64,000 nt of DNA from an uncultured Thalassospiraceae bacterium. GTDB lineage: Bacteria > Pseudomonadota > Alphaproteobacteria > Rhodospirillales > JABHCV01. The notes beneath the pieces are model-generated. The model made no database searches and was not told where the DNA came from. It saw nothing but the letters and a program-made list of their open reading frames with translations. The position numbers were made by a program, and so were the translations under genes. Positions 1 to 64,000 of this stretch are shown here, in pieces. The DNA is taken from contig CAYFOJ010000013.1 of the NCBI GenBank assembly GCA_964344645.1, forward strand, positions 61 through 64,060, given 5' to 3'. Each line of letters starts with the position of its first letter. Within the stretch, counting starts at the first letter, position 1.

Positions 1-87
1 GTGCCATTCTTCCAAAGAACCGAATTCGTTGTTATAATGACGCCGGGGGAATCATGACGTTACGGGGAGTAGAGGGAGATCAGGCCC

Positions 88-312
88 ATGGCGCTACAAC
101 CAGGGAATCTTTTCGTGATGCTGGCGAAGCTGCTGCCTGCGGCCTTGATTGGCGTCCTGTTTTTGTCCTTCGAGGGCTATCTGCAGTGGTTCGCCCTGCT
201 CGCCCTGGTCCCCGTCTATCTGGCCTTCGCCAAGGGCTGCACCGCGTGCATGGAGGAGCCCGACCCGTCGGACAAGAACGGCGGCTGGCGTGTCGACGTG
301 GGTCAGAGGTAG
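88..312 (+). CDS. small membrane protein (74 aa, two hydrophobic segments, GCTAC motif; loosely DUF2892/YgaP-like)
   Basis: GAGGGAG RBS about 9 nt upstream of the ATG at 88; a TATAAT lies near 34-39. Two TM-like stretches. The 3' end overlaps the convergent thioesterase stop. Confidence 0.55.
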   Translation: MALQPGNLFVMLAKLLPAALIGVLFLSFEGYLQWFALLALVPVYLAFAKGCTACMEEPDPSDKNGGWRVDVGQR

Positions 313-737
313 CGCTGGTACATGTCCCGGAACCGCTGCGGGATGGGCGCGGATTTGTTGCTTTCCCGGTCCACGTAGACATGGACAAAATGCCCCAGCG
401 CCGCCGGTTTCTCATCCCCTTCCGTAAACAGGCCGACGGCGTAGGTGGCGCTTGAGGTGCCGACCTTGATTACCCGCAGCCCGGCCTCGACCATGTCCGG
501 ATAGGACAGGGAGCGGCGGAACTTGCACAGGGTCTCGACGGCCAGGGGCAGGATCGGGTCGTTCTTCCAGTCGAGCCCCCCCTCCTGCATCAGGAAACGC
601 ACGACGATGGCCTCGAAATAGCTGTAATACATGACATTGTTGACGTGCCCCAGCATGTCGTTGTCGTTCCAGCGGGTCGGCACGTCCATGCGGTAGGTGC
701 AGTCCTCCCGGCGGGTGATTTCAGGCAGGTCGCTCAT
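303..737 (-). CDS. acyl-CoA thioesterase (4HBT/hotdog family)
   Basis: Motif WNDNDMLGHVNN..YYSYFE, 144 aa. Start overlaps the stop of the upstream paralog. Confidence 0.9.
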   Translation of the reverse strand: MSDLPEITRREDCTYRMDVPTRWNDNDMLGHVNNVMYYSYFEAIVVRFLMQEGGLDWKNDPILPLAVETLCKFRRSLSYPDMVEAGLRVIKVGTSSATYAVGLFTEGDEKPAALGHFVHVYVDRESNKSAPIPQRFRDMYQRYL

Positions 738-1183
738 TGCAGTTTCTCCAGTGCGGCGCGAATGGAAGCGGGGATGGAGACCGGCTTGTTGGAGGCCCGG
801 TCGACGAAGACATGGACGAAATGGCCGCTGGCGATAGCCTTCTCACCGCCCTTGCGGAACACGGCCAGTTCGTAGCGGACGCTGGAATTCCCCAGCTTGC
901 CGGTCCTGAGCCCCAACTCGACCGTCTCCGGATAGGCGACCGACTCGTAAAAACGGCACATGGTCTCGACGGCGAGGCCGATCACCGGGGCGGAGATGAT
1001 ATCAAGCCCTCCCTGTTCGATCAGGTACCTGTTCACCACCGTGTCGAAGTAGGCGTAATAGGTGACGTTGTTGACATGACCGTAGAGGTCGTTGTCGGCC
1101 CAGCGGGTTTCGACGGTGGCGATGTGGGGGTAGTCGGTTCGGGAAAGGGGTTGTGGAGATGCCTGCTCGTTCACGTTATCCAT
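734..1183 (-). CDS. acyl-CoA thioesterase (4HBT/hotdog family)
   Basis: Motif WADNDLYGHVNNVTYYAYFD. Start moved to the ATG at 1183, which has GAGG just upstream. Confidence 0.9.
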   Translation of the reverse strand: MDNVNEQASPQPLSRTDYPHIATVETRWADNDLYGHVNNVTYYAYFDTVVNRYLIEQGGLDIISAPVIGLAVETMCRFYESVAYPETVELGLRTGKLGNSSVRYELAVFRKGGEKAIASGHFVHVFVDRASNKPVSIPASIRAALEKLQ

Positions 1184-1349
1184 CCTCAATAGCAAAGGGC
1201 CGCCGAATGCTCGGCGGCCCCTTAAATGCCTCAACCTGTCAAACTCGCCATCATTTTTTTTATTGGCTGGTCGGGGACTTTAACCATGCCGCCGGGCCTT
1301 GGCAAGCGGGAAATTAAACCAGACGACACGAACACCTGATTTTATTGAC

Positions 1350-1377
1350 TTGCATCGCTCATCAATGAGCCTATAAT
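1350..1377 (+). promoter_or_regulatory. sigma70-like promoter (TTGCAT-N16-TATAAT) with a 6-2-6 inverted repeat in the spacer; likely TA autoregulatory operator
   Basis: TTGCAT 1350-1355, GCTCAT-ca-ATGAGC 1357-1370, TATAAT 1372-1377, about 36 nt upstream of the antitoxin ATG. Confidence 0.6.
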
Positions 1378-1413
1378 TATTCCCTATATAGCGAATGATT
1401 AAGGAATGTCTCA

Positions 1414-2025
1414 ATGTTTGAAACCTTGAGCCTCACCGAAGCCGCCGTTGTCACGGGCCTGAAAGTAAAAGAAATCAATAAAGCCATCGACAACAAGGTC
1501 ATCCGTATTTCGAGGAAGCGGGTGACGACTGGAACACGGCAGGCTCGCCGGGTGCCCATGCAGGAACTTGTCGGGCTCCAGTTGGAAGAAAATTTATCTA
1601 CGTGGGTATCCCTGAACGCCCGAAAAAAGGTGATCCGTAAGGTCATTGCGGAGCGCCTCACCACAGACTTTAGCCCCAGTGACTCTCTGGTCATCCGTAT
1701 CGGTTCCGCTCGTGACCGCCTGGCTTCCGGTCTTAGGAAATTACGGCACGCTAGAAAAATGATTGAGACATCCCCTGAAATCATGGATGGAGAACCCATC
1801 ATTAAGGGAACTCGAATTCCCGCCGTTCTTATCTCCGAAATGCTGGAAGGGGGCGCTTCCGTCGAGGACATTCTGAAAGGATATCCCAATCTGTCTCGAG
1901 AACAAGTCGAACTCGCCGTGATTTACACCACCGCATATCCCCGTAGGGGGCGCCCGCCCAAGAGGTCGTGGCATAAACATGATGCCGTAAAGAAGACCCG
2001 CATTCCGTTATCCGAAATAGAATGA
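1414..2025 (+). CDS. DUF433-domain antitoxin with N-terminal putative HTH (VapB45-like)
   Basis: C-terminal SPEIMDGEPIIKGTRIP....EML..G.S.E.IL..YP.L is the DUF433 signature. ATGA overlap with the toxin. Confidence 0.85.
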   Translation: MFETLSLTEAAVVTGLKVKEINKAIDNKVIRISRKRVTTGTRQARRVPMQELVGLQLEENLSTWVSLNARKKVIRKVIAERLTTDFSPSDSLVIRIGSARDRLASGLRKLRHARKMIETSPEIMDGEPIIKGTRIPAVLISEMLEGGASVEDILKGYPNLSREQVELAVIYTTAYPRRGRPPKRSWHKHDAVKKTRIPLSEIE

Positions 2026-2405
2026 AATTTCTCGTCGACGAATGCCTTCACACTTCTCTGGTGGAATTGCTAAACGATGCGGGATTTGAAGCCCACCATG
2101 TCGTGCGTCTCGGCATGCAGGGTTTCAAGGATCATGAAGTGATGAAGCGTGTTCAGGAAGATGAATTTGTATTCGTCACGAACAATGCATCTGATTTTCG
2201 TGACCTGCATTCTCGGGAAAATTTACATCCTGGCCTCATCATCATCGTCCCGAACGTTAAACCTGTAACTCAGCAAGCGCTTTGCATGGCCGGTTTACGG
2301 CACATCGGAACCAGACTTGATCTGATCAACAAGGTCATTGAGATCAGATTGGACGATGGTGACATCGTGATCGGCGAATATGATCACCCCCGAATAGAGA
2401 TATGA
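2022..2405 (+). CDS. DUF5615 PIN-like toxin (VapC45/Mut7-C-like)
   Basis: MKFLVDECL...G....HV.......D..V......E..FVTNN.SDF...HPGLI pattern; 127 aa, directly downstream of the DUF433 gene. Confidence 0.85.
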   Translation: MKFLVDECLHTSLVELLNDAGFEAHHVVRLGMQGFKDHEVMKRVQEDEFVFVTNNASDFRDLHSRENLHPGLIIIVPNVKPVTQQALCMAGLRHIGTRLDLINKVIEIRLDDGDIVIGEYDHPRIEI

Positions 2406-2421
2406 CAACTTCCGCCCCCCC

Positions 2422-2450
2422 AAAAAAAAAGCCGCCCCGGGTGGGGCGGC
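2422..2450 (-). terminator. Rho-independent terminator
   Basis: Perfect 8-bp stem GCCGCCCC/GGGGCGGC (2431-2450) with a 4-nt loop; A9 at 2422-2430 gives U9 on the minus strand. Confidence 0.85.
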
Positions 2451-2520
2451 GAGTTTAACAGGGAGGTGTCGGGGCGAAGGATCTGGCGGCGCATGGGCCG
2501 CGAGCACATCTCCACCCGAC
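2422..2520 (-). ncRNA. candidate trans-acting sRNA (~100 nt); architecture resembles the suhB/MmgR (alpha-r8) type
   Basis: Lies in a convergent intergenic gap. 5' hairpin (GUCGGG...CCCGAC), single-stranded ACCUCCCUGUUAAACUC linker, GC hairpin plus U9. Upstream -10-like GCTATCCT and a CtrA box. Confidence 0.6.
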
Positions 2521-2543
2521 GATAAAGGATAGCAAGCTTAACC

Positions 2544-2558
2544 TTAACGTAGGATTAA
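2544..2558. promoter_or_regulatory. CtrA binding site TTAA-N7-TTAA
   Basis: TTAA cgtagga TTAAC is an exact consensus match, with an extra TTAA at 2538-2541. cckA in the same window supports an intact CtrA pathway. Confidence 0.7.
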
Positions 2559-2575
2559 CGGCGCGAACTTTACCT

Positions 2576-2758
2576 TCATGACTTGAAAACGCTTTCCGCG
2601 CCGCTTCGGGCCTCCTGCTTGAGGGCGATGGCCCGGCGTGCGCGATCGATTTCCATCTCCAGCTCCTGGATGTACTCCCCCAGTGCCTCGATGGACATGA
2701 CCTCCAGGTCTTTTTGTTCGGCGGTCTTTTTTACCGGCTCCAAATCGTCCGTATCCAT
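2576..2758 (-). CDS. DUF1192 family small coiled-coil protein
   Basis: DL..MSIEAL.EYI..LE.EI.R....I..K...R.GAESVFK pattern; usual position divergent from the quinone oxidoreductase. Confidence 0.85.
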   Translation of the reverse strand: MDTDDLEPVKKTAEQKDLEVMSIEALGEYIQELEMEIDRARRAIALKQEARSGAESVFKS

Positions 2759-2839
2759 GGGGTGCTCCTTCGTTTCCCGCTTGTCAGTGAGCCGTCAACA
2801 TACTAGACCAAACTTTCCCTTGAAAGCCGGAGACGTCAC

Positions 2840-3829
2840 ATGAGCCAATCCCTGCCAGAAACCATGACCTGCGTTGAAATCGCCGACGGCGCCCTGGTCA
2901 CGGCGACCCGCCCCCTGCCCCGCCCGCAAGCCGGTGAAGTGCTGGTCGAGGTGGCCGCCGCCGGGGTCAACCGGCCCGACGTCCTGCAGCGGCAAGGGGC
3001 CTATCCGCCGCCGCCGGGGGCCTCGGACATCCCCGGCCTGGAAATCGCCGGCACGGTTTGCGCGCTGGGCGAGGGCGTCACGGACTGGGCCCTGGGAGAC
3101 AAGGTCCTGGCCCTGGTCACCGGTGGCGGCTATGCGGAATACTGCACCGCGCCGGCCCCCCAGTGCCTGCCCGTCCCCTCGACCCTGGAAATGGACGAGG
3201 CGGCGGCCGTGCCGGAAACCTTCTTCACCGTCTGGTCCAACGTGTTTGACCGGGCCGCCCTGCAGCCGGGGGAAACCCTGCTCATCCACGGCGGTTCCAG
3301 CGGCATCGGCACGACCGCCATTCAGATGGCCCACGCCCTCGGCTCGCCGGTCATCGTCACCGCCGGCAGCGAGGAAAAATGCGGCGCCTGCGAGGTCCTG
3401 GGCGCGGACCGGTCCGTCAACTACCGGGAAGAGGACTTCGTCGCCGCGGTCAAGGAATTCACCGACGGACGCGGGGCCGACGTGGTCCTCGACATGGTCG
3501 GCGGCGATTACGTCGGGCGCAACCTGAAGGCCATGGCCGCCGACGGCAGGCTGGTCAACATCGCCTTCCTCAAGGGCAGCAAGGTGGAGGTCGACCTGAT
3601 GGCGATGATGCTGAGGCGGCTGACCCTGACCGGCTCCACGCTCCGCGCCCGCTCTGTCGATTTCAAGGCCGCCATCGCCGCCAAGCTGAAAGAGCGCATC
3701 TGGCCCCTGATCGAGGAGGAGGAAATCACCCCCTTCATCCACGCCACCTTCACCCTGGAGGAAGCGGCCCAGGCCCACGAACTGATGGAAAGCTCGGAAC
3801 ATATCGGCAAGATCGTCCTGCTGACCTGA
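2840..3829 (+). CDS. NAD(P)H:quinone oxidoreductase, PIG3/zeta-crystallin family
   Basis: GVNRPD..QRQG.YPPPPGASDIPGLE; IHGGSSGIGT; H.GKIVL. Confidence 0.93.
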   Translation: MSQSLPETMTCVEIADGALVTATRPLPRPQAGEVLVEVAAAGVNRPDVLQRQGAYPPPPGASDIPGLEIAGTVCALGEGVTDWALGDKVLALVTGGGYAEYCTAPAPQCLPVPSTLEMDEAAAVPETFFTVWSNVFDRAALQPGETLLIHGGSSGIGTTAIQMAHALGSPVIVTAGSEEKCGACEVLGADRSVNYREEDFVAAVKEFTDGRGADVVLDMVGGDYVGRNLKAMAADGRLVNIAFLKGSKVEVDLMAMMLRRLTLTGSTLRARSVDFKAAIAAKLKERIWPLIEEEEITPFIHATFTLEEAAQAHELMESSEHIGKIVLLT

Positions 3830-3932
3830 GCCGCTTTATTGGTTTACGGGGCGGGAAAAATACACTAAACGTTCACCCAGAGAATGCCCGTGGGGCATTC
3901 AAATCCCGTCATCAACAACAGGATCCCAAGCG

Positions 3933-4697
3933 ATGACGCATCCGCTGATGCCCAAAGCCACGGCCGTATGGCTGGTTGAAAACACCGCTCTTTCCTTCGA
4001 GCAGATCGCCGATTTTTGCGGCTTGCATTCCCTCGAAGTGCAGGCCATCGCCGACGATGAAGTCGCCATCGGCATGCAGGGCCTGGACCCCGTCGCCGCC
4101 GGCGAAGTGACCATGGAGGAAATCGAGCGCTGCCAGGCGGACCCGGGCGCGCGCCTCAACCCGGCCGCCGAAAGGACCCCGGTGCCGAAGAAGAAGGGCG
4201 CACGCTACACGCCGGTTTCCAAGCGTCAGGACCGCCCCGACGCCATCGCCTGGTTGCTCAAGAACTATCCCGAGATGAGCGACGCGCAGATTTCCAAGCT
4301 GATCGGCACCACCAAGCCGACCATCAATTCCATCCGCGACCGCAGCCACTGGAACGCGCCCAACATCAAGGCGCAGAACCCGGTCGGCCTGGGCCTGTGC
4401 TCGGCCAACGACCTAGAAAAGGCGGTCGCCGTGGCCCGCGCCCGCGCTGGCACCGTCCACGCCCCCAACCGGGGCCCGAAGGAAGACGAAGCGGCGCCCG
4501 AGGTGGCGGAGCCGACGCCGGAATCGAACCCGGAGCCGACCGTCGAATCCGTGTTCAAGGATCAGTTGCCGGCGCCGGAAAACGAAACCCTGGCGATTAC
4601 GGAAAACACCGACTCGACGCCCATTGCCATGCCCTCCCCCGACGACGGTCAGTCCGACCCCATCGCCATGCCGGGGCCGGACCAAGACGAGAACTGA
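3933..4697 (+). CDS. trcR: DUF1013 protein, TrcR-like RNA-polymerase-associated cell-cycle regulator
   Basis: PLMPKATAVWLVENTALSFEQIADFCGLH.LEV..IAD and RYTPVSKRQDRPDAI.WL motifs; acidic low-complexity tail. Confidence 0.85.
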   Translation: MTHPLMPKATAVWLVENTALSFEQIADFCGLHSLEVQAIADDEVAIGMQGLDPVAAGEVTMEEIERCQADPGARLNPAAERTPVPKKKGARYTPVSKRQDRPDAIAWLLKNYPEMSDAQISKLIGTTKPTINSIRDRSHWNAPNIKAQNPVGLGLCSANDLEKAVAVARARAGTVHAPNRGPKEDEAAPEVAEPTPESNPEPTVESVFKDQLPAPENETLAITENTDSTPIAMPSPDDGQSDPIAMPGPDQDEN

Positions 4698-4718
4698 CGC
4701 TGAATTCGATTCAACTTG

Positions 4719-4766
4719 GGGTAACGTCCGCCCACCGGCGGTGCGGCACATACCCTTTGTTTTTTT
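4719..4766 (+). terminator. probable intrinsic terminator after trcR
   Basis: GGGTA...TACCC outer stem enclosing CACC/GGTG, followed by TTTGTTTTTTT. Confidence 0.6.
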
Positions 4767-4781
4767 CGTCAATCGCCTGTA

Positions 4782-4982
4782 AGCTTTCGTCGGAATCTAG
4801 ACGCAAGGTTTCGGGGCTTAGAAAACCTCTACAGAGCGGCCAATTGCTAGCCGGAAATAGCGATGCTCCTGACTTCTCGGTCGGGGTGCCTGTGGTTATA
4901 CAACAGGCCCTCCGGCTAAAGGCTACAGGGGCCGTCTCTGTACGGTTTTTCTAACACCCCGATCAGCAAGTCGGACGAAGCT
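4782..4982. other. ~200-nt imperfect inverted-repeat element (structured RNA or MITE-like)
   Basis: Six nested complementary blocks: 4782-94/4971-82, 4811-16/4957-62, 4818-27/4944-54, 4830-36/4936-42, 4837-41/4930-34, 4848-55/4911-18. Two inner hairpins at 4868-85 and 4888-4908. Confidence 0.6.
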
Positions 4983-5028
4983 ATCTTGCGGTGGGCGCAC
5001 CGTGGGCTCTGGCCTCACCTTTGATAGG

Positions 5029-8000
5029 ATGGATTCGTCATCGATGGCGACGGAAAAAGTAATCATTGTCGACGACGACCGGGCGCTGCTCGATTCCTTC
5101 CGTCGCCAGTACCGCAGCCGTTTCAACCTGATGACGGAAGAAAGCGGCTACGATGTCCTAAAACACCCCTTCGATAAAGAACCGGTGGCCGTAATCGTCG
5201 TCGATATGCGCATGCCCGGCATGGACGGCATTGAACTACTGAAGCAGGTCAAGAGCCTGTCGCCGCTAACCACCCGCATCATGCTGACGGGAAACGCCGA
5301 CCAGATGACGGCGCAAAACGCCATCAACGAAGGCAACATTTTCCGCTTCTACTGCAAGCCCTGCCCACAGGAAGTGCTGGCGATGGGAATCGAGGACGGA
5401 ATCGCCGAGCATGTCCGGCTGGTCAACCAAGAGGAAACCCAGCGCCGCAGAACGGAAAACGAAGTCAAGGCGCGAACCCGGGACCTGAAGAACGAGGTTG
5501 TCGCACAAGAAAAGATTTCGGCCGAACTGCAGGCAATTCTCGACAACATGACGGAGACCGTCTACCGGACTGACATCGACGGGGTGATCACCCTGGTTTC
5601 CCGGTCCGTCAAATCTCTGACCGGCTACGACCCAGATGAAGTCCTCGGCAAGGATCTCGGCGATTACTATGTCGAACCCGCCAAGCGGGATGATTTCCTC
5701 GCCATCCTCCGCGACATGGGAGGTCAAATTCAAAACCACGAAATCCCCCTGCGGCATAAGGAAGGCCACACCGTCTGGGTGTCCGTGAACGCGCATTTCA
5801 TCTATGACGACGACAGGAAGCTTCTCGGCGTCGAGGGAACCGCGCGGGACATCACCCGGCGCAAGGACACGGAAACCAAATTGGCGGAGAACACCAGGGA
5901 ACTTGAATTCCAGAAGTTCGCCATGGACCAGCACGCCATTGTCAGCGTGACCGACGCCGAGGGAACCATCACCTACGTCAACGACAGATTTTGCCATATC
6001 AGCGGCTATTTGCGCGAAGAGTTGATCGGTCAAAACCACCGAATTCTCAAGTCCGGTGAGCATCAACCGCCATTCTTCCAGGAGCAATGGACAAGGCTCT
6101 CCAAGGGCCAGGTCTGGAGCGGCCAGATGAAGAACAGGCGCAAGAACGGCAGCCATTTCTGGGTCGAGGCGACCCTCATTCCGTTCCTCGACGACAATGC
6201 CCGGCCATATCAGTTCTACGGCGTGCAAACGGACATCACCGAGCAGAAGGAAACAGAGGCCCGCCTGGTCAAGAGCGAGGAGGCCATGCGCGCCGCCCGC
6301 AAGGCCGCCGACGACGCGGATTTCCGCCTGACCACGGCTCTCAATTCCATCGAGGACGGCTTCGCCCTTTTCGACAGCCAGGACCGGTTCGTCCTGTGCA
6401 ACCACGTCTGCAAGAACATCTTTCGAAATTCCGCCGACACGCTGGTTCCGGGCACGCCCTTCGAGGAGATCGTCAGAACCCAGGCCGAACAAGGCGATAT
6501 CGCCCAGGCCGACGGCCGCGTCGAGGAGTGGGTGACGGAACAAATGGCCGTCCGCCAGTCCGGCAAACCCTACCGTGAACTGGAATTGAGCGACGGGCGC
6601 CGGTTCAGAGTCGCCACCCACCCGACCCCCGACGGCGGCAAGGTGACATTCATGACCGATATCACCGAGCTGTGGAAAAGCAATCAGGCCCTCAAGGAAA
6701 GTGAGGCCAAGCTGCGCGATTATGCGGAGACATCCGCCGATTGGTACTGGGACATGGACGCCGACCTCCGCTTCAGTGCCTATTCCGGCAATATCGCTCG
6801 CTACGCCCTGGACCCCAGCCAGTTAATCGGCAAGCAACGCTGGGATCTGGCCGATGCGGACCTAACCACCGAACACTGGCGAAGGCACAAAGCAGACCTG
6901 GAGGACCGACGGCCTTTCAAGGATTTCGAATACTCTCTGAAACGCCCGGACGGTCAATGGATTCACGTCAGCGTCAGCGGCAAACCCGTGTTCGACGATG
7001 ACGGCATTTTCCAGGGCTACCGGGGCACGACGAAGGATATCTCCACCATTAGGCATTTGAAGGAGAACCTTGAGACCGCCCTCAATCACGCCGAGGCCGC
7101 CAATCAAGCGAAATCCGGTTTCCTTGCCTCCATGAGCCATGAAATCCGCACCCCCATGGCCGGCGTCATGGGCTTTGCCGACATGCTCATGGAAGACGAC
7201 ATGCCACCGGAAAGCATGGAGAAAGTCTATCGGATTAGAGAATCCACCCAATCCCTGCTGTCCATTCTCAACGGCATTCTCGATATTTCGAAACTGGAGG
7301 CGGGAAAAATGGAGATCGAGACCCTCGATTTTCATCTGCCGTCCCTGCTCGACGGCGCCGTCGACATGTTCCACGAGAAGAACGAGGCGGACCATCGCCG
7401 GAATTTGACGATTTCGTCCGAGCTCTCCGACGACCTGCCCGAGAACATTCAATCGGACCCGACACGGCTCAGGCAAATTTTGCTCAACCTGATGGGCAAC
7501 GCGGTGAAGTTCACCGAGGCCGGTGGGGTCACCCTGAAGGCAGACATGATTCGCGACAACAGTGCAGACATGCTGCGCTTCCAGGTGGCCGACACCGGCA
7601 TCGGCCTGAAGCCCGAACACATTGAAAAGCTGTTCACGGACTACACCCAGGCGGAGGCATCGACCAGCCGCCACTATCAGGGCACGGGTCTAGGCCTTTC
7701 CATCTGCAAACAACTGGTCAACCTGATGGGCGGGGAAATCGCCGTCGAAAGCACCCCGGATGTCGGAAGCACCTTCTGGTTCACCCTGCCCTACGTCAGG
7801 GCCGAAACCGATCCGGAAACCGAAGGCGGACGAAAGGAAGTCAAATTCGCAGGACGGCGCAAGCTGCGTATTCTCGCCGCCGAGGACAACGGCCTGAACC
7901 AGCGCATCATCATGGCGATCATGACCGCCTACGGCCACGACGTGGAAATCACCGAGAACGGAGCCCTGGCCGTGGAAGCCCAACGGACGGGAGATTACGA

Positions 8001-8271
8001 CCTGATCCTAATGGACATTCGCATGCCGGAAATGAACGGACCCGATGCGGCCCGTGAAATCCGCCGGATGTCGGGGGACAAGGGAAAGATTCCGATCATC
8101 GCCCTGACGGCGGACGCCATGACCGAAAACCGGCACGCCTACTTTGAAGCCGGAATGAACGAGATCGTCACCAAGCCCATTGACCGCGCCGAACTGCTGG
8201 GCGCCATCAACACGGTCATGGGCGAGGACATCCACGTCGTTGTTGAAAACGTGGACGGCTCCTCGGGGTAA
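5029..8271 (+). CDS. hybrid sensor histidine kinase (REC-multiple PAS/PAC-HisKA-HATPase-REC)
   Basis: N-terminal IVDDD...VVDMRMPGMDG receiver; PAS/PAC repeats; H-box FLASMSHEIRTPM; GTGLGL G-box; C-terminal LILMDIRMP receiver. Start could be 5029 or 5044. Confidence 0.92.
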   Translation: MDSSSMATEKVIIVDDDRALLDSFRRQYRSRFNLMTEESGYDVLKHPFDKEPVAVIVVDMRMPGMDGIELLKQVKSLSPLTTRIMLTGNADQMTAQNAINEGNIFRFYCKPCPQEVLAMGIEDGIAEHVRLVNQEETQRRRTENEVKARTRDLKNEVVAQEKISAELQAILDNMTETVYRTDIDGVITLVSRSVKSLTGYDPDEVLGKDLGDYYVEPAKRDDFLAILRDMGGQIQNHEIPLRHKEGHTVWVSVNAHFIYDDDRKLLGVEGTARDITRRKDTETKLAENTRELEFQKFAMDQHAIVSVTDAEGTITYVNDRFCHISGYLREELIGQNHRILKSGEHQPPFFQEQWTRLSKGQVWSGQMKNRRKNGSHFWVEATLIPFLDDNARPYQFYGVQTDITEQKETEARLVKSEEAMRAARKAADDADFRLTTALNSIEDGFALFDSQDRFVLCNHVCKNIFRNSADTLVPGTPFEEIVRTQAEQGDIAQADGRVEEWVTEQMAVRQSGKPYRELELSDGRRFRVATHPTPDGGKVTFMTDITELWKSNQALKESEAKLRDYAETSADWYWDMDADLRFSAYSGNIARYALDPSQLIGKQRWDLADADLTTEHWRRHKADLEDRRPFKDFEYSLKRPDGQWIHVSVSGKPVFDDDGIFQGYRGTTKDISTIRHLKENLETALNHAEAANQAKSGFLASMSHEIRTPMAGVMGFADMLMEDDMPPESMEKVYRIRESTQSLLSILNGILDISKLEAGKMEIETLDFHLPSLLDGAVDMFHEKNEADHRRNLTISSELSDDLPENIQSDPTRLRQILLNLMGNAVKFTEAGGVTLKADMIRDNSADMLRFQVADTGIGLKPEHIEKLFTDYTQAEASTSRHYQGTGLGLSICKQLVNLMGGEIAVESTPDVGSTFWFTLPYVRAETDPETEGGRKEVKFAGRRKLRILAAEDNGLNQRIIMAIMTAYGHDVEITENGALAVEAQRTGDYDLILMDIRMPEMNGPDAAREIRRMSGDKGKIPIIALTADAMTENRHAYFEAGMNEIVTKPIDRAELLGAINTVMGEDIHVVVENVDGSSG

Positions 8272-8274
8272 GGC

Positions 8275-10185
8275 CTATCCCCTCGCCGAGGCCAGCCCGA
8301 TGCTCTCCAAGGCGACTTCGATTTCACCCAGGATCGCCGGATCGTCGATGGTCGCGGGGACCTTGTAGTCCTCGTTGTCGGCGATTTTCTGAATGGTTCC
8401 GCGCAGGATCTTGCCGGAACGGGTCTTCGGCAAGCGCTCGACCACGGTGGCCAGCTTGAAGGCGGCGACGGGACCGATCTTGTCGCGCACCATGGCCACC
8501 ACGTCCTTGACGATTTCCCCGTGTTCCCGGTTGACGCCGGCCTTCAGGACCAGGAAGCCGACGGGCAGTTGCCCCTTCAGCTTGTCGGCGACGCCAAGCA
8601 CGGCGCATTCGGCCACATCGGGATGGGCGGCCAGCACTTCCTCCATGCCGCCGGTCGAAAGCCTGTGCCCGGCGACGTTGATGATGTCGTCGGTGCGGGC
8701 CATGATGTAGAGGTAGCCTTCCTCGTCGATGTAACCGGCGTCGGCGGTTTTGTAGTAGCCGGGGAATTCCTCAAGATAGGCTTCCTTGAAGCGTTCTTCC
8801 GCGTTCCACAGGGTCGGCAGGGTTCCCGGAGGCAGCGGCAGTTTGCAGCAGATGGCTCCGATGTCGCCCCTCGGCACTTGGTTGTTGGCCTCATCCAGAA
8901 CCTGCACGTCCCAGCCGGGGGCCGCCTTGGTCGGCGAACCGGCCTTGACCGGGAAGGCGTGCAGCCCCATGCAGTTGGCGGCAATGGCCCAGCCGGTTTC
9001 CGTCTGCCACCAGTGGTCGATGACCGGAACCTTCAGGTTGTCCTCGGCCCAGTGCAGGGTATCCGGGTCGGTGCGTTCGCCGGCCAGGAACAGGGTGTCG
9101 AAGCCGGACATGTCGTATTGCTTCAACAGTTCGGCCTTGGGGTCGTCGCGCTTGATGGCGCGGAACGCCGTCGGCGCTGTGAACAGGATGCGGACCTTGT
9201 GTTCCGCGATCACCCGCCAGAACGCGCCCGCGTCGGGGGTTCCCACCGGCTTGCCCTCGTAAATCACCGTGGTGCAGCCGGCCAGCAGGGGGGCATAGAC
9301 GATATAGGAATGGCCGACCACCCAGCCGACATCGGACGCCGCCCAGAAGACGTCGCCGGGATTGGCCCCGTAGACGGCGTTCATGGTCCAATTGAGGGCC
9401 ACCGCATGGCCGCCGTTGTCGCGCACCACGCCCTTGGGCTGGCCCGTGGTGCCCGAGGTATAGAGGATGTAAAGGGGGTCCGTCGCCGCCACGGTGACGC
9501 AATCATGGGGCTCGGCGGTCTTCATGGCCTCGGCCCAATCCACGTCGCGGCCTTCCTTTAATTCGGCCTGGGCCTCGGGACGCCTCAAAATGACGCAGGC
9601 GTCGGGCTTGTGGCTGGCGAGATCGATGGCGCCGTTCAGCAGCGGCATGTATTCGATCACCCGGTTGACCTCGATGCCGCAGGTGGCGCTGACGATGGCC
9701 TTGGGCTTGGCGTCGTCGATGCGCACGGCCAGTTCATTGGCGGCGAAACCGCCGAAAACGACGGAATGAATGGCGCCGAGACGGGCGCAGGCCAGCATGG
9801 CGATGGCCGCTTCCGGCACCATGGGCATGTAGATGATGACCCGGTCCCCCTTGGCGACGCCCTGGGCCGCCAGGATACCGGCGAACTTGGCCGTTTCGTC
9901 CCGCAATTGGGAATAGGTGTAGGTGCGCACCGTGCCGCCGCCGGTGACCGGGCTGTCGTAAATCAGCGCCGCCTGATCGCCGCGTCCGTTTTCCACATGC
10001 CGGTCCAGGGCATTATAGCAGGTGTTCAACTCGCCGCCGCTGAACCAGCGGTACAAGGGCGCGTTGGAGTCATCGAGAACCTTGTCCCATTTCCTGCTCC
10101 AGGTGATGCCTTCGGCGACATCGCCCCAAAATCCGTTGGGGTCGTTCAGGGAACGGGAATGGGCTTCTGTATACAGATCGGTCAT
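8275..10185 (-). CDS. prpE: propionyl-CoA synthetase (acetate/propionate-CoA ligase)
   Basis: YILYTSGTTGQPKGV, IDHWWQTETG and PKTRSGKILR motifs; GGGGA RBS before the ATG at 10185. Confidence 0.88.
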   Translation of the reverse strand: MTDLYTEAHSRSLNDPNGFWGDVAEGITWSRKWDKVLDDSNAPLYRWFSGGELNTCYNALDRHVENGRGDQAALIYDSPVTGGGTVRTYTYSQLRDETAKFAGILAAQGVAKGDRVIIYMPMVPEAAIAMLACARLGAIHSVVFGGFAANELAVRIDDAKPKAIVSATCGIEVNRVIEYMPLLNGAIDLASHKPDACVILRRPEAQAELKEGRDVDWAEAMKTAEPHDCVTVAATDPLYILYTSGTTGQPKGVVRDNGGHAVALNWTMNAVYGANPGDVFWAASDVGWVVGHSYIVYAPLLAGCTTVIYEGKPVGTPDAGAFWRVIAEHKVRILFTAPTAFRAIKRDDPKAELLKQYDMSGFDTLFLAGERTDPDTLHWAEDNLKVPVIDHWWQTETGWAIAANCMGLHAFPVKAGSPTKAAPGWDVQVLDEANNQVPRGDIGAICCKLPLPPGTLPTLWNAEERFKEAYLEEFPGYYKTADAGYIDEEGYLYIMARTDDIINVAGHRLSTGGMEEVLAAHPDVAECAVLGVADKLKGQLPVGFLVLKAGVNREHGEIVKDVVAMVRDKIGPVAAFKLATVVERLPKTRSGKILRGTIQKIADNEDYKVPATIDDPAILGEIEVALESIGLASARG

Positions 10186-10244
10186 GGCTTTCCCCATCAT
10201 GTGTCGCCCGGCGGTCCGGGCCTCGTGTGATGGGTATAAAGCCC

Positions 10245-12281
10245 TCAGATATCCTTTACAAGTCTCAGGGCGTCATAGATGGCGGCGTGGGTGTTGCGGG
10301 CCGACACAGCATCGCCGATACGGAACAACTGAAACGCCCCGTCCGGGTTCTCGTTCACCTGCTGGGGCCGTCCGGCGATCAGGGCTTCATGATCCACCGC
10401 CCCCAGGTTGGTCGAGCTGGGTTTCAGTTCGAAATACAGCTCATCCAGGGGAATGGTGCCGTGATTGACGACCACCTGGTCGAAGCTGCGTTCCTTGGTC
10501 ATCTTGCCGTAATCACTTCCGATCAAGGCCTTCAGCCGGTTGCCCTCGCGCTCCACATCCTTCAGGCGATAGGTGACGGTGAAAGTCACCTCCTTGTCCT
10601 GCATGGCGCGCATGTAAGGCACCAGATTCATGGCCATGACCTCCGGCGCGAAGCTTCGGTCCGGAGTCATCACTTCCACCTTGGCCCCGGTCTCGGCGAT
10701 TTTTTCCGCCGCCATCAGGCCCGCATGATCGCCGGCGTCGTCGTAGACCAGAACATCCTGGCCCGGCTTGACGTCGCCGGAGATGATATCCCAACTGGAT
10801 ACCACCAGGTCGTTGCCGGTGGCCAGGACCTCCGTATGGGGCAGGCCGCCGGTGGCGACGATGACCACGTCCGGGGACTCGGCCAGCACGTCGGCGGCCT
10901 CGGCCCAGGTGTTGAAGCGGAAATCCACCCCTTTGGCGGTGCATTGGGCGACCCGCCATTCGACGATGGAAATCATCTCCTTGCGGCGCGGGTTCTGGGC
11001 GGTCAGGCGAACCTGCCCGCCGGCGTCGGGGGCGGCCTCGAAGACGACGACCTCATGGCCCCGCTCGGCGGCGACGCGGGCCGCCTCCAGACCCGCCGGT
11101 CCGGCGCCGATGACGACCACCTTGCGGGCCTCGTCGGCCTTCGGGATGTCGTGCGGCATGGTCAGTTCCCGGCCCGTCGCCGGATTGTGCATGCAAAGGG
11201 CGTCCCCGGCCTGATAGATGCGGTCGAGGCAGTAGTTGGCGCCGACGCAGGGGCGGATGTCTTCTTCCCGGCCCTCGATGATCTTGCGCACGATGTGGGG
11301 GTCGGCCATGTGCGGACGGGTCATGCCGACCATGTCGAGGATGCCCTCGGCGATGGCGTGGCGGGCGGTGGCCACATCGGTGATGCGCGCGGCATGGAAG
11401 GTGGGCATGCCGGTCGCCTTGCGGATTTCACCGGCGAAGTCCAGATGCGGGGCGCTTTTCATGCCCTGAATGGGAATGACGTCGGTGAGCCCCGGGTCGG
11501 TGTCGATATGGCCGCGGATGACGTTGAGGAAATCGATCTGCCCCGTGTCCTTCAAGCGCTTCGAGATTTCGATGCCTTCCTCGGGCGAAATGCCGCCGTC
11601 GGCGTCTTCATCGGCGGTGTAGCGGATGCCGATGATGAACTCGTCGCCGACCCGCTTGCGCACCGCGTCCAGCACCTCCACGGTGAAGCGCAGCCGATTG
11701 TCGAGGGAGCCGCCATAGGGGGCGTCGAGAGCGTTGGTGCGTTCGGACCAGAATTGGTCCATCAGGTGCCCGTAGGCCTGCAATTCGATGCCGTCGACCC
11801 CGGCCGCCTGCATCCTTTCGGCGGCGTCGGCGTAATCGGAAACGATGCGCTCGATATCCCACTCCTCCATCTTTTTCGGAAACGCCCGGTGGGCCGCCTC
11901 CCGCTCGAAGGAGGGAGACACGGCGGGCAGCCAGTCGCCCTTGTTCCAGCCCGTGCGGCGGCCCAGATGGGTCAACTGGATCATCACCGCGCAGCCGTGT
12001 TCGTGACACGAGTCGGTGACCTTGCGCATCCACGGCACCACCTCGTCCTTATAGGCGAGAATGTTGTTGAAGACCGGCGGGCTGTCCTTGGAAACGGCGG
12101 CGGAACCGGCGGTCATGGTCATCGCCACCCCGGCCTTCGCCCGTTCTTCGTGATAGGCCCGATAGCGGTCCTTGGGCATGCCGTCTTCCGGATAGGCGGG
12201 CTCGTGAGAGGTGATGATAATCCGGTTCTTCAAGGTGAGGTGCTTGAGCTGATAAGGCTGCAGCAACGGATCCTTCGACAT
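10245..12281 (-). CDS. stcD: NADH:flavin oxidoreductase (OYE/TMADH family), StcD/HpbA-like N-methylproline demethylase
   Basis: 678 aa from MSKDPLLQPYQLKHLTLKNRII..HEPAYPEDGMPK to RIGDAVSARNTHAAIYDALRL.KDI; closely matches my recollection of Sinorhizobium StcD. Confidence 0.85.
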   Translation of the reverse strand: MSKDPLLQPYQLKHLTLKNRIIITSHEPAYPEDGMPKDRYRAYHEERAKAGVAMTMTAGSAAVSKDSPPVFNNILAYKDEVVPWMRKVTDSCHEHGCAVMIQLTHLGRRTGWNKGDWLPAVSPSFEREAAHRAFPKKMEEWDIERIVSDYADAAERMQAAGVDGIELQAYGHLMDQFWSERTNALDAPYGGSLDNRLRFTVEVLDAVRKRVGDEFIIGIRYTADEDADGGISPEEGIEISKRLKDTGQIDFLNVIRGHIDTDPGLTDVIPIQGMKSAPHLDFAGEIRKATGMPTFHAARITDVATARHAIAEGILDMVGMTRPHMADPHIVRKIIEGREEDIRPCVGANYCLDRIYQAGDALCMHNPATGRELTMPHDIPKADEARKVVVIGAGPAGLEAARVAAERGHEVVVFEAAPDAGGQVRLTAQNPRRKEMISIVEWRVAQCTAKGVDFRFNTWAEAADVLAESPDVVIVATGGLPHTEVLATGNDLVVSSWDIISGDVKPGQDVLVYDDAGDHAGLMAAEKIAETGAKVEVMTPDRSFAPEVMAMNLVPYMRAMQDKEVTFTVTYRLKDVEREGNRLKALIGSDYGKMTKERSFDQVVVNHGTIPLDELYFELKPSSTNLGAVDHEALIAGRPQQVNENPDGAFQLFRIGDAVSARNTHAAIYDALRLVKDI

Positions 12282-12301
12282 TGTCCCAATCCCCTTTTCT
12301 G

Positions 12302-13894
12302 TCAATACCAGGCGTCGGCCACGGCCGCCTTGCGGCCGGCGACGAAATCCTTCAGGGCCTCGTCCAGGGCTTCGTCCATGGGCGGGGCCTGGAATTCCTG
12401 CAGGGTCTTCTTCCAGCGGCGGTTGGCCCGCAGCATGGCGTCCTCTTCGCCCTGCTCGGTCCAGGCCTCGTAGGTCTGGTCGTCGTTCATGGCGCTGTCC
12501 CAGAAGGCGGTTTCGTAATGGGCCATGGTGTGGGCGGTGCCGAACATGTGCGCCCCCGGCCCGCCTTCGCGCAGGGAGTCCAGGCCCAGGGTGTCGTCGT
12601 TGATTTCCAGCCCTTTGTAGTAGGCGTGCAAGGCGCCGCAGACATCCGTGTCCCACATGAACTTTTCATAGGACATGGACAGCAGCCCGTCCAGGAAGCC
12701 GGCGGAATGAAGGATGTAGTGGGCGCCGCATTGGACCGCCGACATCATGGACATCATGCCCTGGGCCATGGACTGGGCGTCGGCCCGTTTGGAGGTGGCG
12801 AAATTACCGGCGCACCGCAGGGGCAGGTCCAGCCGCCTCGCCAGTTGGCCGACGACGAGGCTGCCCAGGGCCGGTTCCGGGGTGCCGAAGGTGGGGCTTC
12901 CGGAGCGCAGGGACATGGAGGCCAGGAAACTGCCGAGAATGGCCGGCGCGCCGGGCCGGACCAACTGGGTCAGCGCGCAGCCGACCATGGATTCCGCCAT
13001 GCCCTGGGCGATGGCGCCGGGAACCGTCACCGGGGCCACCGCCCCGCACAGCAGGAAGGGCAGATGAATGCTGCCCTGCCCGGCCTCCGCATAGGTGCGG
13101 ATGCCCTTGGTGGCGACGTCGTCCCAGACCAGGGGCGAGGTGGCGTTGAAGTTGCCCATGATGACGCAGTGATCGTCCACGTAATCGGCGCCGAACAGGA
13201 CCCGGCACATCTCGATATTATCCGCCGCCCGTTCCGGCGCGGTGACGGAACCGAGGAAGGGCCGGTCCGAATAGCGCATGTGGGCGTAGACCATGTCCAG
13301 ATGGCGCTTGTTGACGGGCACGTCGGTGGGCTCGCAAACGGTGCCGCCGGAATGATGCAGCCAAGGCGAAGATTGCGCCAGTTTGACGAAGTTCTCGAAG
13401 TCGGCGATGGTGCCGTAACGCCGTTCCTCGCCCATTTCCATGACGAAGGGGGAGCCGTAGGAAGGCGCCAGAACCGTGGCGTCGCCGCCGATCTGCACAC
13501 TGTTGGCCGGGTTGCGGGCGTGCTGGGTGAAGCGCGAGGGGGCGGTTTTCAGAATCTCCTGAATCATCCCGGGCTCGAACTTAATGTTCCAGACGCCCTT
13601 GCTGACTTCCGTCACGTCGCCGCCGGCCTTACGGAACAGCTCCATGGTGATCTCGTCGTCGCGGAACTCGATGCCGATTTCCGCCAGAATCGTATCCGTC
13701 GCCTTCTCGATCCGGACCAGGCTTTCCTCATCCAGAAGATCATAAGGCGCGATCCCCCGGGTGATATAGGGGACTTTCATATGCTCGTTCTGGCCGCTTT
13801 CCCCGCCGCGAGTGGCGCGACGCCCTGCCCTGCCGCGCCCGCGTCCGCCGCTTTTCGGCGCTGCGCCGCCTGTCTGTTCCGTAGCCTCGGTCAT
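12302..13894 (-). CDS. trimethylamine methyltransferase (MttB) superfamily protein, non-pyrrolysine
   Basis: F.QHARNP, GGTVCEP.DVP.NKRHLDM and SYEKF..D motifs; uninterrupted 530-aa ORF with no in-frame amber. Confidence 0.9.
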   Translation of the reverse strand: MTEATEQTGGAAPKSGGRGRGRAGRRATRGGESGQNEHMKVPYITRGIAPYDLLDEESLVRIEKATDTILAEIGIEFRDDEITMELFRKAGGDVTEVSKGVWNIKFEPGMIQEILKTAPSRFTQHARNPANSVQIGGDATVLAPSYGSPFVMEMGEERRYGTIADFENFVKLAQSSPWLHHSGGTVCEPTDVPVNKRHLDMVYAHMRYSDRPFLGSVTAPERAADNIEMCRVLFGADYVDDHCVIMGNFNATSPLVWDDVATKGIRTYAEAGQGSIHLPFLLCGAVAPVTVPGAIAQGMAESMVGCALTQLVRPGAPAILGSFLASMSLRSGSPTFGTPEPALGSLVVGQLARRLDLPLRCAGNFATSKRADAQSMAQGMMSMMSAVQCGAHYILHSAGFLDGLLSMSYEKFMWDTDVCGALHAYYKGLEINDDTLGLDSLREGGPGAHMFGTAHTMAHYETAFWDSAMNDDQTYEAWTEQGEEDAMLRANRRWKKTLQEFQAPPMDEALDEALKDFVAGRKAAVADAWY

Positions 13895-13920
13895 TGGATC
13901 CCCCCAATTTCTGACTGAAT

Positions 13921-13955
13921 TGACACTACTGTCGATTATTTCGTCACTCCTGTCA
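13921..13955. promoter_or_regulatory. tandem TGACA-N4-TGTCA-like operators, probably for the adjacent TetR
   Basis: TGACActacTGTCG (13921-34) and CGTCActccTGTCA (13942-55), 21 bp apart, in the ~100-bp divergent gap. Confidence 0.55.
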
Positions 13956-13992
13956 ATTTAATTTGCGCCACCTTGGTATTTCTGTTAACCCG

Positions 13993-14631
13993 ATGGGCAT
14001 GACGAGCATGGAGACAAAGAGCAACGGCTGGCGCGGATCGGAGGATCTGTGGCTCGACGCCGCCTACGACATGTTGGTGGATACGGGTGTCGAATCCGTC
14101 AAGGTGATGCCGCTGGCCAAGACCCTGAACATGTCCCGAACCAGCTTTTACTGGCATTTCGAGGATCGCGACGCCCTGCTCGATGCCCTGATCCGCCGCT
14201 GGCGGGGCAAGAACACGGATAATCTTGTCGCCCAGACGGAACGCTATGCGGAAACCGTCACGGAAGCCATGTTCAACCTGTTCGACTGCTGGATCGAGCC
14301 GGACCTGTTCGACGCCCGGCTGGACTTCGCCATCCGCAACTGGGCCAACCGCTCACCGAAATTGAAGGCGATCCTGGAAGCCAGCGACCGGCAGCGAATC
14401 GACGCCATCCGCGCCATGTTCGCCCGCTTCGGCTTCGACGCCGAGCAGGCATCCACCCGCGCCCACACGGTCTACTACACCCAGGTCGGCTACATCGCCA
14501 TGATGATCGATGAACCCCTGCCCACCCGCCTTGGCCGCATGCCGACCTATATCGAAACCTACACCGGCCAACACCCGACGGACTCGGAAATCGCCCGCTT
14601 CATGGATCGCCACAAGGAAAAGCTGGGTTAG
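13993..14631 (+). CDS. TetR/AcrR family transcriptional regulator
   Basis: WLDAAY..LV..GV.SVKV.PLAK.L..SRTSFYWHF HTH. Start could be 13993, 13999 or 14008. Confidence 0.9.
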   Translation: MGMTSMETKSNGWRGSEDLWLDAAYDMLVDTGVESVKVMPLAKTLNMSRTSFYWHFEDRDALLDALIRRWRGKNTDNLVAQTERYAETVTEAMFNLFDCWIEPDLFDARLDFAIRNWANRSPKLKAILEASDRQRIDAIRAMFARFGFDAEQASTRAHTVYYTQVGYIAMMIDEPLPTRLGRMPTYIETYTGQHPTDSEIARFMDRHKEKLG

Positions 14632-14653
14632 GCCGTATTTATCCCACCAGGTT

Positions 14654-15397
14654 CTATTCCCTTTCCCGGCGTAGCAGGTCCTCGTCCGCCGCCTGGATGA
14701 CCGTCTCGGCGTTGTCGCCGGGCCGGAAGCTGTGCAGGCCGTGAACGACCTTCAGATTGAGACGTTCGCCGTCCCACGGGAAATGACCGTCCGTCAGGGA
14801 AGCCTCCATGACCGTCGCCTTCTCCCTGGCGCCGTCATTGTCGGCGAGGGTCAGGATAATGCCGAAATCGTGTCCGCCGAGGGAGCCGACCACGTCCGTG
14901 TCCCGGCAATGCTCCATCAAACGTTCCGCCGCCCATACCAACCCCGCCTGGGCGGCGTTATGGCCGAACCGTCGGCGGATGTCCTCGATATTGCGGACGT
15001 GGAAACAAACGAAGCTGTTGACCACCCCGGCCCGCTCGCCCAACGCCAGCAGGCGTGACAATTCCCGGTGCAGGCCGCGCCGGTTGATCAGCGGCAGGAA
15101 GGTATGGGCTTCGGACAGTTCCTCCAGGTAAAGGATATGGGCGCGGGCCCGGTCCAGTTCCTGACGCAGGTGGCCCAGTTCTTCCGTCAAGTGGGTTAGG
15201 GTGTCGCGCACCCGGGGGGAGAGATCTTCCTCCGGAACATCCATGACACCGAGAACGACCCTGGATTCCCCGTCCCCAGAGGGGGCGTCCCCGTCATCGT
15301 GTCGGGCGTCCGGACCACGCTTTTTCCGTTGGTCCTTCGCGTGCTTGTCAGCCGGCAGAATGGTTCTGATCGGCGACGCTTCAGGAATTTCCGACAT
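14654..15397 (-). CDS. coiled-coil plus degenerate GGDEF domain protein
   Basis: PLINRRG..REL and FGH motifs; signature reads GGHDF, preceded by RDTD. GAGGA RBS before the ATG at 15397. Confidence 0.78.
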   Translation of the reverse strand: MSEIPEASPIRTILPADKHAKDQRKKRGPDARHDDGDAPSGDGESRVVLGVMDVPEEDLSPRVRDTLTHLTEELGHLRQELDRARAHILYLEELSEAHTFLPLINRRGLHRELSRLLALGERAGVVNSFVCFHVRNIEDIRRRFGHNAAQAGLVWAAERLMEHCRDTDVVGSLGGHDFGIILTLADNDGAREKATVMEASLTDGHFPWDGERLNLKVVHGLHSFRPGDNAETVIQAADEDLLRRERE

Positions 15398-15507
15398 GCC
15401 GCTATTCCTCAACCACTAGGGAAAATGCTAGCATTACGCTTGGTCGTTGATAAAGTATAAACACACCCTATAATGCGCCGCTTCTTTTTAGCCTTCAGGA
15501 GAATAAA

Positions 15508-16002
15508 ATGAGCGCCTCGTCCCCCGTCGTCGGAATTATCATGGGTAGTCAATCGGACTGGAAAGTGATGAAGAATGCTGCCGAGCGGCTGGATGCCCTC
15601 GGCATCGCCAACGAGTGCAAGATCATTTCCGCCCACCGCACGCCGGAACGTCTCGACGTCTATGCCCGCGGCGCCCGCGACCGCGGCCTGAAGGTGATCA
15701 TCGCCGGGGCCGGCATGGCCGCCGCCCTGCCCGGTTCCGCCGCCGCCGTGACGCCGCTGCCGGTTCTCGGCGTTCCCATGGAAGGCAAGATGATGGGCGG
15801 CCTGGACGCCATGCTGGCGATGACCCAGATGCCCGGCGGCGTTCCCGTCGGCACCCTCGGACTCGGCAAGGCCGGGGCCGTCAACGCCGCCATGCTGGCC
15901 GCCGCCATCGTCGCCCTCTCCGACGATGCCGCCGCATCGGCCCTGGACAATTTCCGCGCCGAACAGACCGCTTCGGTCCCTGAACACCCGGTCGACGAAT
16001 AA
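15508..16002 (+). CDS. purE: N5-CAIR mutase PurE
   Basis: [20 protein letters not shown] and QMPGGVPV motifs. Confidence 0.96.
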
Positions 16003-16014
16003 CGCGGAGGATCA

Positions 16015-16400
16015 ATGCCGAAACCGTTCCTGATCGTGGTTGATGACGATGCCGACATGGCCGATTTGGTCGCCCATGTCGGCGAAACGGTCGGCTACGA
16101 GGTCGCCGTCGCCGACAGCGGCGCGGCCTTCAAGGAACTGCTTTCCGGCAGCCCCCCCCCGACGCCCTGGTGCTCGACATCGTCATGCCCGACATGGACG
16201 GCAACGAACTGATCGACTGGCTGTCGGAACAGGGGCATTCCTTCCCGATCGTCCTGATCAGCGGATACGGCGATCAATACCTGCCGCTTGCGGAACGGCT
16301 GGGGCTGGCGAAGGGGGCGAATATCGTCGAAACCCTGGCCAAGCCCTTCGATGTCGGAGCCCTGAAGGAAATCCTCGCCGATAACCTACCGGCGGCCTAA
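16015..16400 (+). pseudogene. single-domain response regulator split by a frameshift in a C9 tract
   Basis: The 5' ORF (IVVDDDADM...) and the 3' frame (DALVLDIVMPDMDG...LISG...LAKPF) join into one complete ~128-aa REC domain if the C run at 16152-16160 has 10 (or 7) Cs. Confidence 0.8.
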
Positions 16401-16408
16401 ACCGTTTT

Positions 16409-17104
16409 TCAGGCCTGCCCGAGCGGCCCCCGGCGCGCGTTAAGGGCGTCGGCGAAGCGCTTGCAGGCTGACCAAGGCGACGGCGCCCGGGCCAGTTGTT
16501 CCGTCAGCCGGATGCGGGCCTCGATCAGGCGCAGGACATCGGCGATCCGGCGGTCGATGAAGGCCCAGGTCTCGGGGAAGTCCCCCTCTTCGTCCCCCTC
16601 GTCGGCAAGCCAGTAGAGGGCGCTAGAGGCCAGCACCGGGGCCAGCATGGCGCGTTTGGAATAGTACGAGAAATCCGTGCTCCTATCGCCGATGGCATGC
16701 CAGATTTCATCCACCGTCGCCGCCGCGCACGAGATCGACAAGGCCGCGTGCCGTGGCAAGGCCAGATAGCCGATGGCGCTTCGCACCGCCTCGCGGTAGG
16801 GGGCCAGAACCTGGAAGCGGCAACGCAGGGCGGCGGCGATGCGCTCGCGTACCTTCATGGACGGCAAGTCCAGCTTCGCCGTTTCCGCCGTCATCCGCCG
16901 GTCGGCCCAATCGGAAAAATGCCCCACCATATCGGCCATGCCGCCGGAAAAGGCGCGCCGGGCGGCCTCGTCGTCAATGCCCTCGACGCCTCCCAAATCG
17001 GCGACGCCGGCCATCATGGCGGCCTCGGACCAGCCCTCGAAGACCACGTGAGGCAGGGTGGCCAGCAAAATCAGGTCTCTCAGTTCCTGGTTGTCCCGGG
17101 TCAT
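16409..17104 (-). CDS. COQ9 family ubiquinone biosynthesis protein (rpsU-divergent protein)
   Basis: LPHV.FEGWS, KVRERI...L..R and DEIWHAIGDRSTDFSYYSKRA.L motifs. Confidence 0.87.
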   Translation of the reverse strand: MTRDNQELRDLILLATLPHVVFEGWSEAAMMAGVADLGGVEGIDDEAARRAFSGGMADMVGHFSDWADRRMTAETAKLDLPSMKVRERIAAALRCRFQVLAPYREAVRSAIGYLALPRHAALSISCAAATVDEIWHAIGDRSTDFSYYSKRAMLAPVLASSALYWLADEGDEEGDFPETWAFIDRRIADVLRLIEARIRLTEQLARAPSPWSACKRFADALNARRGPLGQA

Positions 17105-17682
17105 GTCTCGTTTTCTCCCTGCTCTTCGGCCATGGCCAGCGATTTGCTCATTTCCTCATTATAGCCGAAGGTCTTCATGTCGGAAATCCGTTGCGGATAC
17201 AGGATGCCGTCCAGGTGGTCGCATTCGTGCTGGACGACGCGGGCGTGAAAGCCCCTGGCCTCGCGCTCGACGGGGCGGCCGTCGAGACCGAGGCCCCGAT
17301 AACGGATATGGGCGTGCCGGTAGACCTCCCCCATCATGCCGGGGAGGGATAGGCATCCCTCGTAGGCGGCCCGGGTTTCGTTGCCGACGACCTCGATTTC
17401 CGGGTTGATCAGCACCGTCAGGGGAACGTCCTCCGTCTCCTCGTCGAGCCCGGCCGCGCGATAGCGCTCATCGGCCTGGCGGGCCTTGGGAACCTTGAAG
17501 ATGACCAGCCTGACCGGCACATGCACCTGTGGCGCCGCCAGACCGACCCCGCCGGAGTCGGCCAGGGTATCCATCATATCCTCGACCAGATACCCGACTT
17601 CGGGTCCGGTCGGATCCTCGATGGGGGCGGATTTCATGCGCAGGACCGGGTGTCCCATGCGGGCTATCTTCAAAATCGCCAT
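17101..17682 (-). CDS. def: peptide deformylase
   Basis: [13 protein letters not shown] and QHECDHL motifs. Confidence 0.95.
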
Positions 17683-17839
17683 TTTTCCAACATTTCCACG
17701 GTTTTTTGTGCTAAAAAAGTTGCCGCCGCCGCGCATGCGGGCCTTTCCAAGCGCGGAAGGATATGTTAGAAGGCCCACCTTCGGAACGGAAGCCTTTTCG
17801 CCGTTCACCCGAAATCAATTGAAAGAGAGTGGAAATACC

Positions 17840-18043
17840 GTGCAAGTCACTGTCCGCGACAACAACGTCGATCAGGCCCTGAAAGTCCTGAAAAAGAAAC
17901 TTCAGCGTGAAGGCGTCTTCCGTGAAATGAAGCTGCGCCGCTCCTTCGAAAAGCCGTCCGAGCGCAAGGCCCGCGAAAAGGCGGAAGCCATTCGCCGCGG
18001 CCGCAAGCTGGAACGCAAGCGCCTGGAGCGTGAAGGCTTCTAA
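17840..18043 (+). CDS. rpsU: 30S ribosomal protein S21
   Basis: GTG start; [31 protein letters not shown]...EKPSE. Confidence 0.97.
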
Positions 18044-18076
18044 AGCCTCCCTCCGACAAATTTACCGCGAGACGAC

Positions 18077-18107
18077 GCGCACCCAGAGAGACCTCGGGTG
18101 CGCTTTT
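18077..18107 (+). terminator. rpsU terminator
   Basis: GCGCACCC...GGGTGCGC stem followed by TTTT. Confidence 0.65.
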
Positions 18108-18120
18108 GCGTGCCCGGAGC

Positions 18121-18155
18121 AAAAAGAAAGGCGGAACCGCGAGGTTCCGCCTTTC
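18121..18155 (-). terminator. pntB terminator
   Basis: GAAAGGCGGAACC-gcga-GGTTCCGCCTTTC perfect 13-bp stem with an A run on the left. Confidence 0.8.
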
Positions 18156-18177
18156 CTGTTGGTGTTGCCCGCAGGCC

Positions 18178-19575
<1,398 letters not shown>

Positions 19576-19587
19576 AGTCCGGGCCCC

Positions 19588-20001
19588 TTATTTCTTTTTC
19601 TTCTTGAACATCGCCAACATCCGATTGGTGACGATAAAGCCGCCAAAAATGTTGACCGACGCCAGGGTCACGGCGCAGAAGCCCATGACCTTGGAGAAAT
19701 CCATGTCCATCGGCCCCGCCGCCAGCAGGCCGCCGACGATGATCACCGACGAAATGGCGTTGGTCACCGCCATCAGCGGCGAATGAAGGGCCGGCGTGAC
19801 GCTCCAGACGACGTAAAAGCCGACGAAGCAGGCCAGGACGAAAATGGTGAACAGCGACAGGAACCCGTCGCCGCCAGCGGCCACCGCCGGTGCTGCGGCC
19901 AGTTCCGTCGCCTCGGCGGCGATTTTCAGGGCGTCCTCGGCCAGTTTCCCGGCGTCGGCTGCCAGCCGCGTCGAATGATCAGCAATTGTTGCCGCATCCA
20001 T
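19588..20001 (-). CDS. pntAb: NAD(P)+ transhydrogenase alpha subunit, membrane part
   Basis: [18 protein letters not shown] and NIFGGF.VTNRML.MF motifs. Confidence 0.95.
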
Positions 20002-20003
20002 GA

Positions 20004-21221
<1,218 letters not shown>

Positions 21222-21385
21222 ATCGAGAAGATCCTTAATTTCCGAATGGACTTTCGGCAGGAAAGTTCAGCTTGGGTTATGCCCTATTTCACCGCCGTTT
21301 CACAAGGGTTGGATCACGAAATGCCCACATTTCTTCACCACCGGCCTTGCATTCCCAAGCCGTTTGACGCAAAGCAGGAACCGTG

Positions 21386-22303
21386 ATGGAAAACAGACCC
21401 GATCAAACTGACGGAACACCCGCCGGCGATAGCGGTGGCCATCGCCTCGGCCGCGTCCTGGCCCTGGGTTCGGCGACCTTTCTGGGCGTCAACACCAGCC
21501 TGGCCCGAATCGCCTATGACGGCGGCGCTAATCCGGCCACCTTCGCTTTCCTGCGTTTCGCCGCCACCGTCCTCGTCGTCGCCCTGGTCCTGGTTTTCCT
21601 CCGCCGCGCCTTCCGGATTCCCGGGGCCGCCCTGCCGCCCCTGATCGGCCTCGCCTCCGCCCTGGTCTTTCAGGGGGTGAGCTATCTGTCCTCGGTCGCC
21701 TACATCCCCGTCGGGCTGGCGGTGATGCTTTTTTATACCTTTCCGTTGATGGTAGTCCTGGCCAACTGGCTGATCGACGGCCAAACCGTCGGCCGGGGGC
21801 GGTTGCTGGCCCTGCTCGCGGCCTTCGCCGGCATCGCGCTCGCCGTCGGGCCCTCCTTCGCCGTCCTCGACTGGCGGGGCATCCTCCTGGCCCTGATGGG
21901 CGCGTTGGGCCTGGCGGCCCAGTTCATCTTTTCCGCCCGGGCCATGAAATACACCCAGTCCCTCAACGTCACCCTTTATTCCAGTCTCTTCGCCCTACCC
22001 ATGATGATCCTGCCCCTGTTCTTGCTGGGCGGCTTTCAGATGCCGGACACGGCCCTTTCCATGACCACCCTGGCCGCCGCCTGCTTCTTCTACGCCCTCG
22101 CCCTGATGATGCAATACGCGGCGATCTTCTCCATCGGCAAGACGCAGACGGCCCTGCTGAACAATCTGGAGCCCCTGATTTCCATCGCCGCCGGCGCGAT
22201 ATTGCTTGGCGAAGTGCTGTCGGGCCTTCAATATCTCGGTGGATTGATCGTCGTCACCGCCCTGGTCCTCTCGGACCGGCCGATGAAATGGAAGAGGAAA
22301 TGA
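21386..22303 (+). CDS. DMT/EamA family transporter
   Basis: About 10 TM segments; two-repeat EamA pattern (YTFP, LEPL....G..LLGE.L). Confidence 0.88.
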   Translation: MENRPDQTDGTPAGDSGGHRLGRVLALGSATFLGVNTSLARIAYDGGANPATFAFLRFAATVLVVALVLVFLRRAFRIPGAALPPLIGLASALVFQGVSYLSSVAYIPVGLAVMLFYTFPLMVVLANWLIDGQTVGRGRLLALLAAFAGIALAVGPSFAVLDWRGILLALMGALGLAAQFIFSARAMKYTQSLNVTLYSSLFALPMMILPLFLLGGFQMPDTALSMTTLAAACFFYALALMMQYAAIFSIGKTQTALLNNLEPLISIAAGAILLGEVLSGLQYLGGLIVVTALVLSDRPMKWKRK

Positions 22304-22304
22304 C

Positions 22305-23468
22305 ATGACCGCCAACCCACCGCCCCGGGGCTTCGACACCGACGAATTCGAACGGCGCACGGAACGGGCCCAGCGGGCCATGGCCGAACTGGGGATGGAC
22401 GCCCTGTTCCTGTGCACGGAGCCGGAGGTCCGCTACTTCAGCGGTTTCCTGACCCAGTTCTGGAAGAGCCCGACCCGGCCCTGGTTCCTCATCGTCCCCG
22501 CCACGGGCAAGCCCATCGCCGTGATTCCGGAAATCGGCTTCAGCGGCATGGCGGCGACCTGGATCGAGGACATTCGCACCTGGCCCGCTCCCCGACCCGA
22601 GGACGAAGGCGTCAGCCTGCTGAGCGGCGTCTTCGGGGAACTGCCCGCCCGGCACGGCAAGATCGGCGCCCTGCTCGGCCACGAGAGCCTTTTACGCATG
22701 CCGCTTGAGGATTTCACCACCCTGCAGGAACGCTTTGCGTTCACCGACGCCAGCGCCATGATGCGGGGTCTTCGTTTCGTCAAATCGGAGCGGGAAATCG
22801 CCAAGATTCGCCACGCCTGCACCATCGCCTCGGACAGCTTCGAGGCCCTGCCCGACCTGCTCAAGGTTGGCGACACGGAACGGGAAAACTGCCGCCGCAT
22901 GCGCATCGACCTGATTGGCCGGGGGGCGGATTCCGTTCCCTACCTGATCGCCGGTTCCGGCCCCGGCGGCTACGACAGCATCATCATGGGGCCGACGGAG
23001 CGGGTCCTCGAAGCGGGCGACGTGATGATCATCGACACCGGCACCACCTACGACGGCTACTTCTGCGATTTCGACCGCAATTACGCCTTCGGTCATGGGG
23101 ACGACGCCGCCCGCAAGGCCTATGAAACCGTTTATCGCGCCACCGGCGCCGGATTCCGGGCGGCGCGGCCGGGCGCCGCCATGAGCGACATATGGCAAGC
23201 CATTGCGACGGTTCTGGAAGACGGCGGCTCCCAGGGCAACGACGTGGGGCGGATGGGGCACGGCCTGGGCATGCAGTTAACCGAGGGCCCCTCGGTCACC
23301 CCCGACGACCACACGGTCCTGGAACCCGGCGTGGTCCTGACCCTGGAACCGGGCATGACCACCGCCGGGGGGAAACAGATGGTTCACGAAGAAAACATCG
23401 TCGTCACCGGAGACGGGGCAGCCTACTTGAGCCGCCGCGCCCCGGCGGAACTGCCGGTCGTCGGGTAG
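22305..23468 (+). CDS. M24 (Xaa-Pro peptidase/pita-bread) family metallohydrolase
   Basis: N-terminal creatinase-like domain; metal ligands present in IDTG...GYFCD, GHGLG, TLEPG and HEENI. Confidence 0.88.
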   Translation: MTANPPPRGFDTDEFERRTERAQRAMAELGMDALFLCTEPEVRYFSGFLTQFWKSPTRPWFLIVPATGKPIAVIPEIGFSGMAATWIEDIRTWPAPRPEDEGVSLLSGVFGELPARHGKIGALLGHESLLRMPLEDFTTLQERFAFTDASAMMRGLRFVKSEREIAKIRHACTIASDSFEALPDLLKVGDTERENCRRMRIDLIGRGADSVPYLIAGSGPGGYDSIIMGPTERVLEAGDVMIIDTGTTYDGYFCDFDRNYAFGHGDDAARKAYETVYRATGAGFRAARPGAAMSDIWQAIATVLEDGGSQGNDVGRMGHGLGMQLTEGPSVTPDDHTVLEPGVVLTLEPGMTTAGGKQMVHEENIVVTGDGAAYLSRRAPAELPVVG

Positions 23469-23474
23469 AGCAGC

Positions 23475-23801
23475 TTACAGGCGGTTGTACTTCGCCAGAA
23501 AGGACCGATGATCGGCCAGATAGCCCCTGTATTTCCGCAACAGATAGAGATGGCGCAGCAGAAAAAGCAGGGCCACGGGGATGGGGATCAGCACCAGGCC
23601 GTCCAGGGGCCTGAGAACGGGATCGGTCAATTCCCGCCCGGAAAACATCAGCGCCGCGCCGCCGAGGCAGACCGCCAGAACGGCCAGCATGGCGGCGACG
23701 AAGGCCCGGCTTTGCCGCAAGCGCGCGGCAAGCCATTGCTCCTGGTCCGCCGACAGGACCAGCCGCAGGGTGTCGTCCCTGATGTCACCATTGTCCGTCA
23801 T
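23475..23801 (-). CDS. hypothetical two-TM membrane protein
   Basis: Fills the gap between the M24 gene and creatinase; two hydrophobic helices; start uncertain (23801 or 23825). Confidence 0.55.
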   Translation of the reverse strand: MTDNGDIRDDTLRLVLSADQEQWLAARLRQSRAFVAAMLAVLAVCLGGAALMFSGRELTDPVLRPLDGLVLIPIPVALLFLLRHLYLLRKYRGYLADHRSFLAKYNRL

Positions 23802-23840
23802 CGGACCCCAGTGTAGGAGCGACACCCCCGGGCGGGCAAG

Positions 23841-25037
23841 CTAAACGATGTTGTGTTCCGGACCGAAGGGGAAGCCGGTGATGTTTTCCGCCCCCTCTTC
23901 GCCGACCACCAGGATGTCGTGTTCCCGGTAGCCGCCGGCCCCGGCCATGCCTTCGGGCAGCATGATCATGGGCTCCATGGACACCACCATGTTGGGCTTG
24001 AGGACGGTTTCGATATCCTCGCGCAGTTCCAGCCCCGCCTCGCGTCCGTAATAGTGGCTCAGCACGCCGAAGGAATGGCCGTAGCCGAAGGTGCGGTACT
24101 GCAGCAGGTCGTGTTCCTTGTAGATTTCGTTCAGTTCGGCGGCGATGTCGCAACAGCGCGCCCCGGGCTTGATCAGTTCCAGGCCACGGCGGTGAACCTT
24201 GACGTTGACCTCCCATAGCTCCAGGTGCCGGTCCGAGGCATGGCCGCAGAACAGGGTCCGCTCGAGCGCCGTGTAATACCCGGCGATCATCGGGAAGCAG
24301 TTGAGGCTGAGGATATCGCCGTTTTCGATTTTCCGCGTCGTCACCGGGTTATGGGCCCCGTCCGTGTTGACGCCGGACTGGAACCAGGTCCAGGTATCCA
24401 TCAGCTCCCCATGGGGATAGGTGGCGGCGATTTCCCGGACCATGGCCTGGGTCGAATGCAGGGCCACCTCGTATTCCGGAACCCCCTCGGCGATGGCCTC
24501 CCGGCACGCCGCGCCACCGATGTCGGCGATGCGCGCGCCATTCTTGATGACGGCGATTTCCTCCGCCGACTTCACCATCCGCAAGGCCATCACGTCCTTG
24601 GAGATGTCAACGATATCGGTATCGGGATAGGCCGCCTTCAGCTTGCCCAGGTTCTCCACGTTGATATGATCATATTCCACGCCGAGGACCTTCGGCGCGG
24701 CCAATTCCCCCTGAATGGCGCGGAAGTAGTTGTCCCGCTGCCAGTCCGTATATATGACGTTTTCGCCGAAGGTACGCCGCCAGGGCTGGGCGCCGTCGAT
24801 GTTGGCGCTGATGGTCACCGCCCGCTCGGGGGTGACGACAAGGCCGTAGGGACGGCCAAAGGAGCAGTAGAGAAAGTCGGAATAGTAATTGATGTTGTGA
24901 TAGGACGTCATCAGCACCGCATCGACGCCTTTTTCCGCCATCAGGGCACGCAGCTTGGTCTGCCGCGCCGTCATTTCCGCCGCCGAGAAGGTCGGGGTCG
25001 GTTTCTCGCCGTTTTCGATTCGAATGATATTTTCCAT
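23841..25037 (-). CDS. creatinase (creatine amidinohydrolase)
   Basis: TSYHNINYYSDFLYCSFGRPY, DTWTWFQSG.NTDGAHNPVT and GHSFG.LSHYYGREAGLELRED, as in Pseudomonas creatinase. Confidence 0.93.
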   Translation of the reverse strand: MENIIRIENGEKPTPTFSAAEMTARQTKLRALMAEKGVDAVLMTSYHNINYYSDFLYCSFGRPYGLVVTPERAVTISANIDGAQPWRRTFGENVIYTDWQRDNYFRAIQGELAAPKVLGVEYDHINVENLGKLKAAYPDTDIVDISKDVMALRMVKSAEEIAVIKNGARIADIGGAACREAIAEGVPEYEVALHSTQAMVREIAATYPHGELMDTWTWFQSGVNTDGAHNPVTTRKIENGDILSLNCFPMIAGYYTALERTLFCGHASDRHLELWEVNVKVHRRGLELIKPGARCCDIAAELNEIYKEHDLLQYRTFGYGHSFGVLSHYYGREAGLELREDIETVLKPNMVVSMEPMIMLPEGMAGAGGYREHDILVVGEEGAENITGFPFGPEHNIV

Positions 25038-25150
25038 TGTCCTTTTCCCTCAGGTCATATTCGATTTAATGTGCTGAGCGACGCTATCACCGTCCATTCT
25101 TTTTGCATGCGACAGTACGCGACACGAAATGACGTTTGAAGGACAGCCAG

Positions 25151-26455
25151 ATGCCCCAATCGCCCGCTTTTCCCCCTCTCGACAACGGCGAGACCGTTTT
25201 CACGGTTCCCGCCTCGACCATCAAGTTCGGCCCCGGCGCCCTCGCCGAACTGGGAGACGACGCCAGACGCATGGGCATGACCCGGGCCGCCCTGTTCACC
25301 GACGAACATGTCGCCCGGACGGAGGCCCTGAAAAGCGCCCTCGACGCCCTGGTCGCCGCCGGGGTGGACGTGGCCGTCTATGACGCGGTCAAGGTGGAAC
25401 CCACCGACGACAGCTTTCGCCAGGCCGCCGACTTCGCCGCCGAGGGCGGCTTCGACGGCTATATTTCGCTCGGCGGGGGATCGGTCATCGACACGGCGAA
25501 AATCGCCAACCTGCTGGCCACCTATCCCGATGAAATCCTCTCCTACGTCAACGCCCCCATCGGCGAGGCGAAACCGGTGCCCGGCCCCATCAAGCCCCAT
25601 ATCGCCTGCCCAACCACCTGCGGCACGGGCAGCGAGACCACGGGCGTCGCCGTGTTCGACCTGGTCAGCCGACAGGTCAAGACGGGCATTTCCTCGGTTC
25701 ACCTGAGGCCCGGCCTGGCCCTCGTCGATCCGACCACCACCGAAAGCCTGCCCGCAGGCGTCGTCGCCGCCACCGGCTTCGACGTGCTGACCCACGCCAT
25801 CGAATCCTTCACCGCCCGTTCCTATACCACCCGCGACAAGCCCGCGCCGGGGGCCCGGCCGCCTTATCAGGGGGCCAACCCGTTTTCCGACATCGGCTCG
25901 GAAGCCGCCATCCGCATCGGCGGCGCCGACCTGGTCGACGCGGTCACCGATCCCGGCAACCGGCAGGCCCGCCACCGGTTGATGTTCGCCGCAACGCTCG
26001 CCGGGCAGGCCTTCGGCAACGCCGGGGTGCATATTCCCCACGCCATGTCCTATTCCGTCGCCGGCCTCAATCACGACTTTGTCGCCTCGGGTTATGAAAA
26101 CGACAACCCCATGGTGCCGCACGGCCTGTCCGTGGTCATCAACGCGCCGGCGGCCTTTCGCTTCACCGGCCCGGCGGCGCCGGAGCGTCACCTTCGCGCC
26201 GCCGAGGCCCTGGGCGCCGATGTCTCGAACGTCCCTTTGGAGCGGGCCGGGGATATTTTGGCCGAGCGTTTGGTCGAGATGATGCGGGCGACCGGCCTGC
26301 CCGGCGGCCTGGCGGAACTCGGCTACGGCGAAAAGGACATCCCCGCCCTGGTCGAAGGATCCTATGCCCAACAGCGGCTGCTCGCCCAGGCCCCCTGCCC
26401 GGTCAGCGAAAACGACCTTGCGGGCATCTACCGGCAGGCCATGAAATACTGGTAG
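25151..26455 (+). CDS. hydroxyacid-oxoacid transhydrogenase (HOT/ADHFE1-like, Fe-ADH family)
   Basis: GGGSVIDTAK.ANL, NAPIG...PVPGP.KP.IA.PTT.GTGSETTG, FDVL.HA.ES, RP.YQG.NP and GNAGVH.PH motifs. Confidence 0.88.
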   Translation: MPQSPAFPPLDNGETVFTVPASTIKFGPGALAELGDDARRMGMTRAALFTDEHVARTEALKSALDALVAAGVDVAVYDAVKVEPTDDSFRQAADFAAEGGFDGYISLGGGSVIDTAKIANLLATYPDEILSYVNAPIGEAKPVPGPIKPHIACPTTCGTGSETTGVAVFDLVSRQVKTGISSVHLRPGLALVDPTTTESLPAGVVAATGFDVLTHAIESFTARSYTTRDKPAPGARPPYQGANPFSDIGSEAAIRIGGADLVDAVTDPGNRQARHRLMFAATLAGQAFGNAGVHIPHAMSYSVAGLNHDFVASGYENDNPMVPHGLSVVINAPAAFRFTGPAAPERHLRAAEALGADVSNVPLERAGDILAERLVEMMRATGLPGGLAELGYGEKDIPALVEGSYAQQRLLAQAPCPVSENDLAGIYRQAMKYW

Positions 26456-26519
26456 GGGCTTTCGAAAGACAGGGGAAGTGTGATTAACTGCAGCCGCCGC
26501 GAATAGGGAACGGATTTGG

Positions 26520-28412
26520 ATGTTTTCCACGGATGTCATTCTGGAAAGTTTCAGGGCTTTGGTCCTGCTGTTCCTGGTCGTCTACCTTTGGAAACTGGGC
26601 CAGAGAAAACACTTCATCGTCACCAGCGGCTGGCGTTTCATTCAGACCGGCTTCCTGCTGATCCTGTTCGGATCCTTTCTCGACATCACCGACAATTTCG
26701 AGAACCTGAACCGCTTCGTCGTCATCGGCGACACGGAGACGGAGGCGTTTCTGGAAAAGGTGGTCGGCTATCTGGCCGGCTTCACTCTGCTTACCATCGG
26801 CCTGGTTCGATGGGGGCCGTCCGTGGAAAAACTGATGGCGGAAAAGGCCCGGCGCGAGGCCTCGGAACAGGAATACACCCGGGATACCCGCCTCAAACAG
26901 TATTTTCTCGAGACCACCCAGGAAGGCTACTGGCATATTGGCCCGGACGGCGTCACCGTTGATGTCAATCCGGCCTTTTGCCAAATTCTCGATCGCAAGC
27001 GCGAACAGATCATCGGCGAGTCCTACCTGAATTTCGTCGATGTGGAGAACGCCGAAAAGCTGGAAACCATCCTCGCCGACAAAACCCGGGGCAAGGGCGG
27101 TTCACACGAAATCCAATTGCTGCGCCCCGACGGCTCCGCCGTTCCGTGCCTGAACAACGCCACCCCGGTCACCGATATCGACGGCACGCAGGCGGGCACC
27201 ATCGGCATGTGGACGGACCTGACGGAACAGAAACGAATGGAGGAAACCCTGCGCCGGTCCCAAGCGCTGGAGGCGGCGGGACAGTTGACCGGCGGCATCG
27301 CCCACGATTTCAACAACCTGCTCGGCGTGATCATGGGCAGCCTGCAAATCACCCGCGACCTGAACGCCGAAAACGCCCCGGCGGTCAAGTGGATCGACAA
27401 GGCCCTGAACGGGGCCCGGCGGGGGGCGGAGCTGACCCAGAGCCTGCTCAGATTCTCCCGTCAGGATGAACTGGGCTCGAAGGTGCTTTCCATCAACGAC
27501 CTGATCGAGGAAATGAAGGACCTGCTGCAGAAGTCCCTGACCCGGAAGATCGAAATGCACATCGACCTGGAACCGGACCTGTGGCTGACCAACATTTCCG
27601 CCGGCGACTTCACCGACACCCTGACCAACCTGACCCTCAACGCCCACGACGCCATGCCGCGCGGCGGCCGCCTGCACATCGCCACCCGCAACGTCGAACT
27701 GGGCGATGACCACGCATTCATGAATTCGGAAGCCAGGCCCGGCTACTTCGTCTGCCTTGAAATCCACGATACCGGGACCGGCATCGAGCCCGAACACCTG
27801 AAGAAGCTGTTCGATCCCTTCTTCACCACCAAGGGCCCGGGCGGCGGGACCGGCCTCGGCCTGAGCATGGTCTACCGCTTCGTCAGACGGGCCGGCGGGG
27901 ATATCACGGTCGATTCCGATTCCGGGGGGACGACCTTTGAAATCTACCTGCCCCGGGCGAAACAACTGCGACCCGTCTCCCAGGCCAAGAAAGGGAACCC
28001 GCTGGCCAACCTGTCCGGGCAGGAAACCATCCTCATCGTCGACGACGAGGCCCACCTGACGGAAATCGCCGAACAGCACCTGAGCAAACTCGGCTACAAG
28101 ACCATCTGCACGAACAAGACCGCCGAAGCCCTTTACCTGATGATGAACGACGGCTCCATCGACCTGCTGTTTTCCGACGTGGTGATGCCGTTGGGCATGA
28201 ACGGCTTCGAACTGGCGAAGACGGGGATGGGCGCCAACCCGAAACTAAAGGCGCTGCTGACCTCCGGCTTCAGCAATCGGGAAACCCTCGAGGCCGAGGG
28301 GGTGGATTTCTCGGATCAGACGGTCAAGGAGCTTTCCGCCAGCCTGCTGCCGAAGCCCTACAGCCAGGAAGAGCTGGCCATACGGGTGCGGCAGGTCCTC
28401 GACGGCAAATAG
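26520..28412 (+). CDS. membrane-bound hybrid histidine kinase (3-TM N-terminal domain-PAS-HisKA-HATPase-REC)
   Basis: [14 protein letters not shown]-box; FFTTK..G.GTGLGL; C-terminal LLFSDVVMP receiver. Confidence 0.9.
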
Positions 28413-28417
28413 AGCGT

Positions 28418-28819
28418 TTAGCCCACCGCGTCCGTCTTCTTCAGGAACTGTTCCACCATATCGGTCAGGACATGAATATCGAAGGGTTTCGGCAGCACCC
28501 CGTCGGCTCCCATCTGGATCGCCGCCCGCAGGGCCCGTTCCGCCGGCATGTCGGCAAAGCCGCCTGAAATGGCGATGATGGGGGCATGGGGAACATGTTT
28601 GCGAATCCGCTGGATGCCTTCTATGCCGCCCATTCCGGTCATGAAGATGTCGATGATCACGAGGTCGTATTTCATTTTCTCGAAGTTATCGAGGGCATCC
28701 TCGACGTTGAAACAGACGGTGGCCTGATATTGCCGTCCGTTCAGCGCGTAGGCGACCACGTCGGTCAGGGCCGCATTGTCGTCAATGATCAGAACGTTGC
28801 CCTTCAACTGGATGGTCAT
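28418..28819 (-). CDS. single-domain response regulator (REC)
   Basis: LIIDDN, LVIIDIFM, IAISGG and LPKPF motifs. Confidence 0.87.
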   Translation of the reverse strand: MTIQLKGNVLIIDDNAALTDVVAYALNGRQYQATVCFNVEDALDNFEKMKYDLVIIDIFMTGMGGIEGIQRIRKHVPHAPIIAISGGFADMPAERALRAAIQMGADGVLPKPFDIHVLTDMVEQFLKKTDAVG

Positions 28820-28820
28820 G

Positions 28821-30047
28821 TCATCCCCCTCCCCCCCGGTTGTTGCGCGGGACGATCTCGACGCCATCGGCAACCCGGTCGCTGGGATGGAGGATGACCC
28901 GCGTCCCTACTTCCAGCCCTTCCAGCACCTGCATGGTCCGGCCGTTGGAACGCCCGGCCCGGACCGCCGTCCGTTTCGCCCGTCCCTGCTCGAGGACGAA
29001 GACCGCCCATTCCCCGCCATGGCGGAAGACGGCGCCGACGGGAACCTGCAACACGTCCTCGGCCCGCCACTCGCCGATTCGCGCCTCGACCCGGAAACCG
29101 TGGCCGAGGGCGGGCCGGTCTTCCGGCGGCGCCGTGAAATCGATAATCACGTTGACCCGCTGTTCCTCGATGCCGAGGGCCGAGACCTTGGTGAAACCAT
29201 AGGGCTCGATGCGCCGCACCTTGCCTTCCGCCGTCGATCCGCCGCCCCAGCCGTGCAGGGTCACCGACGCCCCCTCACGGACCTTCATGGCCTGGGAGGA
29301 AAGCAGATCGACGACCACCTCCAACCGGCCGGGGTCGCCGATCTCCATCAACGGGCTGGAGCGTTCGACCACCCCCTCGCTTTGCCGCAACAAACGCAGC
29401 ACCCGGCCATTCACCGGGGCGCGCACCTCGACGCAGCAGGTCGCCCGGCCTTCCGTCACGCTGGCCGGCGCGATCAGGGCGGCGATGGCCGTTTCCAGTT
29501 CGAACTCGCGGACCTTCAAGGTCGCCAGGGCGCTGTCCACGGCGGCGCTCTGGGTCTTGGCCGAGAGTTCCGCCTGATCGAACTCCCGCTGGGAAATGGC
29601 CTGCTTGGGCAGCAGCTCCCGGGCCCGCCCCAGATTGGCCATGGCGTAGGCCTTTTCCGCCCTCACCCGGTCGTATTCGGCCCTGGCCAGGGCCTTGGCC
29701 GCCTCCGCCGCCTTGATGCGGGCTTCCGCCTGGGCGGCGGCGCGGGCGTCGAGGAACTGGGGCTGCGCCGGCTCGATGGTGGCGAGCAGGGTTTCATCGG
29801 CGCTAACCGCATCGCCGACATGCACCTCCAGGCGGCGAAGCCTTCCCGCCACCGGGGTGGAAACCGTATAGATGTCGTGGACCCGGGTCAGGCCTTCGCC
29901 GTTGACGGTCACCTCCATGGGGCCCCGGGTCGCCCGGGTCAGGTCAACGGCGACGGGGACCGGCTGGAAGGCCCAATAACCCAGCCCCGCCAAGGCGGCG
30001 AGGGCGGCGATGAGACCGAAAACGGTCTTGACGGTCGAAACGGTCAT
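28821..30047 (-). CDS. MacA/HlyD-like periplasmic adaptor (membrane fusion protein)
   Basis: N-terminal anchor; biotinyl-like hairpin VRAPVNGRVL; KVSALGIEEQRV. Confidence 0.88.
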   Translation of the reverse strand: MTVSTVKTVFGLIAALAALAGLGYWAFQPVPVAVDLTRATRGPMEVTVNGEGLTRVHDIYTVSTPVAGRLRRLEVHVGDAVSADETLLATIEPAQPQFLDARAAAQAEARIKAAEAAKALARAEYDRVRAEKAYAMANLGRARELLPKQAISQREFDQAELSAKTQSAAVDSALATLKVREFELETAIAALIAPASVTEGRATCCVEVRAPVNGRVLRLLRQSEGVVERSSPLMEIGDPGRLEVVVDLLSSQAMKVREGASVTLHGWGGGSTAEGKVRRIEPYGFTKVSALGIEEQRVNVIIDFTAPPEDRPALGHGFRVEARIGEWRAEDVLQVPVGAVFRHGGEWAVFVLEQGRAKRTAVRAGRSNGRTMQVLEGLEVGTRVILHPSDRVADGVEIVPRNNRGGGG

Positions 30048-30059
30048 GGCGGTAGTACC

Positions 30060-32423
30060 CTACTCTCTTGTTTTCAACGCTTCGATGAGATTCATTGTAT
30101 CAAGTTTTCGCCGGATAATCAGTCCCGAAACCACGGCGGCGGCGAGAACGACGGCGACGGACCAGCCGTAGGTGTCCCGGTCGATCACCATGGGCAGGCG
30201 GAACAATTCCGTGTCCATGGACTGAACCCACAACACCGCCTGGCCATAGCCGAGAAGACAGCCGACCGGGACCGCGACGAGAACCAGCAGGGCCAGTTCG
30301 CCCAGCAGGATGTAGGCGGTTTCCCCCCGGGTGAAGCCCAGCACCCGCAGGCTGGCCAGTTCACGGGCGCGTTCGGAAAGGGAAATGCGGGCCGAATTGT
30401 AGACGACCCCGACGGCGATGATGACGGCGAAGGCGATGTTGAAGGTGATCATCAGGCCCATGTTTTCCTCGATGGTGTTCTGAAAGCTTTCCACCAGCAC
30501 CTCCTTGATGGCGGCCCCGGCGACGGAGGGCATGCCCTTCAGCTTTTCATACAGGGCCTCCGCCCCGGCCTGATCGATTTGCAGGACCGCCCCGTTGACG
30601 GACGGGGCTTCCCCCAGCAACCGCCCCAGGGCCGCCAGGTCCATATAGACCGGGGTGGCGATGTATTCCTCGATCAGGGCCGTCACCGGCACCTTCAACA
30701 CCGGGCGCCGGCCCTCCTTGACTTCCACGGTGACGATGTCGCCGCGCCCGACCCGCAGCAACTCGGCCATCTTGGTCGATAGGGCAAGGCCGCTTCCGGG
30801 CAGGGGAACCGGTTCCAGACCGGCGCCGAGAGGTCGGAGCAGCGTCGCCTCGCCGCTCAGGCCGATCAGGCTTTCGTGGCGCTCGCGATGCCCGGCGACG
30901 AGCCGCACGGGGACGGAGCGAAGGGGCTCCGCGGCCAGCACGCCGGGCAGGTTGGCGACCTCTTCCATCGCCGAACCGTCCCGGGTATCGGTAAAGGTCA
31001 CCATGACGTCCTGCCGGTGGGCCTGAAAGAAATGCACCTGGACGAGGTGATTGAGGGAGTCGAGGAAAAACTGACTGCTGACGAGGATGGACACCGCCAG
31101 CGCCGTCCCCAATATGCCGAGAGAGGAGCGCAGCGGCCAGCGCAGGGTATGGCGCAACACCATCCTGTTGGTTTCCGAAAGGCGCTGCAGGCGCAACAGC
31201 CGCTCGATCCAGGCGGTGCGATAGGCGGTCGGCGGCGCCGGGGTCATGGCGACGGCGGGCATCAGGCGGGCGGCCCGCCACACCGCCGCGAGCGCGCCCA
31301 GCAATCCGACGGCGACGCTGAACAGAACGGCGGCGGCGTAGAGCCCGCCATCGACGATGTAATACAGGAACGGGAAGCGGAAATAGGCGGCATAGAGTTC
31401 GGTCATTCCCCGCCCCAGCCAGGTGCCGCCGGACACCCCCAGCAGCAAACCGAGGCCGACGATGGCGAGCGCCAGCTTGATGTAGACCCAGGCGACCGAG
31501 GTATCGGAATAGCCGAACGCCTTGAGCAGGCCGATCTGCCCCCGTTCGGTTTCGATCAGGCGGGAGACGACCATGTGCAGGAGAAAGGCGGCGATGGAGA
31601 AAAACAGCGGCGGCGCCACACTGCCCATGGCGCGAAGCTGGGAAATCTCGTTATCGACGAACCAGTTGGAAAGCTGGGTCTTGCGGCCATAGGCGCGAAT
31701 GCCCCCATAGGGCTCCGTCAGCCCGTCCAGGGCCTGCAGGACGTCCGCCTCGACCGCGTTCCTCTCCAGGGTCATCACCGCCTCGGTGAAGGAGCCGGCC
31801 AGGTCGAAGGCGGCCTCCAGCGCCCGTCCGCTCATCCAGATCACGGCGAAGCGCTTGTCGTCGGGCATCAACGCGCCGGGACCGAGGGCATACACGTATT
31901 CCGGCGACAATACGATGCCGACAATGGTCAGCCGGCGTTTGTGGCCGTTGATGACGGCGGCAAAGCCATCGCCGGGCTCATAGCCGTGGGCCTGGGCGAA
32001 GGCCTCGTTGACGACCACGTCCCCGGCCCGGCCGCCGTCCGGAAAACGCCCCTGGCGCAAATGCAGGGCGTTGAGCAGCGGTTCGCCGGTTTCCGGCAGG
32101 GAATGCAAACTGGCGCTGGCCGGTTCGGGCAGGCCGGGAATATCGAGAATGACGTTCCTGACGATCCGGGAATCCACCGTCCGCACCCCGGGAATGGCCG
32201 CCATTTCGTCGAGCAGCCTGCGGGGGGCCCGCTTCAGGGGGGCGAACACCTGGGCGAAGCGGTAGCGTTCGTAATAGGCGTCGCGGGTTTCCTCGAGGGA
32301 ATAAAGGGTGCCCAGGCTCATGATGTACATGGCGACGCCGGAGCCGATGACCAGGGCGATGGCCAGAACCTGCGGCTTCAGCCGCCACAGGTCTCGCGCA
32401 AGCTTGCGGTTGAGGGGGCTCAT
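30060..32423 (-). CDS. ABC transporter permease, double FtsX/MacB-type
   Basis: Two FtsX repeats ([12 protein letters not shown] and [14 protein letters not shown]). Confidence 0.9.
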
Positions 32424-32429
32424 CGCCGC

Positions 32430-33170
32430 CTACCAGATCAGGTCCGCCACCGGACACCGCGTTTCGTTGCGGCGCACGTCGACGATCCGGCCGTCGCCGA
32501 AGGTGACGACCCTGTCGGCCATCTGGGCGATGACGGCGTTATGGGTGATCAGGGCGGTGGTCGTTCCGAGCGACCGGTTGGTCCGCTCGATGGATTCCAG
32601 CACTTGCACGCCGGTCTTGCTGTCCAGGGCCCCGGTGGGCTCGTCGCACAACAGGATGTCCGGCCGCTTGGCGATGGCCCGGGCGATGGCCACCCGCTGC
32701 TGTTCGCCGCCCGACAACTGGGCCGGAAAGTGATCGAGCCGGTCCTGCAACCCGACCATGGTCAGGGCCTCGGCGGCGGGCAGCGGGTCCGGCGAAATAG
32801 AGGTGACGATGGTGACGTTTTCCCGCGCCGTCAGGCTGGGAATCAGGTTGTAGAACTGAAACACGAATCCCACATGGTCGCGCCGGTAGGCGGTCAGTTG
32901 CCGGTTGCCGAGAGCGGTCAGTTCCCGGTCCCGAAAGAACACTTGCCCGGCGGTCGGATTGTCGAGGCCGCCGAGGATGTTCAAAAGGGTGGACTTGCCG
33001 CTCCCCGATGGCCCCAGCAGGACGATCAGTTCGCCCTCGAACAGGTCCAGGCCGACCCCGCGCAGGGCATGAATGGTCACGTCCCCGGTATGATAATCCT
33101 TGGTGATATCCCGGGCTGACAGGGTAACCGGGCTTTTCCCGCCCGCGTGCTCGGCGTCTGTCTGAACCAT
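32430..33170 (-). CDS. ABC transporter ATP-binding protein (MacB/LolD-like)
   Basis: [23 protein letters not shown] and DEPTGALD motifs. Confidence 0.93.
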
Positions 33171-33198
33171 GGTGGAAAGGTGCCCGATTCCGTCCTGT

Positions 33199-33528
33199 TC
33201 AACAACAGTCCTTTTGCCTTTCGCAACAAGCCCGTATGCCCGGATGATTGTCGCAGCAATCGTTCAGGAGAAAGGACATCAAGTCCCCCAGACTCTCCAC
33301 GTTGGCCGTGTAGACGATGTTGCGCGATTGCCGGCGCGATGTCACCAGGCCGGCGTTCTCCAGGGCCGACAAATGGAACGACGCCCTGGACGAGGCCGCC
33401 TCGACATGCTCGCCCACCTGCCCCGCCGTCGCGCCCTCCGGGCCGCAACGGACAAGGTAACGGACCGCCCGCAGGCGGGTCTCCTGGGACAGGGCGGACA
33501 GCATGGCGAGATAATTTTCTTCATCCAT
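33199..33528 (-). CDS. arsR: ArsR/SmtB family regulator with C-terminal CC motifs (AfArsR-type)
   Basis: [10 protein letters not shown]...R.LV...P.G..AG....SFHLS.L..AGLV..RRQ.R.I.Y.AN, then DCC...CC...CC. Confidence 0.82.
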
Positions 33529-33558
33529 ATTTCAATAACTCTTGAATAATTGAATTAT
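33529..33558. promoter_or_regulatory. palindromic operator(s) between arsR and gst
   Basis: TTCAA-taactc-TTGAA (33531-46) and ATAATT-g-AATTAT (33546-58), abutting the arsR start codon. Confidence 0.55.
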
Positions 33559-33613
33559 CAGTATATCTTACCCTCCACACCAGTCAAACCATGACCGCAA
33601 GGAAACCCCTCCC

Positions 33614-34315
33614 ATGAAAATCGTCAGCTTCAAGATCTGCCCCTTCGTCCAGCGGGTCACCGCCCTGCTGGAAGCCAAGAACCTGGACTACGAAATTGAA
33701 TTCATCAGCCTGAAGGACAAGCCGCAATGGTTCCTCGACGTCTCGCCCCATGGCCAGGTTCCCATCCTGATCACCGACAACGGCACGGTCCTGTTCGAAT
33801 CCGACGCCATCGCCGAATACCTGGAAGAAGCCTTCCCGCCCCTGCAGGCGGATTTGTCGCCGGAAGACAAGGCGGTCAACCGGGCCTGGAGCACCCTGGC
33901 GTCGAAAAACTACCTGGTGCAGTGTAGCGCCCAACGCAGCCCGGACAGCGAGACCCTCGAGGAAAGAAGCGGAAAGCTCGCTCAGGCGTTCGATAAAATC
34001 GAGGCGCGCCTGGACGGCGGCCCCTATTTCGGTGGCGAGACCATCGGCATGGTCGACATCGCCTGGCTGCCGCTGCTGCACCGGGCGTCCCTGATGGAAC
34101 GCCATTCCGGTTTCGATTTTATCGGCCAGCGGCCGAAACTGAAGCAGTGGCAGAACCGGTTGCTGGCCACCGGGCTGGCGGAAAAATCCGTCGCGGCGGA
34201 CTTCGACGCCGCCTTCGCGGACTTTTATCTCTCAGACGAAACCTTCCTTGGGCGCGGTGGGGAGACGGGCTGCTGCGCCCCCAAGGCGGCGGCGGGCGGG
34301 TCTTCCTGTTGCTAA
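33614..34315 (+). CDS. glutathione S-transferase family protein (omega/lambda-like, CPF active site) with Cys-rich tail
   Basis: ICPFVQRV, SP.GQVP.L and LFESDAI.EYL motifs; ends GCCAPKAAAGGSSCC. Confidence 0.88.
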   Translation: MKIVSFKICPFVQRVTALLEAKNLDYEIEFISLKDKPQWFLDVSPHGQVPILITDNGTVLFESDAIAEYLEEAFPPLQADLSPEDKAVNRAWSTLASKNYLVQCSAQRSPDSETLEERSGKLAQAFDKIEARLDGGPYFGGETIGMVDIAWLPLLHRASLMERHSGFDFIGQRPKLKQWQNRLLATGLAEKSVAADFDAAFADFYLSDETFLGRGGETGCCAPKAAAGGSSCC

Positions 34316-34316
34316 C

Positions 34317-36083
34317 CTACTCCATGGCTTCCAGTTCCTCGACGAAGCCGGCGATAACGTCCAGTCCCCGTTTCCAAAATCCGGGGTCCGATGCATCCAG
34401 CCCGAAGGGGGCCAGCAGGTCCCGGTGACGGCGGGTTCCCCCCGCCTTCAGCATGTCCAGGTATTTTTCCTGGAACCCGGAATGGCCCGCCTGGAAGACG
34501 TCATAAAGGGAATTGACCAGGCAATCGCCGAAAGCGTAGGCGTAGACGTAGAACGGCGAGTGGACGAAATGGGGGATGTAGGCCCAGAAGCTGCGGTAGC
34601 CGTCGTCCAGACGGATGCCGTCACCCAGGCTTTCCCCCTGCACCTCCATCCAGATATCGCCCAGCCGTTCCGGTGACAATTCCCCCGCTGCCCGCTCGTC
34701 GTGGACGCGGGTCTCGAAACCGTGGAAGGCGATTTGCCGCACGACCGTATTGAGCATGTCCTCGACCTTGCCGGCCAGCAGAATGCGCCGCCGCGCCGGG
34801 TCGTCCTCGCCGTCGAGCAGGGAGCGGAAGGTCAGCATCTCGCCGAACACGGAAGCGGTTTCCGCCGTCGTCAGCGGGGTATCGGCCATCAACGTCCCCT
34901 GCCCCGCCGCCAGCACCTGATGGACACCATGGCCCAGTTCATGGGCCAGGGTCATGACATCCCGGGCCTTGCCGTGAAAATTCATCAGGATATAGGGATG
35001 CACGGACGGCACCGTTGAATGGGAAAAAGCGCCCGAATCCTTGCCCGCGCGCAACTGGGCGTCGATCCAGCCCCCTTCGAAGAAGCGCCCGGCGACGCCC
35101 GCCATGGCGGGATCGAACCGGCGATAGGCGTCGAGCACGGTGTCGCAGGCCGACCCCCAGTCGTAGAGCCGGGTGTCGTCTCCCGGCAGGGGGGCGTTGC
35201 GGTCCCAGTAGTCGAGGGCGTCGACGCCGAACCATTTCGCCTTCAGCCGGTAGTAGCGGTGGGACAGCCTGGGGTAGGACTCGCGCACGGACGAGACCAG
35301 GGCGTCGACAACCCCGTCCTCCACCTGGTTGGACAGGTTGCGTTCGGAAATCGGCCGCGGATAGGCGCGCCAGGAATCCTCGATGGCCTTGTCCTTGGCC
35401 AGGGTGTTGGTGATCAGGGAAAACAGCTTGATGTTGTCGTCGAGAACCCGCCCGAGAGCCTGGGCCGCGCTTTTCCGCTTGCCCCCGTCCCCGTCCGACA
35501 GCAGGTTCAGCACGTCGGCCATGCTCAGTTCTTCGCCGTCGACGGAAAAACGCAAGCCGGCCTCGGTCTCGTCGAACAGCCGCACCCAGGCGGCCCGGCC
35601 GCTGACGGACTGCTCGTGCAGCAGCTTTTCAAGCTCGTCGGACAATTGATGCTCGCGAAAGGCCCGCACCTCCCGGATCCAGGGGGCGTAACGGGCCGCC
35701 AGCGGGCTTTCCAGTTGCCGCTCGAGAACCGCCGTTTCAAGGCGATTCAGTTCCAGGCGGAAAAACAGGGTCCGGGTGGAAATATCGGTCACCCGCTCCT
35801 GCACGGTCTGATAAAAGCGGCCCCGCTCGCCGTCGCCGACATCGGCGGCAAACAGCAACTGGGCGTAACTCATGGCCCTGTAGAGAAGTTCGGTGATGGC
35901 CTCGTATTCGGCCACGGCCCGCCCCAGGGCATCACCGTCCAGGTCCACAAGGCATCCCTGATATTGGGTTTCAAAGGCCACGGCGCGCTCTTCGGCCCGG
36001 GCGAAATCCCGCTCCAGCTCCGGCGCGTCGGGGGCGCTGTAAAGATCGTTCAGATTCCAGGCGGGCAGTTTGTGGCCGGTCAT
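34317..36083 (-). CDS. pepF: oligoendopeptidase F (M3B)
   Basis: P.WNL.DLY, K.SGAF, TLAHELGHGVHQ (HExxH) and FYVYAYAFG motifs; GGAGAGG RBS before the ATG at 36083. Confidence 0.92.
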   Translation of the reverse strand: MTGHKLPAWNLNDLYSAPDAPELERDFARAEERAVAFETQYQGCLVDLDGDALGRAVAEYEAITELLYRAMSYAQLLFAADVGDGERGRFYQTVQERVTDISTRTLFFRLELNRLETAVLERQLESPLAARYAPWIREVRAFREHQLSDELEKLLHEQSVSGRAAWVRLFDETEAGLRFSVDGEELSMADVLNLLSDGDGGKRKSAAQALGRVLDDNIKLFSLITNTLAKDKAIEDSWRAYPRPISERNLSNQVEDGVVDALVSSVRESYPRLSHRYYRLKAKWFGVDALDYWDRNAPLPGDDTRLYDWGSACDTVLDAYRRFDPAMAGVAGRFFEGGWIDAQLRAGKDSGAFSHSTVPSVHPYILMNFHGKARDVMTLAHELGHGVHQVLAAGQGTLMADTPLTTAETASVFGEMLTFRSLLDGEDDPARRRILLAGKVEDMLNTVVRQIAFHGFETRVHDERAAGELSPERLGDIWMEVQGESLGDGIRLDDGYRSFWAYIPHFVHSPFYVYAYAFGDCLVNSLYDVFQAGHSGFQEKYLDMLKAGGTRRHRDLLAPFGLDASDPGFWKRGLDVIAGFVEELEAME

Positions 36084-36159
36084 TTTCCTCTCCATGCTTG
36101 CCCGAACCATATAAGACTGGATAGAAAGGAGGGCAAGGATAACAGGGAGGGTTGGAAAA

Positions 36160-37950
36160 ATGACCGCACGCACCGCCGAAACATGGCCCAATTTGGCCAC
36201 CATGTTCTTCGAACAAGCCGCCTTGAAGGGCGACGCTCCGTTTCTCTGGGCCAAGGAAGGTGGCGCCTACACGTCACGCAGTTGGAACGACGCGTCCCGG
36301 CAGGTGACGGCGCTGGCGCAGGGCCTGAGGGGCCTGGGGGTCGAGCCCGGCGACCGGGTCCTGCTGGTTTCGGAAAACCGGCCCGAATGGCTGATCGCCG
36401 ATGTCGCCATCATGGCCGCCGGGGGCATCACCGTCCCGGCCTATGTCACCAACACGGAAGCCGACCACCGCTACCTGATCGAAAACAGCGGCGCCAAGGC
36501 GGCCATCGTTTCCCGCGCCAAGCTGGCCGAGCGGGTCCTGCCGGCGGCGCTGAAGACCGGCGGCCTGGAAGACATCATCGTCATCGAAATGCCGGACATC
36601 GACCAGCATCTCGGCGTCAACCTGCACCTGTGGGACGACATCCTGCAAGCGGGGGAATCCGGCGGCGGCGACATCATCAAGGAAGCCGAAGGCCTGAAAC
36701 GGGACGCCACCGCCTGCATCATCTACACCTCGGGCACCGGCGGCGCACCCAAGGGGGTGATGCTGCATCACGGGGCCATCCTGCACAACTGCGTCGGCGC
36801 CCGCGACGCCCTGGCCGAGTTGGGCCTGGGGGACGAAGTGTTCCTGTCCTTCCTGCCCCTGTCCCATTCCTACGAGCACACGGCGGGACAGTTTTTCCCG
36901 ATTTCCATCGGCGCGCAGATCTACTACTCGGAGGCCGACACCCTGGCCACCAACATGCTGGAGGCCCGCCCGACCATCATGACCGCCGTTCCCAGACTCT
37001 ACGAGACCTTCCATTCGCGGATTTCCCGGGGCATCAAGAAACAGGGCGGCCTGAAGGAAAAGATGTTCGAGAAGACCGTCGCCCTGGGCAGCAAGAAAAT
37101 CGAGACCGGCAAGCTGGGAGTCCTCGAAGGCATCCTCAACGCCATCCTCGGCGTTCTCGTCCGCAAGAAGGTTCAGGGACGCTTCGGCGGCCGGTTGAAG
37201 GCCCTGGTTTCGGGCGGCGCCCCGCTCAACCCCGAGATCGGCATGTACTTCATGTCCCTGGGCCTGCGCATCCTGCAAGGCTACGGCCTGACGGAATCGG
37301 CACCGGTGATTTGCGTTAACCGACCCTCGCAGATCAAAATCGATACCGTCGGCCCGCCGCTGACCTCGACGGAAGTGAAAATCGCCGACGACGGGGAAAT
37401 CCTGACCCGGGGCGAACTGGTCATGCAGGGTTACTGGAAAAACGAGGAAGCCACCGCCGAATGCATCCGCGACGGCTGGCTGCATACGGGCGACATCGGC
37501 CATCTGGACGATCAGGGGCGCCTTAAGATCACCGACCGCAAGAAGGACATCATCGTCAATTCCGGCGGCGACAACATCGCCCCGCAAAAGGTCGAGGGCA
37601 TCCTCACCCTGGCCCCGGAAATCGCCCAGGCCATGGTCTACGGCGACAAGCGCCCGCATCTGGTGGCGGTCATCGTCCCCGACGTGGAATGGCTCGAACA
37701 GTGGGCCAAGGACAACGGCAAGGAATACGACCTGCCGGCCCTAGCCGGGGACGAGGATTGCCTCAAGGCCCTGTCGCAAATTGTCGAACAGGTCAACGCC
37801 GGCGTTTCCAATATCGAGAAGGTGCGCCGGTTCGTCATCGCCGAGGAAGCCTTCACCATCGACAACGCCCTGATGACCCCGTCCATGAAGATCCGCCGCC
37901 ATAAGATTTTCGAAATCTACGGCGAACGGCTTATCGCGCTTTACGGCTAA
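36160..37950 (+). CDS. long-chain fatty acid-CoA ligase (AMP-dependent synthetase)
   Basis: IYTSGTGGAPKGV, QGYGLTES, LHTGDIG and ITDRKKDII..SGG.N motifs. Confidence 0.9.
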   Translation: MTARTAETWPNLATMFFEQAALKGDAPFLWAKEGGAYTSRSWNDASRQVTALAQGLRGLGVEPGDRVLLVSENRPEWLIADVAIMAAGGITVPAYVTNTEADHRYLIENSGAKAAIVSRAKLAERVLPAALKTGGLEDIIVIEMPDIDQHLGVNLHLWDDILQAGESGGGDIIKEAEGLKRDATACIIYTSGTGGAPKGVMLHHGAILHNCVGARDALAELGLGDEVFLSFLPLSHSYEHTAGQFFPISIGAQIYYSEADTLATNMLEARPTIMTAVPRLYETFHSRISRGIKKQGGLKEKMFEKTVALGSKKIETGKLGVLEGILNAILGVLVRKKVQGRFGGRLKALVSGGAPLNPEIGMYFMSLGLRILQGYGLTESAPVICVNRPSQIKIDTVGPPLTSTEVKIADDGEILTRGELVMQGYWKNEEATAECIRDGWLHTGDIGHLDDQGRLKITDRKKDIIVNSGGDNIAPQKVEGILTLAPEIAQAMVYGDKRPHLVAVIVPDVEWLEQWAKDNGKEYDLPALAGDEDCLKALSQIVEQVNAGVSNIEKVRRFVIAEEAFTIDNALMTPSMKIRRHKIFEIYGERLIALYG

Positions 37951-38818
37951 TCCCCGCGACGGCGATTCCGGTCAGGATCAATCCCAGGGCGAGCATTTCC
38001 TGGGACGAGACATGCTCGCCCAGGAACAGCGCCCCCCACAGCACGCCCAGCCCGGGGATCAGGTAGTTGTTGAACGAGATGAAGAGCGCCCCGCGAACCT
38101 GCATCAGGTGAAAGTAGATCAGCGTCGCCAGCGCCGTCGGGAACAATCCCAGGTAAACCGCCGCCAGGCCGGACGCCGGGCTCGGCGACAACTGCCAGGG
38201 AGCCTCGACGATCCCGGCCAGAACGATGGTTTGCGCCGCCCCGCAGACCATCACCGCCGTGCCGCTAACCGCCGGGTGCAGGCGCGGCATGTGTTTCGCC
38301 ACCGTGGTGGCGATGGCGTAGCAGAGCGCCCCGCAGGCGACGGCGATCTGCCTGATGGCGTCGCCGCCCAGGCCCTTCAGGGCCTCGGGCCCGATCAGCA
38401 CGACGACGCCGCCGAAACCGATGACCAACCCGGCCAGTTTGGCCGGGGTCATGCGCTCGTCGGCGCTGAACAGGTGAACCAGGAACAGAGTCGCCAACGG
38501 CATCACCGCCATCAGAATGGCGGCCAGACCGCTGTCGATGGTCTGCTCGCCCCAGCCGATCAGGATGAACGGCAGGCCGTTGCCGAAAAAACCGATGGCG
38601 AAGGCGAGGAGCCAGAACCGCCGGTCGCCGGGGATGCGCATCCCCTTGGTGCGGGCGAAGGCATAGAGCGCCATCGCCGCCAGGGCCACCCGAACCGCGG
38701 CCAGGGTAATCGGCGGCAGGGTTTCGACGCCGATCTTGATCACGGCGAAAGAGGAACTCCACACCGTGGCCAGAAACAGCAGCAGGACGATGGGATGGAT
38801 GGAGACGGACGCGAACAT
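37931..38818 (-). CDS. DMT/EamA family transporter
   Basis: WSSSF..IKIGV, LPF.LI.WG, IDSGLAAIL and LFLGE motifs. Confidence 0.88.
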   Translation of the reverse strand: MFASVSIHPIVLLLFLATVWSSSFAVIKIGVETLPPITLAAVRVALAAMALYAFARTKGMRIPGDRRFWLLAFAIGFFGNGLPFILIGWGEQTIDSGLAAILMAVMPLATLFLVHLFSADERMTPAKLAGLVIGFGGVVVLIGPEALKGLGGDAIRQIAVACGALCYAIATTVAKHMPRLHPAVSGTAVMVCGAAQTIVLAGIVEAPWQLSPSPASGLAAVYLGLFPTALATLIYFHLMQVRGALFISFNNYLIPGLGVLWGALFLGEHVSSQEMLALGLILTGIAVAGISRKAR

Positions 38819-38936
38819 GACGATTCCCGGAAGTCGACGGCAAAGCAAGGTATAGGATCAACCCCGCCCCGGAGCCAGCGTAAATCACCGCCCACGGGGC
38901 ATTGACCCCATCCTCCGAAACGGCAAGACTGTCCCC

Positions 38937-39551
38937 ATGAACACGCGGGGGCCACTGGTTTACATCATCGACGACGACGACGCCGTGCGTCAGTCCCTGT
39001 CCTGGCTGGTTTCCTCCGCCGACTACGCCACCCGGGTCTTCCCCTCCGCCGACATCTTTTTACAGCAATGTCGGCAGATGGAGAGGGGATGCATCATCAC
39101 CGATATCCGCATGCCGGGCTTGAGCGGGCTCGACCTGCAAACCGAGTTGACCGCCCGGGGCATCGACCTTCCCGTTATCGTCATCACGGGCCACGGCGAC
39201 GTACAAACGGCGGTGCGCGCCATGAAGGCCGGGGCCTATGATTTCATCGAGAAACCCTTCAAGGACCATGTGCTGCTCGATCTGGTCAATCGGGCCGTCG
39301 CCCATAACCTCTCGGTCGGTGAGGAACTGCAGGAAAGGGCGGACCTGCGGGAGCGCCATGACAGCCTGACGACCCGCGAACAGCAGGTCATGGCGTTGAT
39401 TGTCGACGGCGAGGCCAACAAGGTCATCGCCTATAAACTGGACATCAGCGACAAGACTGTCGAGGCGCACCGGGCCAAGGTCATGCGGAAAATGTCCGCC
39501 AGGTCCCTGGCCGAACTGGTCAGGATGGCCCTGAAACTGAAGCAGAATTAG
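38937..39551 (+). CDS. FixJ/TtrR-like response regulator (REC-LuxR HTH)
   Basis: IIDDDDAVR, DIRMPGLSGL, ITGHGDV..AV.AMK.GA.DFIEKPF and LTTRE.QV...NK.IA..L.IS.KTVE.HR motifs. Confidence 0.92.
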   Translation: MNTRGPLVYIIDDDDAVRQSLSWLVSSADYATRVFPSADIFLQQCRQMERGCIITDIRMPGLSGLDLQTELTARGIDLPVIVITGHGDVQTAVRAMKAGAYDFIEKPFKDHVLLDLVNRAVAHNLSVGEELQERADLRERHDSLTTREQQVMALIVDGEANKVIAYKLDISDKTVEAHRAKVMRKMSARSLAELVRMALKLKQN

Positions 39552-39565
39552 GGTGTCCGTGGTCT

Positions 39566-40543
39566 TCAGGCTTTATAATAGGCCCGATACCATTCGATAA
39601 ACCGGGGGATGCCGACATCGATTCCCGTGTCGGGTTGAAAGCCGAAATCCCGCTGGGACGTTTCGATGTCCGCATAGGTTTCCTTGACGTCGCCCGCCTG
39701 CATGGGCTGAAAGTCCACTTTCGCCTCCATGCCGAGGGCTTTTTCGATTTCGCCGATGAAATCCATCAGGCCGACGGTCCGGTGATTGCCCAGATTGTAG
39801 ACCCGGCAGGGCGGCGCGCCGTCGTCCACGGGCGGCTTGCCGAGACAGCCGAGAATGCCCGCGACGATATCGTCGATGTAGGTGAAGTCCCGACGCATCT
39901 TCCCCTCGTTAAACACGGGAATCGCCTCGCCGGCGAGAATCTTGCGGGTGAAGATATGATACGCCATGTCCGGCCGCCCCCAGGGGCCGTAGACGGTGAA
40001 GAAGCGCAGCCCCGTCAGCGGTATCCGATAGAGATGGGCGTAGGCGTGGCTCATCATTTCCATGGATTTCTTCGTCGCCGCGTAAAGAGAGACCGGGGAA
40101 TCGGTCCGCATGTCCGTGGACAGGGGCGCGGTGTCGCTGTCGCCGTAGACCGATGAAGACGAGGCGTAGACGAAATGCCGGAGCGCGGCCAGCTTGCGCG
40201 CCGCCTCCAGCAGCACCAGATGGCCTTCGATGTTGCTGCGGGTATAGGCGTAGGGGTTGATCAGGGAATAGCGGACCCCCGGCTGCGCCGCCAGATGGAT
40301 GATTTCGGTGATCTCCGGATGGCTTTCCACCAGGGCCGCCATCGCGTCCCTGTCGGCGATATCCAGCTTGACGAAGGAAAATCCGTCCCGCCCGTGCAGG
40401 CGGTCCAGCCGCGCCTGTTTCAGGGAGACATCGTAGTAGTCGTTCAAATTGTCGACGCCGATCACCCGGCGCCCCCCCTCGAGGAGCGCCAGGGACGTGA
40501 AACTGCCGATAAAGCCGGCGGCGCCGGTAACCAGTACGGTCAT
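39566..40543 (-). CDS. NAD-dependent epimerase (UDP-glucuronate 4-epimerase-like)
   Basis: GAAGFIG, DNLNDYYDV.LK..RL, HLAAQ.GVRYS, YAATKK and RFFTVYGPWGRPDMA motifs. Confidence 0.92.
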   Translation of the reverse strand: MTVLVTGAAGFIGSFTSLALLEGGRRVIGVDNLNDYYDVSLKQARLDRLHGRDGFSFVKLDIADRDAMAALVESHPEITEIIHLAAQPGVRYSLINPYAYTRSNIEGHLVLLEAARKLAALRHFVYASSSSVYGDSDTAPLSTDMRTDSPVSLYAATKKSMEMMSHAYAHLYRIPLTGLRFFTVYGPWGRPDMAYHIFTRKILAGEAIPVFNEGKMRRDFTYIDDIVAGILGCLGKPPVDDGAPPCRVYNLGNHRTVGLMDFIGEIEKALGMEAKVDFQPMQAGDVKETYADIETSQRDFGFQPDTGIDVGIPRFIEWYRAYYKA

Positions 40544-40727
40544 GAGAAGCCTTGTTGAAATCACGCGATTTGGAGGCACAGGTATATCGTGGGCGGCACC
40601 GGGAATCACGCCCTTTAACGGCCCCCACGGCAAATTTTATTGTCCCCCCACATTTGCCGGCGTTGTCTGCCGGGCCTTGAAGACGGTAGGGTAAGGCACA
40701 AACTATGTGACAGGAGACTCCCGAGCC

Positions 40728-43700
40728 ATGGCTTCGCCGACCTTTTCCCTTGACGACAAGTACACCCGGCGGGAAGGCCGGGTCTATCTGAACGGGTCGC
40801 AGGCGATGGTTCGCCTGGCCTTGATGCAGAAGGCCCGGGACGAAGGCAACGGCCTCAAGACCGCCGGTTTCGTTTCCGGCTACCGGGGTTCGCCGCTGGG
40901 TAATGTGGACAAGGAATTCTGGCGCGCCGAGGCCCATCTGGCCAGGGCGCATATCCGCTTCAAGCCCGGGGTCAACGAGGATCTTGCCGCCACCGCCATC
41001 TGGGGCACCCAGCAAACGCCCCTGTTCGACGACGCCACCGTCGACGGGGTGTTTTCCATCTGGTACGGCAAGGGGCCCGGCGTCGACCGCTCCGGCGACG
41101 TATTCCGCCACGCCAACATGGCCGGAACCGCCGCCAACGGTGGCGTCCTGGTGTTCGCCGGCGACGACCCGGCCTGCAAGTCCTCGACAGTCCCGAGCCA
41201 GAGCGAATACGCCTTCATCGACGCGCAAATTCCCATCCTCAACCCCTCCAACGTGCAGGACATCATCGATTTCGGCCTGATCGGCTGGGCCATGTCCCGC
41301 TATGCCGGGGTCTGGGTCGGCATCAAGGCGATCACTGAAACCATGGACAGTTCCTCGTCGGTGTCCGTTGATCCGGACCGCATACGGATCACCTTGCCCG
41401 ACGCATTCGACATGCCCGAAGGCGGCCTGCACATCCGCTGGCCCGACCAGCCCCTGGAACAGGAACGGCGGCTGCAGCAGCACAAGATCTACGCCGCCCT
41501 CGCCTTCGCCAAGGCCAACGGGCTGGACCGGACCGTCATCGACAGCCCCACCCCCCGGCTCGGCATCATCACCACGGGCAAGTCGTTCCTGGATGTCATG
41601 CAGGCCCTGGACGACCTGGGCATCGACCCGGAATACGCCGCCGAACTGGGCCTCAGGGTCTACAAGGTGGGCATGCCCTGGCCCCTGGAGCGCAGCGGCG
41701 TGCGCGCCTTCGCCGAAGGGCTGGAGGAAATCCTGGTGGTCGAGGAAAAACGGGCGGTGATGGAAAACCAGTTGAAGGAGCAGCTTTACAACTGGCGCGA
41801 GGACGTGCGGCCCCGGGTGGTCGGCAAGTTCGACGAAAACGGCGATTGGGTGCTGCCCTCCGCCTTCGAACTGTCACCGGCCCGCATCGCCCGGGTGATC
41901 GCCGCCCGCCTCGACCGCTTCATCACCAGCCCGCGCATCGCCGAGCGCCTAGCCTTCCTGGAGCGGAAGGAACAGCAGCTCGAGGCGACCAGCCATTCCG
42001 ACATCACGCGGATTCCCTATTTCTGCGCCGGCTGCCCCCATAACACCTCCACCGTGGTGCCGGAAGGCTCCCGCGCCGCCGCCGGGATCGGCTGTCACTA
42101 CATGGTCACCTGGATGGACCGGGAAACCACCACCTTCACCCACATGGGGGCGGAAGGAGCCAACTGGAACGGCCTCGCCCCCTACGTGGAAACCGACCAC
42201 ATGTTCGTCAACCTGGGCGACGGAACCTATTTCCATTCCGGCCTGTTGGCCATTCGCGCCGCCGTTTCCGGCGAGGTCAACATCACCTACAAGATCCTCT
42301 TCAACGACGCCGTCGCCATGACCGGCGGGCAACCCCACGACGGCCCCCTGTCCGTGCCCATGATCACCCGCCAGGTTTCCGCCGAGGGGGTCGAGCGCAT
42401 CGCCGTCGTTTCCGACCAGCCGGACAAATATCCCGCGGGCAGTGATTTCGCCCCCGGCGTCAGTTTCCATCACCGCGACGATCTCGACGCCGTGCAGCGG
42501 GAGCTGCGCTCGACCAGGGGCGTCAGCGCCATGATCTTCGATCAGACCTGCGCCGCCGAGCTGCGCCGACGCCGCAAGCGGGGCATGGCCCCGGACCCGG
42601 AGCAGCGGATTTTCATCAACCCGGACGTCTGCGAAGGCTGCGGCGACTGCGGCGACAAGTCCAATTGCGTCGCCATCGCCCCCCTGGAAACCCCTCTCGG
42701 GCGCAAGCGGGCCATCGACCAGTCCTCCTGCAACAAGGACTACTCCTGCCTCAAGGGCCTGTGCCCCAGCTTCGTCAGCGTCGGCGGCGCAACCGTGCGC
42801 AAGACGGCGCGGGAGGGCGTCGGCCAAGTCCCCTTCCCGGCCCTGCCGGAGCCGGAAGCCCTGCCCCTGGACGGCGCCTATTCCCTGGTCGTCACCGGCA
42901 TCGGCGGCACCGGGGTCGTCACCATCGGCGCCCTGCTGGGGGTCGCCGCCCACCTCGAGGGCAAGGGCGTCAGCGTCCTCGACCAGACGGGACTGGCGCA
43001 AAAGAACGGCGCCGTGATGAGCCACCTGCGCCTGGCCGACAGTCCCGACAGCCTCTACGCCGCCCGCATCCCGGCGGGAAGCGCCAACCTCCTACTCGGC
43101 TGCGACATGGTGACGGCGGGGGGATTCGAATCCCTGAGCAAGCTGAGCAAGGACGTTTCCCGGGCGGTGATCAATTCCCATCACACCATGACGGCGGCCT
43201 TCACCCGGCAACCGGACCTGACCTTCCCCGCCCAACGCATCCACGACGACTTACGGGACACCACCCTCGAGGCCGACTTCATCGACGCCAGCGGGTTGGC
43301 CACCGCCCTGCTGGGGGATTCGCTCGCCTCCAACCTGTTCGCCGTCGGCTACGCCTACCAGAAAGGCTGGATTCCGTTGCGGGGCCAGTCCATCGAACAG
43401 GCCATCGCGCTGAACGGCGTCGCCGTTGACTTCAACAAAAAAGCTTTCCTGTGGGGACGCCGAGCCGCCCATGACCGAAACGCCGTGGAACGGCTGGCCG
43501 CCCCGGAGAAGACATCAACCGAAGCCCCCGTCGATCCGCTCGAATACCGGGTCGGGGAATTGACCGCCTATCAGGACGCCGCCTACGCGGCCCGCTTCTC
43601 CGACAGGGTCGCCCGCATCCGTCAAGCCGAAAACGAGCGGACGCCGGGCCTGAGCGGCCTCGCGGACGCCGTTGTCCAGGCCTATTACAAGCTGCTCGCC

Positions 43701-44156
43701 TATAAGGACGAATACGAAATCGGGCGGCTTTACACGGACGGACGGTTCCTGCGGCGGCTGGAGGAACAGTTCGAAGGCTCCCTGCGCCTGAAATTCCACC
43801 TCGCCCCGCCCCTGATCGCGGCCCGCGACCGGCAAACTGGGGAGCTGCGGAAGTCGTTCTACGGCCCCTGGGTGCTGATTGTCTTTCGCATCCTGGCGGC
43901 CCTGAAAGGACTGCGCGGAACCCCCTTCGACCTGTTCGGCTATTCCGCCGAGCGGCGGCTGGAGCGGCGGCTCATCAGGGAATACGAGGATCTGCTCGAT
44001 GAAATCGCCCGCGACCTGAGCACCGACAATCACGACGCCGCCGTCGCCCTCGCCGCCCTGCCCCTGTCCATTCGGGGCTTCAACACGGTGAAAATGAAAA
44101 GCGCCGAGGAAGCGGAGGCGAGACGGGAAGCGTTGCTGAAGAAGTTCAGAAGCTGA
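40728..44156 (+). CDS. indolepyruvate ferredoxin oxidoreductase, fused single-chain type
   Basis: SGYRGSPLG, FCAGCPHN, GDGTY.HSG, CEGCGDC ferredoxin motif and GIGGTGVVT. Confidence 0.9.
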   Translation: MASPTFSLDDKYTRREGRVYLNGSQAMVRLALMQKARDEGNGLKTAGFVSGYRGSPLGNVDKEFWRAEAHLARAHIRFKPGVNEDLAATAIWGTQQTPLFDDATVDGVFSIWYGKGPGVDRSGDVFRHANMAGTAANGGVLVFAGDDPACKSSTVPSQSEYAFIDAQIPILNPSNVQDIIDFGLIGWAMSRYAGVWVGIKAITETMDSSSSVSVDPDRIRITLPDAFDMPEGGLHIRWPDQPLEQERRLQQHKIYAALAFAKANGLDRTVIDSPTPRLGIITTGKSFLDVMQALDDLGIDPEYAAELGLRVYKVGMPWPLERSGVRAFAEGLEEILVVEEKRAVMENQLKEQLYNWREDVRPRVVGKFDENGDWVLPSAFELSPARIARVIAARLDRFITSPRIAERLAFLERKEQQLEATSHSDITRIPYFCAGCPHNTSTVVPEGSRAAAGIGCHYMVTWMDRETTTFTHMGAEGANWNGLAPYVETDHMFVNLGDGTYFHSGLLAIRAAVSGEVNITYKILFNDAVAMTGGQPHDGPLSVPMITRQVSAEGVERIAVVSDQPDKYPAGSDFAPGVSFHHRDDLDAVQRELRSTRGVSAMIFDQTCAAELRRRRKRGMAPDPEQRIFINPDVCEGCGDCGDKSNCVAIAPLETPLGRKRAIDQSSCNKDYSCLKGLCPSFVSVGGATVRKTAREGVGQVPFPALPEPEALPLDGAYSLVVTGIGGTGVVTIGALLGVAAHLEGKGVSVLDQTGLAQKNGAVMSHLRLADSPDSLYAARIPAGSANLLLGCDMVTAGGFESLSKLSKDVSRAVINSHHTMTAAFTRQPDLTFPAQRIHDDLRDTTLEADFIDASGLATALLGDSLASNLFAVGYAYQKGWIPLRGQSIEQAIALNGVAVDFNKKAFLWGRRAAHDRNAVERLAAPEKTSTEAPVDPLEYRVGELTAYQDAAYAARFSDRVARIRQAENERTPGLSGLADAVVQAYYKLLAYKDEYEIGRLYTDGRFLRRLEEQFEGSLRLKFHLAPPLIAARDRQTGELRKSFYGPWVLIVFRILAALKGLRGTPFDLFGYSAERRLERRLIREYEDLLDEIARDLSTDNHDAAVALAALPLSIRGFNTVKMKSAEEAEARREALLKKFRS

Positions 44157-44157
44157 A

Positions 44158-44559
44158 TCACACGACGGCGCGGAGGTTGCCCTCGCGCAGCAGTTGCTCC
44201 TGGCTTTCCAGGCCGTGGCCGACGATAAGCATGTTGCCGTTGTTGTCCCGTATGCGGAAATCCCGGCAACCGTAATCGCGGTCGGCCAGGTCGCCGACGA
44301 ACTCGATATCCATGCCCCGCCATTCCCGATAGAGCGAGTCGGCGTCGCCGACATGGATATGACAGACGCCGCTGCCGGCAAAATCCTTGCGCCCCTCGCC
44401 GAATTCAATCACCGTGTCTCCGCGTCTGGCGACCCCGTAAGGTGGATTCGCCCATTCGACATCGATGGTGAAACCCAATTTTTCCTCATAGAATCGTGCC
44501 GTATCCTCAACGCTTTCGGCAGGCAGGATCGGCGTGACGCCCAAGAACCGGTGACTCAT
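44158..44559 (-). CDS. VOC/glyoxalase family protein, bleomycin-resistance-like
   Basis: P.LP...V..T..FY.EKLGF, D.D.LY and YG.R.F.I.D.NGN motifs. Confidence 0.82.
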   Translation of the reverse strand: MSHRFLGVTPILPAESVEDTARFYEEKLGFTIDVEWANPPYGVARRGDTVIEFGEGRKDFAGSGVCHIHVGDADSLYREWRGMDIEFVGDLADRDYGCRDFRIRDNNGNMLIVGHGLESQEQLLREGNLRAVV

Positions 44560-44596
44560 TTTTCGCGACTCCCTTGTTTCGATATTGCAGACGAAA

Positions 44597-44625
44597 ACAG
44601 TACAAAACAAGAACATTTATGGCAA
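44597..44625 (-). promoter_or_regulatory. promoter TTGCCA-N17-TACTGT with overlapping alphaproteobacterial LexA box (GTTC-N7-GTAC)
   Basis: Minus strand TTGCCA taaat GTTCttgttttGTAC tgt; box at 44600-44614, about 40 nt upstream of the VOC start. Confidence 0.65.
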
Positions 44626-44672
44626 GCGAATTGTCCGGCATGCCCATGGCCGCGGGTTAGAGCCATCCGTTC

Positions 44673-45566
44673 TTACAGCACATACCACATCAGCAGCGGC
44701 AATGAGGCGAAGGAAAGGGCGGTGGATATCACCACCATTCCGGCGACCTCTTCCGGAGCCCGTTGGTAGCGCTGAGCGAACAGGTAATTGAAAACGGCGA
44801 CGGGCATGGCCGACTGGACGATCAACACCCCCCGCTGCAAGCCCTCCACCTGGAAGGCCTCCACCAGGCCGAGCCCGACGGCGAAGCCCATGCCCAGGCG
44901 CAGCAAGGCAAAGAGCGTGCTGCGCGGCAGGGCGGCGATGCGAAGACTGGCCAGGGACACCCCCAGGGTAATCAGCATCATCGGGATGGTCATGCCGCCG
45001 AGAATCCGCATGGTGTTGGCGACGACGGCAGGCGGTTCCTGGTCGAGAACCATCAGCACAACGGCGGCCCCGACGGCGTAGAGGATCGGCATCCTGGCCA
45101 AACTGCGTAGCGCCAGGGTGCCCGAGAAAATCATCGTGCCGATAGTGAACTGGCCGACGACGGAGACGGAAAAAAAGGCGATGGCCAGCGCCAATCCCTC
45201 ATCGCCGAAGGCCAACAGGCACAGCGGCAGGCCCATGTTGCCCGCATTGGAAAACATCAGCGGCGGAAGATAAGTCCGCAAGTCGTTGCCGGTCACTATA
45301 AGCAACAGGCCCGATACCAGGGCGAAACCGCCGATGGCGAGACCCGCCATGAGAGCCATGAAACCAAACAGGTCCGGGTTGATCTCCGCCGAGGTCAGGG
45401 TGTGGAACACCAGACACGGCGTGCCGATATTGCTCATCAGGGCGGTCACCAGTTCCACGTCGTAGGGATGACGGCGCTTGGCCCAGATAAAGCCGATCCC
45501 GGCGCAGATGAACACCGGGGCGACGATGGCGAACAGGTCGTTGAGGATGTTCGGAATGCTACTCAA
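44673..45566 (-). CDS. AEC (auxin efflux carrier) family transporter
   Basis: PCLVF..L, F.NAGNMGLPL and QSAMP.AV.NYL.A..Y motifs; TTG start overlapping the pyk stop. Confidence 0.87.
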   Translation of the reverse strand: MSSIPNILNDLFAIVAPVFICAGIGFIWAKRRHPYDVELVTALMSNIGTPCLVFHTLTSAEINPDLFGFMALMAGLAIGGFALVSGLLLIVTGNDLRTYLPPLMFSNAGNMGLPLCLLAFGDEGLALAIAFFSVSVVGQFTIGTMIFSGTLALRSLARMPILYAVGAAVVLMVLDQEPPAVVANTMRILGGMTIPMMLITLGVSLASLRIAALPRSTLFALLRLGMGFAVGLGLVEAFQVEGLQRGVLIVQSAMPVAVFNYLFAQRYQRAPEEVAGMVVISTALSFASLPLLMWYVL

Positions 45567-46974
45567 CCCAGACGATCCGCAGGATATTGGTGGCCCCCGG
45601 GGTGCCGAAGGGAACCCCGGCGGTGACGACCAGGGCGTCGTCGGTGTCGGCGAACCCCTCGTCCTTGGCCGACTGGACGGCGATGTTGACCATTTCCGTG
45701 AAGCTCGTCAGGTCCGCCGTCATCAGGGAATGCACCCCCCAAACGAGGGCCAGGCGGCGGGCCGTTTCCTCTCTCGCGGTCAGGCCGAGAATGGGAACCG
45801 TGGGCCGCTCCCGGGCCGCGCGGAGGGTCGTCGAGCCGCTCGAGGAGAAGGTGACGATGGCCGCCGCCGATATGGTCTGCGCCGACTGGCGGGCGGCGGC
45901 GGTGATCGCATCGGCGGCGGTGTTTTCCGGGTCGCGCCGTTCGGCGTCGGTGATCTTGCGGTAGAGCGGATCGACCTCGACCCGGTTGATGATGCGGTCC
46001 ATCATGGAAACCGACTCGATGGGATACTCGCCGACGGCGGTTTCCGCCGACAGCATTACCGCGTCCGCCCCATCGTAGACGGCGGTGGCGACGTCGGAGG
46101 CCTCCGCCCGGGTCGGCGTCGGCGCGTGAATCATGGATTCCAGCATCTGCGTGGCGACGACCACCGGCTTGCCAGCACGGCGGCAGGAGTAGAGAATTTG
46201 CTTTTGCGTCGCGGGCACGTCTTCCGGCGGCAATTCCACCCCGAGATCGCCACGGGCGACCATGACGGCGTCTGCAAGGTCGACGATCTCGTCCAGATAA
46301 TCAATGGCCGACGGCTTCTCCAGCTTGGCCAGGACCCCAGCCCGCCCGGCGATCAGCTTTTTCGCTTCGGAAACATCCTCGGGACGCTGGACGAAGGAAA
46401 GAGCCACCCAGTCGACCCCCAGTTCCAGGCCGAATTCCAGGTCCCGGCGGTCCTTTTCGGTGATCGGCGTCAGGTCGAGCATGGCGCTCGGGACGTTGAC
46501 GCCCTTGCGGTCGGACAACTCGCCGCCGGTAATGACCATGGTTTCGGCGAAGTCCTCACCGCATTTCTGCACCCGGAGTTCGACCCTGCCGTCGTCCAGC
46601 AGCAGCTTCATTTCCGGTTTCAGGGCGGCAAAGATTTCCGCGTGGGGCAGGCAGGCCCCTTCGGCGGTACCCTTGATGTCGTCCAGGCATAACCGGAACG
46701 GCTGCCCGGCGGTCAATTCCGCCCTGCCGTTCTCGAAGGTACCCAACCTCAGCTTCGGTCCCTGCAAATCGAGCAGGATGCCGATGGGACGGCCGAACTC
46801 CTTCTCCAGGCGGCGGATGGCCTGAAAGCGCTGCTTGTGGTCCTCGTAGGCGCCATGGGAAAAGTTCAGGCGAAAAACATCGACGCCCGCCCGGAACAGC
46901 TCGCCGATGCTCTCCTCATCCGATGTCGCCGGTCCCAGCGTCGCGATAATCTTGGCGTTGCGTCTGCGTCTCAT
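45559..46974 (-). CDS. pyk: pyruvate kinase
   Basis: KIIATLGPA, FRLNFSHG, DLQGPKLR, MVARGDLGVE and ATQMLESM motifs. Confidence 0.97.
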   Translation of the reverse strand: MRRRRNAKIIATLGPATSDEESIGELFRAGVDVFRLNFSHGAYEDHKQRFQAIRRLEKEFGRPIGILLDLQGPKLRLGTFENGRAELTAGQPFRLCLDDIKGTAEGACLPHAEIFAALKPEMKLLLDDGRVELRVQKCGEDFAETMVITGGELSDRKGVNVPSAMLDLTPITEKDRRDLEFGLELGVDWVALSFVQRPEDVSEAKKLIAGRAGVLAKLEKPSAIDYLDEIVDLADAVMVARGDLGVELPPEDVPATQKQILYSCRRAGKPVVVATQMLESMIHAPTPTRAEASDVATAVYDGADAVMLSAETAVGEYPIESVSMMDRIINRVEVDPLYRKITDAERRDPENTAADAITAAARQSAQTISAAAIVTFSSSGSTTLRAARERPTVPILGLTAREETARRLALVWGVHSLMTADLTSFTEMVNIAVQSAKDEGFADTDDALVVTAGVPFGTPGATNILRIVWVE

Positions 46975-47139
46975 CAATCCACTTTCCCGATTTCGTCTTG
47001 TCCCGCTCAAATTCTTCTTAACCGTTCTCCATTAAGATTTTATTGCTCCCCCGCGTTAAAGCCGCCGGAAAGCCTTTCGAAACCTTTACCGGCGTATTAT
47101 GTAGGGGGTGAAGCAAGCGACGGACAGACCCGGACCGCC

Positions 47140-47463
47140 ATGATCAAAAAGTTCCTTTCCAACGCCATGCTCTCCCTGATCATGGACAAGCAGGCGAAAG
47201 AGAAGCTGCAGGCGGCCAGGAACCCCGGCAAGACGGGAAAACAAAAGGCCGGGGCGAAGGCCCGCCGGGCGCCGAAACCACCCGTTCCCCCCGCCCCCGG
47301 AAAGACAGAACCGGAAGCGCCCATGGACCGGGAGGCCTTGATTCGCAACGCCCTGGACATCCACCGGCGGCAAACGAAAATCCTCGATGACCTGGACGAA
47401 GGCGAAAAGAAAAAGCTTCAACTCCTGGCCATGCAGTTAATGCTTGAAAAAATTCGTCGTTAA
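47140..47463 (+). CDS. hypothetical protein (107 aa; basic/Pro linker, helical C-terminus)
   Basis: Codon usage looks coding; divergent from pyk; no family recognised. Confidence 0.6.
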   Translation: MIKKFLSNAMLSLIMDKQAKEKLQAARNPGKTGKQKAGAKARRAPKPPVPPAPGKTEPEAPMDREALIRNALDIHRRQTKILDDLDEGEKKKLQLLAMQLMLEKIRR

Positions 47464-47577
47464 TCGGAAAACAAGCCCCCATATCATCGTGTGGATTGTT
47501 TTTGACTGGCATTGCCGGCGTCAATCATCAATGATTGCGGCTTGTCTTTGCCCCAGCCTCCCGATTGGACCCGGCCC

Positions 47578-48108
47578 ATGACCACGGACCACGAATCGCA
47601 ACTTTTGAAATCCGAATTGAACGGATTGTTTCGTTATCTGGCGCGGGTCCGCAAGGAAATCGCCGCCATTAGCTGGCCGGTCGAGGAAGACCATCATTTC
47701 AGCAGCATGGGCGAGCAGTTGGACGCCATCGTCGGGGCCACGGAAAAGGCCACGGACACGATCATGGAATCGACGGAACGCACCCATGATATCGTCGATG
47801 AACTGCGTCAGACCCTGACCGATGAACATCAAATCGCCCTGCTGGATCGAATCGCCGGCCACGGCAACGACATCATGGAAGCCTGTTCTTTTCAGGACAT
47901 TACCGGCCAACGGGTCAGCAAGGTGGTGAAATCCATTTCCTATGTTGAAGACCGGATCAGCGCCCTGATCGAAATCTGGGGCAAGGAGGAACTTGAAAAG
48001 GTGGAAGTGGACGCCCCGGAAAAGACGGAAGACGAAAAACTGCTTGCCGGTCCGCAACTGGACGGGCAAGGTCTCGACCAGGCCGCAATCGACGCCCTGT
48101 TCGATTGA
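47578..48108 (+). CDS. cheZ: CheZ family phosphatase (alphaproteobacterial type)
   Basis: QLDAIV.ATE.AT..IM, EAC.FQDITGQRVSKVV and LL.GPQL...G..Q..IDALF motifs. Confidence 0.85.
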   Translation: MTTDHESQLLKSELNGLFRYLARVRKEIAAISWPVEEDHHFSSMGEQLDAIVGATEKATDTIMESTERTHDIVDELRQTLTDEHQIALLDRIAGHGNDIMEACSFQDITGQRVSKVVKSISYVEDRISALIEIWGKEELEKVEVDAPEKTEDEKLLAGPQLDGQGLDQAAIDALFD

Positions 48109-48139
48109 CCCTTAAACGGATATCTTGACGAGGACTTTC

Positions 48140-48718
48140 ATGTTTCGCCACTTCGCGACCCGACTTTCATTTCTCCTTTCCCTTCTTCTCACATTGACAC
48201 TGGCTCCCATGACCGACAGCAACGCAGAGACCCCGACCGATCCCGAAAACACCCTATACCTGGAACTCGAGCATGGCCGGGTGGTCATCGAACTGCGCCC
48301 GGACCTGGCGCCGAACCACGTCGCCCGCATCAAGGAACTGGTCCGCCAGAAGTTTTACGACGGGCTGGTCTTCCACCGGGTCATCGGCGGCTTCATGGCC
48401 CAGACCGGCGACCCCACCGGCACCGGTTCCGGCGGCAGCGGCCAGAAGCTGAAGGCGGAATTTTCCGACGAACCCCATGTCCGCGGCACCCTCTCCATGG
48501 CCCGCAGCCGCCATATCGACAGCGCCGATTCGCAATTCTTCATCGTTTTCGCCCGCGCCCGTCACCTGGACGGCCAATACACGGTTTGGGGAAAGGTCAC
48601 CAAGGGCATGAGCGCCGTCTCGAAGATCAAACGCGCCGATGAAGACAACCCCTCCGGCATGGTGGATGATCCGGACCACATCGTCAGCATGCGGGTCGCC
48701 GCCGACGTCGAGGAATAA
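48140..48718 (+). CDS. cyclophilin-type peptidyl-prolyl isomerase with signal peptide
   Basis: APNHVARI.EL, FYDG..FHRVI.GFMAQTGDP.G.G.GGS and SQFFI motifs. Confidence 0.93.
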   Translation: MFRHFATRLSFLLSLLLTLTLAPMTDSNAETPTDPENTLYLELEHGRVVIELRPDLAPNHVARIKELVRQKFYDGLVFHRVIGGFMAQTGDPTGTGSGGSGQKLKAEFSDEPHVRGTLSMARSRHIDSADSQFFIVFARARHLDGQYTVWGKVTKGMSAVSKIKRADEDNPSGMVDDPDHIVSMRVAADVEE

Positions 48719-48723
48719 GCGCC

Positions 48724-50040
48724 CTACGGCTCGACCTTGACGGGGATCGGCTGGGCGACGTGAAGCTCGCGCTGCGGGAACGGGAAATCGATGCCGTTCT
48801 CCCGGTACAAATCCCAGATGCGCAGCAGGATGTCGTTCTTGACGTTGGACAGGCCGCTGCGCGGGTCGCGCAGCCAGATGCGCAGTTCCAGGTCGACCGC
48901 GTTGTCGCCGAACCCCTTCAAGTGGCAGACCGGGGCCGGGCTGTCGAGCACCCGCGACTGTTCGCTTGCCGCCTGCACCGCCAGGGCGATGGCCTGCTTG
49001 ATGTCGGACGCATAAGAGACGCCGATGGGCAGGCGCTGGCGCACAAGCTGGTCCGTATAAGACCAGTTTTCCACCCGCTGGGAAATCAGTTCCTCATTGG
49101 GAATCAGGTGTTCCGTGCCGTCGCGGGTAATTACCGAGACGTAACGGGCGCTGAGGGAATTGATCCAGCCGTAGGTCTGACCGATGGCGATGACGTCCCC
49201 CGGCTTGACCGACTTATCGAGCAGCAGGATGACGCCGCTGATCAGGTTGGAGACCACCTTCTGCAGGCCGAAGCCGATGCCCAGGCCGACGGCGCCGGAA
49301 AACACGGCGAAGGCGGTCAAGTCGATGCCGACGCTGTTCATGGCCAGCACGAAGGCGATGACGAACAGGGTGATTTTCAACAGCTTGCCGAACAGCACCT
49401 GCACCGAGGGGGTCAGGCCGGACATCTTGGCGATGCGTCGTTCCATCAGCGACGAGGTGAAGGCGGCGAGCCAGAACAGCAGGGCCAGGGCGATCAGGGC
49501 CTTGCCGACGCCGAGAACGGAGACCCGGGTTTCGCCAAGGTCAACGGCCATGGCGTCGAGGATGGCCAGCGTCGGGTCGAGCAGGCCGACGATGTCGAGG
49601 GCGGCCAGGGACCAGGCGGAAATGGCGATGGCCCGCGACCAGCCCGGGTCGGCGACGAGGGACGAGGCCAGCCGGATGATGATCCAGGCGGTCAGCAGGC
49701 TGACGGCGCTTTCCAGAACATGAGACGGCCAACCGGCGTTTTCCGCCGCCAGCACGGCGAAGGACTGGACGATAATCCACAGCACCGGCAGCACCAGCGG
49801 CTTGACGGCGCGGATGACGTTCTGGAAATAGCGCTCGTAACCGGCAACCGGCTTGACGTGTTCCAGCAACCCCTGAACCCGGGGGCTGACCTTGCGGACG
49901 GCAAGGAAAATCACCCCCGTGGTGATCAGTTGCAGCAGGGGGGAGACGACGAAAACGTTGTCGATCAGCCAGGCCAGCAGTTGCCGGGCCAGGCCCCGCA
50001 CCTCGGCAAGAACGGGAAATAGCTCAATAAACGCATCCAT
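48724..50040 (-). CDS. MscS family mechanosensitive channel
   Basis: GA.GLGIGFGLQ.VVSN.ISG.ILL.DK..KPGD and IPNE..I...V.NWS motifs. Confidence 0.92.
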   Translation of the reverse strand: MDAFIELFPVLAEVRGLARQLLAWLIDNVFVVSPLLQLITTGVIFLAVRKVSPRVQGLLEHVKPVAGYERYFQNVIRAVKPLVLPVLWIIVQSFAVLAAENAGWPSHVLESAVSLLTAWIIIRLASSLVADPGWSRAIAISAWSLAALDIVGLLDPTLAILDAMAVDLGETRVSVLGVGKALIALALLFWLAAFTSSLMERRIAKMSGLTPSVQVLFGKLLKITLFVIAFVLAMNSVGIDLTAFAVFSGAVGLGIGFGLQKVVSNLISGVILLLDKSVKPGDVIAIGQTYGWINSLSARYVSVITRDGTEHLIPNEELISQRVENWSYTDQLVRQRLPIGVSYASDIKQAIALAVQAASEQSRVLDSPAPVCHLKGFGDNAVDLELRIWLRDPRSGLSNVKNDILLRIWDLYRENGIDFPFPQRELHVAQPIPVKVEP

Positions 50041-50078
50041 TCCCTACCCTATTCCGCCACGGTCCGGGCGGCAAGGAA

Positions 50079-51290
50079 CTACTCCGCCGGATTGACCGCC
50101 AACCTATAACGGCCGATCCGGGCGACGTTTTCCTGGGTCGGGTTTTCCGGGATCAGGCGGGCCAGGATCAGGGAGAGGAACGACATCGCCGCCCCGGCAA
50201 GGAAAACGTAGGCGGGGGAGATAATCCACATGAAGCCGAAAAGGGCGGGAATGACCACGGCGGCGACGTGGTTGATGGAAAAGGACACCCCGGCCTGGGA
50301 GGCCATGTCCGCCGGGTCGGCGATCTTCTGGAAGTAGGTCTGAATGGCGATGGCCATGGAAAAGAACATGTGATCGAGAATATAGAGGGCGACGGCGACC
50401 CAGGCTGTCTCGACGAAGGCATAGGCGGTGAACACGCCGATCAGGCCGATGTATTCGAGGGTCAGCGCCCGGCGCTCGCCCCAGTGGGCGATCAGGCGGC
50501 CGATCTTCGGCGCCAGGTACATGTTCAGCACCCCGTTGGCCAGGAACATCAGGGTGATGGAGGCGACGTCGAAACCGAATTTCTCGACCATCAGGAAGCC
50601 GGCGAAGACGATGAAAATCTGCCGCCTTGCCCCGGCCATGAAGGTGATCAGGTAATACAGCCAGTAGCGCCCGCGCAGGAACAGCTTCTTCTGCTGCTCG
50701 ACCTTTTCCGGGAAGCGCGGGAAGGACGAGGCGCAGAACAGGACGATGGCGATGCTCATGCCGCCGCCGATGAAATAGACCCATTCCATGGACAACCCGC
50801 CCACATCGATGCCGAGCCAGATCAGGGCGTAGGCCATGAGGCCGGCGAAGGAACCGACGGCGATCATCTGGCCGAGAAACTGAGGCGCCTCCTTCTTGTC
50901 GATCCATTGCAGGACCAGGGACTGGCGGACGGTTTCGTAATAATGGAAGCCGATGGACATCACCACCGTGGTGACGTACAGCCCGATTACCGTTGGGAAC
51001 GCGCCGGTGACGGCGGTCCCGAGGCCGAGCAGCACCATCGACACCAGGGCCAGGGTCTGCTCGCGCATGATCAAGAGGAAGAAGACCACGGCGAAGGCGA
51101 GGAAGCCGGGAATTTCCCGCAGGCTTTGCAGGATGCCCATTTCAACGCCGGTAAAGGCCGCCCGCTCGACGGCGAAATTGTTGATCAGGGCCATCCAGGT
51201 ATAGAACGACAGCGGCATGGCCGTGGCCATCAACAGCAGGAAAACCTCCGGTGAGCGCCAGTCGCCGCGAAAATACTTATGAATGTCCAT
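50079..51290 (-). CDS. MFS transporter
   Basis: About 12 TM; LQSLREIPGFL and SINH.AAV motifs. Confidence 0.85.
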   Translation of the reverse strand: MDIHKYFRGDWRSPEVFLLLMATAMPLSFYTWMALINNFAVERAAFTGVEMGILQSLREIPGFLAFAVVFFLLIMREQTLALVSMVLLGLGTAVTGAFPTVIGLYVTTVVMSIGFHYYETVRQSLVLQWIDKKEAPQFLGQMIAVGSFAGLMAYALIWLGIDVGGLSMEWVYFIGGGMSIAIVLFCASSFPRFPEKVEQQKKLFLRGRYWLYYLITFMAGARRQIFIVFAGFLMVEKFGFDVASITLMFLANGVLNMYLAPKIGRLIAHWGERRALTLEYIGLIGVFTAYAFVETAWVAVALYILDHMFFSMAIAIQTYFQKIADPADMASQAGVSFSINHVAAVVIPALFGFMWIISPAYVFLAGAAMSFLSLILARLIPENPTQENVARIGRYRLAVNPAE

Positions 51291-51395
51291 GGCTCATACC
51301 TATCGGGAACAGGGGTGATAAATACCCGAACACTGTACTCGGCCCTGAAAATGTCGTATACGGCCTATTGAGCCAATTAATAGCGAGTTTCGGAC

Positions 51396-52205
51396 ATGCC
51401 TGAGTCCCTCGGCTTCCCCCATTCCGCCTCGGGGCATCGCCATCCCGATGACGACCGGGAGATCGATTCCGTTCCCCGGGCCGTGGCCACGCGCAAAAAC
51501 ATCATGCCCCACGGCCACATCACCCAGCGCCACCACCACCGGCGGGCGCAACTGCTGTACGGCTCGGGCGGGGTCATGACCGTCGAGACGGCGGCGGGCA
51601 TCTGGGTCGTGCCGCCGCTGAGGGCGGTCTGGATTCCCCCCTTGACCGATCACGAAGTCAGCGCCCGCCAGGCGGTGACCGTGCGCAGCCTGTATATCGA
51701 TCCGTCGCGGACTTCGGGCCTGCCGGCGGACTGCTCGGTGGTCACGGTTTCCCCCCTGCTCAGGGAAATGATCATGCGGGCCGTGGAATTGCCGACCCTG
51801 TATGACGAGGACGGCGCCGACGGCCGCTTCATGACCGTGTTGCTGGACCAGGTCAGGGCCCTGCCGGAAACCCCCCTGCATCTGCCGGTCAGCGATCATC
51901 CCCACGTATTGCCCATCTACCGCGGCCTGACCGAGAACCCCGCCGACACCCGCCCGCTGGAAAGCTGGGCCGGGGAACTGGGCGCCAGTTCGCGCACCCT
52001 GACCCGTTTGTTCCAAAAGGAAACCGGCATGAGCTTCCGCCAATGGCGGCAACAGGTGCGCCTGCTGGAGGCCCTGACCCGCCTGGCCGCGGGGGCCCCG
52101 GTGACCACCGTCGCCATGGACCTGGGCTACGACAGCCAAAGCGCCTTCATCGCCATGTTCAAGAAGGCCCTGGGCAAGACGCCGGGGAAATATTTCGAAA
52201 GTTAG
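51396..52205 (+). CDS. AraC family regulator (cupin plus HTH, NimR/RipA-like)
   Basis: H.H.RAQLLY..GG.M, W.VPP.RAVWIP, RTL.RLF.KETG.SF.QWR and LGY.S.SAF..MF motifs. Confidence 0.9.
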   Translation: MPESLGFPHSASGHRHPDDDREIDSVPRAVATRKNIMPHGHITQRHHHRRAQLLYGSGGVMTVETAAGIWVVPPLRAVWIPPLTDHEVSARQAVTVRSLYIDPSRTSGLPADCSVVTVSPLLREMIMRAVELPTLYDEDGADGRFMTVLLDQVRALPETPLHLPVSDHPHVLPIYRGLTENPADTRPLESWAGELGASSRTLTRLFQKETGMSFRQWRQQVRLLEALTRLAAGAPVTTVAMDLGYDSQSAFIAMFKKALGKTPGKYFES

Positions 52206-52214
52206 GACGTCGTC

Positions 52215-53039
52215 CTATTTGAACAAGCCGTCCAGTTCATCGAAGCCGACGGCGTCCCGGGTGTACGAACAGGTTCCGTAAACGGCCAGTTCGCCGAGCG
52301 CCGCCTTCAGGGTCCCGTAGGCGGTCCGGGCCAGACTGGAACCGGTGGTGACGCGGGCGACTCCCAGTTCCTCAAGCCGTTTCAAGGACGGCAGACCGGG
52401 CACGGTGAGAACATTCAAGGGCCCGTCGACTTCGCGCACCATGTCGGCGATGTCCTGCTCGCCGACAAGGCCCGGCACGAAAACACTGCGGGCGCCGGCG
52501 TCGAAATAGGCATTGGCTCGCGAAACCGCTTCGGCAATAACCGCCGGCCCGCTGCCGCCGACCAGGTATCCGTCAGTCCGGGCGTTGATGACCAGATCAA
52601 CCCCGGCATCGTCCGCCGCTTCGCGCGCTGCCCGAAGGCGCTCGACCACCAAGTCCGTTTCCTCCAGGCTACCGTCGAAGTTGGTGGAGACGTCTTCGAT
52701 ATTGCAGCCGACGGCGCCGAGCTCCATCACCTGCCGGATGGTGTCGGCCACGTCCTCCGGGGTGTCGCCATAGCCGTTTTCCACATCGACGGTGACGGGA
52801 ACGTCCACGGCCTCGATGATCGGCTTCACGGCGGCGAACATGCGCTCGCGCCCGATGCGGTGCAAATCCGGAAACCCACGGGAATAGCAGATACCGGCGC
52901 TGGTCGTCGCCAGGGCCGGGAACCCGGCTTCTTCGATCAGGCGGGCGCTGGCAAGATCCCAGGCATTGGGCAGCAACAGCAGATCGTCGGCATGATGAAG
53001 CGCCAAAAAAGCCTTGGCCTTTTCGCTCAGCGTCCTCAT
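52215..53039 (-). CDS. isocitrate lyase/PEP mutase superfamily protein
   Basis: LLLPNAWD..SA, ATTSAG, PVTVD.E.GYG, GCNIED and INARTD motifs; the ATG overlaps the alaS TGA. Confidence 0.88.
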   Translation of the reverse strand: MRTLSEKAKAFLALHHADDLLLLPNAWDLASARLIEEAGFPALATTSAGICYSRGFPDLHRIGRERMFAAVKPIIEAVDVPVTVDVENGYGDTPEDVADTIRQVMELGAVGCNIEDVSTNFDGSLEETDLVVERLRAAREAADDAGVDLVINARTDGYLVGGSGPAVIAEAVSRANAYFDAGARSVFVPGLVGEQDIADMVREVDGPLNVLTVPGLPSLKRLEELGVARVTTGSSLARTAYGTLKAALGELAVYGTCSYTRDAVGFDELDGLFK

Positions 53040-55696
53040 CAACCGGCGAGGGCGGCTTCGATGGCGGCCAGGGCCGCTTCCGCCTTATTGCCGTCGGGAC
53101 CACCGGCCTGGGCCATGTCGGGACGCCCGCCGCCGCCTCGGCCGCCGACGGCGGCGGAACCGGCGCGGACCAGATCGACGGCGCTGAGCAAGCCGGTCAG
53201 ATCCTCGGTGACACCAACGACGAGCGACACCTTGCCGTCGGTGACCGAAACCAGGGCGACGACGCCGGAGCCGATCTGGCCCTTGATCTCGTCGGCAAGC
53301 CCTTTCAGGTCCTTGGCCGGCATGCCGTCGAGCAGGCGCGGGGCGAAAGTGATGCCGCCGATGTCCTTGCTTTCGGCCCCGGACCCCGCGCCGCCGCCAC
53401 CACCGGCGGCGAGCTTCTTGCGCAAGTCGGCGACTTCCCGTTCCAGTTTCTTGCGCTCGTCCATCAGGCCCTGAACACGGGCCGGCACGTCGGCGGCCTT
53501 GGCCTTCAACAGGGAGGCCGCTTGCAGCAGGGCGGCGTCCTGGGCTTCCAGATAGTCGAGCGCGCCCTTGCCCGTCAGCGCCTCGATCCGGCGGACACCG
53601 GCGGCGACGGCGCTTTCGCTCAGAACTTTCATCAAGCCGATGTCGCCGGTCCGGCCGACATGGGTGCCGCCGCACAATTCCGTGGAATAAGCGGCCTCCG
53701 TCTCCGTGCCGCCCATGGAGACGACCCGGACCTCGTCGCCGTATTTCTCGCCGAACAGCGCCATGGCGCCCGCCGCGATGGCTTCGTCCGGGGTCATCAA
53801 ACGGGTGGAAACCTCGGAATTATCCCGGATGCGGGCGTTGACCTCGGCCTCGACATGGGCCAGTTCGCCGCCGTCGACCGCCTTCGGGTGGCTGATGTCG
53901 AAACGCAGCCGGTCGGGGGCGACCAGGGAGCCTTTCTGGGTGACGTGATCGCCCAGCTTGCGGCGCAGGGCCTCGTGCAACAGATGGGTCGCCGAATGGT
54001 TGGCCCGGAGCGACGAGCGGCGGTTTCCGTCGACCGAGAGGGCGACGTCGTCGCCGACCTTCAGGCCGCCGCTTTCGATTTGCCCGGTATGGACATGCAG
54101 ATCGCCGAGCTTTTTCTGGGTATCGGTGACTTTCAGGCGCGTGCCGTCCGTGAAAATCAACCCGGTGTCGCCCATCTGACCGCCGGACTCGCCGTAGAAC
54201 GGCGTCTGGTTGACGATCACCGAAACCGTGTCTCCGCTGTGGGCCTCCTCGACCCGGGCGCCGTCGGCGACCATGGCCAGGATCTGCCCCTCCGCGTTCT
54301 CCGTCTCGTAACCGAGGAATTCCGTCGCCCCCAGTTCTTCGCGAATTTCGAACCAGACCTCTTCCGTCGCCGTGTCGCCGGAACCGGCCCAGGCGGCGCG
54401 GGCCTCGGCGCGCTGACGCTCCATGGCCGCGTTGAAGCCCGGCTCGTCCACGCGCATGCCCCGGTTGCGCAGCGCATCCTGTGTCAGGTCCAGGGGGAAG
54501 CCGAAGGTATCGTACAGCTTGAAGGCGGTCTCCCCGTCCAGTTCGCCGCCCTCCTCCAGGTCGGCGCTGGCTTCGTCGAGCAGTTTCAGGCCCCGGTCCA
54601 GGGTGGTCTTGAAGCGGGTTTCCTCCAGCTTCAGGGTTTCCCCGATCAGGGCCTCGGCCCGGGTTAGTTCGGGGAACGCCTGGCCCATCTGTCCGACCAG
54701 GGCGGGCACCAGCTTGTAGACCATGGGGTCGGCGGCGCCGATCAGATGGGCATGGCGCATGGCCCGGCGCATGATCCGCCTGAGCACGTAACCGCGCCCC
54801 TCGTTGGAGGGCAGGACTCCGTCGGCAATGAGGAACGAGGTGGCGCGCAGGTGATCGGCGATGACCCGATGGGAGACCTTGTGCTCCCCTTCCGGTTCCG
54901 TGCCCGACGCCTCCGCCGAGGCGTGGATGAGCGTCTGCATCATGTCCGTTTCGTAGTTGTCGTGGGTGCCCTGCAGCACCGCCGAGATCCGCTCCAGACC
55001 CATGCCGGTGTCGATGGATGGCTTGGGCAGGTCGATGCGCTCGTCCACCGTCACCTGCTCGTACTGCATGAACACCAAGTTCCAGATTTCGATGAAGCGG
55101 TCGCCGTCCTCGTCCGGGCTGCCCGGGGGGCCGCCGGGGATGTGGTCGCCATGGTCGTAGAAGATTTCCGAACACGGCCCACAGGGGCCCGTATCGCCCA
55201 TGGCCCAGAAGTTATCCGACGTGGCGATGCGGATGATCCGATCTTCCGGCAGGCCGGCGATTTTCTTCCACAGGTCGAAGGCCTGGTCGTCTTCGGCGTA
55301 AACCGTCGCCAGCAGCTTTTCCTTGGGCAGCCCGAATTCCCGGGTTACCAGGTTCCAGGCCAGTTCGATGGCCACATCCTTGAAGTAATCGCCGAAGGAA
55401 AAATTGCCCAGCATCTCGAAAAAGGTGTGATGGCGGGCCGTGTAGCCGACATTTTCCAGATCGTTATGCTTGCCCCCGGCGCGGACGCATTTTTGCGAGG
55501 TCACGGCGCGGGAATAGTCCCGCTGCTCGACGCCGGTGAAGACGTTCTTGAACTGAACCATACCGGCGTTGGTGAACATCAGGGTCGGATCGTTAACCGG
55601 CACCAGGGGACTCGACGACACGGCGGTATGACCGTTGGCGCTGAAATAGTCGAGAAACGCCTTGCGGATATCGTTAACGGTTTTCATGGCGGACAT
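53039..55696 (-). CDS. alaS: alanine-tRNA ligase
   Basis: [51 protein letters not shown] and [13 protein letters not shown] motifs. Confidence 0.98.
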
Positions 55697-55776
55697 TCTG
55701 GGCTCTTGGTGACGGAAAAGGCCGTTTTAAAGCCTAGCGCCGAGCCTGTCCAGAAACCAGCGCCCGGCGGCAGAAC

Positions 55777-55818
55777 AAAAAGCGAGGCGCGCCCGGAGAC
55801 GGCGATTCCGGGCGCGCC
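55777..55818 (-). terminator. probable recA terminator
   Basis: GGCGCGCCCGGA/TCCGGGCGCGCC 12-bp stem (55786-55818) with an A5 run at 55777-81. Confidence 0.6.
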
Positions 55819-55856
55819 ATGGAGCGGCGGCGCTGGGGCCGCCGGGTTTGGCGGGG

Positions 55857-56963
<1,107 letters not shown>

Positions 56964-57016
56964 TGCTTTCACTCTCTTATTCCACAGGGTTCATTCCGAT
57001 GCAATCCACGGCAAAT

Positions 57017-57031
57017 GTACCCGTTTTGTTC
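57017..57031 (-). promoter_or_regulatory. LexA (SOS) box GAAC-N7-GTAC in the recA promoter
   Basis: Minus strand TTGCCA aacg GAACaaaacggGTAC att; overlaps the spacer and the -10 (TACATT). Confidence 0.8.
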
Positions 57032-57198
57032 CGTTTGGCAACAACTTTTTATAACTCATTGAATTTACTGCAATAATCTTTCCATGTTCTTATTTTGTTT
57101 AGGCGATTTCGAGTGATTTTCGCACCCACTCGGCGCTCCGCCGGGCGGGGATGTCGGGGGTTATGGAGCGGAGAATCCGGGAGACGACGGCGGCCGCC

Positions 57199-59184
57199 TC
57201 AGTCGCCGTATTCGCCCCTGACCGGCAGCCGGATAATGAATTCCGTTCCCTCGCCCAGGGTCGAATTGCAAGTGATCGTCCCCTTATGTTTCTTGACGAT
57301 GATATTGTGAACGATGGACAGTCCCTGCCCCGTCCCCTTGCCCGGTTCCTTGGTGGTGAAAAAGGGGTCGAAGATATGCTCGAGGGTATCCGGAGACATG
57401 CCGGGGCCGCTATCGGTAAAGCGGATTTCAATCTGCTCGTCGTCGGCGGGCCGGGTGGTGATCCTGATCAGGCCCATCTCTTCCTGATTCAGTTCGGCGA
57501 TGGCGTGCACGGAGTTGACGATCAGATTGAGAAAGACCTGATTGAACTCGCTGGTCATGGCGCGGATCTGAGGTAGGGAGGAATCGAATTCCGCCTCGAC
57601 CACGGCGACCGACTTCCATTCGTTCTTACTGATGGTGATGGTCGTTTCGATGGCCCGGTTGACATCCATGTCCGACATGCCCTGGGACCCGGGGTGGGAG
57701 AACTCTTTCATGGCGAGAACGATTTCCCGCACCCGGTTGGCGCCGTCGAGAGCCTGATTGGTGGCCTCGGGCAGTTCCTCGAGCAGGAAGTCGATGTCTT
57801 CTTCTTCCTCGAGCTTCCGGATCGTCTCGATCTCGTCCGAGAAAGTTCCCGACTCCCGCGCCGCTTCGATCAGGGAATTGTATTGCTTGTGCAGCCGCTC
57901 GAAGCTTTCCAGGCTGTTCTTAATGAAGCCCAGGTTATCGCCGATGTACTGGGTCGGGGTGTTGATCTCGTGGGCGATGCCGCTGGCCAACTGACCGACC
58001 GATTTCAGCCTCGAGGTGTGACGGGCCTCCATTTCCGCATCCTTGCGGCTGGTGACATCGGCGATCGTCAGCAGCACGCCGTCGGACAGCTTGACGCCGG
58101 AAATGGTGAACCACCCCTTGATTTTCTCTTCCTCAAGCGAGATCTCCATATCGAAGGATTCATCGGTTTCCAGGGTCTGGCAGGCATGTTCGTAAACCCC
58201 ATGGGTGACCAGAAACGGCAGCTCGATCCTGACCAGTTTGCCGAGGAGATTTTTCGACGTGCTGCCAAGCACCTCCTCCGCCGCCCGGTTCAGGCGGATG
58301 ACGCAAAAATCGGCGAGTTCGCCGCTGCCTGAATAAATGGCGCTGAGGACCAGGAAACCCTCCTTGGCGGAGTTGAGGATTTTCTCCAGCGTCGTCTTGT
58401 TTTGCGCCAGCTCAATGTCCTCGTGCTTTTCCAGGGTGATGTCCCGCCCCGCGCCCCGATAACCGATGAAACGTTCGTTGCCGTCGAACACCGGATGGCC
58501 GCTGATCTTGAACCATTGATAAAGACCGCCCGCGTCCTTGATCCAAAATTCCACGTCATGGAAGGGTTTCTGGCTGTCGGTCCTGTCCTGAAACTTTTTG
58601 ACGTCGCCGCCCATGGTTTCAAGATCGCACATATCGTGCAGACGTTTGCCGATGAAGGACTCCGCGCTCTGCCCGCTCTCTCTTTCGAAATTATCGGAAA
58701 ACTGACTAAAGGCCATGTCTTCCCCGGCCTCCCAAAGCCAGTCGGATTCGCCCCGCAGATATTCCTGAAACCTGTTTTCTGTTTTCCGGAGCGCCCGTTT
58801 CGAAGCCGCCAGTTCCATGGCCGAACGCAGGAAAAATTCCAACTGCTCGGAATTCTCATAATTTTTCGGCAGGCAGCCGTCGAAGTGACCACTGGAAAAA
58901 ATGGTGTCCAGATCGATCTTTTGCGTCGGCAGGAACAGGAACACATAGATGGACCGGTAATTCGCCCGAATGGTCTGCAACGCTTCACTATCCGTGGCGG
59001 TTCCCTGCTCCACATCGTAAAGAAGGATACCGACCCTGTGCCCGTCCAGTTCCCCGAGGGCGTCGGACAGGTGCTCTTGGGTCAGCAGATCGAAGTGACC
59101 GCTGCCTTGCTCGGTCAACAGGGCCCGGGCCCGGTCCCTTTCCTGCTCGTCGCCGCTGACGAACAATACTTTTACTTCAGCCAT
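57199..59184 (-). CDS. sensor histidine kinase (atypical REC-PAS-PAS-HisKA-HATPase)
   Basis: LASGIAHEINTP H-box; DPFFTTKEPGKGTGQGL; N-terminal receiver-like domain. Confidence 0.88.
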   Translation of the reverse strand: MAEVKVLFVSGDEQERDRARALLTEQGSGHFDLLTQEHLSDALGELDGHRVGILLYDVEQGTATDSEALQTIRANYRSIYVFLFLPTQKIDLDTIFSSGHFDGCLPKNYENSEQLEFFLRSAMELAASKRALRKTENRFQEYLRGESDWLWEAGEDMAFSQFSDNFERESGQSAESFIGKRLHDMCDLETMGGDVKKFQDRTDSQKPFHDVEFWIKDAGGLYQWFKISGHPVFDGNERFIGYRGAGRDITLEKHEDIELAQNKTTLEKILNSAKEGFLVLSAIYSGSGELADFCVIRLNRAAEEVLGSTSKNLLGKLVRIELPFLVTHGVYEHACQTLETDESFDMEISLEEEKIKGWFTISGVKLSDGVLLTIADVTSRKDAEMEARHTSRLKSVGQLASGIAHEINTPTQYIGDNLGFIKNSLESFERLHKQYNSLIEAARESGTFSDEIETIRKLEEEEDIDFLLEELPEATNQALDGANRVREIVLAMKEFSHPGSQGMSDMDVNRAIETTITISKNEWKSVAVVEAEFDSSLPQIRAMTSEFNQVFLNLIVNSVHAIAELNQEEMGLIRITTRPADDEQIEIRFTDSGPGMSPDTLEHIFDPFFTTKEPGKGTGQGLSIVHNIIVKKHKGTITCNSTLGEGTEFIIRLPVRGEYGD

Positions 59185-59300
59185 TTATCCCTGCACCGTT
59201 GTCGGTATGCCGCGTCTCCCCTCGCTGGTCTCTATACTGATACATTGTCGAGCAGAAGGGAATAGAGAGATTTCCTTTCGCCTGCAAAGCCCTGGCCCGA

Positions 59301-62036
59301 TCAGTCGACGGTTCCCATGCCCCGGACGTGACGCCGGACCTCCATGAACGCCGCCTGCAGCGGTTCGCTCAACGCAATCGCCGCGTCGCGGTCCTCATTG
59401 TTCAGGGCCATATAAATATCCTGACAGACCCTCCCCAGCCGCATGGCTCCGGCCATGTGCGACGCCCCCTTGGCGGCGTGGGAGGCCTCGGTGGCGAGCC
59501 GCCAGTCCCTATTGATCAGTCCATCGGCGATATCCCGCACCAGCGGTTCCGTCGAGTGGATGAATTCCGCCAGCAGATCGGGAAACAGGCTTTTGTCTTC
59601 GAAAACCTCGGACAGGTAGTCCATGTCGAGAACCGGCTCCTCCAGCCCTCGCGGCCCGGCTTCCCCGGCGGGGGGGTGCTCGGAAGTCCCCTCTCGCGCC
59701 CTTTGCCGGACGGGAACATGGATCTCCTCGCCCATGACCCGGTTGATGGCATCCAGCAGCGTCGGGCGGTAGATGGGCTTGACCACCATTTCGTCCATTC
59801 CGGCGGCCAGACACTCCCGCCGGTTTTCCCGCATGGCGTCGGCGGTCAGGGCGATGATCGGCGTCCTGCCCTTTTCGTCGGGAATACGGCGGATCGTCCG
59901 CGATGCCTCATGGCCGGACACCCCCGGCATTCGCACATCCATCAAAATCAAATCAAAATCGCCCCGTTCATGGGCCTCCACGGCCTGCTGGCCATCCTCG
60001 GCCAGGGTCACTTCGTGGCCGTAGTGTTCCATCGCCCCCTTGATAACGGTGCGATTGATGGCGACGTCGTCGACGACAAGCACGTTCAATTCACGCCGGG
60101 CCACGAATTCCGCATCCTGATCGATGCTGATGGGTTCGGCTACGTCTTCCCGGGCGGGCCGATAGGGCACGGTGAACCAGAACGTGCTGCCGACGCCGAT
60201 GCGGCTTTCAACGCCGATTTCTCCGCCCATCAAATCGACCAGGCGGCTACAGATGGAAAGGCCCAGTCCCGTCCCTTGGTATTTTCGGCTGATGGAGGCA
60301 TCCGCCTGGGTAAATTCCGAGAACACCTTGGCCAAGGACGTCTTGGTCATGCCGATGCCGCTGTCGGTGACGGCGAAGTGAAGGCTCTGCTCCCCCTCCT
60401 TCGAGGTGTCCAGCCCGACGTCGATCTTGACCCCGCCCAATTCCGTGAACTTGACCGCGTTGCCGATCAGGTTAAGAAGAACCTGCCTGAGGCGCGTCGG
60501 ATCGGAATGCACGGCCGGGGGCAAATCCTCGGCGCAGGCTACCGTCAGTTCCAGTTCCCTTGAGTCCGTGTTGTTTTCAAACAGCGCCGCAGACTCCCTG
60601 ATCAGAGACGGCAGATGGAAATCCATGTTCTCGATTTCCATCTTCCCCGCTTCCAGCTTCGACAGGTCGAGAATTTCATTCAACAGGGTCAGCAGGATTT
60701 CCATGGAGTTCTTGACCTGAATGGCCTTTTGCCGGCTGCCGTCGGTCAGGTTATCGTCGAGAAGCATATCGGCGTATCCCATGACGCCGGTCATGGGGGT
60801 GCGGATCTCGTGGCTCATGGAGGCGAGAAATTCGGATTTCGCCCGGTTGGCCTCGATGGCCACCTGCTCGGCCTCTTTTAACGCCGTGATGTCCGTGCGG
60901 ATGCCGACGATGCCGCCTTCCTGGGTCTTGCGTTCTTCGATACGCAACCATCTCCCGTTTCCAAGCAGCTGTTCGATGACCCCCAATGGGTTTTGATGGG
61001 CGGCGACCCTCTCTTTGACGAACTCCTCCTCCCGTCCGACGGCCTGGGCGTACTGTCCCCTCTCGGTGCCGTAACGGATGATGTCCTCGAAGGTGGCGCC
61101 CGGGACGATCGCCGCGGCGCTGTCGGCGTAGATTTCCCTGTAGCGTTCATTGCACAGGGCCAGCTTGTCGTTCTTGTCGTACAGGCAGAACCCCTCGGAA
61201 ATAGAAGTCAGGGCGTCGTTGAGCTGCTCCTGTGCCGCAATCGCCATTTCCTCCGCGGCCTTGCGCTCGGTGACATCGAAAAACACGCCCATCCTGGCAA
61301 TCACCCGGCCGGCTTCGTCCTTGATCGGGTTGACGCTCAGGTCCCCCCAGAGAATTGATCCGTCTTTTCTCAGATAGCGCTTTTCCAGCCGGTAGGAATC
61401 GATATCTCCGGTCATCAGATCCCGGTTCTTTCCCTCGTTCAGGCCCACGTCGTCGGGATGGGTGATATCGGCCCTGCTCATGCCGATCATTTGCTCGGGA
61501 CTGTAACCGAGCATTGTTGCCCAGGCCTCGTTGACTTCCCGATAGACGCCGTCCGCATCGGCAATGGAGATGCCGACCTGGGTGGTGTGGAAGATCGACC
61601 GGAAGCGTTCTTCGCTCAGCCGGTTCCGGGCCTCGACAAGCTTGTCCGCCGTGATATCCGTCTGGACGGAAACCATCCCGCCGCTGGCCATTGTCCGGTC
61701 GACAATCCGCAGCCAGCGCCCATCCTGCAACCGGACCTCAAAGACCCCTTCGCGAGTCGCCTCTTCCGGGGCGCCGCTGTCGAAGAAACCGACCCGGTTT
61801 CCGCCATCGGCAATGGCGACCCCGTTGTCGACGTCGTAGTCGACCAATTGGCGGAAATGCACGCCCGGACACACCTGATCGTCCGTGTACCCGTACAGAT
61901 CACGGAAAGCCCGGTTGCAGACAAGCAACCCCCCTTCCCGGTCATAGGCGACAAAGGCTTCCTCCATGCTGTCGAGGGCCAGCAGAAGCAGGTCGTTATC
62001 CACATTGGAGAATAAATGCTTGTCGGTCATCACCAT
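59301..62036 (-). CDS. hybrid histidine kinase (PAS x3-HisKA-HATPase-REC-Hpt)
   Basis: FLASMSHEIRTPM; GTGLGL; LILMDVRMP receiver; SHAAKGAS..AGA Hpt motif. Confidence 0.92.
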   Translation of the reverse strand: MVMTDKHLFSNVDNDLLLLALDSMEEAFVAYDREGGLLVCNRAFRDLYGYTDDQVCPGVHFRQLVDYDVDNGVAIADGGNRVGFFDSGAPEEATREGVFEVRLQDGRWLRIVDRTMASGGMVSVQTDITADKLVEARNRLSEERFRSIFHTTQVGISIADADGVYREVNEAWATMLGYSPEQMIGMSRADITHPDDVGLNEGKNRDLMTGDIDSYRLEKRYLRKDGSILWGDLSVNPIKDEAGRVIARMGVFFDVTERKAAEEMAIAAQEQLNDALTSISEGFCLYDKNDKLALCNERYREIYADSAAAIVPGATFEDIIRYGTERGQYAQAVGREEEFVKERVAAHQNPLGVIEQLLGNGRWLRIEERKTQEGGIVGIRTDITALKEAEQVAIEANRAKSEFLASMSHEIRTPMTGVMGYADMLLDDNLTDGSRQKAIQVKNSMEILLTLLNEILDLSKLEAGKMEIENMDFHLPSLIRESAALFENNTDSRELELTVACAEDLPPAVHSDPTRLRQVLLNLIGNAVKFTELGGVKIDVGLDTSKEGEQSLHFAVTDSGIGMTKTSLAKVFSEFTQADASISRKYQGTGLGLSICSRLVDLMGGEIGVESRIGVGSTFWFTVPYRPAREDVAEPISIDQDAEFVARRELNVLVVDDVAINRTVIKGAMEHYGHEVTLAEDGQQAVEAHERGDFDLILMDVRMPGVSGHEASRTIRRIPDEKGRTPIIALTADAMRENRRECLAAGMDEMVVKPIYRPTLLDAINRVMGEEIHVPVRQRAREGTSEHPPAGEAGPRGLEEPVLDMDYLSEVFEDKSLFPDLLAEFIHSTEPLVRDIADGLINRDWRLATEASHAAKGASHMAGAMRLGRVCQDIYMALNNEDRDAAIALSEPLQAAFMEVRRHVRGMGTVD

Positions 62037-62118
62037 TCTGGGTTTGGGCCTGTTCTCCGCAAACCCCGATCATACAGGAAGGGGCGCAGGCGAAACAGCC
62101 ATATTCCTGTGACGTCAC

Positions 62119-64000
62119 TCAGCCGGCCATGACCTCTTTCACCTTTCCGGCCAGGTCCTTGAGGCTGAACGGCTTGGCCAGGAACTCGATCCCCGGGTCC
62201 TTTTCCACGTCGTCGGCGAACACTTCCTTGGAATAGCCGGACATGAGGATGATCTTGATGTCGGGGATTTCGTGGCGCACCAGTTGCACCAGGGTATGGC
62301 CGTCCATTCCCGGCATGACGACGTCGGAAATGATCAGGTCGATTTTCTTGTTGGCCGTCTTGTTGATGACATCCAGGGCCGATTCCCCGTCGCTGGCCTC
62401 GAGCACGTCATAGCCTTTGTTCTTCAGAGCCCGGGCGCCGAACATGCGGACCGCGTCCTCGTCCTCGACCAGAAGGACACTGCCTTCGCCGGTGAGGTCG
62501 CCCTCGCCCTCCTCCTCCTTGACCGGGGCGGGCGGCTTCAACAGGGGGCCGGGAGCAGCCTCGTCCCCGGCGACGACCGCCTCATGCCCGCTTTCCGTCT
62601 CGGCGTCGGGGACATACCGGGGCAGATAAATACTGAAGGTGGAGCCCTCGCCGGGAGCGCTGTCGACGAACACGTATCCCTCGGTCTGATGGACGATGCC
62701 GTAGACCGTGGACAGACCGAGGCCGGTCCCCGCCCCCACCTCCTTGGTCGAGAAAAACGGTTCGAAAATGCGCGGCAATTCCTCCTTGGCGATGCCGACC
62801 CCGGTGTCGGCGACCTCGATCAGGACATAATCGCCGGCCCTCATCATTTCGTGGGCCCGCTGCACCGGTTCCTCCAGGGTGACGTTGGCGGTGCGGATTT
62901 CAACCGACCCGCCGCCCGGCATGGCGTCGCGGGCGTTGACGGCCAGGTTGATGATGATCTGGTCGAACTGCACCCGGTCGACCCTGAGCAGCCACAGGTC
63001 GCGGGCGTGGGTCATTTCCAGCTCGAGATTTTCCCCGATCAGCCGCCTGAGCAGGTTGGACAGGTCGGCCAGCGCCTCGGTCACGTCCAGCACCACCGGC
63101 TCCAGGTCCTGCTGGCGCGAGAAGGCCAGCAACTGACGGACCAGGTTGGTCGCCCGGTTGGCGTTCTGCTTGATCTGCTGGATATCGGAGAACGATGGAT
63201 CGTCGGGTCCGTGGCGGGTCAGCAGCAGGTCGGCGAAACCGATCATCGCCGTCAGCAGGTTGTTGAAATCATGGGCGACGCCCCCCGCCAGTTGGCCGAC
63301 GGCCTGCATTTTCTGGGACTGGGCGAACTGCACTTCCAGGTTCTTGTGTTCGGTGGTGTCGATGAAGTGCAGCACCAGCCCGGACACCTCGCCGGAATCG
63401 TCTTCCAGACGGCTGGCGTAGAGGGACGCCACCAGCTCCCGCTCGCCCATGGCCGGCATGCGGACCTCCAGATGCGAGGCGGGCATGATGCCCATCACCA
63501 CCTTCGACAACTGGGCCGCCACGTCGCCCCGGTCTTCCTTGCTGATCTGTTCCGAGAACGGTCGGCCGATGACGGAATCCCGGTGCACGCCCCGCAGCTT
63601 CAAAAAGGCCCGGTTGGATTCGGTCACCTCTCCCTGCAGGTTCAACAGGACAATGCCGACCGGCGCCTCGTCAAACAGCCAGCGCAGCTTATGACCGTTG
63701 CGCGGCCCCGACGACAGGGGCGCGCCCTGCACCCCGGCCTCGCCGCGCCAGGTCAGTTCCCGAAGCAGGATCGAGCGGCTGTAAGCCATGTAGCCTTCGT
63801 CGTCCAGTTGCTCGGACTGCACCAGACAGGCCTTGAACAGGCTGCCCCCCGGCCCGCGCAGGGTGACGTCGCCGCTGACCCCGGTTTCCTCCATGCCGGT
63901 CGCCGCGTCGGCGCTGCCGGCGACGACGAAATCGGCGAAACGCATGTTCCGGGACCGTAGCTGGTCGACGGTGATCCCCATCCATTCGACGAACTTGTTG
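62119..64000 (-). CDS. cckA: cell-cycle hybrid histidine kinase CckA (5'-truncated by the window edge)
   Basis: [32 protein letters not shown]...DPSF.DI.QI.QNANRA..LVRQLLAFSR; C-terminal REC. The frame stays open to position 64000. Confidence 0.88.
   Translation of the reverse strand, partial: NKFVEWMGITVDQLRSRNMRFADFVVAGSADAATGMEETGVSGDVTLRGPGGSLFKACLVQSEQLDDEGYMAYSRSILLRELTWRGEAGVQGAPLSSGPRNGHKLRWLFDEAPVGIVLLNLQGEVTESNRAFLKLRGVHRDSVIGRPFSEQISKEDRGDVAAQLSKVVMGIMPASHLEVRMPAMGERELVASLYASRLEDDSGEVSGLVLHFIDTTEHKNLEVQFAQSQKMQAVGQLAGGVAHDFNNLLTAMIGFADLLLTRHGPDDPSFSDIQQIKQNANRATNLVRQLLAFSRQQDLEPVVLDVTEALADLSNLLRRLIGENLELEMTHARDLWLLRVDRVQFDQIIINLAVNARDAMPGGGSVEIRTANVTLEEPVQRAHEMMRAGDYVLIEVADTGVGIAKEELPRIFEPFFSTKEVGAGTGLGLSTVYGIVHQTEGYVFVDSAPGEGSTFSIYLPRYVPDAETESGHEAVVAGDEAAPGPLLKPPAPVKEEEGEGDLTGEGSVLLVEDEDAVRMFGARALKNKGYDVLEASDGESALDVINKTANKKIDLIISDVVMPGMDGHTLVQLVRHEIPDIKIILMSGYSKEVFADDVEKDPGIEFLAKPFSLKDLAGKVKEVMAG

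Follow-up and report, generated by a model that had tools for sequence, protein, structure and literature searches.

Sequence comparison identifies a small RNA gene with a CtrA-type promoter box as a divergent orthologue of BjrC1505

Judged by its conservation in relatives, the element on the minus strand of the gap between the convergent DUF1192 and DUF5615/PIN_10 genes is a real small regulatory RNA (sRNA) gene (Table 1). By the same comparative evidence, the RNA is a divergent orthologue of BjrC1505 (Rfam RF02356) and not the first member of a new family, its 5' domain having diverged so far that the Rfam model no longer detects the RNA. Based on these data, a simple model would suggest that the element is probably a complete gene, extending from a promoter box to a U tract, for a trans-acting sRNA that CtrA would activate and that would silence the mRNAs of solute-binding proteins. 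Throughout, the window refers to the whole 64-kb stretch of DNA that was analysed. The plus-strand flank of the gap is formed by a DUF433 / DUF5615-PIN_10 gene pair, and the minus strand of the gap contains only two ORFs, of 43 and 70 aa, both of which run through the terminator, in line with the sequence-only reading that had found no plausible protein gene there.

Table 1. Features of the sRNA locus and its neighbourhood in the window
Feature	Positions	Strand	Description
DUF5615/PIN_10 gene	2022-2405	+	Faces the DUF1192 gene across the convergent gap
sRNA gene	2558-2422	-	Includes promoter box to U tract
Rho-independent terminator	2422-2450	-	8-bp G+C stem 2450-2431, U9 2430-2422
Single-stranded seed/linker	2451-2467	-	ACCUCCCUGUUAAACUC; unpaired in minimum-energy and centroid folds
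5' hairpin domain	2468-2520	-	Predicted start near 2520, the first paired base
-10 element	2526-2531	-	TATCCT (TAnnnT); 12 nt downstream of the box
Full CtrA-type box	2544-2558	-	TTAA-N7-TTAA; overlaps the -35 position
DUF1192 gene	2576-2758	-	Pfam PF06698, 58.6 bits; directly upstream of the box, same strand
Quinone oxidoreductase gene	2840-3829		Between DUF1192 and trcR in this genome
trcR	3933-4697	+	Pfam TrcR/PF06242; divergent from DUF1192

The modular organization of the predicted RNA, described in the sequence-only reading as a 5' hairpin from position 2520 followed by a linker, an 8-bp terminator and nine U residues, was reproduced in full by the sequence and its fold. The base of the hairpin is formed by GUCGGG (2520-2515) pairing with CCCGAC (2473-2468), the anti-Shine-Dalgarno motif CCUCCC occupies positions 2466-2461 within the linker ACCUCCCUGUUAAACUC, and a terminator scan returned GCCGCCCC/ACCC/GGGGCGGC at 2450-2431, followed by T9. 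In the fold of positions 2520-2424, a linker of 17 unpaired nt separates the 5' hairpin from the terminator; the free energy is -47.5 kcal/mol (z = -4.63), a value that none of 200 shuffled sequences attained. From these features we infer an RNA of about 97 nt that starts near 2520. When a downstream run of seven G residues is included in the fold, it pairs with the seed; since the run lies beyond the U tract, this pairing is possible only in a read-through RNA.

Despite differing sequences and a hairpin length that ranges from about 26 to about 55 nt, 92% of 84 distinct homologues have a structured 5' domain (z < -2; mean z over the set, -3.4); in the closest subgroup, the basal helix of this domain exhibits compensatory changes. 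In the linker, CCUCCCUGU shows no variation among about 90 non-redundant homologues, and an alignment of 42 homologues has CCTCCCTGT, AAC and T as its invariant columns. Conservation of the CCUCCC linker in relatives had been set in advance as a test of the sequence-only reading, and the outcome is the opposite of a loss.

The seed and terminator are widespread in the order. In a BLAST comparison with 60 relatives, many genomes of the order matched the last 50 nt, which comprise both modules, at 80-97% identity, often 100-250 nt downstream of a DUF1192 match. When one genome per species was scanned for the exact pattern, 44 stretches were recovered, nearly all of them from metagenome-assembled genomes labelled Rhodospirillales, Thalassospiraceae or Rhodospirillaceae, which places the window in an uncultured member of this group. 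A covariance model of the seed and terminator (R2) was used with a manually assigned terminator structure, which replaced an RNAalifold fold that paired the seed with a terminator arm. R2 matched 193 of 301 genomes of the order, representing 67 of 111 genera. In the genome under study it found five loci, of which the window copy scores 73 bits and the other four, which are paralogues, 40-55 bits. The exact arrangement TTAA-N7-TTAA-N50-80-CCTCCCTGT is present in 129 of the 301 genomes and 50 of the 111 genera, nearly always once in each, and a reversed control pattern had no match in the 301 genomes. Preservation of this arrangement in relatives is far beyond chance. On these figures the sRNA is distributed over about 40% or more of Rhodospirillales genomes and has been overlooked by Rfam.

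To assess the association of the box with the RNA, loci were selected by seed and terminator only, without regard to the box. Of 57 loci in a first set, 50 had the full box, located 66-104 nt upstream of CCUCCC; the two DUF1192-linked loci of this set without a full box (L016 and L026) have, by eye, one-mismatch boxes at the corresponding place. A second, independent set was drawn from the covariance-model matches and contained the box in 35 of 57 loci. These comprise all 31 copies that lie downstream of a DUF1192 gene and four further copies in truncated contexts or beside trcR and an oxidoreductase gene, while the full box was found in none of the 22 remaining loci, which are paralogues sharing the seed. 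About 16 of these 22, grouped by eye as 'class B' paralogues, have a different 5' hairpin, ACGUCUCCCAGACGU, and a GCCGGnCC terminator, and many class B loci carry an upstream palindrome, GATGTTGCAnnGCAACATC. The box is thus kept in orthologous promoters and lacking in paralogues. Synteny from DUF1192 to the sRNA is kept across the order Rhodospirillales as well as in canonical RF02356 loci. In most homologous loci, TrcR is encoded on the opposite strand adjoining DUF1192 and the sRNA, so that the trcR linkage pointed out in the sequence-only reading is upheld, with the quinone oxidoreductase gene lying between in this genome.

The box reads TTAA-TCCTACG-TTAA on the minus strand (2558-2544), exactly where it had been reported from the sequence, and the -10-like GCTATCCT at 2533-2526 is likewise present, with TATCCT at 2531-2526. 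No other full TTAA-N7-TTAA exists in the 64-kb window, for which 0.05 occurrences are expected. The 3.63-Mb genome contains ten, compared to about five expected from base composition; among the neighbours of the other nine there are no classical flagellar or division genes, clpX being the sole familiar one. In 90 non-redundant loci aligned on the box, a TAnnnT element follows after 11-12 nt in 74 (82%); it starts at an offset of 11 nt in 58 loci, of 12 nt in 15, and of both 11 and 13 nt in one. The same alignment reveals no conservation of the sequence upstream of the box. The distance from the box to the start of the hairpin is constant across hairpin-length classes, and the distance from the box to the seed is bimodal, with modes of about 70 and about 90 nt that correspond to short and long 5' hairpins. 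Fixed spacing between box, -10 element and hairpin start constitutes a promoter signature, in which the box takes the place of the -35 element and transcription would start at the base of the hairpin. The centre of the box lies about 31 nt upstream of this predicted start, as the sequence-only reading had placed it, and the spacing is kept in homologues.

The host encodes the corresponding regulator. A CtrA orthologue (G000:C10:96763-97452) is 70% identical over 230 aa to Caulobacter CtrA, and CtrA is present in 39 of 41 relatives at an identity of at least 75%. In Magnetospirillum and Rhodospirillum centenum, ctrA is dispensable. Judged by eye, many close relatives have kept ATGGTTAA, which is complementary to the TTAACCAT half-site, in the region upstream of ctrA, and the CtrA recognition motif therefore appears unchanged in this order. 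Together, these observations strongly imply, at the level of sequence, that the sRNA promoter is under CtrA control.

The direction of that control has to be considered separately. The box could mark an independent sRNA gene and yet act negatively, with CtrA occluding the promoter or another TTAA-recognising factor binding there, in which case the RNA would accumulate when CtrA is inactive. The box does overlap the polymerase-binding region; a box over the -35 position can repress as well as activate, and CtrA represses some of the promoters that it overlaps in Caulobacter. However, no TTGACA-like -35 hexamer is present at the sRNA promoter, so that the promoter looks activator-dependent, and CtrA-activated promoters such as those of fliQ and ccrM have their box centred in this way, near -31 to -33. 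We therefore regard negative control as unlikely and favour activation by CtrA.

The position of the gene raises a second question, namely whether the TTAA repeats belong to a promoter at all. The box starts 17 nt past the DUF1192 stop codon, and a terminator scan found no terminator for the DUF1192 mRNA other than the one belonging to the sRNA. The sRNA sequence is thus also the 3' end of the DUF1192 mRNA, read-through from the DUF1192 gene probably yields the same RNA 3' end as well, and the RNA could stem partly or wholly from such read-through. In the extreme case, the element would be nothing more than the 3' UTR of the DUF1192 mRNA with its terminator, from which the sRNA would be released by processing, as reported for SorX in Rhodobacter, and the TTAA repeats would serve, for example, as a CtrA roadblock or as a site modulating read-through. 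The nearly universal linkage of DUF1192 and the sRNA fits such an origin, as does the fact that SorX, itself derived from a 3' UTR and processed, is the best Rfam match in the window (26.2 bits). Several features of the comparative data argue against it. The TAnnnT element at its fixed distance from the box and the constant spacing from box to hairpin start are those of a promoter; the sequence upstream of the box is unconserved; many genomes have the sRNA 340-650 nt from the DUF1192 stop codon with its own box kept; and one box-bearing copy (L149) has no adjacent DUF1192 gene. A purely 3'-UTR-derived element is accordingly improbable, while an origin by processing is plausible for part of the RNA pool. 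An independent gene with its own CtrA-activated promoter is the reading that we retain.

The relationship to known families was examined with Rfam models. BjrC1505 is an alphaproteobacterial sRNA first described from Bradyrhizobium japonicum. To our knowledge, it has been represented for more than 10 years by an Rfam entry and Northern support in one or two species, and we know of no regulator or function. In the window, no family reached its Rfam gathering threshold, and the sub-threshold alignments obtained with permissive settings run through the seed and terminator. RF02356 scores 17.2 bits at 2422-2548, below its threshold of 50, and has no match in this genome at E <= 0.001. The link between the window RNA and the family is provided by intermediates. 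When R2 was run across the class, it retrieved homologues with the box from further alphaproteobacterial orders, the majority linked to DUF1192. Three of these (L145, L148 and L166) score 46-53 bits with R2 and, among the three, 59.2, 57.4 and 51.5 bits with RF02356 (threshold 50); all have the box and DUF1192 synteny, and trcR lies alongside in L145 and L148.

Canonical RF02356 loci share the same layout. A DUF1192-like ORF lies just upstream in seven of nine above-threshold loci examined, and all five upstream ORFs tested against Pfam are PF06698 (50.8-72.3 bits). The loci found with RF02356, of which 12 of the 30 counted are above threshold, contain the full box in 13 of 25 examined; several of those without it, including the three best-scoring ones, read TTAA-N7-TTAG by eye. 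Like BjrC1505, the window RNA follows a DUF1192 gene encoded on the same strand, usually with trcR nearby, and its seed is preceded at a distance of about 90 nt by a TTAA-N7-TTAA/TTAG box. The core seed UUUGACGCCUCCCUGUU of BjrC1505 is followed directly by the terminator, and the window reads CCCGACACCUCCCUGUUAAACUC and terminator. The two differ in the 5' hairpin domain, whose sequence and shape are not the same and which in some lineages is half as long. The common seed, box and synteny, together with intermediates that are matched by both models, make the window RNA a divergent BjrC1505 orthologue. The element is a lineage variant of a known, functionally blank sRNA family, not a new kind of element.

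The composition of the Rfam model accounts for its limited reach. The RF02356 consensus contains the box aUUuACggccuAUUaac, which corresponds to TTNA-N7-TTAAC, then the seed UGUUUgACgCCUCCCuGUuA and then the terminator, and about one third of the model consists of promoter DNA and lineage-specific hairpins. The promoter is folded into helices, and the alignments contain many non-canonical pairs. Modelling promoter DNA as RNA helices results in poor sensitivity. In a search of the class, RF02356 was above threshold in 21 of 401 genomes, and it had no match in 14 control genomes that included Caulobacter vibrioides.

Other sRNAs resemble the window RNA in part. SorX and SorY of Rhodobacter sphaeroides share a seed core, ACCUCCCUGUU, followed by the terminator, but neither has a CtrA box or DUF1192 synteny; both depend on RpoHI/HII stress promoters, and the targets of their repression are transporter components (potA and takP). 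The SorX model (RF02784; threshold 46.6) aligns with the window only over seed and terminator, and SorY (RF02651) reaches 18 bits against a threshold of 111. The class B paralogues, which share the seed, score 38-45 bits on the SorX model and are nearer to it than the window copy is. Membership in the suhB/MmgR family (RF00519, the alpha-r8 family), suggested in the sequence-only reading, was not borne out in Rfam, with 20 bits against a threshold of 41. suhB/MmgR and the AbcR sRNAs do have an unpaired anti-Shine-Dalgarno of the CCUCCC type between a 5' hairpin and the terminator, but differ from the window RNA in their promoters and synteny. Their regulons are rich in ABC-transporter binding proteins.

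A target search was carried out to determine which mRNAs the exposed seed might recognize. The seed complement, AACAGGGAGG, is enriched at the ribosome-binding sites of periplasmic solute-binding protein genes. Of 80 sRNA-bearing genomes, 65 contain the pattern AACAGGGAGG-N3-10-ATG, whose matches outnumber those of a reversed control about 20-fold. Signal-peptide starts were found in 23 of 38 distinct genes behind the motif, compared to about 16% of the genome's other Shine-Dalgarno-bearing genes (odds ratio 8.3, p = 3e-9, with a crude signal-peptide rule and a sample that was partly hand-picked). Nine of ten tested genes downstream of the motif match solute-binding Pfam families of ABC or TRAP systems, and the matches in the genome under study include SBP_bac_8, DctP and Peripla_BP_6 proteins. 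The best-supported target class would hence be the mRNAs of periplasmic solute-binding proteins of ABC, TRAP and TTT transporters, as inferred from motif enrichment. The targets of SorX, SorY and AbcR1/2 belong to the same class. It is important to note that the seed is common to sibling sRNAs and is therefore not assignable to the window copy alone.

Genome-wide duplex energies are barely separable from a shuffled-seed background in this genome of 63% G+C, which makes target ranking within a single genome unreliable. The best duplex, with the mRNA of an acyl-CoA synthetase (36160-37950; -29.9 kcal/mol), is unconserved even within the genus. A gene for a PotF-like binding protein has a 12-nt perfect match here, but most relatives lack the gene, and the two that carry it have a degraded match. 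Acetolactate synthase, a published prediction for the family, exhibits no complementarity at the ilvI translation-initiation region. Among the candidates tested (acyl-CoA synthetase, the PotF-like protein, ctrA, trcR, DUF1192 and ilvI), none was individually conserved as a target.

The candidates ctrA, trcR and DUF1192 bear on another alternative, in which the RNA would mainly regulate the cell-cycle circuit, acting on ctrA, gcrA or the neighbouring trcR and DUF1192 genes instead of transporter mRNAs. CcnA offers a precedent: it is a CtrA-activated ncRNA of Caulobacter crescentus (PMC8959179), 182 nt long and located in the replication origin, with a CCCC loop that acts on the 5' UTRs of ctrA and gcrA (PMC8959179). 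The conserved trcR linkage is compatible with such a role, and the ctrA translation-initiation region reads GAGUUUGAGGGAAG in this genome, partly complementary to AAACUC...CCCUC. The ctrA complementarity, however, is limited to the genus and has an unremarkable energy (-17.7 kcal/mol), and the initiation regions of trcR and DUF1192 have no conserved extended complementarity in more than 60 loci each. While the window RNA would work like CcnA in being a CtrA-activated ncRNA, its locus adjoins DUF1192 and trcR and not an origin. From the comparisons for ctrA, trcR and DUF1192, we consider a role centred on the cell-cycle circuit quite improbable, and silencing of solute-binding-protein mRNAs remains the preferred reading.

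Based on these results, the following model can be proposed. Most likely, phosphorylated CtrA would bind the box in the -35 region and recruit RNA polymerase, so that the RNA would be made when CtrA is active, be it in predivisional or motile cells or in any other condition that switches on CckA-ChpT-CtrA in this organism. The transcript would start at the base of a protective 5' hairpin and expose an unpaired seed of 17-24 nt, of the type ..GAC(A/G)CCUCCCUGUUAAACUC.., between hairpin and terminator. A terminator with a U tail, as found here, is typical of sRNAs bound by Hfq; the genome has an hfq gene, and the RNA may be Hfq-dependent. By pairing with extended Shine-Dalgarno sequences such as AACAGGGAGG, the unpaired CCUCCCUGUU would block translation initiation. 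At least four sibling sRNAs in the genome have the same seed and other promoters, and the copy with the CtrA box would consequently feed one particular signal into a shared target set.

Published work on the family touches these points in part. A Northern band has been reported for BjrC1505 in Methylorubrum extorquens (bioRxiv 10.1101/2022.01.24.477521), where it is called a trans-acting sRNA with acetolactate synthase as its predicted target and CtrA is unmentioned (bioRxiv 10.1101/2022.01.24.477521). In the searchable literature, we found no mention of CtrA control of BjrC1505, and searches that combined DUF1192 with sRNA, TrcR with CtrA, and CtrA with anti-Shine-Dalgarno returned nothing on this RNA. 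Within that literature, the family-wide CtrA box, the linkage to DUF1192 and trcR, the wide distribution in Rhodospirillales, the candidate transporter regulon and the coverage of promoter DNA by RF02356 appear to be new. The promoter content of RF02356 suggests that the family should be rebuilt.

More generally, the comparison assigns to BjrC1505 a candidate regulator, CtrA, as well as a conserved location at the DUF1192-trcR locus and a class of candidate targets. CtrA regulons have so far been defined almost entirely for protein-coding genes, and a CtrA motif scan in S. meliloti looked upstream of ORFs only (PMC3616915). It is possible, though we advance it tentatively, that the family as a whole represents a conserved post-transcriptional output of CtrA across several alphaproteobacterial orders, hard-wired at the DUF1192-trcR locus as a counterpart of CcnA outside the Caulobacterales, which would silence the synthesis of periplasmic solute-binding proteins in CtrA-active (motile or predivisional) cells while siblings add other signals to the same regulon. 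If true, a conserved CtrA-driven sRNA would constitute a post-transcriptional layer that links the cell cycle or motility to nutrient uptake.

The seed of the window sRNA, its single-stranded anti-Shine-Dalgarno linker, is shared with RNA genes that lack the CtrA box. Four paralogous sRNAs, all encoded in the organism's own genome outside the window, have no CtrA box, but each has the CCUCCCUGU..ACU seed together with a terminator. Related loci are L107, L113-L117, L135-L136, L146, L151, and L153. A widespread group of seed-sharing paralogues is here termed class B. Class B sRNAs, which are found across many alphaproteobacterial orders, have ACGUCUCCCAGACGU as the 5' hairpin and GCCGGnCC as the terminator, and score 38-45 bits against the SorX model, slightly below its threshold of 46.6. 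Many members retain an upstream palindrome, GATGTTGCAnnGCAACATC, presumably a site for some other regulator.

The box-bearing sRNA is itself present in two copies in some genomes (G002, G071, and G301), and in G002 each of the two copies has a separate DUF1192 gene. As seen in two loci (L145 and L166), positions 1-44 of the Rfam BjrC1505 model RF02356 contain the TTAA-N7-TTAAC promoter box, which the model renders as helices containing numerous non-canonical pairs. Treating promoter DNA as RNA structure in this way is probably the reason why the model misses the Rhodospirillales orthologues.

Location of features (G, genome; C, contig; L, locus from a relative; G000, own genome)
Feature	Location	Strand
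Paralogous sRNA	G000:C16:2232-2290	+
Paralogous sRNA	G000:C16:3436-3492	+
Paralogous sRNA	G000:C6:93601-93658	+
Paralogous sRNA	G000:C14:49094-49148	+
Paired box-bearing copies	G002:C190 and G002:C95	
Paired box-bearing copies	G071:C3 and G071:C113	
Paired box-bearing copies	G301: L149 and L166	
RF02356 with promoter box	L145:1499-1646	
RF02356 with promoter box	L166:1501-1637	
BjrC68 match	window 1187-1263	-
DUF433 gene	window 1414-2025	+
DUF5615/PIN_10 gene	window 2022-2405	+
G7 run	window 2415-2421	-
GTCTAGTATGTTG	window ~2795-2815	-
TAACAGGGAGG	window 36141-36162	+
AMP-binding acyl-CoA synthetase gene	window 36160-37950	+
TTAACAATTATTAAC and ATGGTTAA	G000:C10, ~96700-96762	

Directly 3' of the U9 tract lies a G7 run that, in a computed fold of the read-through RNA, can pair with CCUCCCUG of the seed; since it is not found in the displayed sequences of relatives, it is probably incidental. 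Convergent on the terminator are the DUF433 and DUF5615/PIN_10 genes, which overlap by 4 nt in the layout of a toxin-antitoxin-like pair. On the other flank, GTCTAGTATGTTG recurs in many relatives, 35-50 nt before the start codon of the DUF1192 gene, and is probably the -10 region of the DUF1192 promoter or a regulator site. Separately, a sub-threshold Rfam BjrC68 match (24 bits; threshold, 39) overlaps the hairpin GGGCCGCCG...CGGCGGCCC in the 5'-terminal part of a thioesterase-like ORF and is probably a mere hairpin or terminator.

An AMP-binding acyl-CoA synthetase gene has the ribosome-binding site TAACAGGGAGG, which forms the genome's best predicted duplex with the seed through 11 nt of perfect complementarity; orthologues of this gene have no seed match, even within the genus.

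Upstream of ctrA itself lie TTAACAATTATTAAC, a TTAA-N6-TTAA site, and the half-site ATGGTTAA. By eye, many close relatives (among loci L198-L227) also have this half-site upstream of their ctrA genes, a recurrence that suggests ctrA autoregulation.

Follow-up and report, generated by a model that had tools for sequence, protein, structure and literature searches.

The stretch of DNA analysed here (64,000 nucleotides from an uncultured Thalassospiraceae bacterium; hereafter, the window) carries an inverted repeat at positions 4782-4982, between trcR and a gene for a hybrid histidine kinase. A sequence-only reading of this region had described nested complementary blocks that form a long stem, and folding calculations agree with that description: the plus strand of 4770-4995 reaches -96.4 kcal/mol, compared with -72.3 +/- 4.8 kcal/mol for 200 dinucleotide shuffles (z = -5.07, with 0 shuffles as good), and the minus strand of the same segment gives z = -5.35. 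The inverted repeat is genuine. It represents one copy of a folded leader RNA that is widespread in mobile elements of Alphaproteobacteria and has not been catalogued. The conserved unit is larger than the hairpin noted first; it covers ~255 nt of the plus strand (about 4791-5044) and is ordered as a promoter-like site, hairpin P0, a ~26-bp rod (P1-P3) with three cap hairpins, a linker, P4/P5, and the kinase ribosome-binding site (RBS) (Table 1).

The finer architecture differs in several places from that first description. The CCTGAC/GTCGGG hairpin is borne out as Hx, which is conserved among relatives; the cap, given as two hairpins, holds three, H1' having been overlooked, and in place of the proposed GCCTGT/ACAGGC pairing a long hairpin (4889-4896/4922-4929) with an apical stem (4906-4909/4914-4917) has more compensatory support. 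The supposed 16x8-nt internal bubble consists of a separate conserved hairpin, P0, on its 5' side and a conserved linker on its 3' side. Conservation among relatives does not extend to the outermost block of the repeat (4782-4794/4971-4982), which overlaps the predicted -10 box and transcription start, as well as the 5' strand of P4. The element was thought to end ~46 nt before the kinase start, and the conserved unit extends to 5016 (P4/P5), reaching the kinase RBS. A hairpin at 4906-4933, suggested to compete with the inner stem, pointed correctly to a genuine alternative fold, although it is only one sign of that fold, which is of the sRNA-Xcc1 type and has its own closing stem. Every pair of P1, P2, and P3 is canonical in a pair check of the window copy, and all helices of both folds as well as P4/P5 are intact in it, save that P4 has a single A-C mismatch and P5 several G-U pairs.

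On the upstream side, a terminator scan detected no terminator after trcR, where one had been assumed, and the T-run at 4756-4766 lines up with a promoter-proximal box of the family, CCCTTT(A/G)T. The promoter region of relatives has CTTTAT-N17-TAAnGT in common, ending ~7 nt 5' of P0 (alignment A6); a strict sigma-70 consensus scan found no promoter at 4755-4785. We infer a promoter at this site and transcription of the leader in this organism.

Table 1. Features of the leader and of the kinase gene that follows it (window positions).
Feature	Position	Strand	Remarks
Promoter-like region: box CTTTGT/TTTGTT 4755-4762, -10-like TAAGCT 4780-4785	4755-4785	+	conservation only
Predicted transcription start	about 4791-4792	+	inferred position
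P0 hairpin, 4792-4797/4807-4812	4792-4812	+	conserved loop motif GACGCA
Rod 5' arm: P1 4813-4816, P2 4818-4827, P3 4830-4841	4813-4841	+	pairs with 4930-4960
Hairpin H1', 4843-4849/4858-4864	4843-4864	+	loop with conserved RCCG
Hairpin Hx: pyrimidine-rich UCCUGAC 4867-4873 with GUCGGGG 4880-4886	4867-4886	+	
sRNA-Xcc1-like core	4879-4972	+	RF02221 match
Core closing stem	4879-4888/4955-4964	+	
Core long hairpin, internal loop UAUACAAC/UAAAG	4889-4929	+	UAUACAAC at 4897-4904
Core hairpin 2	4930-4935/4942-4947	+	
Rod 3' arm: P3 4930-4942, P2 4944-4954, P1 4957-4960	4930-4960	+	
Linker GAUCAGCA...	4961-4976	+	family consensus GAUCACCA
P4 4977-4983/5010-5016 around P5 4985-4992/4999-5006	4977-5016	+	
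P5 loop GGGCGC	4993-4998	+	near-invariant
Kinase RBS AGGAUGG; probable start ATG 5044-5046, alternative ATG 5029	5026-5032 (RBS)	+	read from sequence; frame confirmed
Cargo gene: hybrid histidine kinase (REC, PAS repeats, HisKA, HATPase_c, REC)	5044-8271	+	Pfam

Distribution, covariation, and gene context

A covariance model was built from the window copy alone, a full-length match being one to positions 1-178. With this model, 52 of 401 genomes from the same order, representing 24 of its 136 genera, yielded full-length copies (1-6 apiece), and the element was absent from the remaining 349. The model also matched all of 100 class-wide loci that had been selected solely via the 3' core motif (99 at full length, one interrupted by a contig end), from Sphingomonadales, Rhodobacterales, Hyphomicrobiales, Caulobacterales, and Rhodospirillales. 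About 150 relatives of the locus were examined.

In the rod fold, 97.1% and 96.0% of cells were paired, compared with 81% and 79.5% after shuffling and 33-53% when partners were slid, percent paired being inflated by the fitting of alignments A4 and A8 to the modelled structure. The slid controls, the MAFFT-based test of P4/P5, and the test of the alternative fold (fold B) are unaffected by this fitting. Compensatory changes were seen in 36 of 58 and 37 of 58 rod-fold pairs, and all four Watson-Crick types occur at P3 pairs across 34 and 94 distinct sequences. P0 (98.7-99% of cells paired) has compensatory changes in 5-6 of its 6 pairs and H1' in 7 of 7; Hx is paired in 99% of cells, with variation chiefly from C-G to U-G. 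For P4/P5, a plain MAFFT alignment of 28 copies gave 83.7% of cells paired versus 72.9% shuffled, with 12 of 15 pairs compensatory; P5 is 88-95% paired and P4 74%, and the aligned copies have no consistent U-tract after P4/P5. RNAalifold on a plain MAFFT alignment produced a muddled consensus because variable stems were misaligned, and it was superseded by the single-sequence covariance model followed by realignment. A pseudoknot search for further covarying columns in the 178-nt unit brought up only one pair above phylogenetic noise, 4887:4956 of fold B. Covariation is very strong in the rod fold, and the core closing stem and P4/P5 covary as well.

Wobble pairs were used to assign the strand. 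On the gene-sense strand, G-U/U-G outnumber A-C/C-A combinations by 199 to 13 and by 630 to 52, and this preference of 12-15 to 1 indicates that the fold is under selection on the gene-sense strand, as RNA. The asymmetry bears on the idea that the element is a single-stranded DNA (ssDNA) promoter or priming signal of the Frpo/ssi type, which would fold in the transferred conjugative strand and drive early expression. A large imperfect hairpin directly 5' of genes on plasmids and integrative elements would suit such an identity, and hairpins of this kind define ssDNA promoter classes on F and IncI plasmids (PMC11541004, PMC12672017, PMC9849209). However, the sense-strand G-U pairs (199-630) would be A-C mismatches on the template, versus only 13-52 sense A-C combinations; a scan and inspection found no -35/-10 pair rebuilt in the stem, and the second fold and P4/P5 would have no role in such a promoter. 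Although Frpo/ssi hairpins resemble the window family in lying upstream of accessory genes of conjugative elements, the family differs by its wobble asymmetry on the other strand, by the absence of promoter boxes in the stem, and by the absence of homology; the F-plasmid leading region holding Frpo1/2 had no RF02221 match in an Rfam scan. Template-strand folding is excluded by the wobble asymmetry, and we regard an ssDNA promoter as highly improbable.

The position of the leader relative to genes is fixed. An ORF with a Shine-Dalgarno site follows in the same orientation in 112 of 120 loci, mostly 59-70 nt past the core. Among 106 cargo genes, RovC_DNA-bd/DUF2285 (29), DUF5818 (14), XRE HTH (3), TraM (2), GIY-YIG (2), and SNase (1) were recognised, and the cargo of the family consists of varied genes of plasmids, integrative elements, and phages, mostly small regulators. 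Copies were found on a conjugative Bosea plasmid, on Agrobacterium and Brucella plasmids, and in island-like loci. The family RBS is YCGGGGA, its GGGGA being present in 62 of 85 relatives and lacking in the window copy. An HTH_36 gene recurs upstream in three loci, the upstream flanks being otherwise unrelated, and tandem arrays of copies were observed in one genome (G262).

In same-genus relatives, what comes after trcR is either ACS alone or an SDR gene plus ACS, and leader and kinase are absent. The inserted leader-kinase segment has a lower GC content, and no full-length orthologue of the kinase was found among 40 relatives. Leader and kinase are a lineage-specific, horizontal acquisition, in keeping with the foreign origin proposed for the element. 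That origin, the inverted-repeat shape, and the patchy distribution would also fit a MITE or degenerate IS remnant with the arms as terminal inverted repeats, as had been suggested. Yet BLAST and the covariance model both gave a single copy in this genome, not many dispersed ones, and copies elsewhere number 1-6 per genome; orientation and distance to the ORF are constant; and the neighbourhoods inspected showed no transposase next to the element. Sequence conservation is lacking in the arms, which covary, with G-U favoured over A-C, and the ends vary by compensatory change (TTAGAA/TTCTAA, TTCGAA/TTCGAA, TTCACA/TGTGAA). These data make a MITE extremely improbable.

A second fold related to sRNA-Xcc1

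The 3' half of the leader is a sub-threshold relative of sRNA-Xcc1. In a 1.2-kb search, the core matched Rfam model RF02221 with 35.9 bits (E 2.7e-4) over model positions 1-87 of 87; the gathering threshold of 53 bits was not reached by the window copy, and relatives score at most 38 bits. Pairing in the core closing stem reaches 99.4% and is accompanied by compensatory changes. Positions 4887 and 4956 do not pair in the rod; in the closing stem they form A-U in 21 sequences and U-A in 11, and their W:W combinations are complementary in 93 of 93 sequences. The closing stem and the rod are mutually exclusive, and Hx, which exists in the rod fold only, vies with the closing stem for GGUCGGGG. 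Because the closing stem covaries even though it is incompatible with the rod, two folds are under selection. In the window copy, the rod has a predicted energy of -68.6 kcal/mol and the Xcc1 fold one of -47.0 kcal/mol.

sRNA-Xcc1 is an 88-nt RNA of Xanthomonas campestris that also occurs in integron cassettes, Xylella islands, and APSE phages, and it is found on mobile elements upstream of symE and ORF6N protein genes (bioRxiv 10.1101/2025.06.18.660453; PMC7313666; PMC12189769). The mapped 5' end of the Xanthomonas RNA is the first base of the closing stem, where the Rfam model begins (PMC2996969). The window core aligns end to end with this family and has its 9-10 bp closing stem, second hairpin, three-way junction, and long hairpin with an AUACAA internal loop; carriage on mobile elements upstream of an accessory gene holds for the window family as well. 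Whereas the published family is described as an 88-nt trans-acting RNA ending in a U-run, the core here is situated within a ~255-nt leader that also comprises P0, P4/P5, a 5' arm, and two further hairpins, and the closing stem in the window is followed by AGCA, P4/P5, and the ORF, with no U-run. The AGCA results from a C-to-G change in the nearly invariant ACCA of the linker, which is kept in all but a few of 37 model-selected copies. Annotations of sRNA-Xcc1, which is generally regarded as a virulence RNA of 88 nt acting in trans, have accumulated across many genomes since 2010; to our knowledge, they have so far come without a mechanism.

The same genome has two canonical sRNA-Xcc1 copies on another contig (C73), which score 62 and 61.6 bits, above the gathering threshold. 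Both come with a TTGACA-N17 promoter and form a rod with a 5' arm of their own, and one of them precedes a 68-aa ORF and a P22-type antirepressor gene.

Several known RNA classes were compared with the element. A structured noncoding RNA of 6S-like shape had been suggested, and the first part of that suggestion stands, in that the element is a structured RNA akin to sRNA-Xcc1. A 6S-like RNA imitating an open promoter would share the rod-like outline only: the element is a leader joined to an ORF, mobile and patchy in distribution, a multiloop cap sets it apart from 6S, what was taken for a bubble is hairpin P0 plus a linker, and the 6S model RF00013 had no match in the window element even at E<=10, so that the probability of this identity is practically negligible. 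Exclusive, covariation-supported folds upstream of a gene are shared with two-state riboswitches and attenuators, but the window element has no conserved terminator, leader peptide, known ligand, or Rfam riboswitch match. Attenuation is not supported here, since a conserved intrinsic terminator is lacking; the terminator-like hairpin and T-run that a scan located at 4924-4951 are window-specific, and many copies have CUUACUAAC where a U-run would follow hairpin 2. A leader peptide was rejected on inspection: short frames start at an AUG in the Hx loop of some copies, and the window and many others have no such AUG.

The C4 and IsrK immunity leaders of P1-like phages (RF01695, RF01394) likewise have a structured RNA within the leader of an operon that it possibly controls, with upstream and downstream segments complementary to the same part of that RNA. 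The association with antirepressors is represented here by the C73 copy, and in Xylella the sRNA-Xcc1, C4, and IsrK families are adjacent (PMC12189769). The window family differs in that its shared complementary segment lies in helices, not in exposed loops, and in that repression by base pairing is a proposal; C4 and IsrK models gave no sequence or model match to the window element.

Possible control of the downstream gene

The element is very probably a structured leader RNA of this family and would constitute the transcribed 5' leader of the kinase gene (about 4791-5044, plus strand). Of the three earlier suggestions, a switchable 5' leader for the kinase is the one that these data favour: the fold belongs to the gene-sense strand, reaches the RBS, precedes an ORF in the same orientation, and has an exclusive alternative with compensatory changes in both. 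That the element is such a leader and also acts by a choice among pairing partners is, as a combined reading, likely; the specific regulatory logic set out below is tentative.

In the full-length transcript, the 5' arm would pair with the 3' part of the Xcc1-like domain to give the long rod, in which the core 5' strand GGUCGGGG would be held by the pyrimidine-rich strand within Hx. With the 5' arm removed, the same sequence would refold to the sRNA-Xcc1 shape. The rod 3' arm has CACCCC(GAUC), which is complementary to three GGGG-containing segments, and the C-rich segment C(A/U)CCCCGAUC could accordingly pair with three G-rich partners, namely the 5' arm, the core 5' strand, and, in most relatives, the cargo RBS YCGGGGA. 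Partner choice would set translation of the cargo or stability of the mRNA, and what decides it could be rod processing or capture of the 5' arm by an RNA or a protein. Predicted RBS accessibility had no consistent shift between full-length and 5'-truncated leaders (means 0.28, 0.24, 0.29). Duplexes between RBS and 3' arm were slightly more stable for cognate than for non-cognate combinations (-17.0 versus -16.5 kcal/mol, permutation p = 0.008, with low power in the positive control); this small cognate effect belongs to the family, and the window copy is without it. Since the window copy has no RBS mimic and an altered ACCA, it may keep only part of the original control, with its fold intact.

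These same losses, of the YCGGGGA RBS and of ACCA in favour of AGCA, would be expected if the window copy were an exapted relic, fused to the kinase or arrived with it, that provides a promoter and an inert structured 5' UTR with no switching. The single copy in the genome and the 1075-aa kinase, which is atypical of a cargo made up mostly of small regulators elsewhere, are also in line with a relic. Nearly all helices of both folds and P4/P5 are intact, however, which is unexpected for a neutrally decaying 225-nt sequence, and we consider a relic rather improbable.

The leader might also be a precursor of a small RNA, its rod being cleaved by RNase III, or by RNase P/E at the base of the closing stem, and a product of ~90 nt resembling sRNA-Xcc1 would act in trans, its targets being, for instance, other copies or the 5' arm of its own leader. 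A comparable case is phage P1, whose c4 immunity RNA is excised from the leader of the operon that it represses. A precursor overlaps with the partner-choice leader that we favour, and the two are compatible. Consistent with a precursor, the Xcc1 fold is selected despite a stability ~20 kcal/mol lower than that of the rod in the full-length RNA, and the canonical C73 copies are laid out as small RNA, small ORF, and antirepressor. In C73 copy 2, moreover, the hairpin-2 loop UCCGUUUU is complementary by eye to AAAACGGA at the downstream RBS, and the words UAAAAACGG are repeated, again by eye, in the 5' arm. The position of the Xanthomonas 88-nt 5' end at the first base of the closing stem (PMC2996969) and the tandem arrays in Xylella (PMC12189769), together with those of genome G262, point the same way. 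In contrast, the window genome has a single copy of the subtype, so a trans target is not obvious; the alphaproteobacterial subtype has no conserved terminator 3' of the core, and the variable loop of hairpin 2 in the window has no match near the kinase RBS. We regard a precursor as unlikely.

A more elaborate version of the leader reading would make the family a self-addressed immunity switch of mobile elements. P3 would be a private, freely varying address that becomes the hairpin-2 loop in the Xcc1 fold. A processed Xcc1-type RNA would bind the matching 5' arm of new leaders from the same element, and this binding would release the C(A/U)CCCCGA segment, which would then close the YCGGGGA RBS. 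The outcome would be copy-specific negative feedback on regulators of transfer or induction, such as DUF2285/FseA-like activators, TraM, and antirepressors. All of these steps form one reading, and taken together we think them speculative and improbable. If true, the switch would extend a c4-like principle across proteobacterial plasmids, integrative elements, and phages, and sRNA-Xcc1 would gain its first assigned function.

In this locus and its relatives, the Xcc1 domain makes up the 3' half of a far longer, covariation-supported leader with two selected folds, located upstream of genes for small regulators and of accessory genes belonging to conjugative elements and phages. At Rfam's curated thresholds the alphaproteobacterial subtype goes undetected, although it occurs in ~13% of the sampled genomes of one order and in at least five orders. 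If the leader controls transfer activators of the DUF2285/FseA or TraM type, mobile elements would have an RNA layer, so far unrecognised, in deciding whether to move. In the present genome, a hybrid sensor kinase was acquired with, or put under, the control region of a mobile element.

Structure of the leader and its relation to sRNA-Xcc1

The element upstream of the hybrid histidine kinase gene is very probably a structured leader RNA of an sRNA-Xcc1-related family. When 4300-5500 was scanned against Rfam at E ≤ 10, the single relevant match was sRNA-Xcc1 (RF02221), at 4879-4972 (+), which covered model positions 1-87 of 87 and scored 35.9 bits (gathering score, 53); at the gathering score, no Rfam family matched in the entire 64-kb window. 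The Rfam structure of RF02221 pairs GGUCGGGGUG (4879-4888) with CACCCCGAUC (4955-4964). This closing stem and the long helix P1-P3, or rod, exclude each other, because the CCCC of the former pairs with the 5′ arm in the latter.

The helices of the window element were read from the sequence and each pair was verified by script, which bore out the nested complementary blocks described in an earlier sequence-only reading and its CCTGAC/GTCGGG hairpin, here Hx. Within the rod, H1′, Hx and a long hairpin form a multiloop. The folding check suggested by that reading found the leader region far more stable than shuffles on both strands (z = -5.07 on the plus and -5.35 on the minus strand), with no shuffle as good. 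Its outline of the element had to be redrawn: what was taken for a 16x8 bubble is made up of hairpin P0 (5′ side) and a conserved linker (3′ side), relatives do not conserve the outermost block (4782-4794/4971-4982), and the unit, rather than ending at 4982, continues through a P4/P5 domain common to relatives, up to 5016.

Helices of the window element
Feature	Position	Strand	Basis
Hairpin P0	4792-4797/4807-4812	+	script-checked pairs
Rod P1	4813-4816/4957-4960	+	script-checked pairs
Rod P2	4818-4827/4944-4954	+	script-checked pairs
Rod P3	4830-4841/4930-4942	+	script-checked pairs
Hairpin H1′	4843-4849/4858-4864	+	script-checked pairs
Hairpin Hx	4867-4873/4880-4886	+	script-checked pairs
Long hairpin	4889-4896/4922-4929, apical stem 4906-4909/4914-4917	+	script-checked pairs
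P4	4977-4983/5010-5016	+	family alignment
P5	4985-4992/4999-5006	+	family alignment

The linker 3′ of the rod reads GAUCACCA in the family and GAUCAGCA in the window. P4 of the family (GAAGCCA/UGGCCUC) encloses P5, whose stem covaries freely beneath a near-invariant GGGCGC loop, and compensatory changes were found in 12 of the 15 P4/P5 pairs on a plain MAFFT alignment. P4/P5 is not a terminator, because no consistent U-tract follows it in the family copies. A terminator-like hairpin, TACAGGGG/TCTCTGTA and then GGTTTTTCT, lies within the 3′ arm at 4924-4951; it occurs in the window copy only, and its formation would need an open rod.

An ORF with a Shine-Dalgarno site follows the core in 112 of the 120 loci listed, mostly 59-70 nt away. 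The usual site before this cargo is YCGGGGA (GGGGA in 62/85), which resembles the 5′ arm and the 5′ strand of the core and has its complement in C(A/U)CCCCGA. The window leader keeps all helices, with AGCA for ACCA and, ahead of the probable start at 5044, AGGAUGG for YCGGGGA. In a subgroup, mostly of Rhodobacterales (loci L081, L083, L113, L118, L145, L168, L182, L183 and L192), the called 127-aa ORF begins just 34 nt past the core; possible reasons are a missing P4/P5 domain and miscalled start codons. Two cargo ORFs of the set are assigned to GIY_YIG_2 by Pfam. Many copies carry an upstream motif, CTTTAT-N17-TAAnGT, ending about 7 nt 5′ of P0. Its window counterpart, CTTTGT...TAAGCT (4755-4785), is not called by a consensus promoter scan, and the window promoter is therefore only putative.

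Two selected folds on the sense strand

The rod fold was evaluated on model-fitted alignments, and such fitting favours pairing, although slid controls on the identical alignments collapse: among 34 distinct order-level copies, 97.1% of cells were paired, compared with 81.1% when shuffled and 33-53% when slid, and 36 of 58 pairs showed compensatory changes. The 94 distinct class-level copies among the matches listed gave 96.0% versus 79.5% shuffled, compensatory changes in 37/58 pairs, and all four Watson-Crick types in P3. The Xcc1 fold was tested on an alignment made without fitting to it, and its closing stem was 99.4% paired. Among the aligned sequences, pair 4887:4956, unpaired in the rod, was A-U 21 times, U-A 11 times and G-C once; the selecting motif of the other set admitted any W/W combination, yet complementary combinations alone occurred there (79 AG/CU and 14 UG/CA). 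The closing-stem pairing and this covarying pair, together with the rod covariation, therefore demonstrate that selection acts on both folds. The computed energies for the window RNA (rod, -68.6; Xcc1 fold, -47.0 kcal/mol) suggest that the full-length transcript should be mainly in the rod form, and that the Xcc1 fold should form only when the 5′ arm is missing or already engaged.

G-U/U-G cells in the rod helices outnumbered A-C/C-A cells by 199 to 13 in the order-level set and by 630 to 52 in the class-level set. Selection on the structure therefore acts on the strand that reads in the sense of the downstream gene, and the asymmetry fits an RNA. A single-stranded-DNA promoter of the Frpo type requires a hairpin in the template strand (PMC11541004, PMC9849209, PMC12672017), against which the sense-strand G-U excess argues. 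The RF02221 model did not match the F-plasmid leading region, and the consensus promoter scan found no promoter boxes inside the stem.

Distribution, cargo and acquisition at the kinase locus

A BLAST count of genomic copies, also proposed in the sequence-only reading, returned this locus alone in its own genome and few copies in relatives. Ten alphaproteobacterial plasmids were matched in a plasmid collection, including a conjugative Bosea plasmid, an Agrobacterium pusense pAt plasmid and a Brucella pituitosa plasmid, on which T4SS, thermonuclease, SSB and HTH genes neighbour the element. A covariance model built from the window sequence as sole input, with the rod structure imposed, gave full-length matches in 52 of 401 genomes of the same order (24/136 genera), at 1-6 copies per carrier genome and one in the window's genome. 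Scanning a species-representative collection for exact matches to the motif of just the 3′ core found at least 120 genomes; the matches listed fall in Sphingomonadales, Rhodobacterales, Hyphomicrobiales, Caulobacterales and Rhodospirillales, apart from one Thermomonas and a handful of MAGs with odd binning. All 100 motif-picked loci searched with the rod model matched, each with the 5′ arm (99 full length, one cut by a contig end). The alphaproteobacterial copies scanned, the window's included, are not captured by Rfam at curated thresholds.

Of 106 downstream ORFs, many had no Pfam match; the tally of the rest was RovC_DNA-bd (formerly DUF2285; 29), DUF5818 (14), XRE-type HTH (3), GIY-YIG (2), Prok-TraM (2), SNase (1) and several other membrane or secreted proteins; order-level loci carry zinc-ribbon membrane proteins, secreted proteins, thermonucleases and small ORFs. 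tmRNA fragments are a typical mark of island borders. About 300 nt upstream of one leader copy, at 1200-1284 (minus) of locus L043, such a fragment (25 bits, E 3e-6) suggests an ssrA-integrated island with that copy at its edge. Locus L195 (G262:C2:20600-22600) holds three tandem units of about 297 nt (minus, ~580-1480), each a divergent leader copy followed by a 27-aa cysteine-rich hydrophobic ORF (MGANAIFCSCHTLFASTAVLAFHACCG), with an 18-aa variant and an XRE-like gene beyond, a layout resembling reported Xylella sRNA-Xcc1 arrays. At locus L013 (G048:C1:283000-295000; 5650-6420, minus), the leader and the first ~60 nt of a thermonuclease gene are tandemly duplicated; a truncated signal-peptide stub follows the upstream copy, and a 162-aa HTH_36/RP-C-like gene lies directly upstream.

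A 4.6-kb phage-like contig of the window's own genome (C73; L199, 1880-3372) carries a pair of canonical sRNA-Xcc1 copies, which score 62 and 61.6 bits and are spaced by 432 nt. Both are preceded by a TTGACA-N17-TA(G/T)... promoter and have their own rod-forming 5′ arm (MFE -74 and -79 kcal/mol); thus, the rod-plus-core build is a trait of the wider sRNA-Xcc1 group and not of the new subtype alone. Copy 2 lies upstream of a 68-aa ORF and a P22_AR_N antirepressor gene (E 7e-40), with a Mor-like ORF further on. Phage P1 has a c4-icd-ant layout, which this order of sRNA-Xcc1, small ORF and antirepressor recalls.

Genomes of the same genus have, after trcR, either an SDR gene and an acetyl-CoA-synthetase-like gene on the other strand or just the synthetase, which shares 87% identity with the one in the window. 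At 4698-8275 of the window, the leader and a 1075-aa hybrid kinase sit between trcR and the synthetase, in place of the sister-species SDR gene and in the opposite orientation, and the stop codons of kinase and synthetase are 3 nt apart. The GC content of this segment is 57-60%, versus 63-66% in the flanks (about 5 points lower). No full-length kinase orthologue was found in 40 relatives, where the kinase-receiver half alone matches, to paralogues. The closest leader to that of the window (177 bits) stands before a zinc-ribbon membrane protein in a genome from another family of the order. Gene order, GC content, the lack of a full-length orthologue and the origin of this closest leader point to a lineage-specific acquisition or fusion of leader and kinase. 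At least 15 paralogous hybrid-kinase loci of the window's own genome share 45-59% identity with the kinase-receiver half, one of them in the window at ~59700-60860 (minus).

Possible mode of action

These data establish a sense-strand structure with two exclusive selected folds, which is carried by mobile elements and has a fixed site ahead of an ORF. The leader may be transcribed from its own promoter and fold as the rod; if the 5′ arm were then removed or captured, the Xcc1 fold would be able to form, and the partner chosen by the C-rich segment could determine cargo translation or mRNA fate. Thermodynamic prediction of ribosome-binding-site accessibility gave no simple on/off pattern, and a weak test for copy-specific complementarity between that site and the 3′ arm showed a small effect; this specific regulatory logic is therefore proposed tentatively. 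None of the papers surveyed that mention sRNA-Xcc1 describes an alphaproteobacterial family of leaders, a second domain or a 5′ arm.

Follow-up and report, generated by a model that had tools for sequence, protein, structure and literature searches.

An ArsR-family repressor gene and a divergently oriented gene for an omega-like, cysteine-type glutathione transferase (GST) form a conserved, horizontally mobile cassette, and both products end in tails with vicinal cysteines. The pair was analysed in a window of 64,000 nt from the genome of an uncultured Thalassospiraceae bacterium. The module probably serves in the sensing and handling of a thiol-seeking metal or metalloid. As a tentative explanation, which we consider quite possible, it may be a self-contained mobile sensor-effector pair for such a species, with trivalent arsenicals as the leading inducer candidate for the version controlled by ArsR.

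Two divergent genes with cysteine tails and a common operator

The arsR-family gene (33199..33528, minus strand) encodes a protein of 109 aa that was recognised by Pfam HTH_5/HTH_20 and by NCBIfam NF033788, the latter with 58.3 bits at a cut-off of 55. It is separated by a spacer of 85 nt (33529-33613) from the GST gene (33614..34315, plus strand), whose 233-aa product matches GST_N_2 (4.9e-22), GST_C_2 (2.9e-12), and GST_N_3. An earlier note, made from the sequence alone, had described three CC pairs in the ArsR tail and, in the GST, a CPF active-site cysteine together with the cysteine-rich end GCCAPKAAAGGSSCC; translation of the open reading frames confirmed both. The whole genome contains 15,588 stop-to-stop frames of 100 aa or more, and only seven of these specify two or more CC pairs within the last 25 residues. 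Only two of the seven look like real proteins, the adjacent ArsR and GST, and the others are Arg/Pro-rich off-frame ORFs. Since the only real-looking proteins with such tails are encoded by neighbouring genes, the pattern is not a matter of chance.

The AlphaFold2 model of ArsR (pLDDT 90.5) is a winged helix-turn-helix with the order of helices and strands typical of the family. Helix alpha5 comprises residues 77-91, so that C91 is located at its end; a short helix follows at 96-102, and the final residues are modelled with low confidence. The cysteines are spaced C91-C92, 8 residues, C101-C102, 5 residues, C108-C109, and residues 91-109, encoded by 33202..33258 on the minus strand, constitute a putative cysteine-rich sensor tail. 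C91, C92, and C101 were found in all of 120 homologs and C102 in 119; H95 is nearly invariant, the third CC pair is frequent, and C28 occurs in 98 of the 120 sequences. The best match in the PDB was AfArsR (6J05, E 1.3e-12). Weaker matches were HlyU and YgaV among the PDB hits and BigR in NCBIfam.

The GST starts with MKIVSFKICPFVQR, its catalytic cysteine being preceded by eight residues, and ends with GRGGETGCCAPKAAAGGSSCC. Its active site, C9-P10-F11 (33638..33646, plus strand), opens the motif CPFVQR, in which C9, P10, F11, V12, Q13, and R14 are invariant among 32 aligned homologs, and aligns with the CPF of human GSTO1 that holds Cys32. Also invariant in this alignment, which has a mean column identity of 79%, are K36, V49-P50, and E62-S63, corresponding to KNKP, VP, and ES of GSTO1, residues that bind glutathione there. 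A second invariant cysteine, C104 (33923..33925, plus strand; LVQCSAQRS), is located in the helix-4 region and is predicted from the alignment with GSTO1 to lie near the substrate pocket. According to Pfam, AlphaFold2, and Foldseek, a thioredoxin-like N-domain is followed by an all-helical C-domain. Within a model of pLDDT 89.4 overall, residues 218-233 have values below 50, and this finding and the homologs define residues 219-233, CCAPKAAAGGSSCC, as a disordered cysteine tail (34268..34312, plus strand). C233 is invariant and C232 is present in at least 90% of the 32 aligned homologs; a terminal CC is found in most of the 120 closest homologs, a frequent form of the tail in the family being NCCFSEACATDACC, and the tails contain four to six cysteines in about 15 residues. 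A lack of conservation of the cysteine tails among homologs was part of what, according to the earlier note, would have spoken against its proposal; both the ArsR and the GST tails are conserved.

In the PDB, the sequences that matched the GST best were Leishmania TDR1 and human GSTO1, with E values of about 1e-23 to 1e-25, and GSTO1 was also the top Foldseek match of the model with a TM-score of 0.74, in agreement with the omega-like nature suggested before. A hallmark of the omega class is an N-terminal extension packing against the C-terminus. In contrast to omega-class enzymes, the window GST does not have this extension of about 20 residues, its residue 2 aligning with residue 25 of GSTO1; therefore, it is called omega-like here and not filed as a member of the class.

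Between the two genes, a repeat search and the motif of the homologs revealed a predicted operator (33527..33558), an imperfect 15-2-15 inverted repeat, ATATTTCAATAACTC-TT-GAATAATTGAATTAT, which is 80% complementary and abuts the arsR start codon. The element is present in all 43 homologous intergenic regions that were extracted (consensus TATTTCAATATCTCTTGAAATGTTGAAATATA), followed in most of them by a -10-like TATA box. A candidate sigma-70-like promoter for arsR, TTGACT-16 nt-TATACT (33560..33587, minus strand), defined by consensus match only, agrees with the consensus at 10 of 12 positions, two such sites being seen versus 0.2 expected; from it, arsR transcription would start within the operator. 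Searching this genome with a position weight matrix yielded a score of 51.9 at the arsR-GST site versus 22.1 at the next unrelated site, and when 35 genomes or records with the module were scanned for the pattern, essentially one site per genome was obtained. With a single operator site here and essentially one in each of the 35 others, the GST gene appears to be the dedicated target. A wider ArsR regulon is ruled out by the same scans, which detected essentially only the module's own site. One record, G031, contains a second exact operator match beside a 274-aa nitrilase-like ORF and a peptidase-like ORF, both named by reading of their sequences; this match looks like a chance occurrence.

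Distribution of the cassette and a second type of regulator

Homologs of the GST fall into at least 1,730 protein clusters, and the closest non-self sequences are 68-77% identical and mostly 233 aa long. In a collection of 185,579 species represented by one genome each, 419 places encoding a relative were found, mainly in marine Alpha- and Gammaproteobacteria, many of them from sponge, coral, and cyanobacterial-mat samples. Cultured, non-pathogenic carriers include Ruegeria halocynthiae MOLA R1/13b, Hoeflea poritis E7-10, Marinobacterium jannaschii DSM 6295, Pontibacterium sinense N1Y112, and Acaryochloris marina MBIC11017. A search of 50%-identity representatives indicated that the CC tail occurs mostly in relatives with more than about 45% identity. 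P0265, at 36%, is the one exception; otherwise the tail is absent from the broader group of GSTs with FK[LI]CP[FY]VQR at 30-40% identity.

A divergent arsR gene is located beside the GST gene in 52 of 78 related loci, and this conserved arrangement and the common operator uphold the two-gene unit proposed in the earlier note. Because the cassette is also carried by a conjugative Acaryochloris plasmid and its occurrence among relatives is patchy, it is considered mobile. Besides the regulators, no conserved neighbours were detected in the related loci; ABC ATPases, SDRs, and LysR regulators recur near the cassette at no fixed position. The configuration had not been recognised as characterised, and this impression was strengthened: there is no NCBIfam equivalog model for the GST, its homologs are named only 'GST family protein' in the source databases, and a search of the literature yielded nothing relevant on a characterised ArsR-GST pair, on SigZ together with a GST, or on a bacterial reductase for methylarsenate.

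The GST of a sister clade, present in 18 of the 78 related loci and in three further ones with the corresponding promoter motif, is paired with a sigma factor of the SigZ family, a regulator absent from the window. The sister-clade sigma factors match NF007215 with E values down to 3e-71; of three that were tested, two scored 226 and 239 bits versus a cut-off of 212, and the third, at 205.9, was just below. All 18 SigZ sequences have a C-terminal tail consisting of CC, about 17 residues, and CxxC. The GST gene is the only conserved neighbour of these sigZ genes, no anti-sigma gene is adjacent, and an ECF-type promoter with the motif CGTCTTTTT-N11-13-CGTCTT is positioned directly upstream of the GST gene. 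With its short cysteine-rich C-terminal extension, the sister-clade SigZ belongs to ECF238, a group of sigma factors that contain a cysteine-rich metal sensor of their own; Cu, Cd, and Zn are the metals to which the characterised members, CorE and CorE2, respond. It differs from CorE, as far as can be read from the sequences, in having a single linker cysteine instead of the CxC motif. Since two unrelated cysteine-sensor regulators are each dedicated to this GST gene, the enzyme appears to be a specific answer to a specific thiol-reactive signal.

Relation to characterised systems and to arsenic

Among the compounds reduced by these relatives are methylarsonate in the case of GSTO1 and pentavalent antimonials in that of TDR1. 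With GSTO1/GSTO2 and TDR1 the window GST shares the fold, the catalytic cysteine in CPF, and the glutathione-site residues at K36, V49-P50, and E62-S63, but its identity to GSTO1 and TDR1 is only 24-30%. Its own features are the disordered 15-residue poly-cysteine tail ending in CC and the second invariant cysteine C104; we know of no solved GST relative with a poly-cysteine tail. An analogy for the tail may be sought in the C-terminal vicinal cysteines of MerA and the vicinal pairs of ArsD, which bind a thiol-seeking ion and deliver it to an active site or to a partner. These are likewise vicinal cysteines in flexible segments, although the folds of MerA and ArsD are unrelated to that of the GST. 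E. coli GstB is not known to be a cysteine-type GST or to have a cysteine tail or a dedicated regulator, in contrast to the window GST. Action of a bacterial GST on arsenate is nevertheless not without precedent, since arsenate-reductase activity was reportedly found for GstB by Chrysostomou et al. in 2015 (cited in PMC9623898).

The As(III) site of AfArsR from Acidithiobacillus ferrooxidans is formed by Cys95, Cys96, and Cys102 (PMC11868830). The window ArsR resembles this type-2 As(III)-responsive repressor in the vicinal cysteines at the end of alpha5 and in a further aligned cysteine, C91/C92 aligning with C95/C96 and C101 with C102. The two proteins differ by an insertion of three residues, CC-x5-C in AfArsR versus CC-x8-CC here, and by the second, invariant and the third, frequent CC pair of the window ArsR, which, judged by its operator, would control a GST gene and not an ars operon. 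Another well-known arrangement is SmtB-SmtA of Synechococcus, in which a repressor of the ArsR/SmtB family and a metallothionein are encoded divergently and an inverted-repeat operator is present in the shared promoter region. A divergent repressor, a cysteine-rich target, and an inverted-repeat operator are also found in the window. However, the predicted sensor is the C-terminal cysteine cluster rather than a His/Asp/Glu site in alpha5, the metal pattern DxH...HxxE being absent from residues 77-91 by reading of sequence and model, and a complete enzyme with a short tail of cysteines takes the place of the metallothionein.

The arsenical module suggested in the earlier note was supported in part, since the GST is omega-like and the ArsR cysteines match the AfArsR site, and an arsenic link is plausible on these grounds; a genomic tie to arsenic, on the other hand, is absent. 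When all ORFs of 80 related loci were compared by BLAST with ACR3, the Grx-type ArsC, and two LMW phosphatases of this genome, the only match was an ArsC in a single locus (L074), and ACR3 was found in none. In this genome, ACR3 (on C12) and the Grx-type ArsC (C17:32892-33233) are encoded away from the cassette, and a second ArsR, whose CC pair has the position of that in the window protein, is encoded elsewhere in front of an ArsP_1 permease. With ACR3, the Grx-type ArsC, and the ArsR-ArsP pair present, no arsenic function is missing, and the idea that the module makes up for a missing arsenate reductase was discarded. Nor is there an indication that the window ArsR controls arsenic-resistance genes: its operator is confined to the promoter region of arsR and the GST gene, and the ars genes are unlinked.

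Possible functions of the module

In a sensor-effector pair of the kind preferred here, an ArsR dimer would sit on the 15-2-15 palindrome overlapping the divergent promoters and repress both its own gene and the GST gene. We infer that a cysteine-bridging ligand, possibly a trivalent arsenical, would bind where the dimerisation helix ends, to the invariant cluster of C91/C92 and C101/C102, the place of the As(III) site in AfArsR, and would thereby release the repressor. The paralog with its CC pair, encoded in front of an ArsP_1 permease, speaks in favour of this reading. The GST thus induced would act as an omega-like enzyme of the cysteine type that depends on glutathione, with C9 in CPF as the catalytic residue and with its glutathione-binding residues intact. 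Its disordered poly-cysteine arm may capture the thiol-seeking species, followed by hand-over to, or exchange with, the C9/glutathione site and leading to reduction, formation of a glutathione complex, or sequestration. Identification of the signal would provide a function for a large orphan clade of GSTs and a first likely direct target for SigZ-type sigma factors in these bacteria, and might add a missing step to the handling of arsenic, mercury, or cadmium in the sea. Being compact, the pair of repressor and operator could also be of use in biosensors.

A bolder version, which we regard as decidedly improbable, sees in the cysteine-tailed GST a new kind of enzyme, whose disordered, MerA-like CC arm would bring a thiol-seeking metalloid from the cytoplasm to a cysteine-glutathione site, with ArsR and SigZ as interchangeable sensors. 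It could then be a reductase for methylated pentavalent arsenicals. To our knowledge, no gene has been assigned to MAs(V) reduction in bacteria, a reaction that they do perform (PMC11868830).

Several observations do not favour an arsenical as the inducer. A genomic link to arsenic genes is lacking, arsenic functions are already supplied elsewhere in the genome by ACR3, the Grx-type ArsC, and ArsR-ArsP, the characterised relatives of the alternative regulator sense Cu, Cd, or Zn and not arsenic, and four invariant cysteines plus the nearly invariant H95 of ArsR would also suit Zn, Cd, or Hg. The module could be one for metal buffering of the SmtB-SmtA type, in which the repressor senses Cd, Zn, Hg, or Cu through a Cys4(His) site and the GST mainly carries a metallothionein-like tail, perhaps forming metal-glutathione complexes. 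The divergent repressor with an operator before a cysteine-rich target, the cysteine density of the tails, the membership of SigZ in ECF238, and the unlinked ars genes are consistent with this proposal. It is nevertheless somewhat unlikely, since AfArsR, the regulator of known structure nearest to this ArsR, senses As(III) and has its cysteines aligned, the whole GST domain, with the catalytic cysteine and the residues matching the glutathione site of GSTO1, is conserved more strongly than a carrier would require, and no metal transporter is consistently linked to the cassette in the related loci. A response to thiol-redox or electrophile stress has to be considered as well. Oxidants, disulfide stress, or alkylating agents would modify the regulator cysteines, and the GST would be a deglutathionylase or thiol transferase, the tail cysteines resolving the mixed disulfide at C9. 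Cysteine-type GSTs of the omega, DHAR, and lambda classes are thiol transferases and deglutathionylases, ArsR-family members of the BigR and HlyU types, both among the weaker matches of the window ArsR, sense by cysteine oxidation, and a flexible cysteine tail could work as a redox relay. However, the BigR-type pair in alpha2 and alpha5 is not the conserved one, C28 being present in 98 of 120 homologs versus the invariant or nearly invariant C-terminal cysteines. Vicinal CC pairs are typical of metal or metalloid sites and form strained disulfides, and thioredoxin, peroxiredoxin, or similar genes are not consistently linked in the related loci. On balance, a redox function must be called unlikely.

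Finally, ArsR might in this genome chiefly regulate a MacAB-like ABC exporter operon, with the GST as a bystander. Downstream of arsR and on the same minus strand follow genes for an ABC ATPase (32430-33170), an FtsX-type permease of 787 aa (30060-32423), a membrane-fusion protein (28821-30047), and a receiver-domain protein (ORF 28418-28873); the gap between arsR and the ATPase gene is 28 nt, and no terminator was found. This arrangement of four genes favours an exporter as the target, but orthologous ATPases in eight relatives have neither arsR nor the GST within 1.5 kb, ABC genes are absent from the locus of an ArsR homolog with 73% identity (P0125), and 52 other loci keep arsR and the GST without this exporter. 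A chief role of ArsR in exporter control is therefore very improbable, and, the link being confined to this genome, the exporter was ruled out as a part of the module. As a secondary effect, read-through from arsR into the exporter genes may occur.

Cysteine tails of the regulator and the GST

The two genes of the module are divergent and separated by a spacer of 85 nt. An ArsR/SmtB regulator of 109 aa, whose end carries three CC pairs, is specified by 33199-33528 on the minus strand (HTH_5/HTH_20; NF033788, 58.3 bits versus a cut-off of 55), and a GST of 233 aa, starting with MKIVSFKICPFVQR and ending with GRGGETGCCAPKAAAGGSSCC, by 33614-34315 on the plus strand (GST_N_2, 4.9e-22; GST_C_2, 2.9e-12). 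The entire 3.63-Mb genome has 15,588 stop-to-stop frames that reach 100 aa or more; only seven of them have two or more CC pairs within the last 25 residues, and the only real-looking proteins among these were the adjacent ArsR and GST. The pattern is therefore not a product of chance, and reading frames, family assignments and genome-wide rarity confirmed the tails as they were first described.

In 120 ArsR homologs (62-99% identical), C91, C92 and C101 are always present and C102 is found in 119; C108 and C109 are kept in about 80%, and H95-P96 is near-invariant. For the GST, 1,730 homologs were detected in a large protein collection. The nearest non-self homologs among the matches listed share 68-77% identity with it and, for the most part, its length of 233 aa, and most of the 120 homologs listed terminate in CC, a frequent form of the tail being GRGxxVxNCCFSEACATDACC. 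An alignment of 32 sequences revealed C9 (of CPF), C104 and C233 as invariant and C232 in at least 90%; K36, V49-P50 and E62-S63 are likewise invariant and align with the glutathione-binding residues of GSTO1. Poorly conserved cysteine tails, named in the earlier note as an argument against its proposal, were thus not found for either protein. Among representatives at 50% identity, the CC tail is mostly confined to relatives above approximately 45% identity; the broader FK[LI]CP[FY]VQR GSTs of 30-40% identity are without it, P0265 (36%) being the single exception.

The best solved relatives of the GST are Leishmania TDR1 (E 1.9e-25) and human GSTO1 (E 1e-23), and GSTO1 is also the top Foldseek match. 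True omega-class enzymes, however, have an N-terminal extension that is absent here, and for this reason the protein is designated omega-like and not a member of the class. In the AlphaFold2 model (pLDDT 89.4), residues 218-233 score below 50; the cysteine tail is thus predicted to be disordered.

Operator, alternative regulators and mobility

With each species represented by a single genome, a scan revealed 419 places encoding a GST relative, of which the best 80 were examined. The proposed two-gene module recurs among these: a full-length GST reading frame is present in 78 of them, 52 of which have a divergent upstream ArsR of the same kind, and all 43 extractable intergenic regions contain a common element abutting the arsR start codon (consensus TATTTCAATATCTCTTGAAATGTTGAAATATA), followed in most by a -10-like TATA box. 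The copy in the window is a 15-2-15 inverted repeat at 33527-33558, next to a putative sigma-70-like arsR promoter recognized by sequence match (33587-33560, minus strand). In its own genome, the operator at the module reached a weight-matrix score of 51.9, the next unrelated site 22.1, and a pattern scan of 35 other module-carrying genomes or records detected essentially no site beyond the one at the module. Sites this close to unique indicate that the regulon is the divergent promoter itself and that ArsR is a dedicated regulator of the GST. A second exact match in one of these genomes, G031, looks like chance and was not accepted as a regulon member.

A sister clade of the GST uses a second regulator that is unrelated to ArsR. 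At 18 of the 78 loci, ArsR is missing and a gene for an ECF sigma factor of the SigZ family (NF007215, E down to 3e-71) adjoins the GST gene instead. The hosts are Oceanospirillales, Vibrionaceae, Cellvibrionaceae and a few Alphaproteobacteria. Gene order varies, with both genes on the same strand in 17 loci and divergent in one (L080). The pairing also occurs on a Microbulbifer plasmid, on a Vibrio cortegadensis plasmid, and for a 48%-identical relative. All these SigZ proteins carry a linker cysteine and a C-terminus composed of CC, about 17 residues, and CxxC. They belong to ECF238; in CorE and CorE2, the characterised representatives of this group, a cysteine-rich extension mediates switching by Cu, Cd or Zn (PMC7826278, PMC8999054).

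At 17 of the 18 SigZ loci, the conserved bipartite motif CGTCTTTTT-N11-13-CGTCTT precedes the GST start codon by approximately 55-65 nt, irrespective of which gene comes first; at the remaining locus, L073, the motif in this position differs by one base. Three additional loci (L087, L088, L091) also carry it, so that the motif-bearing loci are L064, L068-L072, L074-L080, L083, L084, L087, L088, L091, L048 and L057. Only one other match was obtained across all loci scanned. The motif is a candidate ECF-type promoter for SigZ/ECF238, and read in this way it would make the GST a likely direct SigZ target, the first such in these bacteria.

A maximum-likelihood tree of 77 GSTs is split into two clades (support 100/98), the first holding 15 SigZ loci plus a single locus with no regulator found, the second 48 ArsR loci, ten without either regulator, and three with SigZ. 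Given the well-supported branches, the SigZ label must have changed at least twice. What stays constant is the GST; its regulator has been exchanged, and in each exchange the newcomer has a cysteine sensor of its own. Neither regulator adjoins the GST gene at about ten loci (L009, L020, L029, L033, L038, L060, L061, L065, L081, L082), and these may be controlled in a third way. A LysR-type regulator is encoded in L038 and a TetR-like reading frame is present in L061.

The arsR-GST pair also occurs, together with the operator described above, on the conjugative plasmid pREB1 (MOBF, MPF_T) of the cyanobacterium Acaryochloris marina (locus L092; NC_009926.1, 373192-374161 and across the record start), where the GST gene spans the record origin. 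It is absent from the PLSDB-distributed gene table for that record. Only four of 31 related genomes harbor the GST; three of these four belong to the eight genomes of the same genus (the window's own counted), and the copies in two other genomes of the genus are just 65-70% identical. The finding is real and more general than first seen: a cysteine-tailed omega-like GST forms the core of a sensor-effector cassette that is mobile and widespread. The underlying kinds, Cys-GST and C-terminal-cysteine ArsR, are known. NCBIfam, source-given names and the literature searched yielded no characterised member, as the earlier note had supposed for the configuration.

Exporter genes and the nature of the inducer

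Four genes on the minus strand (28418-33170), for an ABC ATPase, a 787-aa FtsX-type permease, a membrane-fusion protein and a receiver-domain protein, follow arsR after 28 nt on the same strand, and no terminator was detected in between. ArsR could on these grounds be chiefly a regulator of the exporter operon, but this is very improbable: neither arsR nor GST lies within 1.5 kb of the ATPase orthologs of eight relatives (64-77% identical), the exporter genes are absent from the other module loci, and the linkage is specific to the window's genome. The orthologous operons suggest insertion upstream of the exporter genes; the cassette apparently came to lie between these and pepF (34317-36254). 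Secondary read-through from the arsR promoter into the exporter genes is possible. The operon resembles MacAB/DevABC with a trailing receiver-domain gene.

A link of the module to arsenic, as initially proposed, is plausible. The best solved relative of ArsR is AfArsR, the As(III)-responsive type-2 regulator of Acidithiobacillus ferrooxidans (6J05, E 1.3e-12). Cys95, Cys96 and Cys102, its three As(III) ligands (PMC11868830), align with C91, C92 and C101, respectively. In the AlphaFold2 model (pLDDT 90.5), C91 ends alpha5, a short helix covers 96-102, and the terminus is less confident. GSTO1 and TDR1 handle arsenical and antimonial chemistry, which also favours arsenic. A paralogous ArsR encoded elsewhere in the same genome (C4:181870-182211; 113 aa, 32% identical) ends with KDQCCQGLPP, its CC at the aligned position, and directly precedes a 345-aa ArsP_1-family permease (PF03773, E 1.6e-37; pair at C4:180840-182211), which shows the CC position in use beside a gene of the arsenical-efflux type. 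Against arsenic, ACR3 was found at none of the 80 GST loci and ArsC at one, and the sister clade is paired with a regulator of the Cu/Cd/Zn-sensing type. The genome itself encodes a solitary ACR3 arsenite carrier (C12:51519-52550, equal to L089 7520-8551; 381 bits, above cut-off), with no arsR, arsC or module-operator match nearby, and a Grx-type ArsC; together with the ArsR-ArsP pair, no arsenic function is therefore missing.

The reading we tentatively prefer is that the module deals with a thiol-seeking metal or metalloid, with trivalent arsenicals as the foremost candidate for inducing the ArsR version; the GST tail would then serve as an arm that captures such a species and hands it off. 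Soft-metal buffering of the SmtB-SmtA type appears unlikely, at perhaps half that weight; the four invariant ArsR cysteines and H95 would suit Zn, Cd or Hg as well, and the AfArsR-type site speaks for arsenic. Slightly less probable again is a module responding to thiol-redox or electrophile stress.

The lone ArsC gene, in an Amphritea MAG (L074, 5907-6254), lies 1.7 kb upstream of the GST gene on the opposite strand, and its product is 61% identical to the Grx-type ArsC of the window's genome. The C4 ArsR-ArsP pair is adjoined by a CopA-like P-type ATPase and a MerR-like regulator, as read from N-terminal sequences, and a weak match to the module operator matrix (score 20.7) is located at the start of its arsR. 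Five further ArsR-family members are encoded in the genome (C33:52-435, C7:57042-57482, C9:87581-87931, C19:85-795, C31:24879-25898). Judged by their sequences, two have the BigR/YgaV-like cysteine pattern LMILC...LYGLYC and one the related LMILC...IYAKC, while one is fused to a rhodanese-like and one to a SAM-methyltransferase-like domain.
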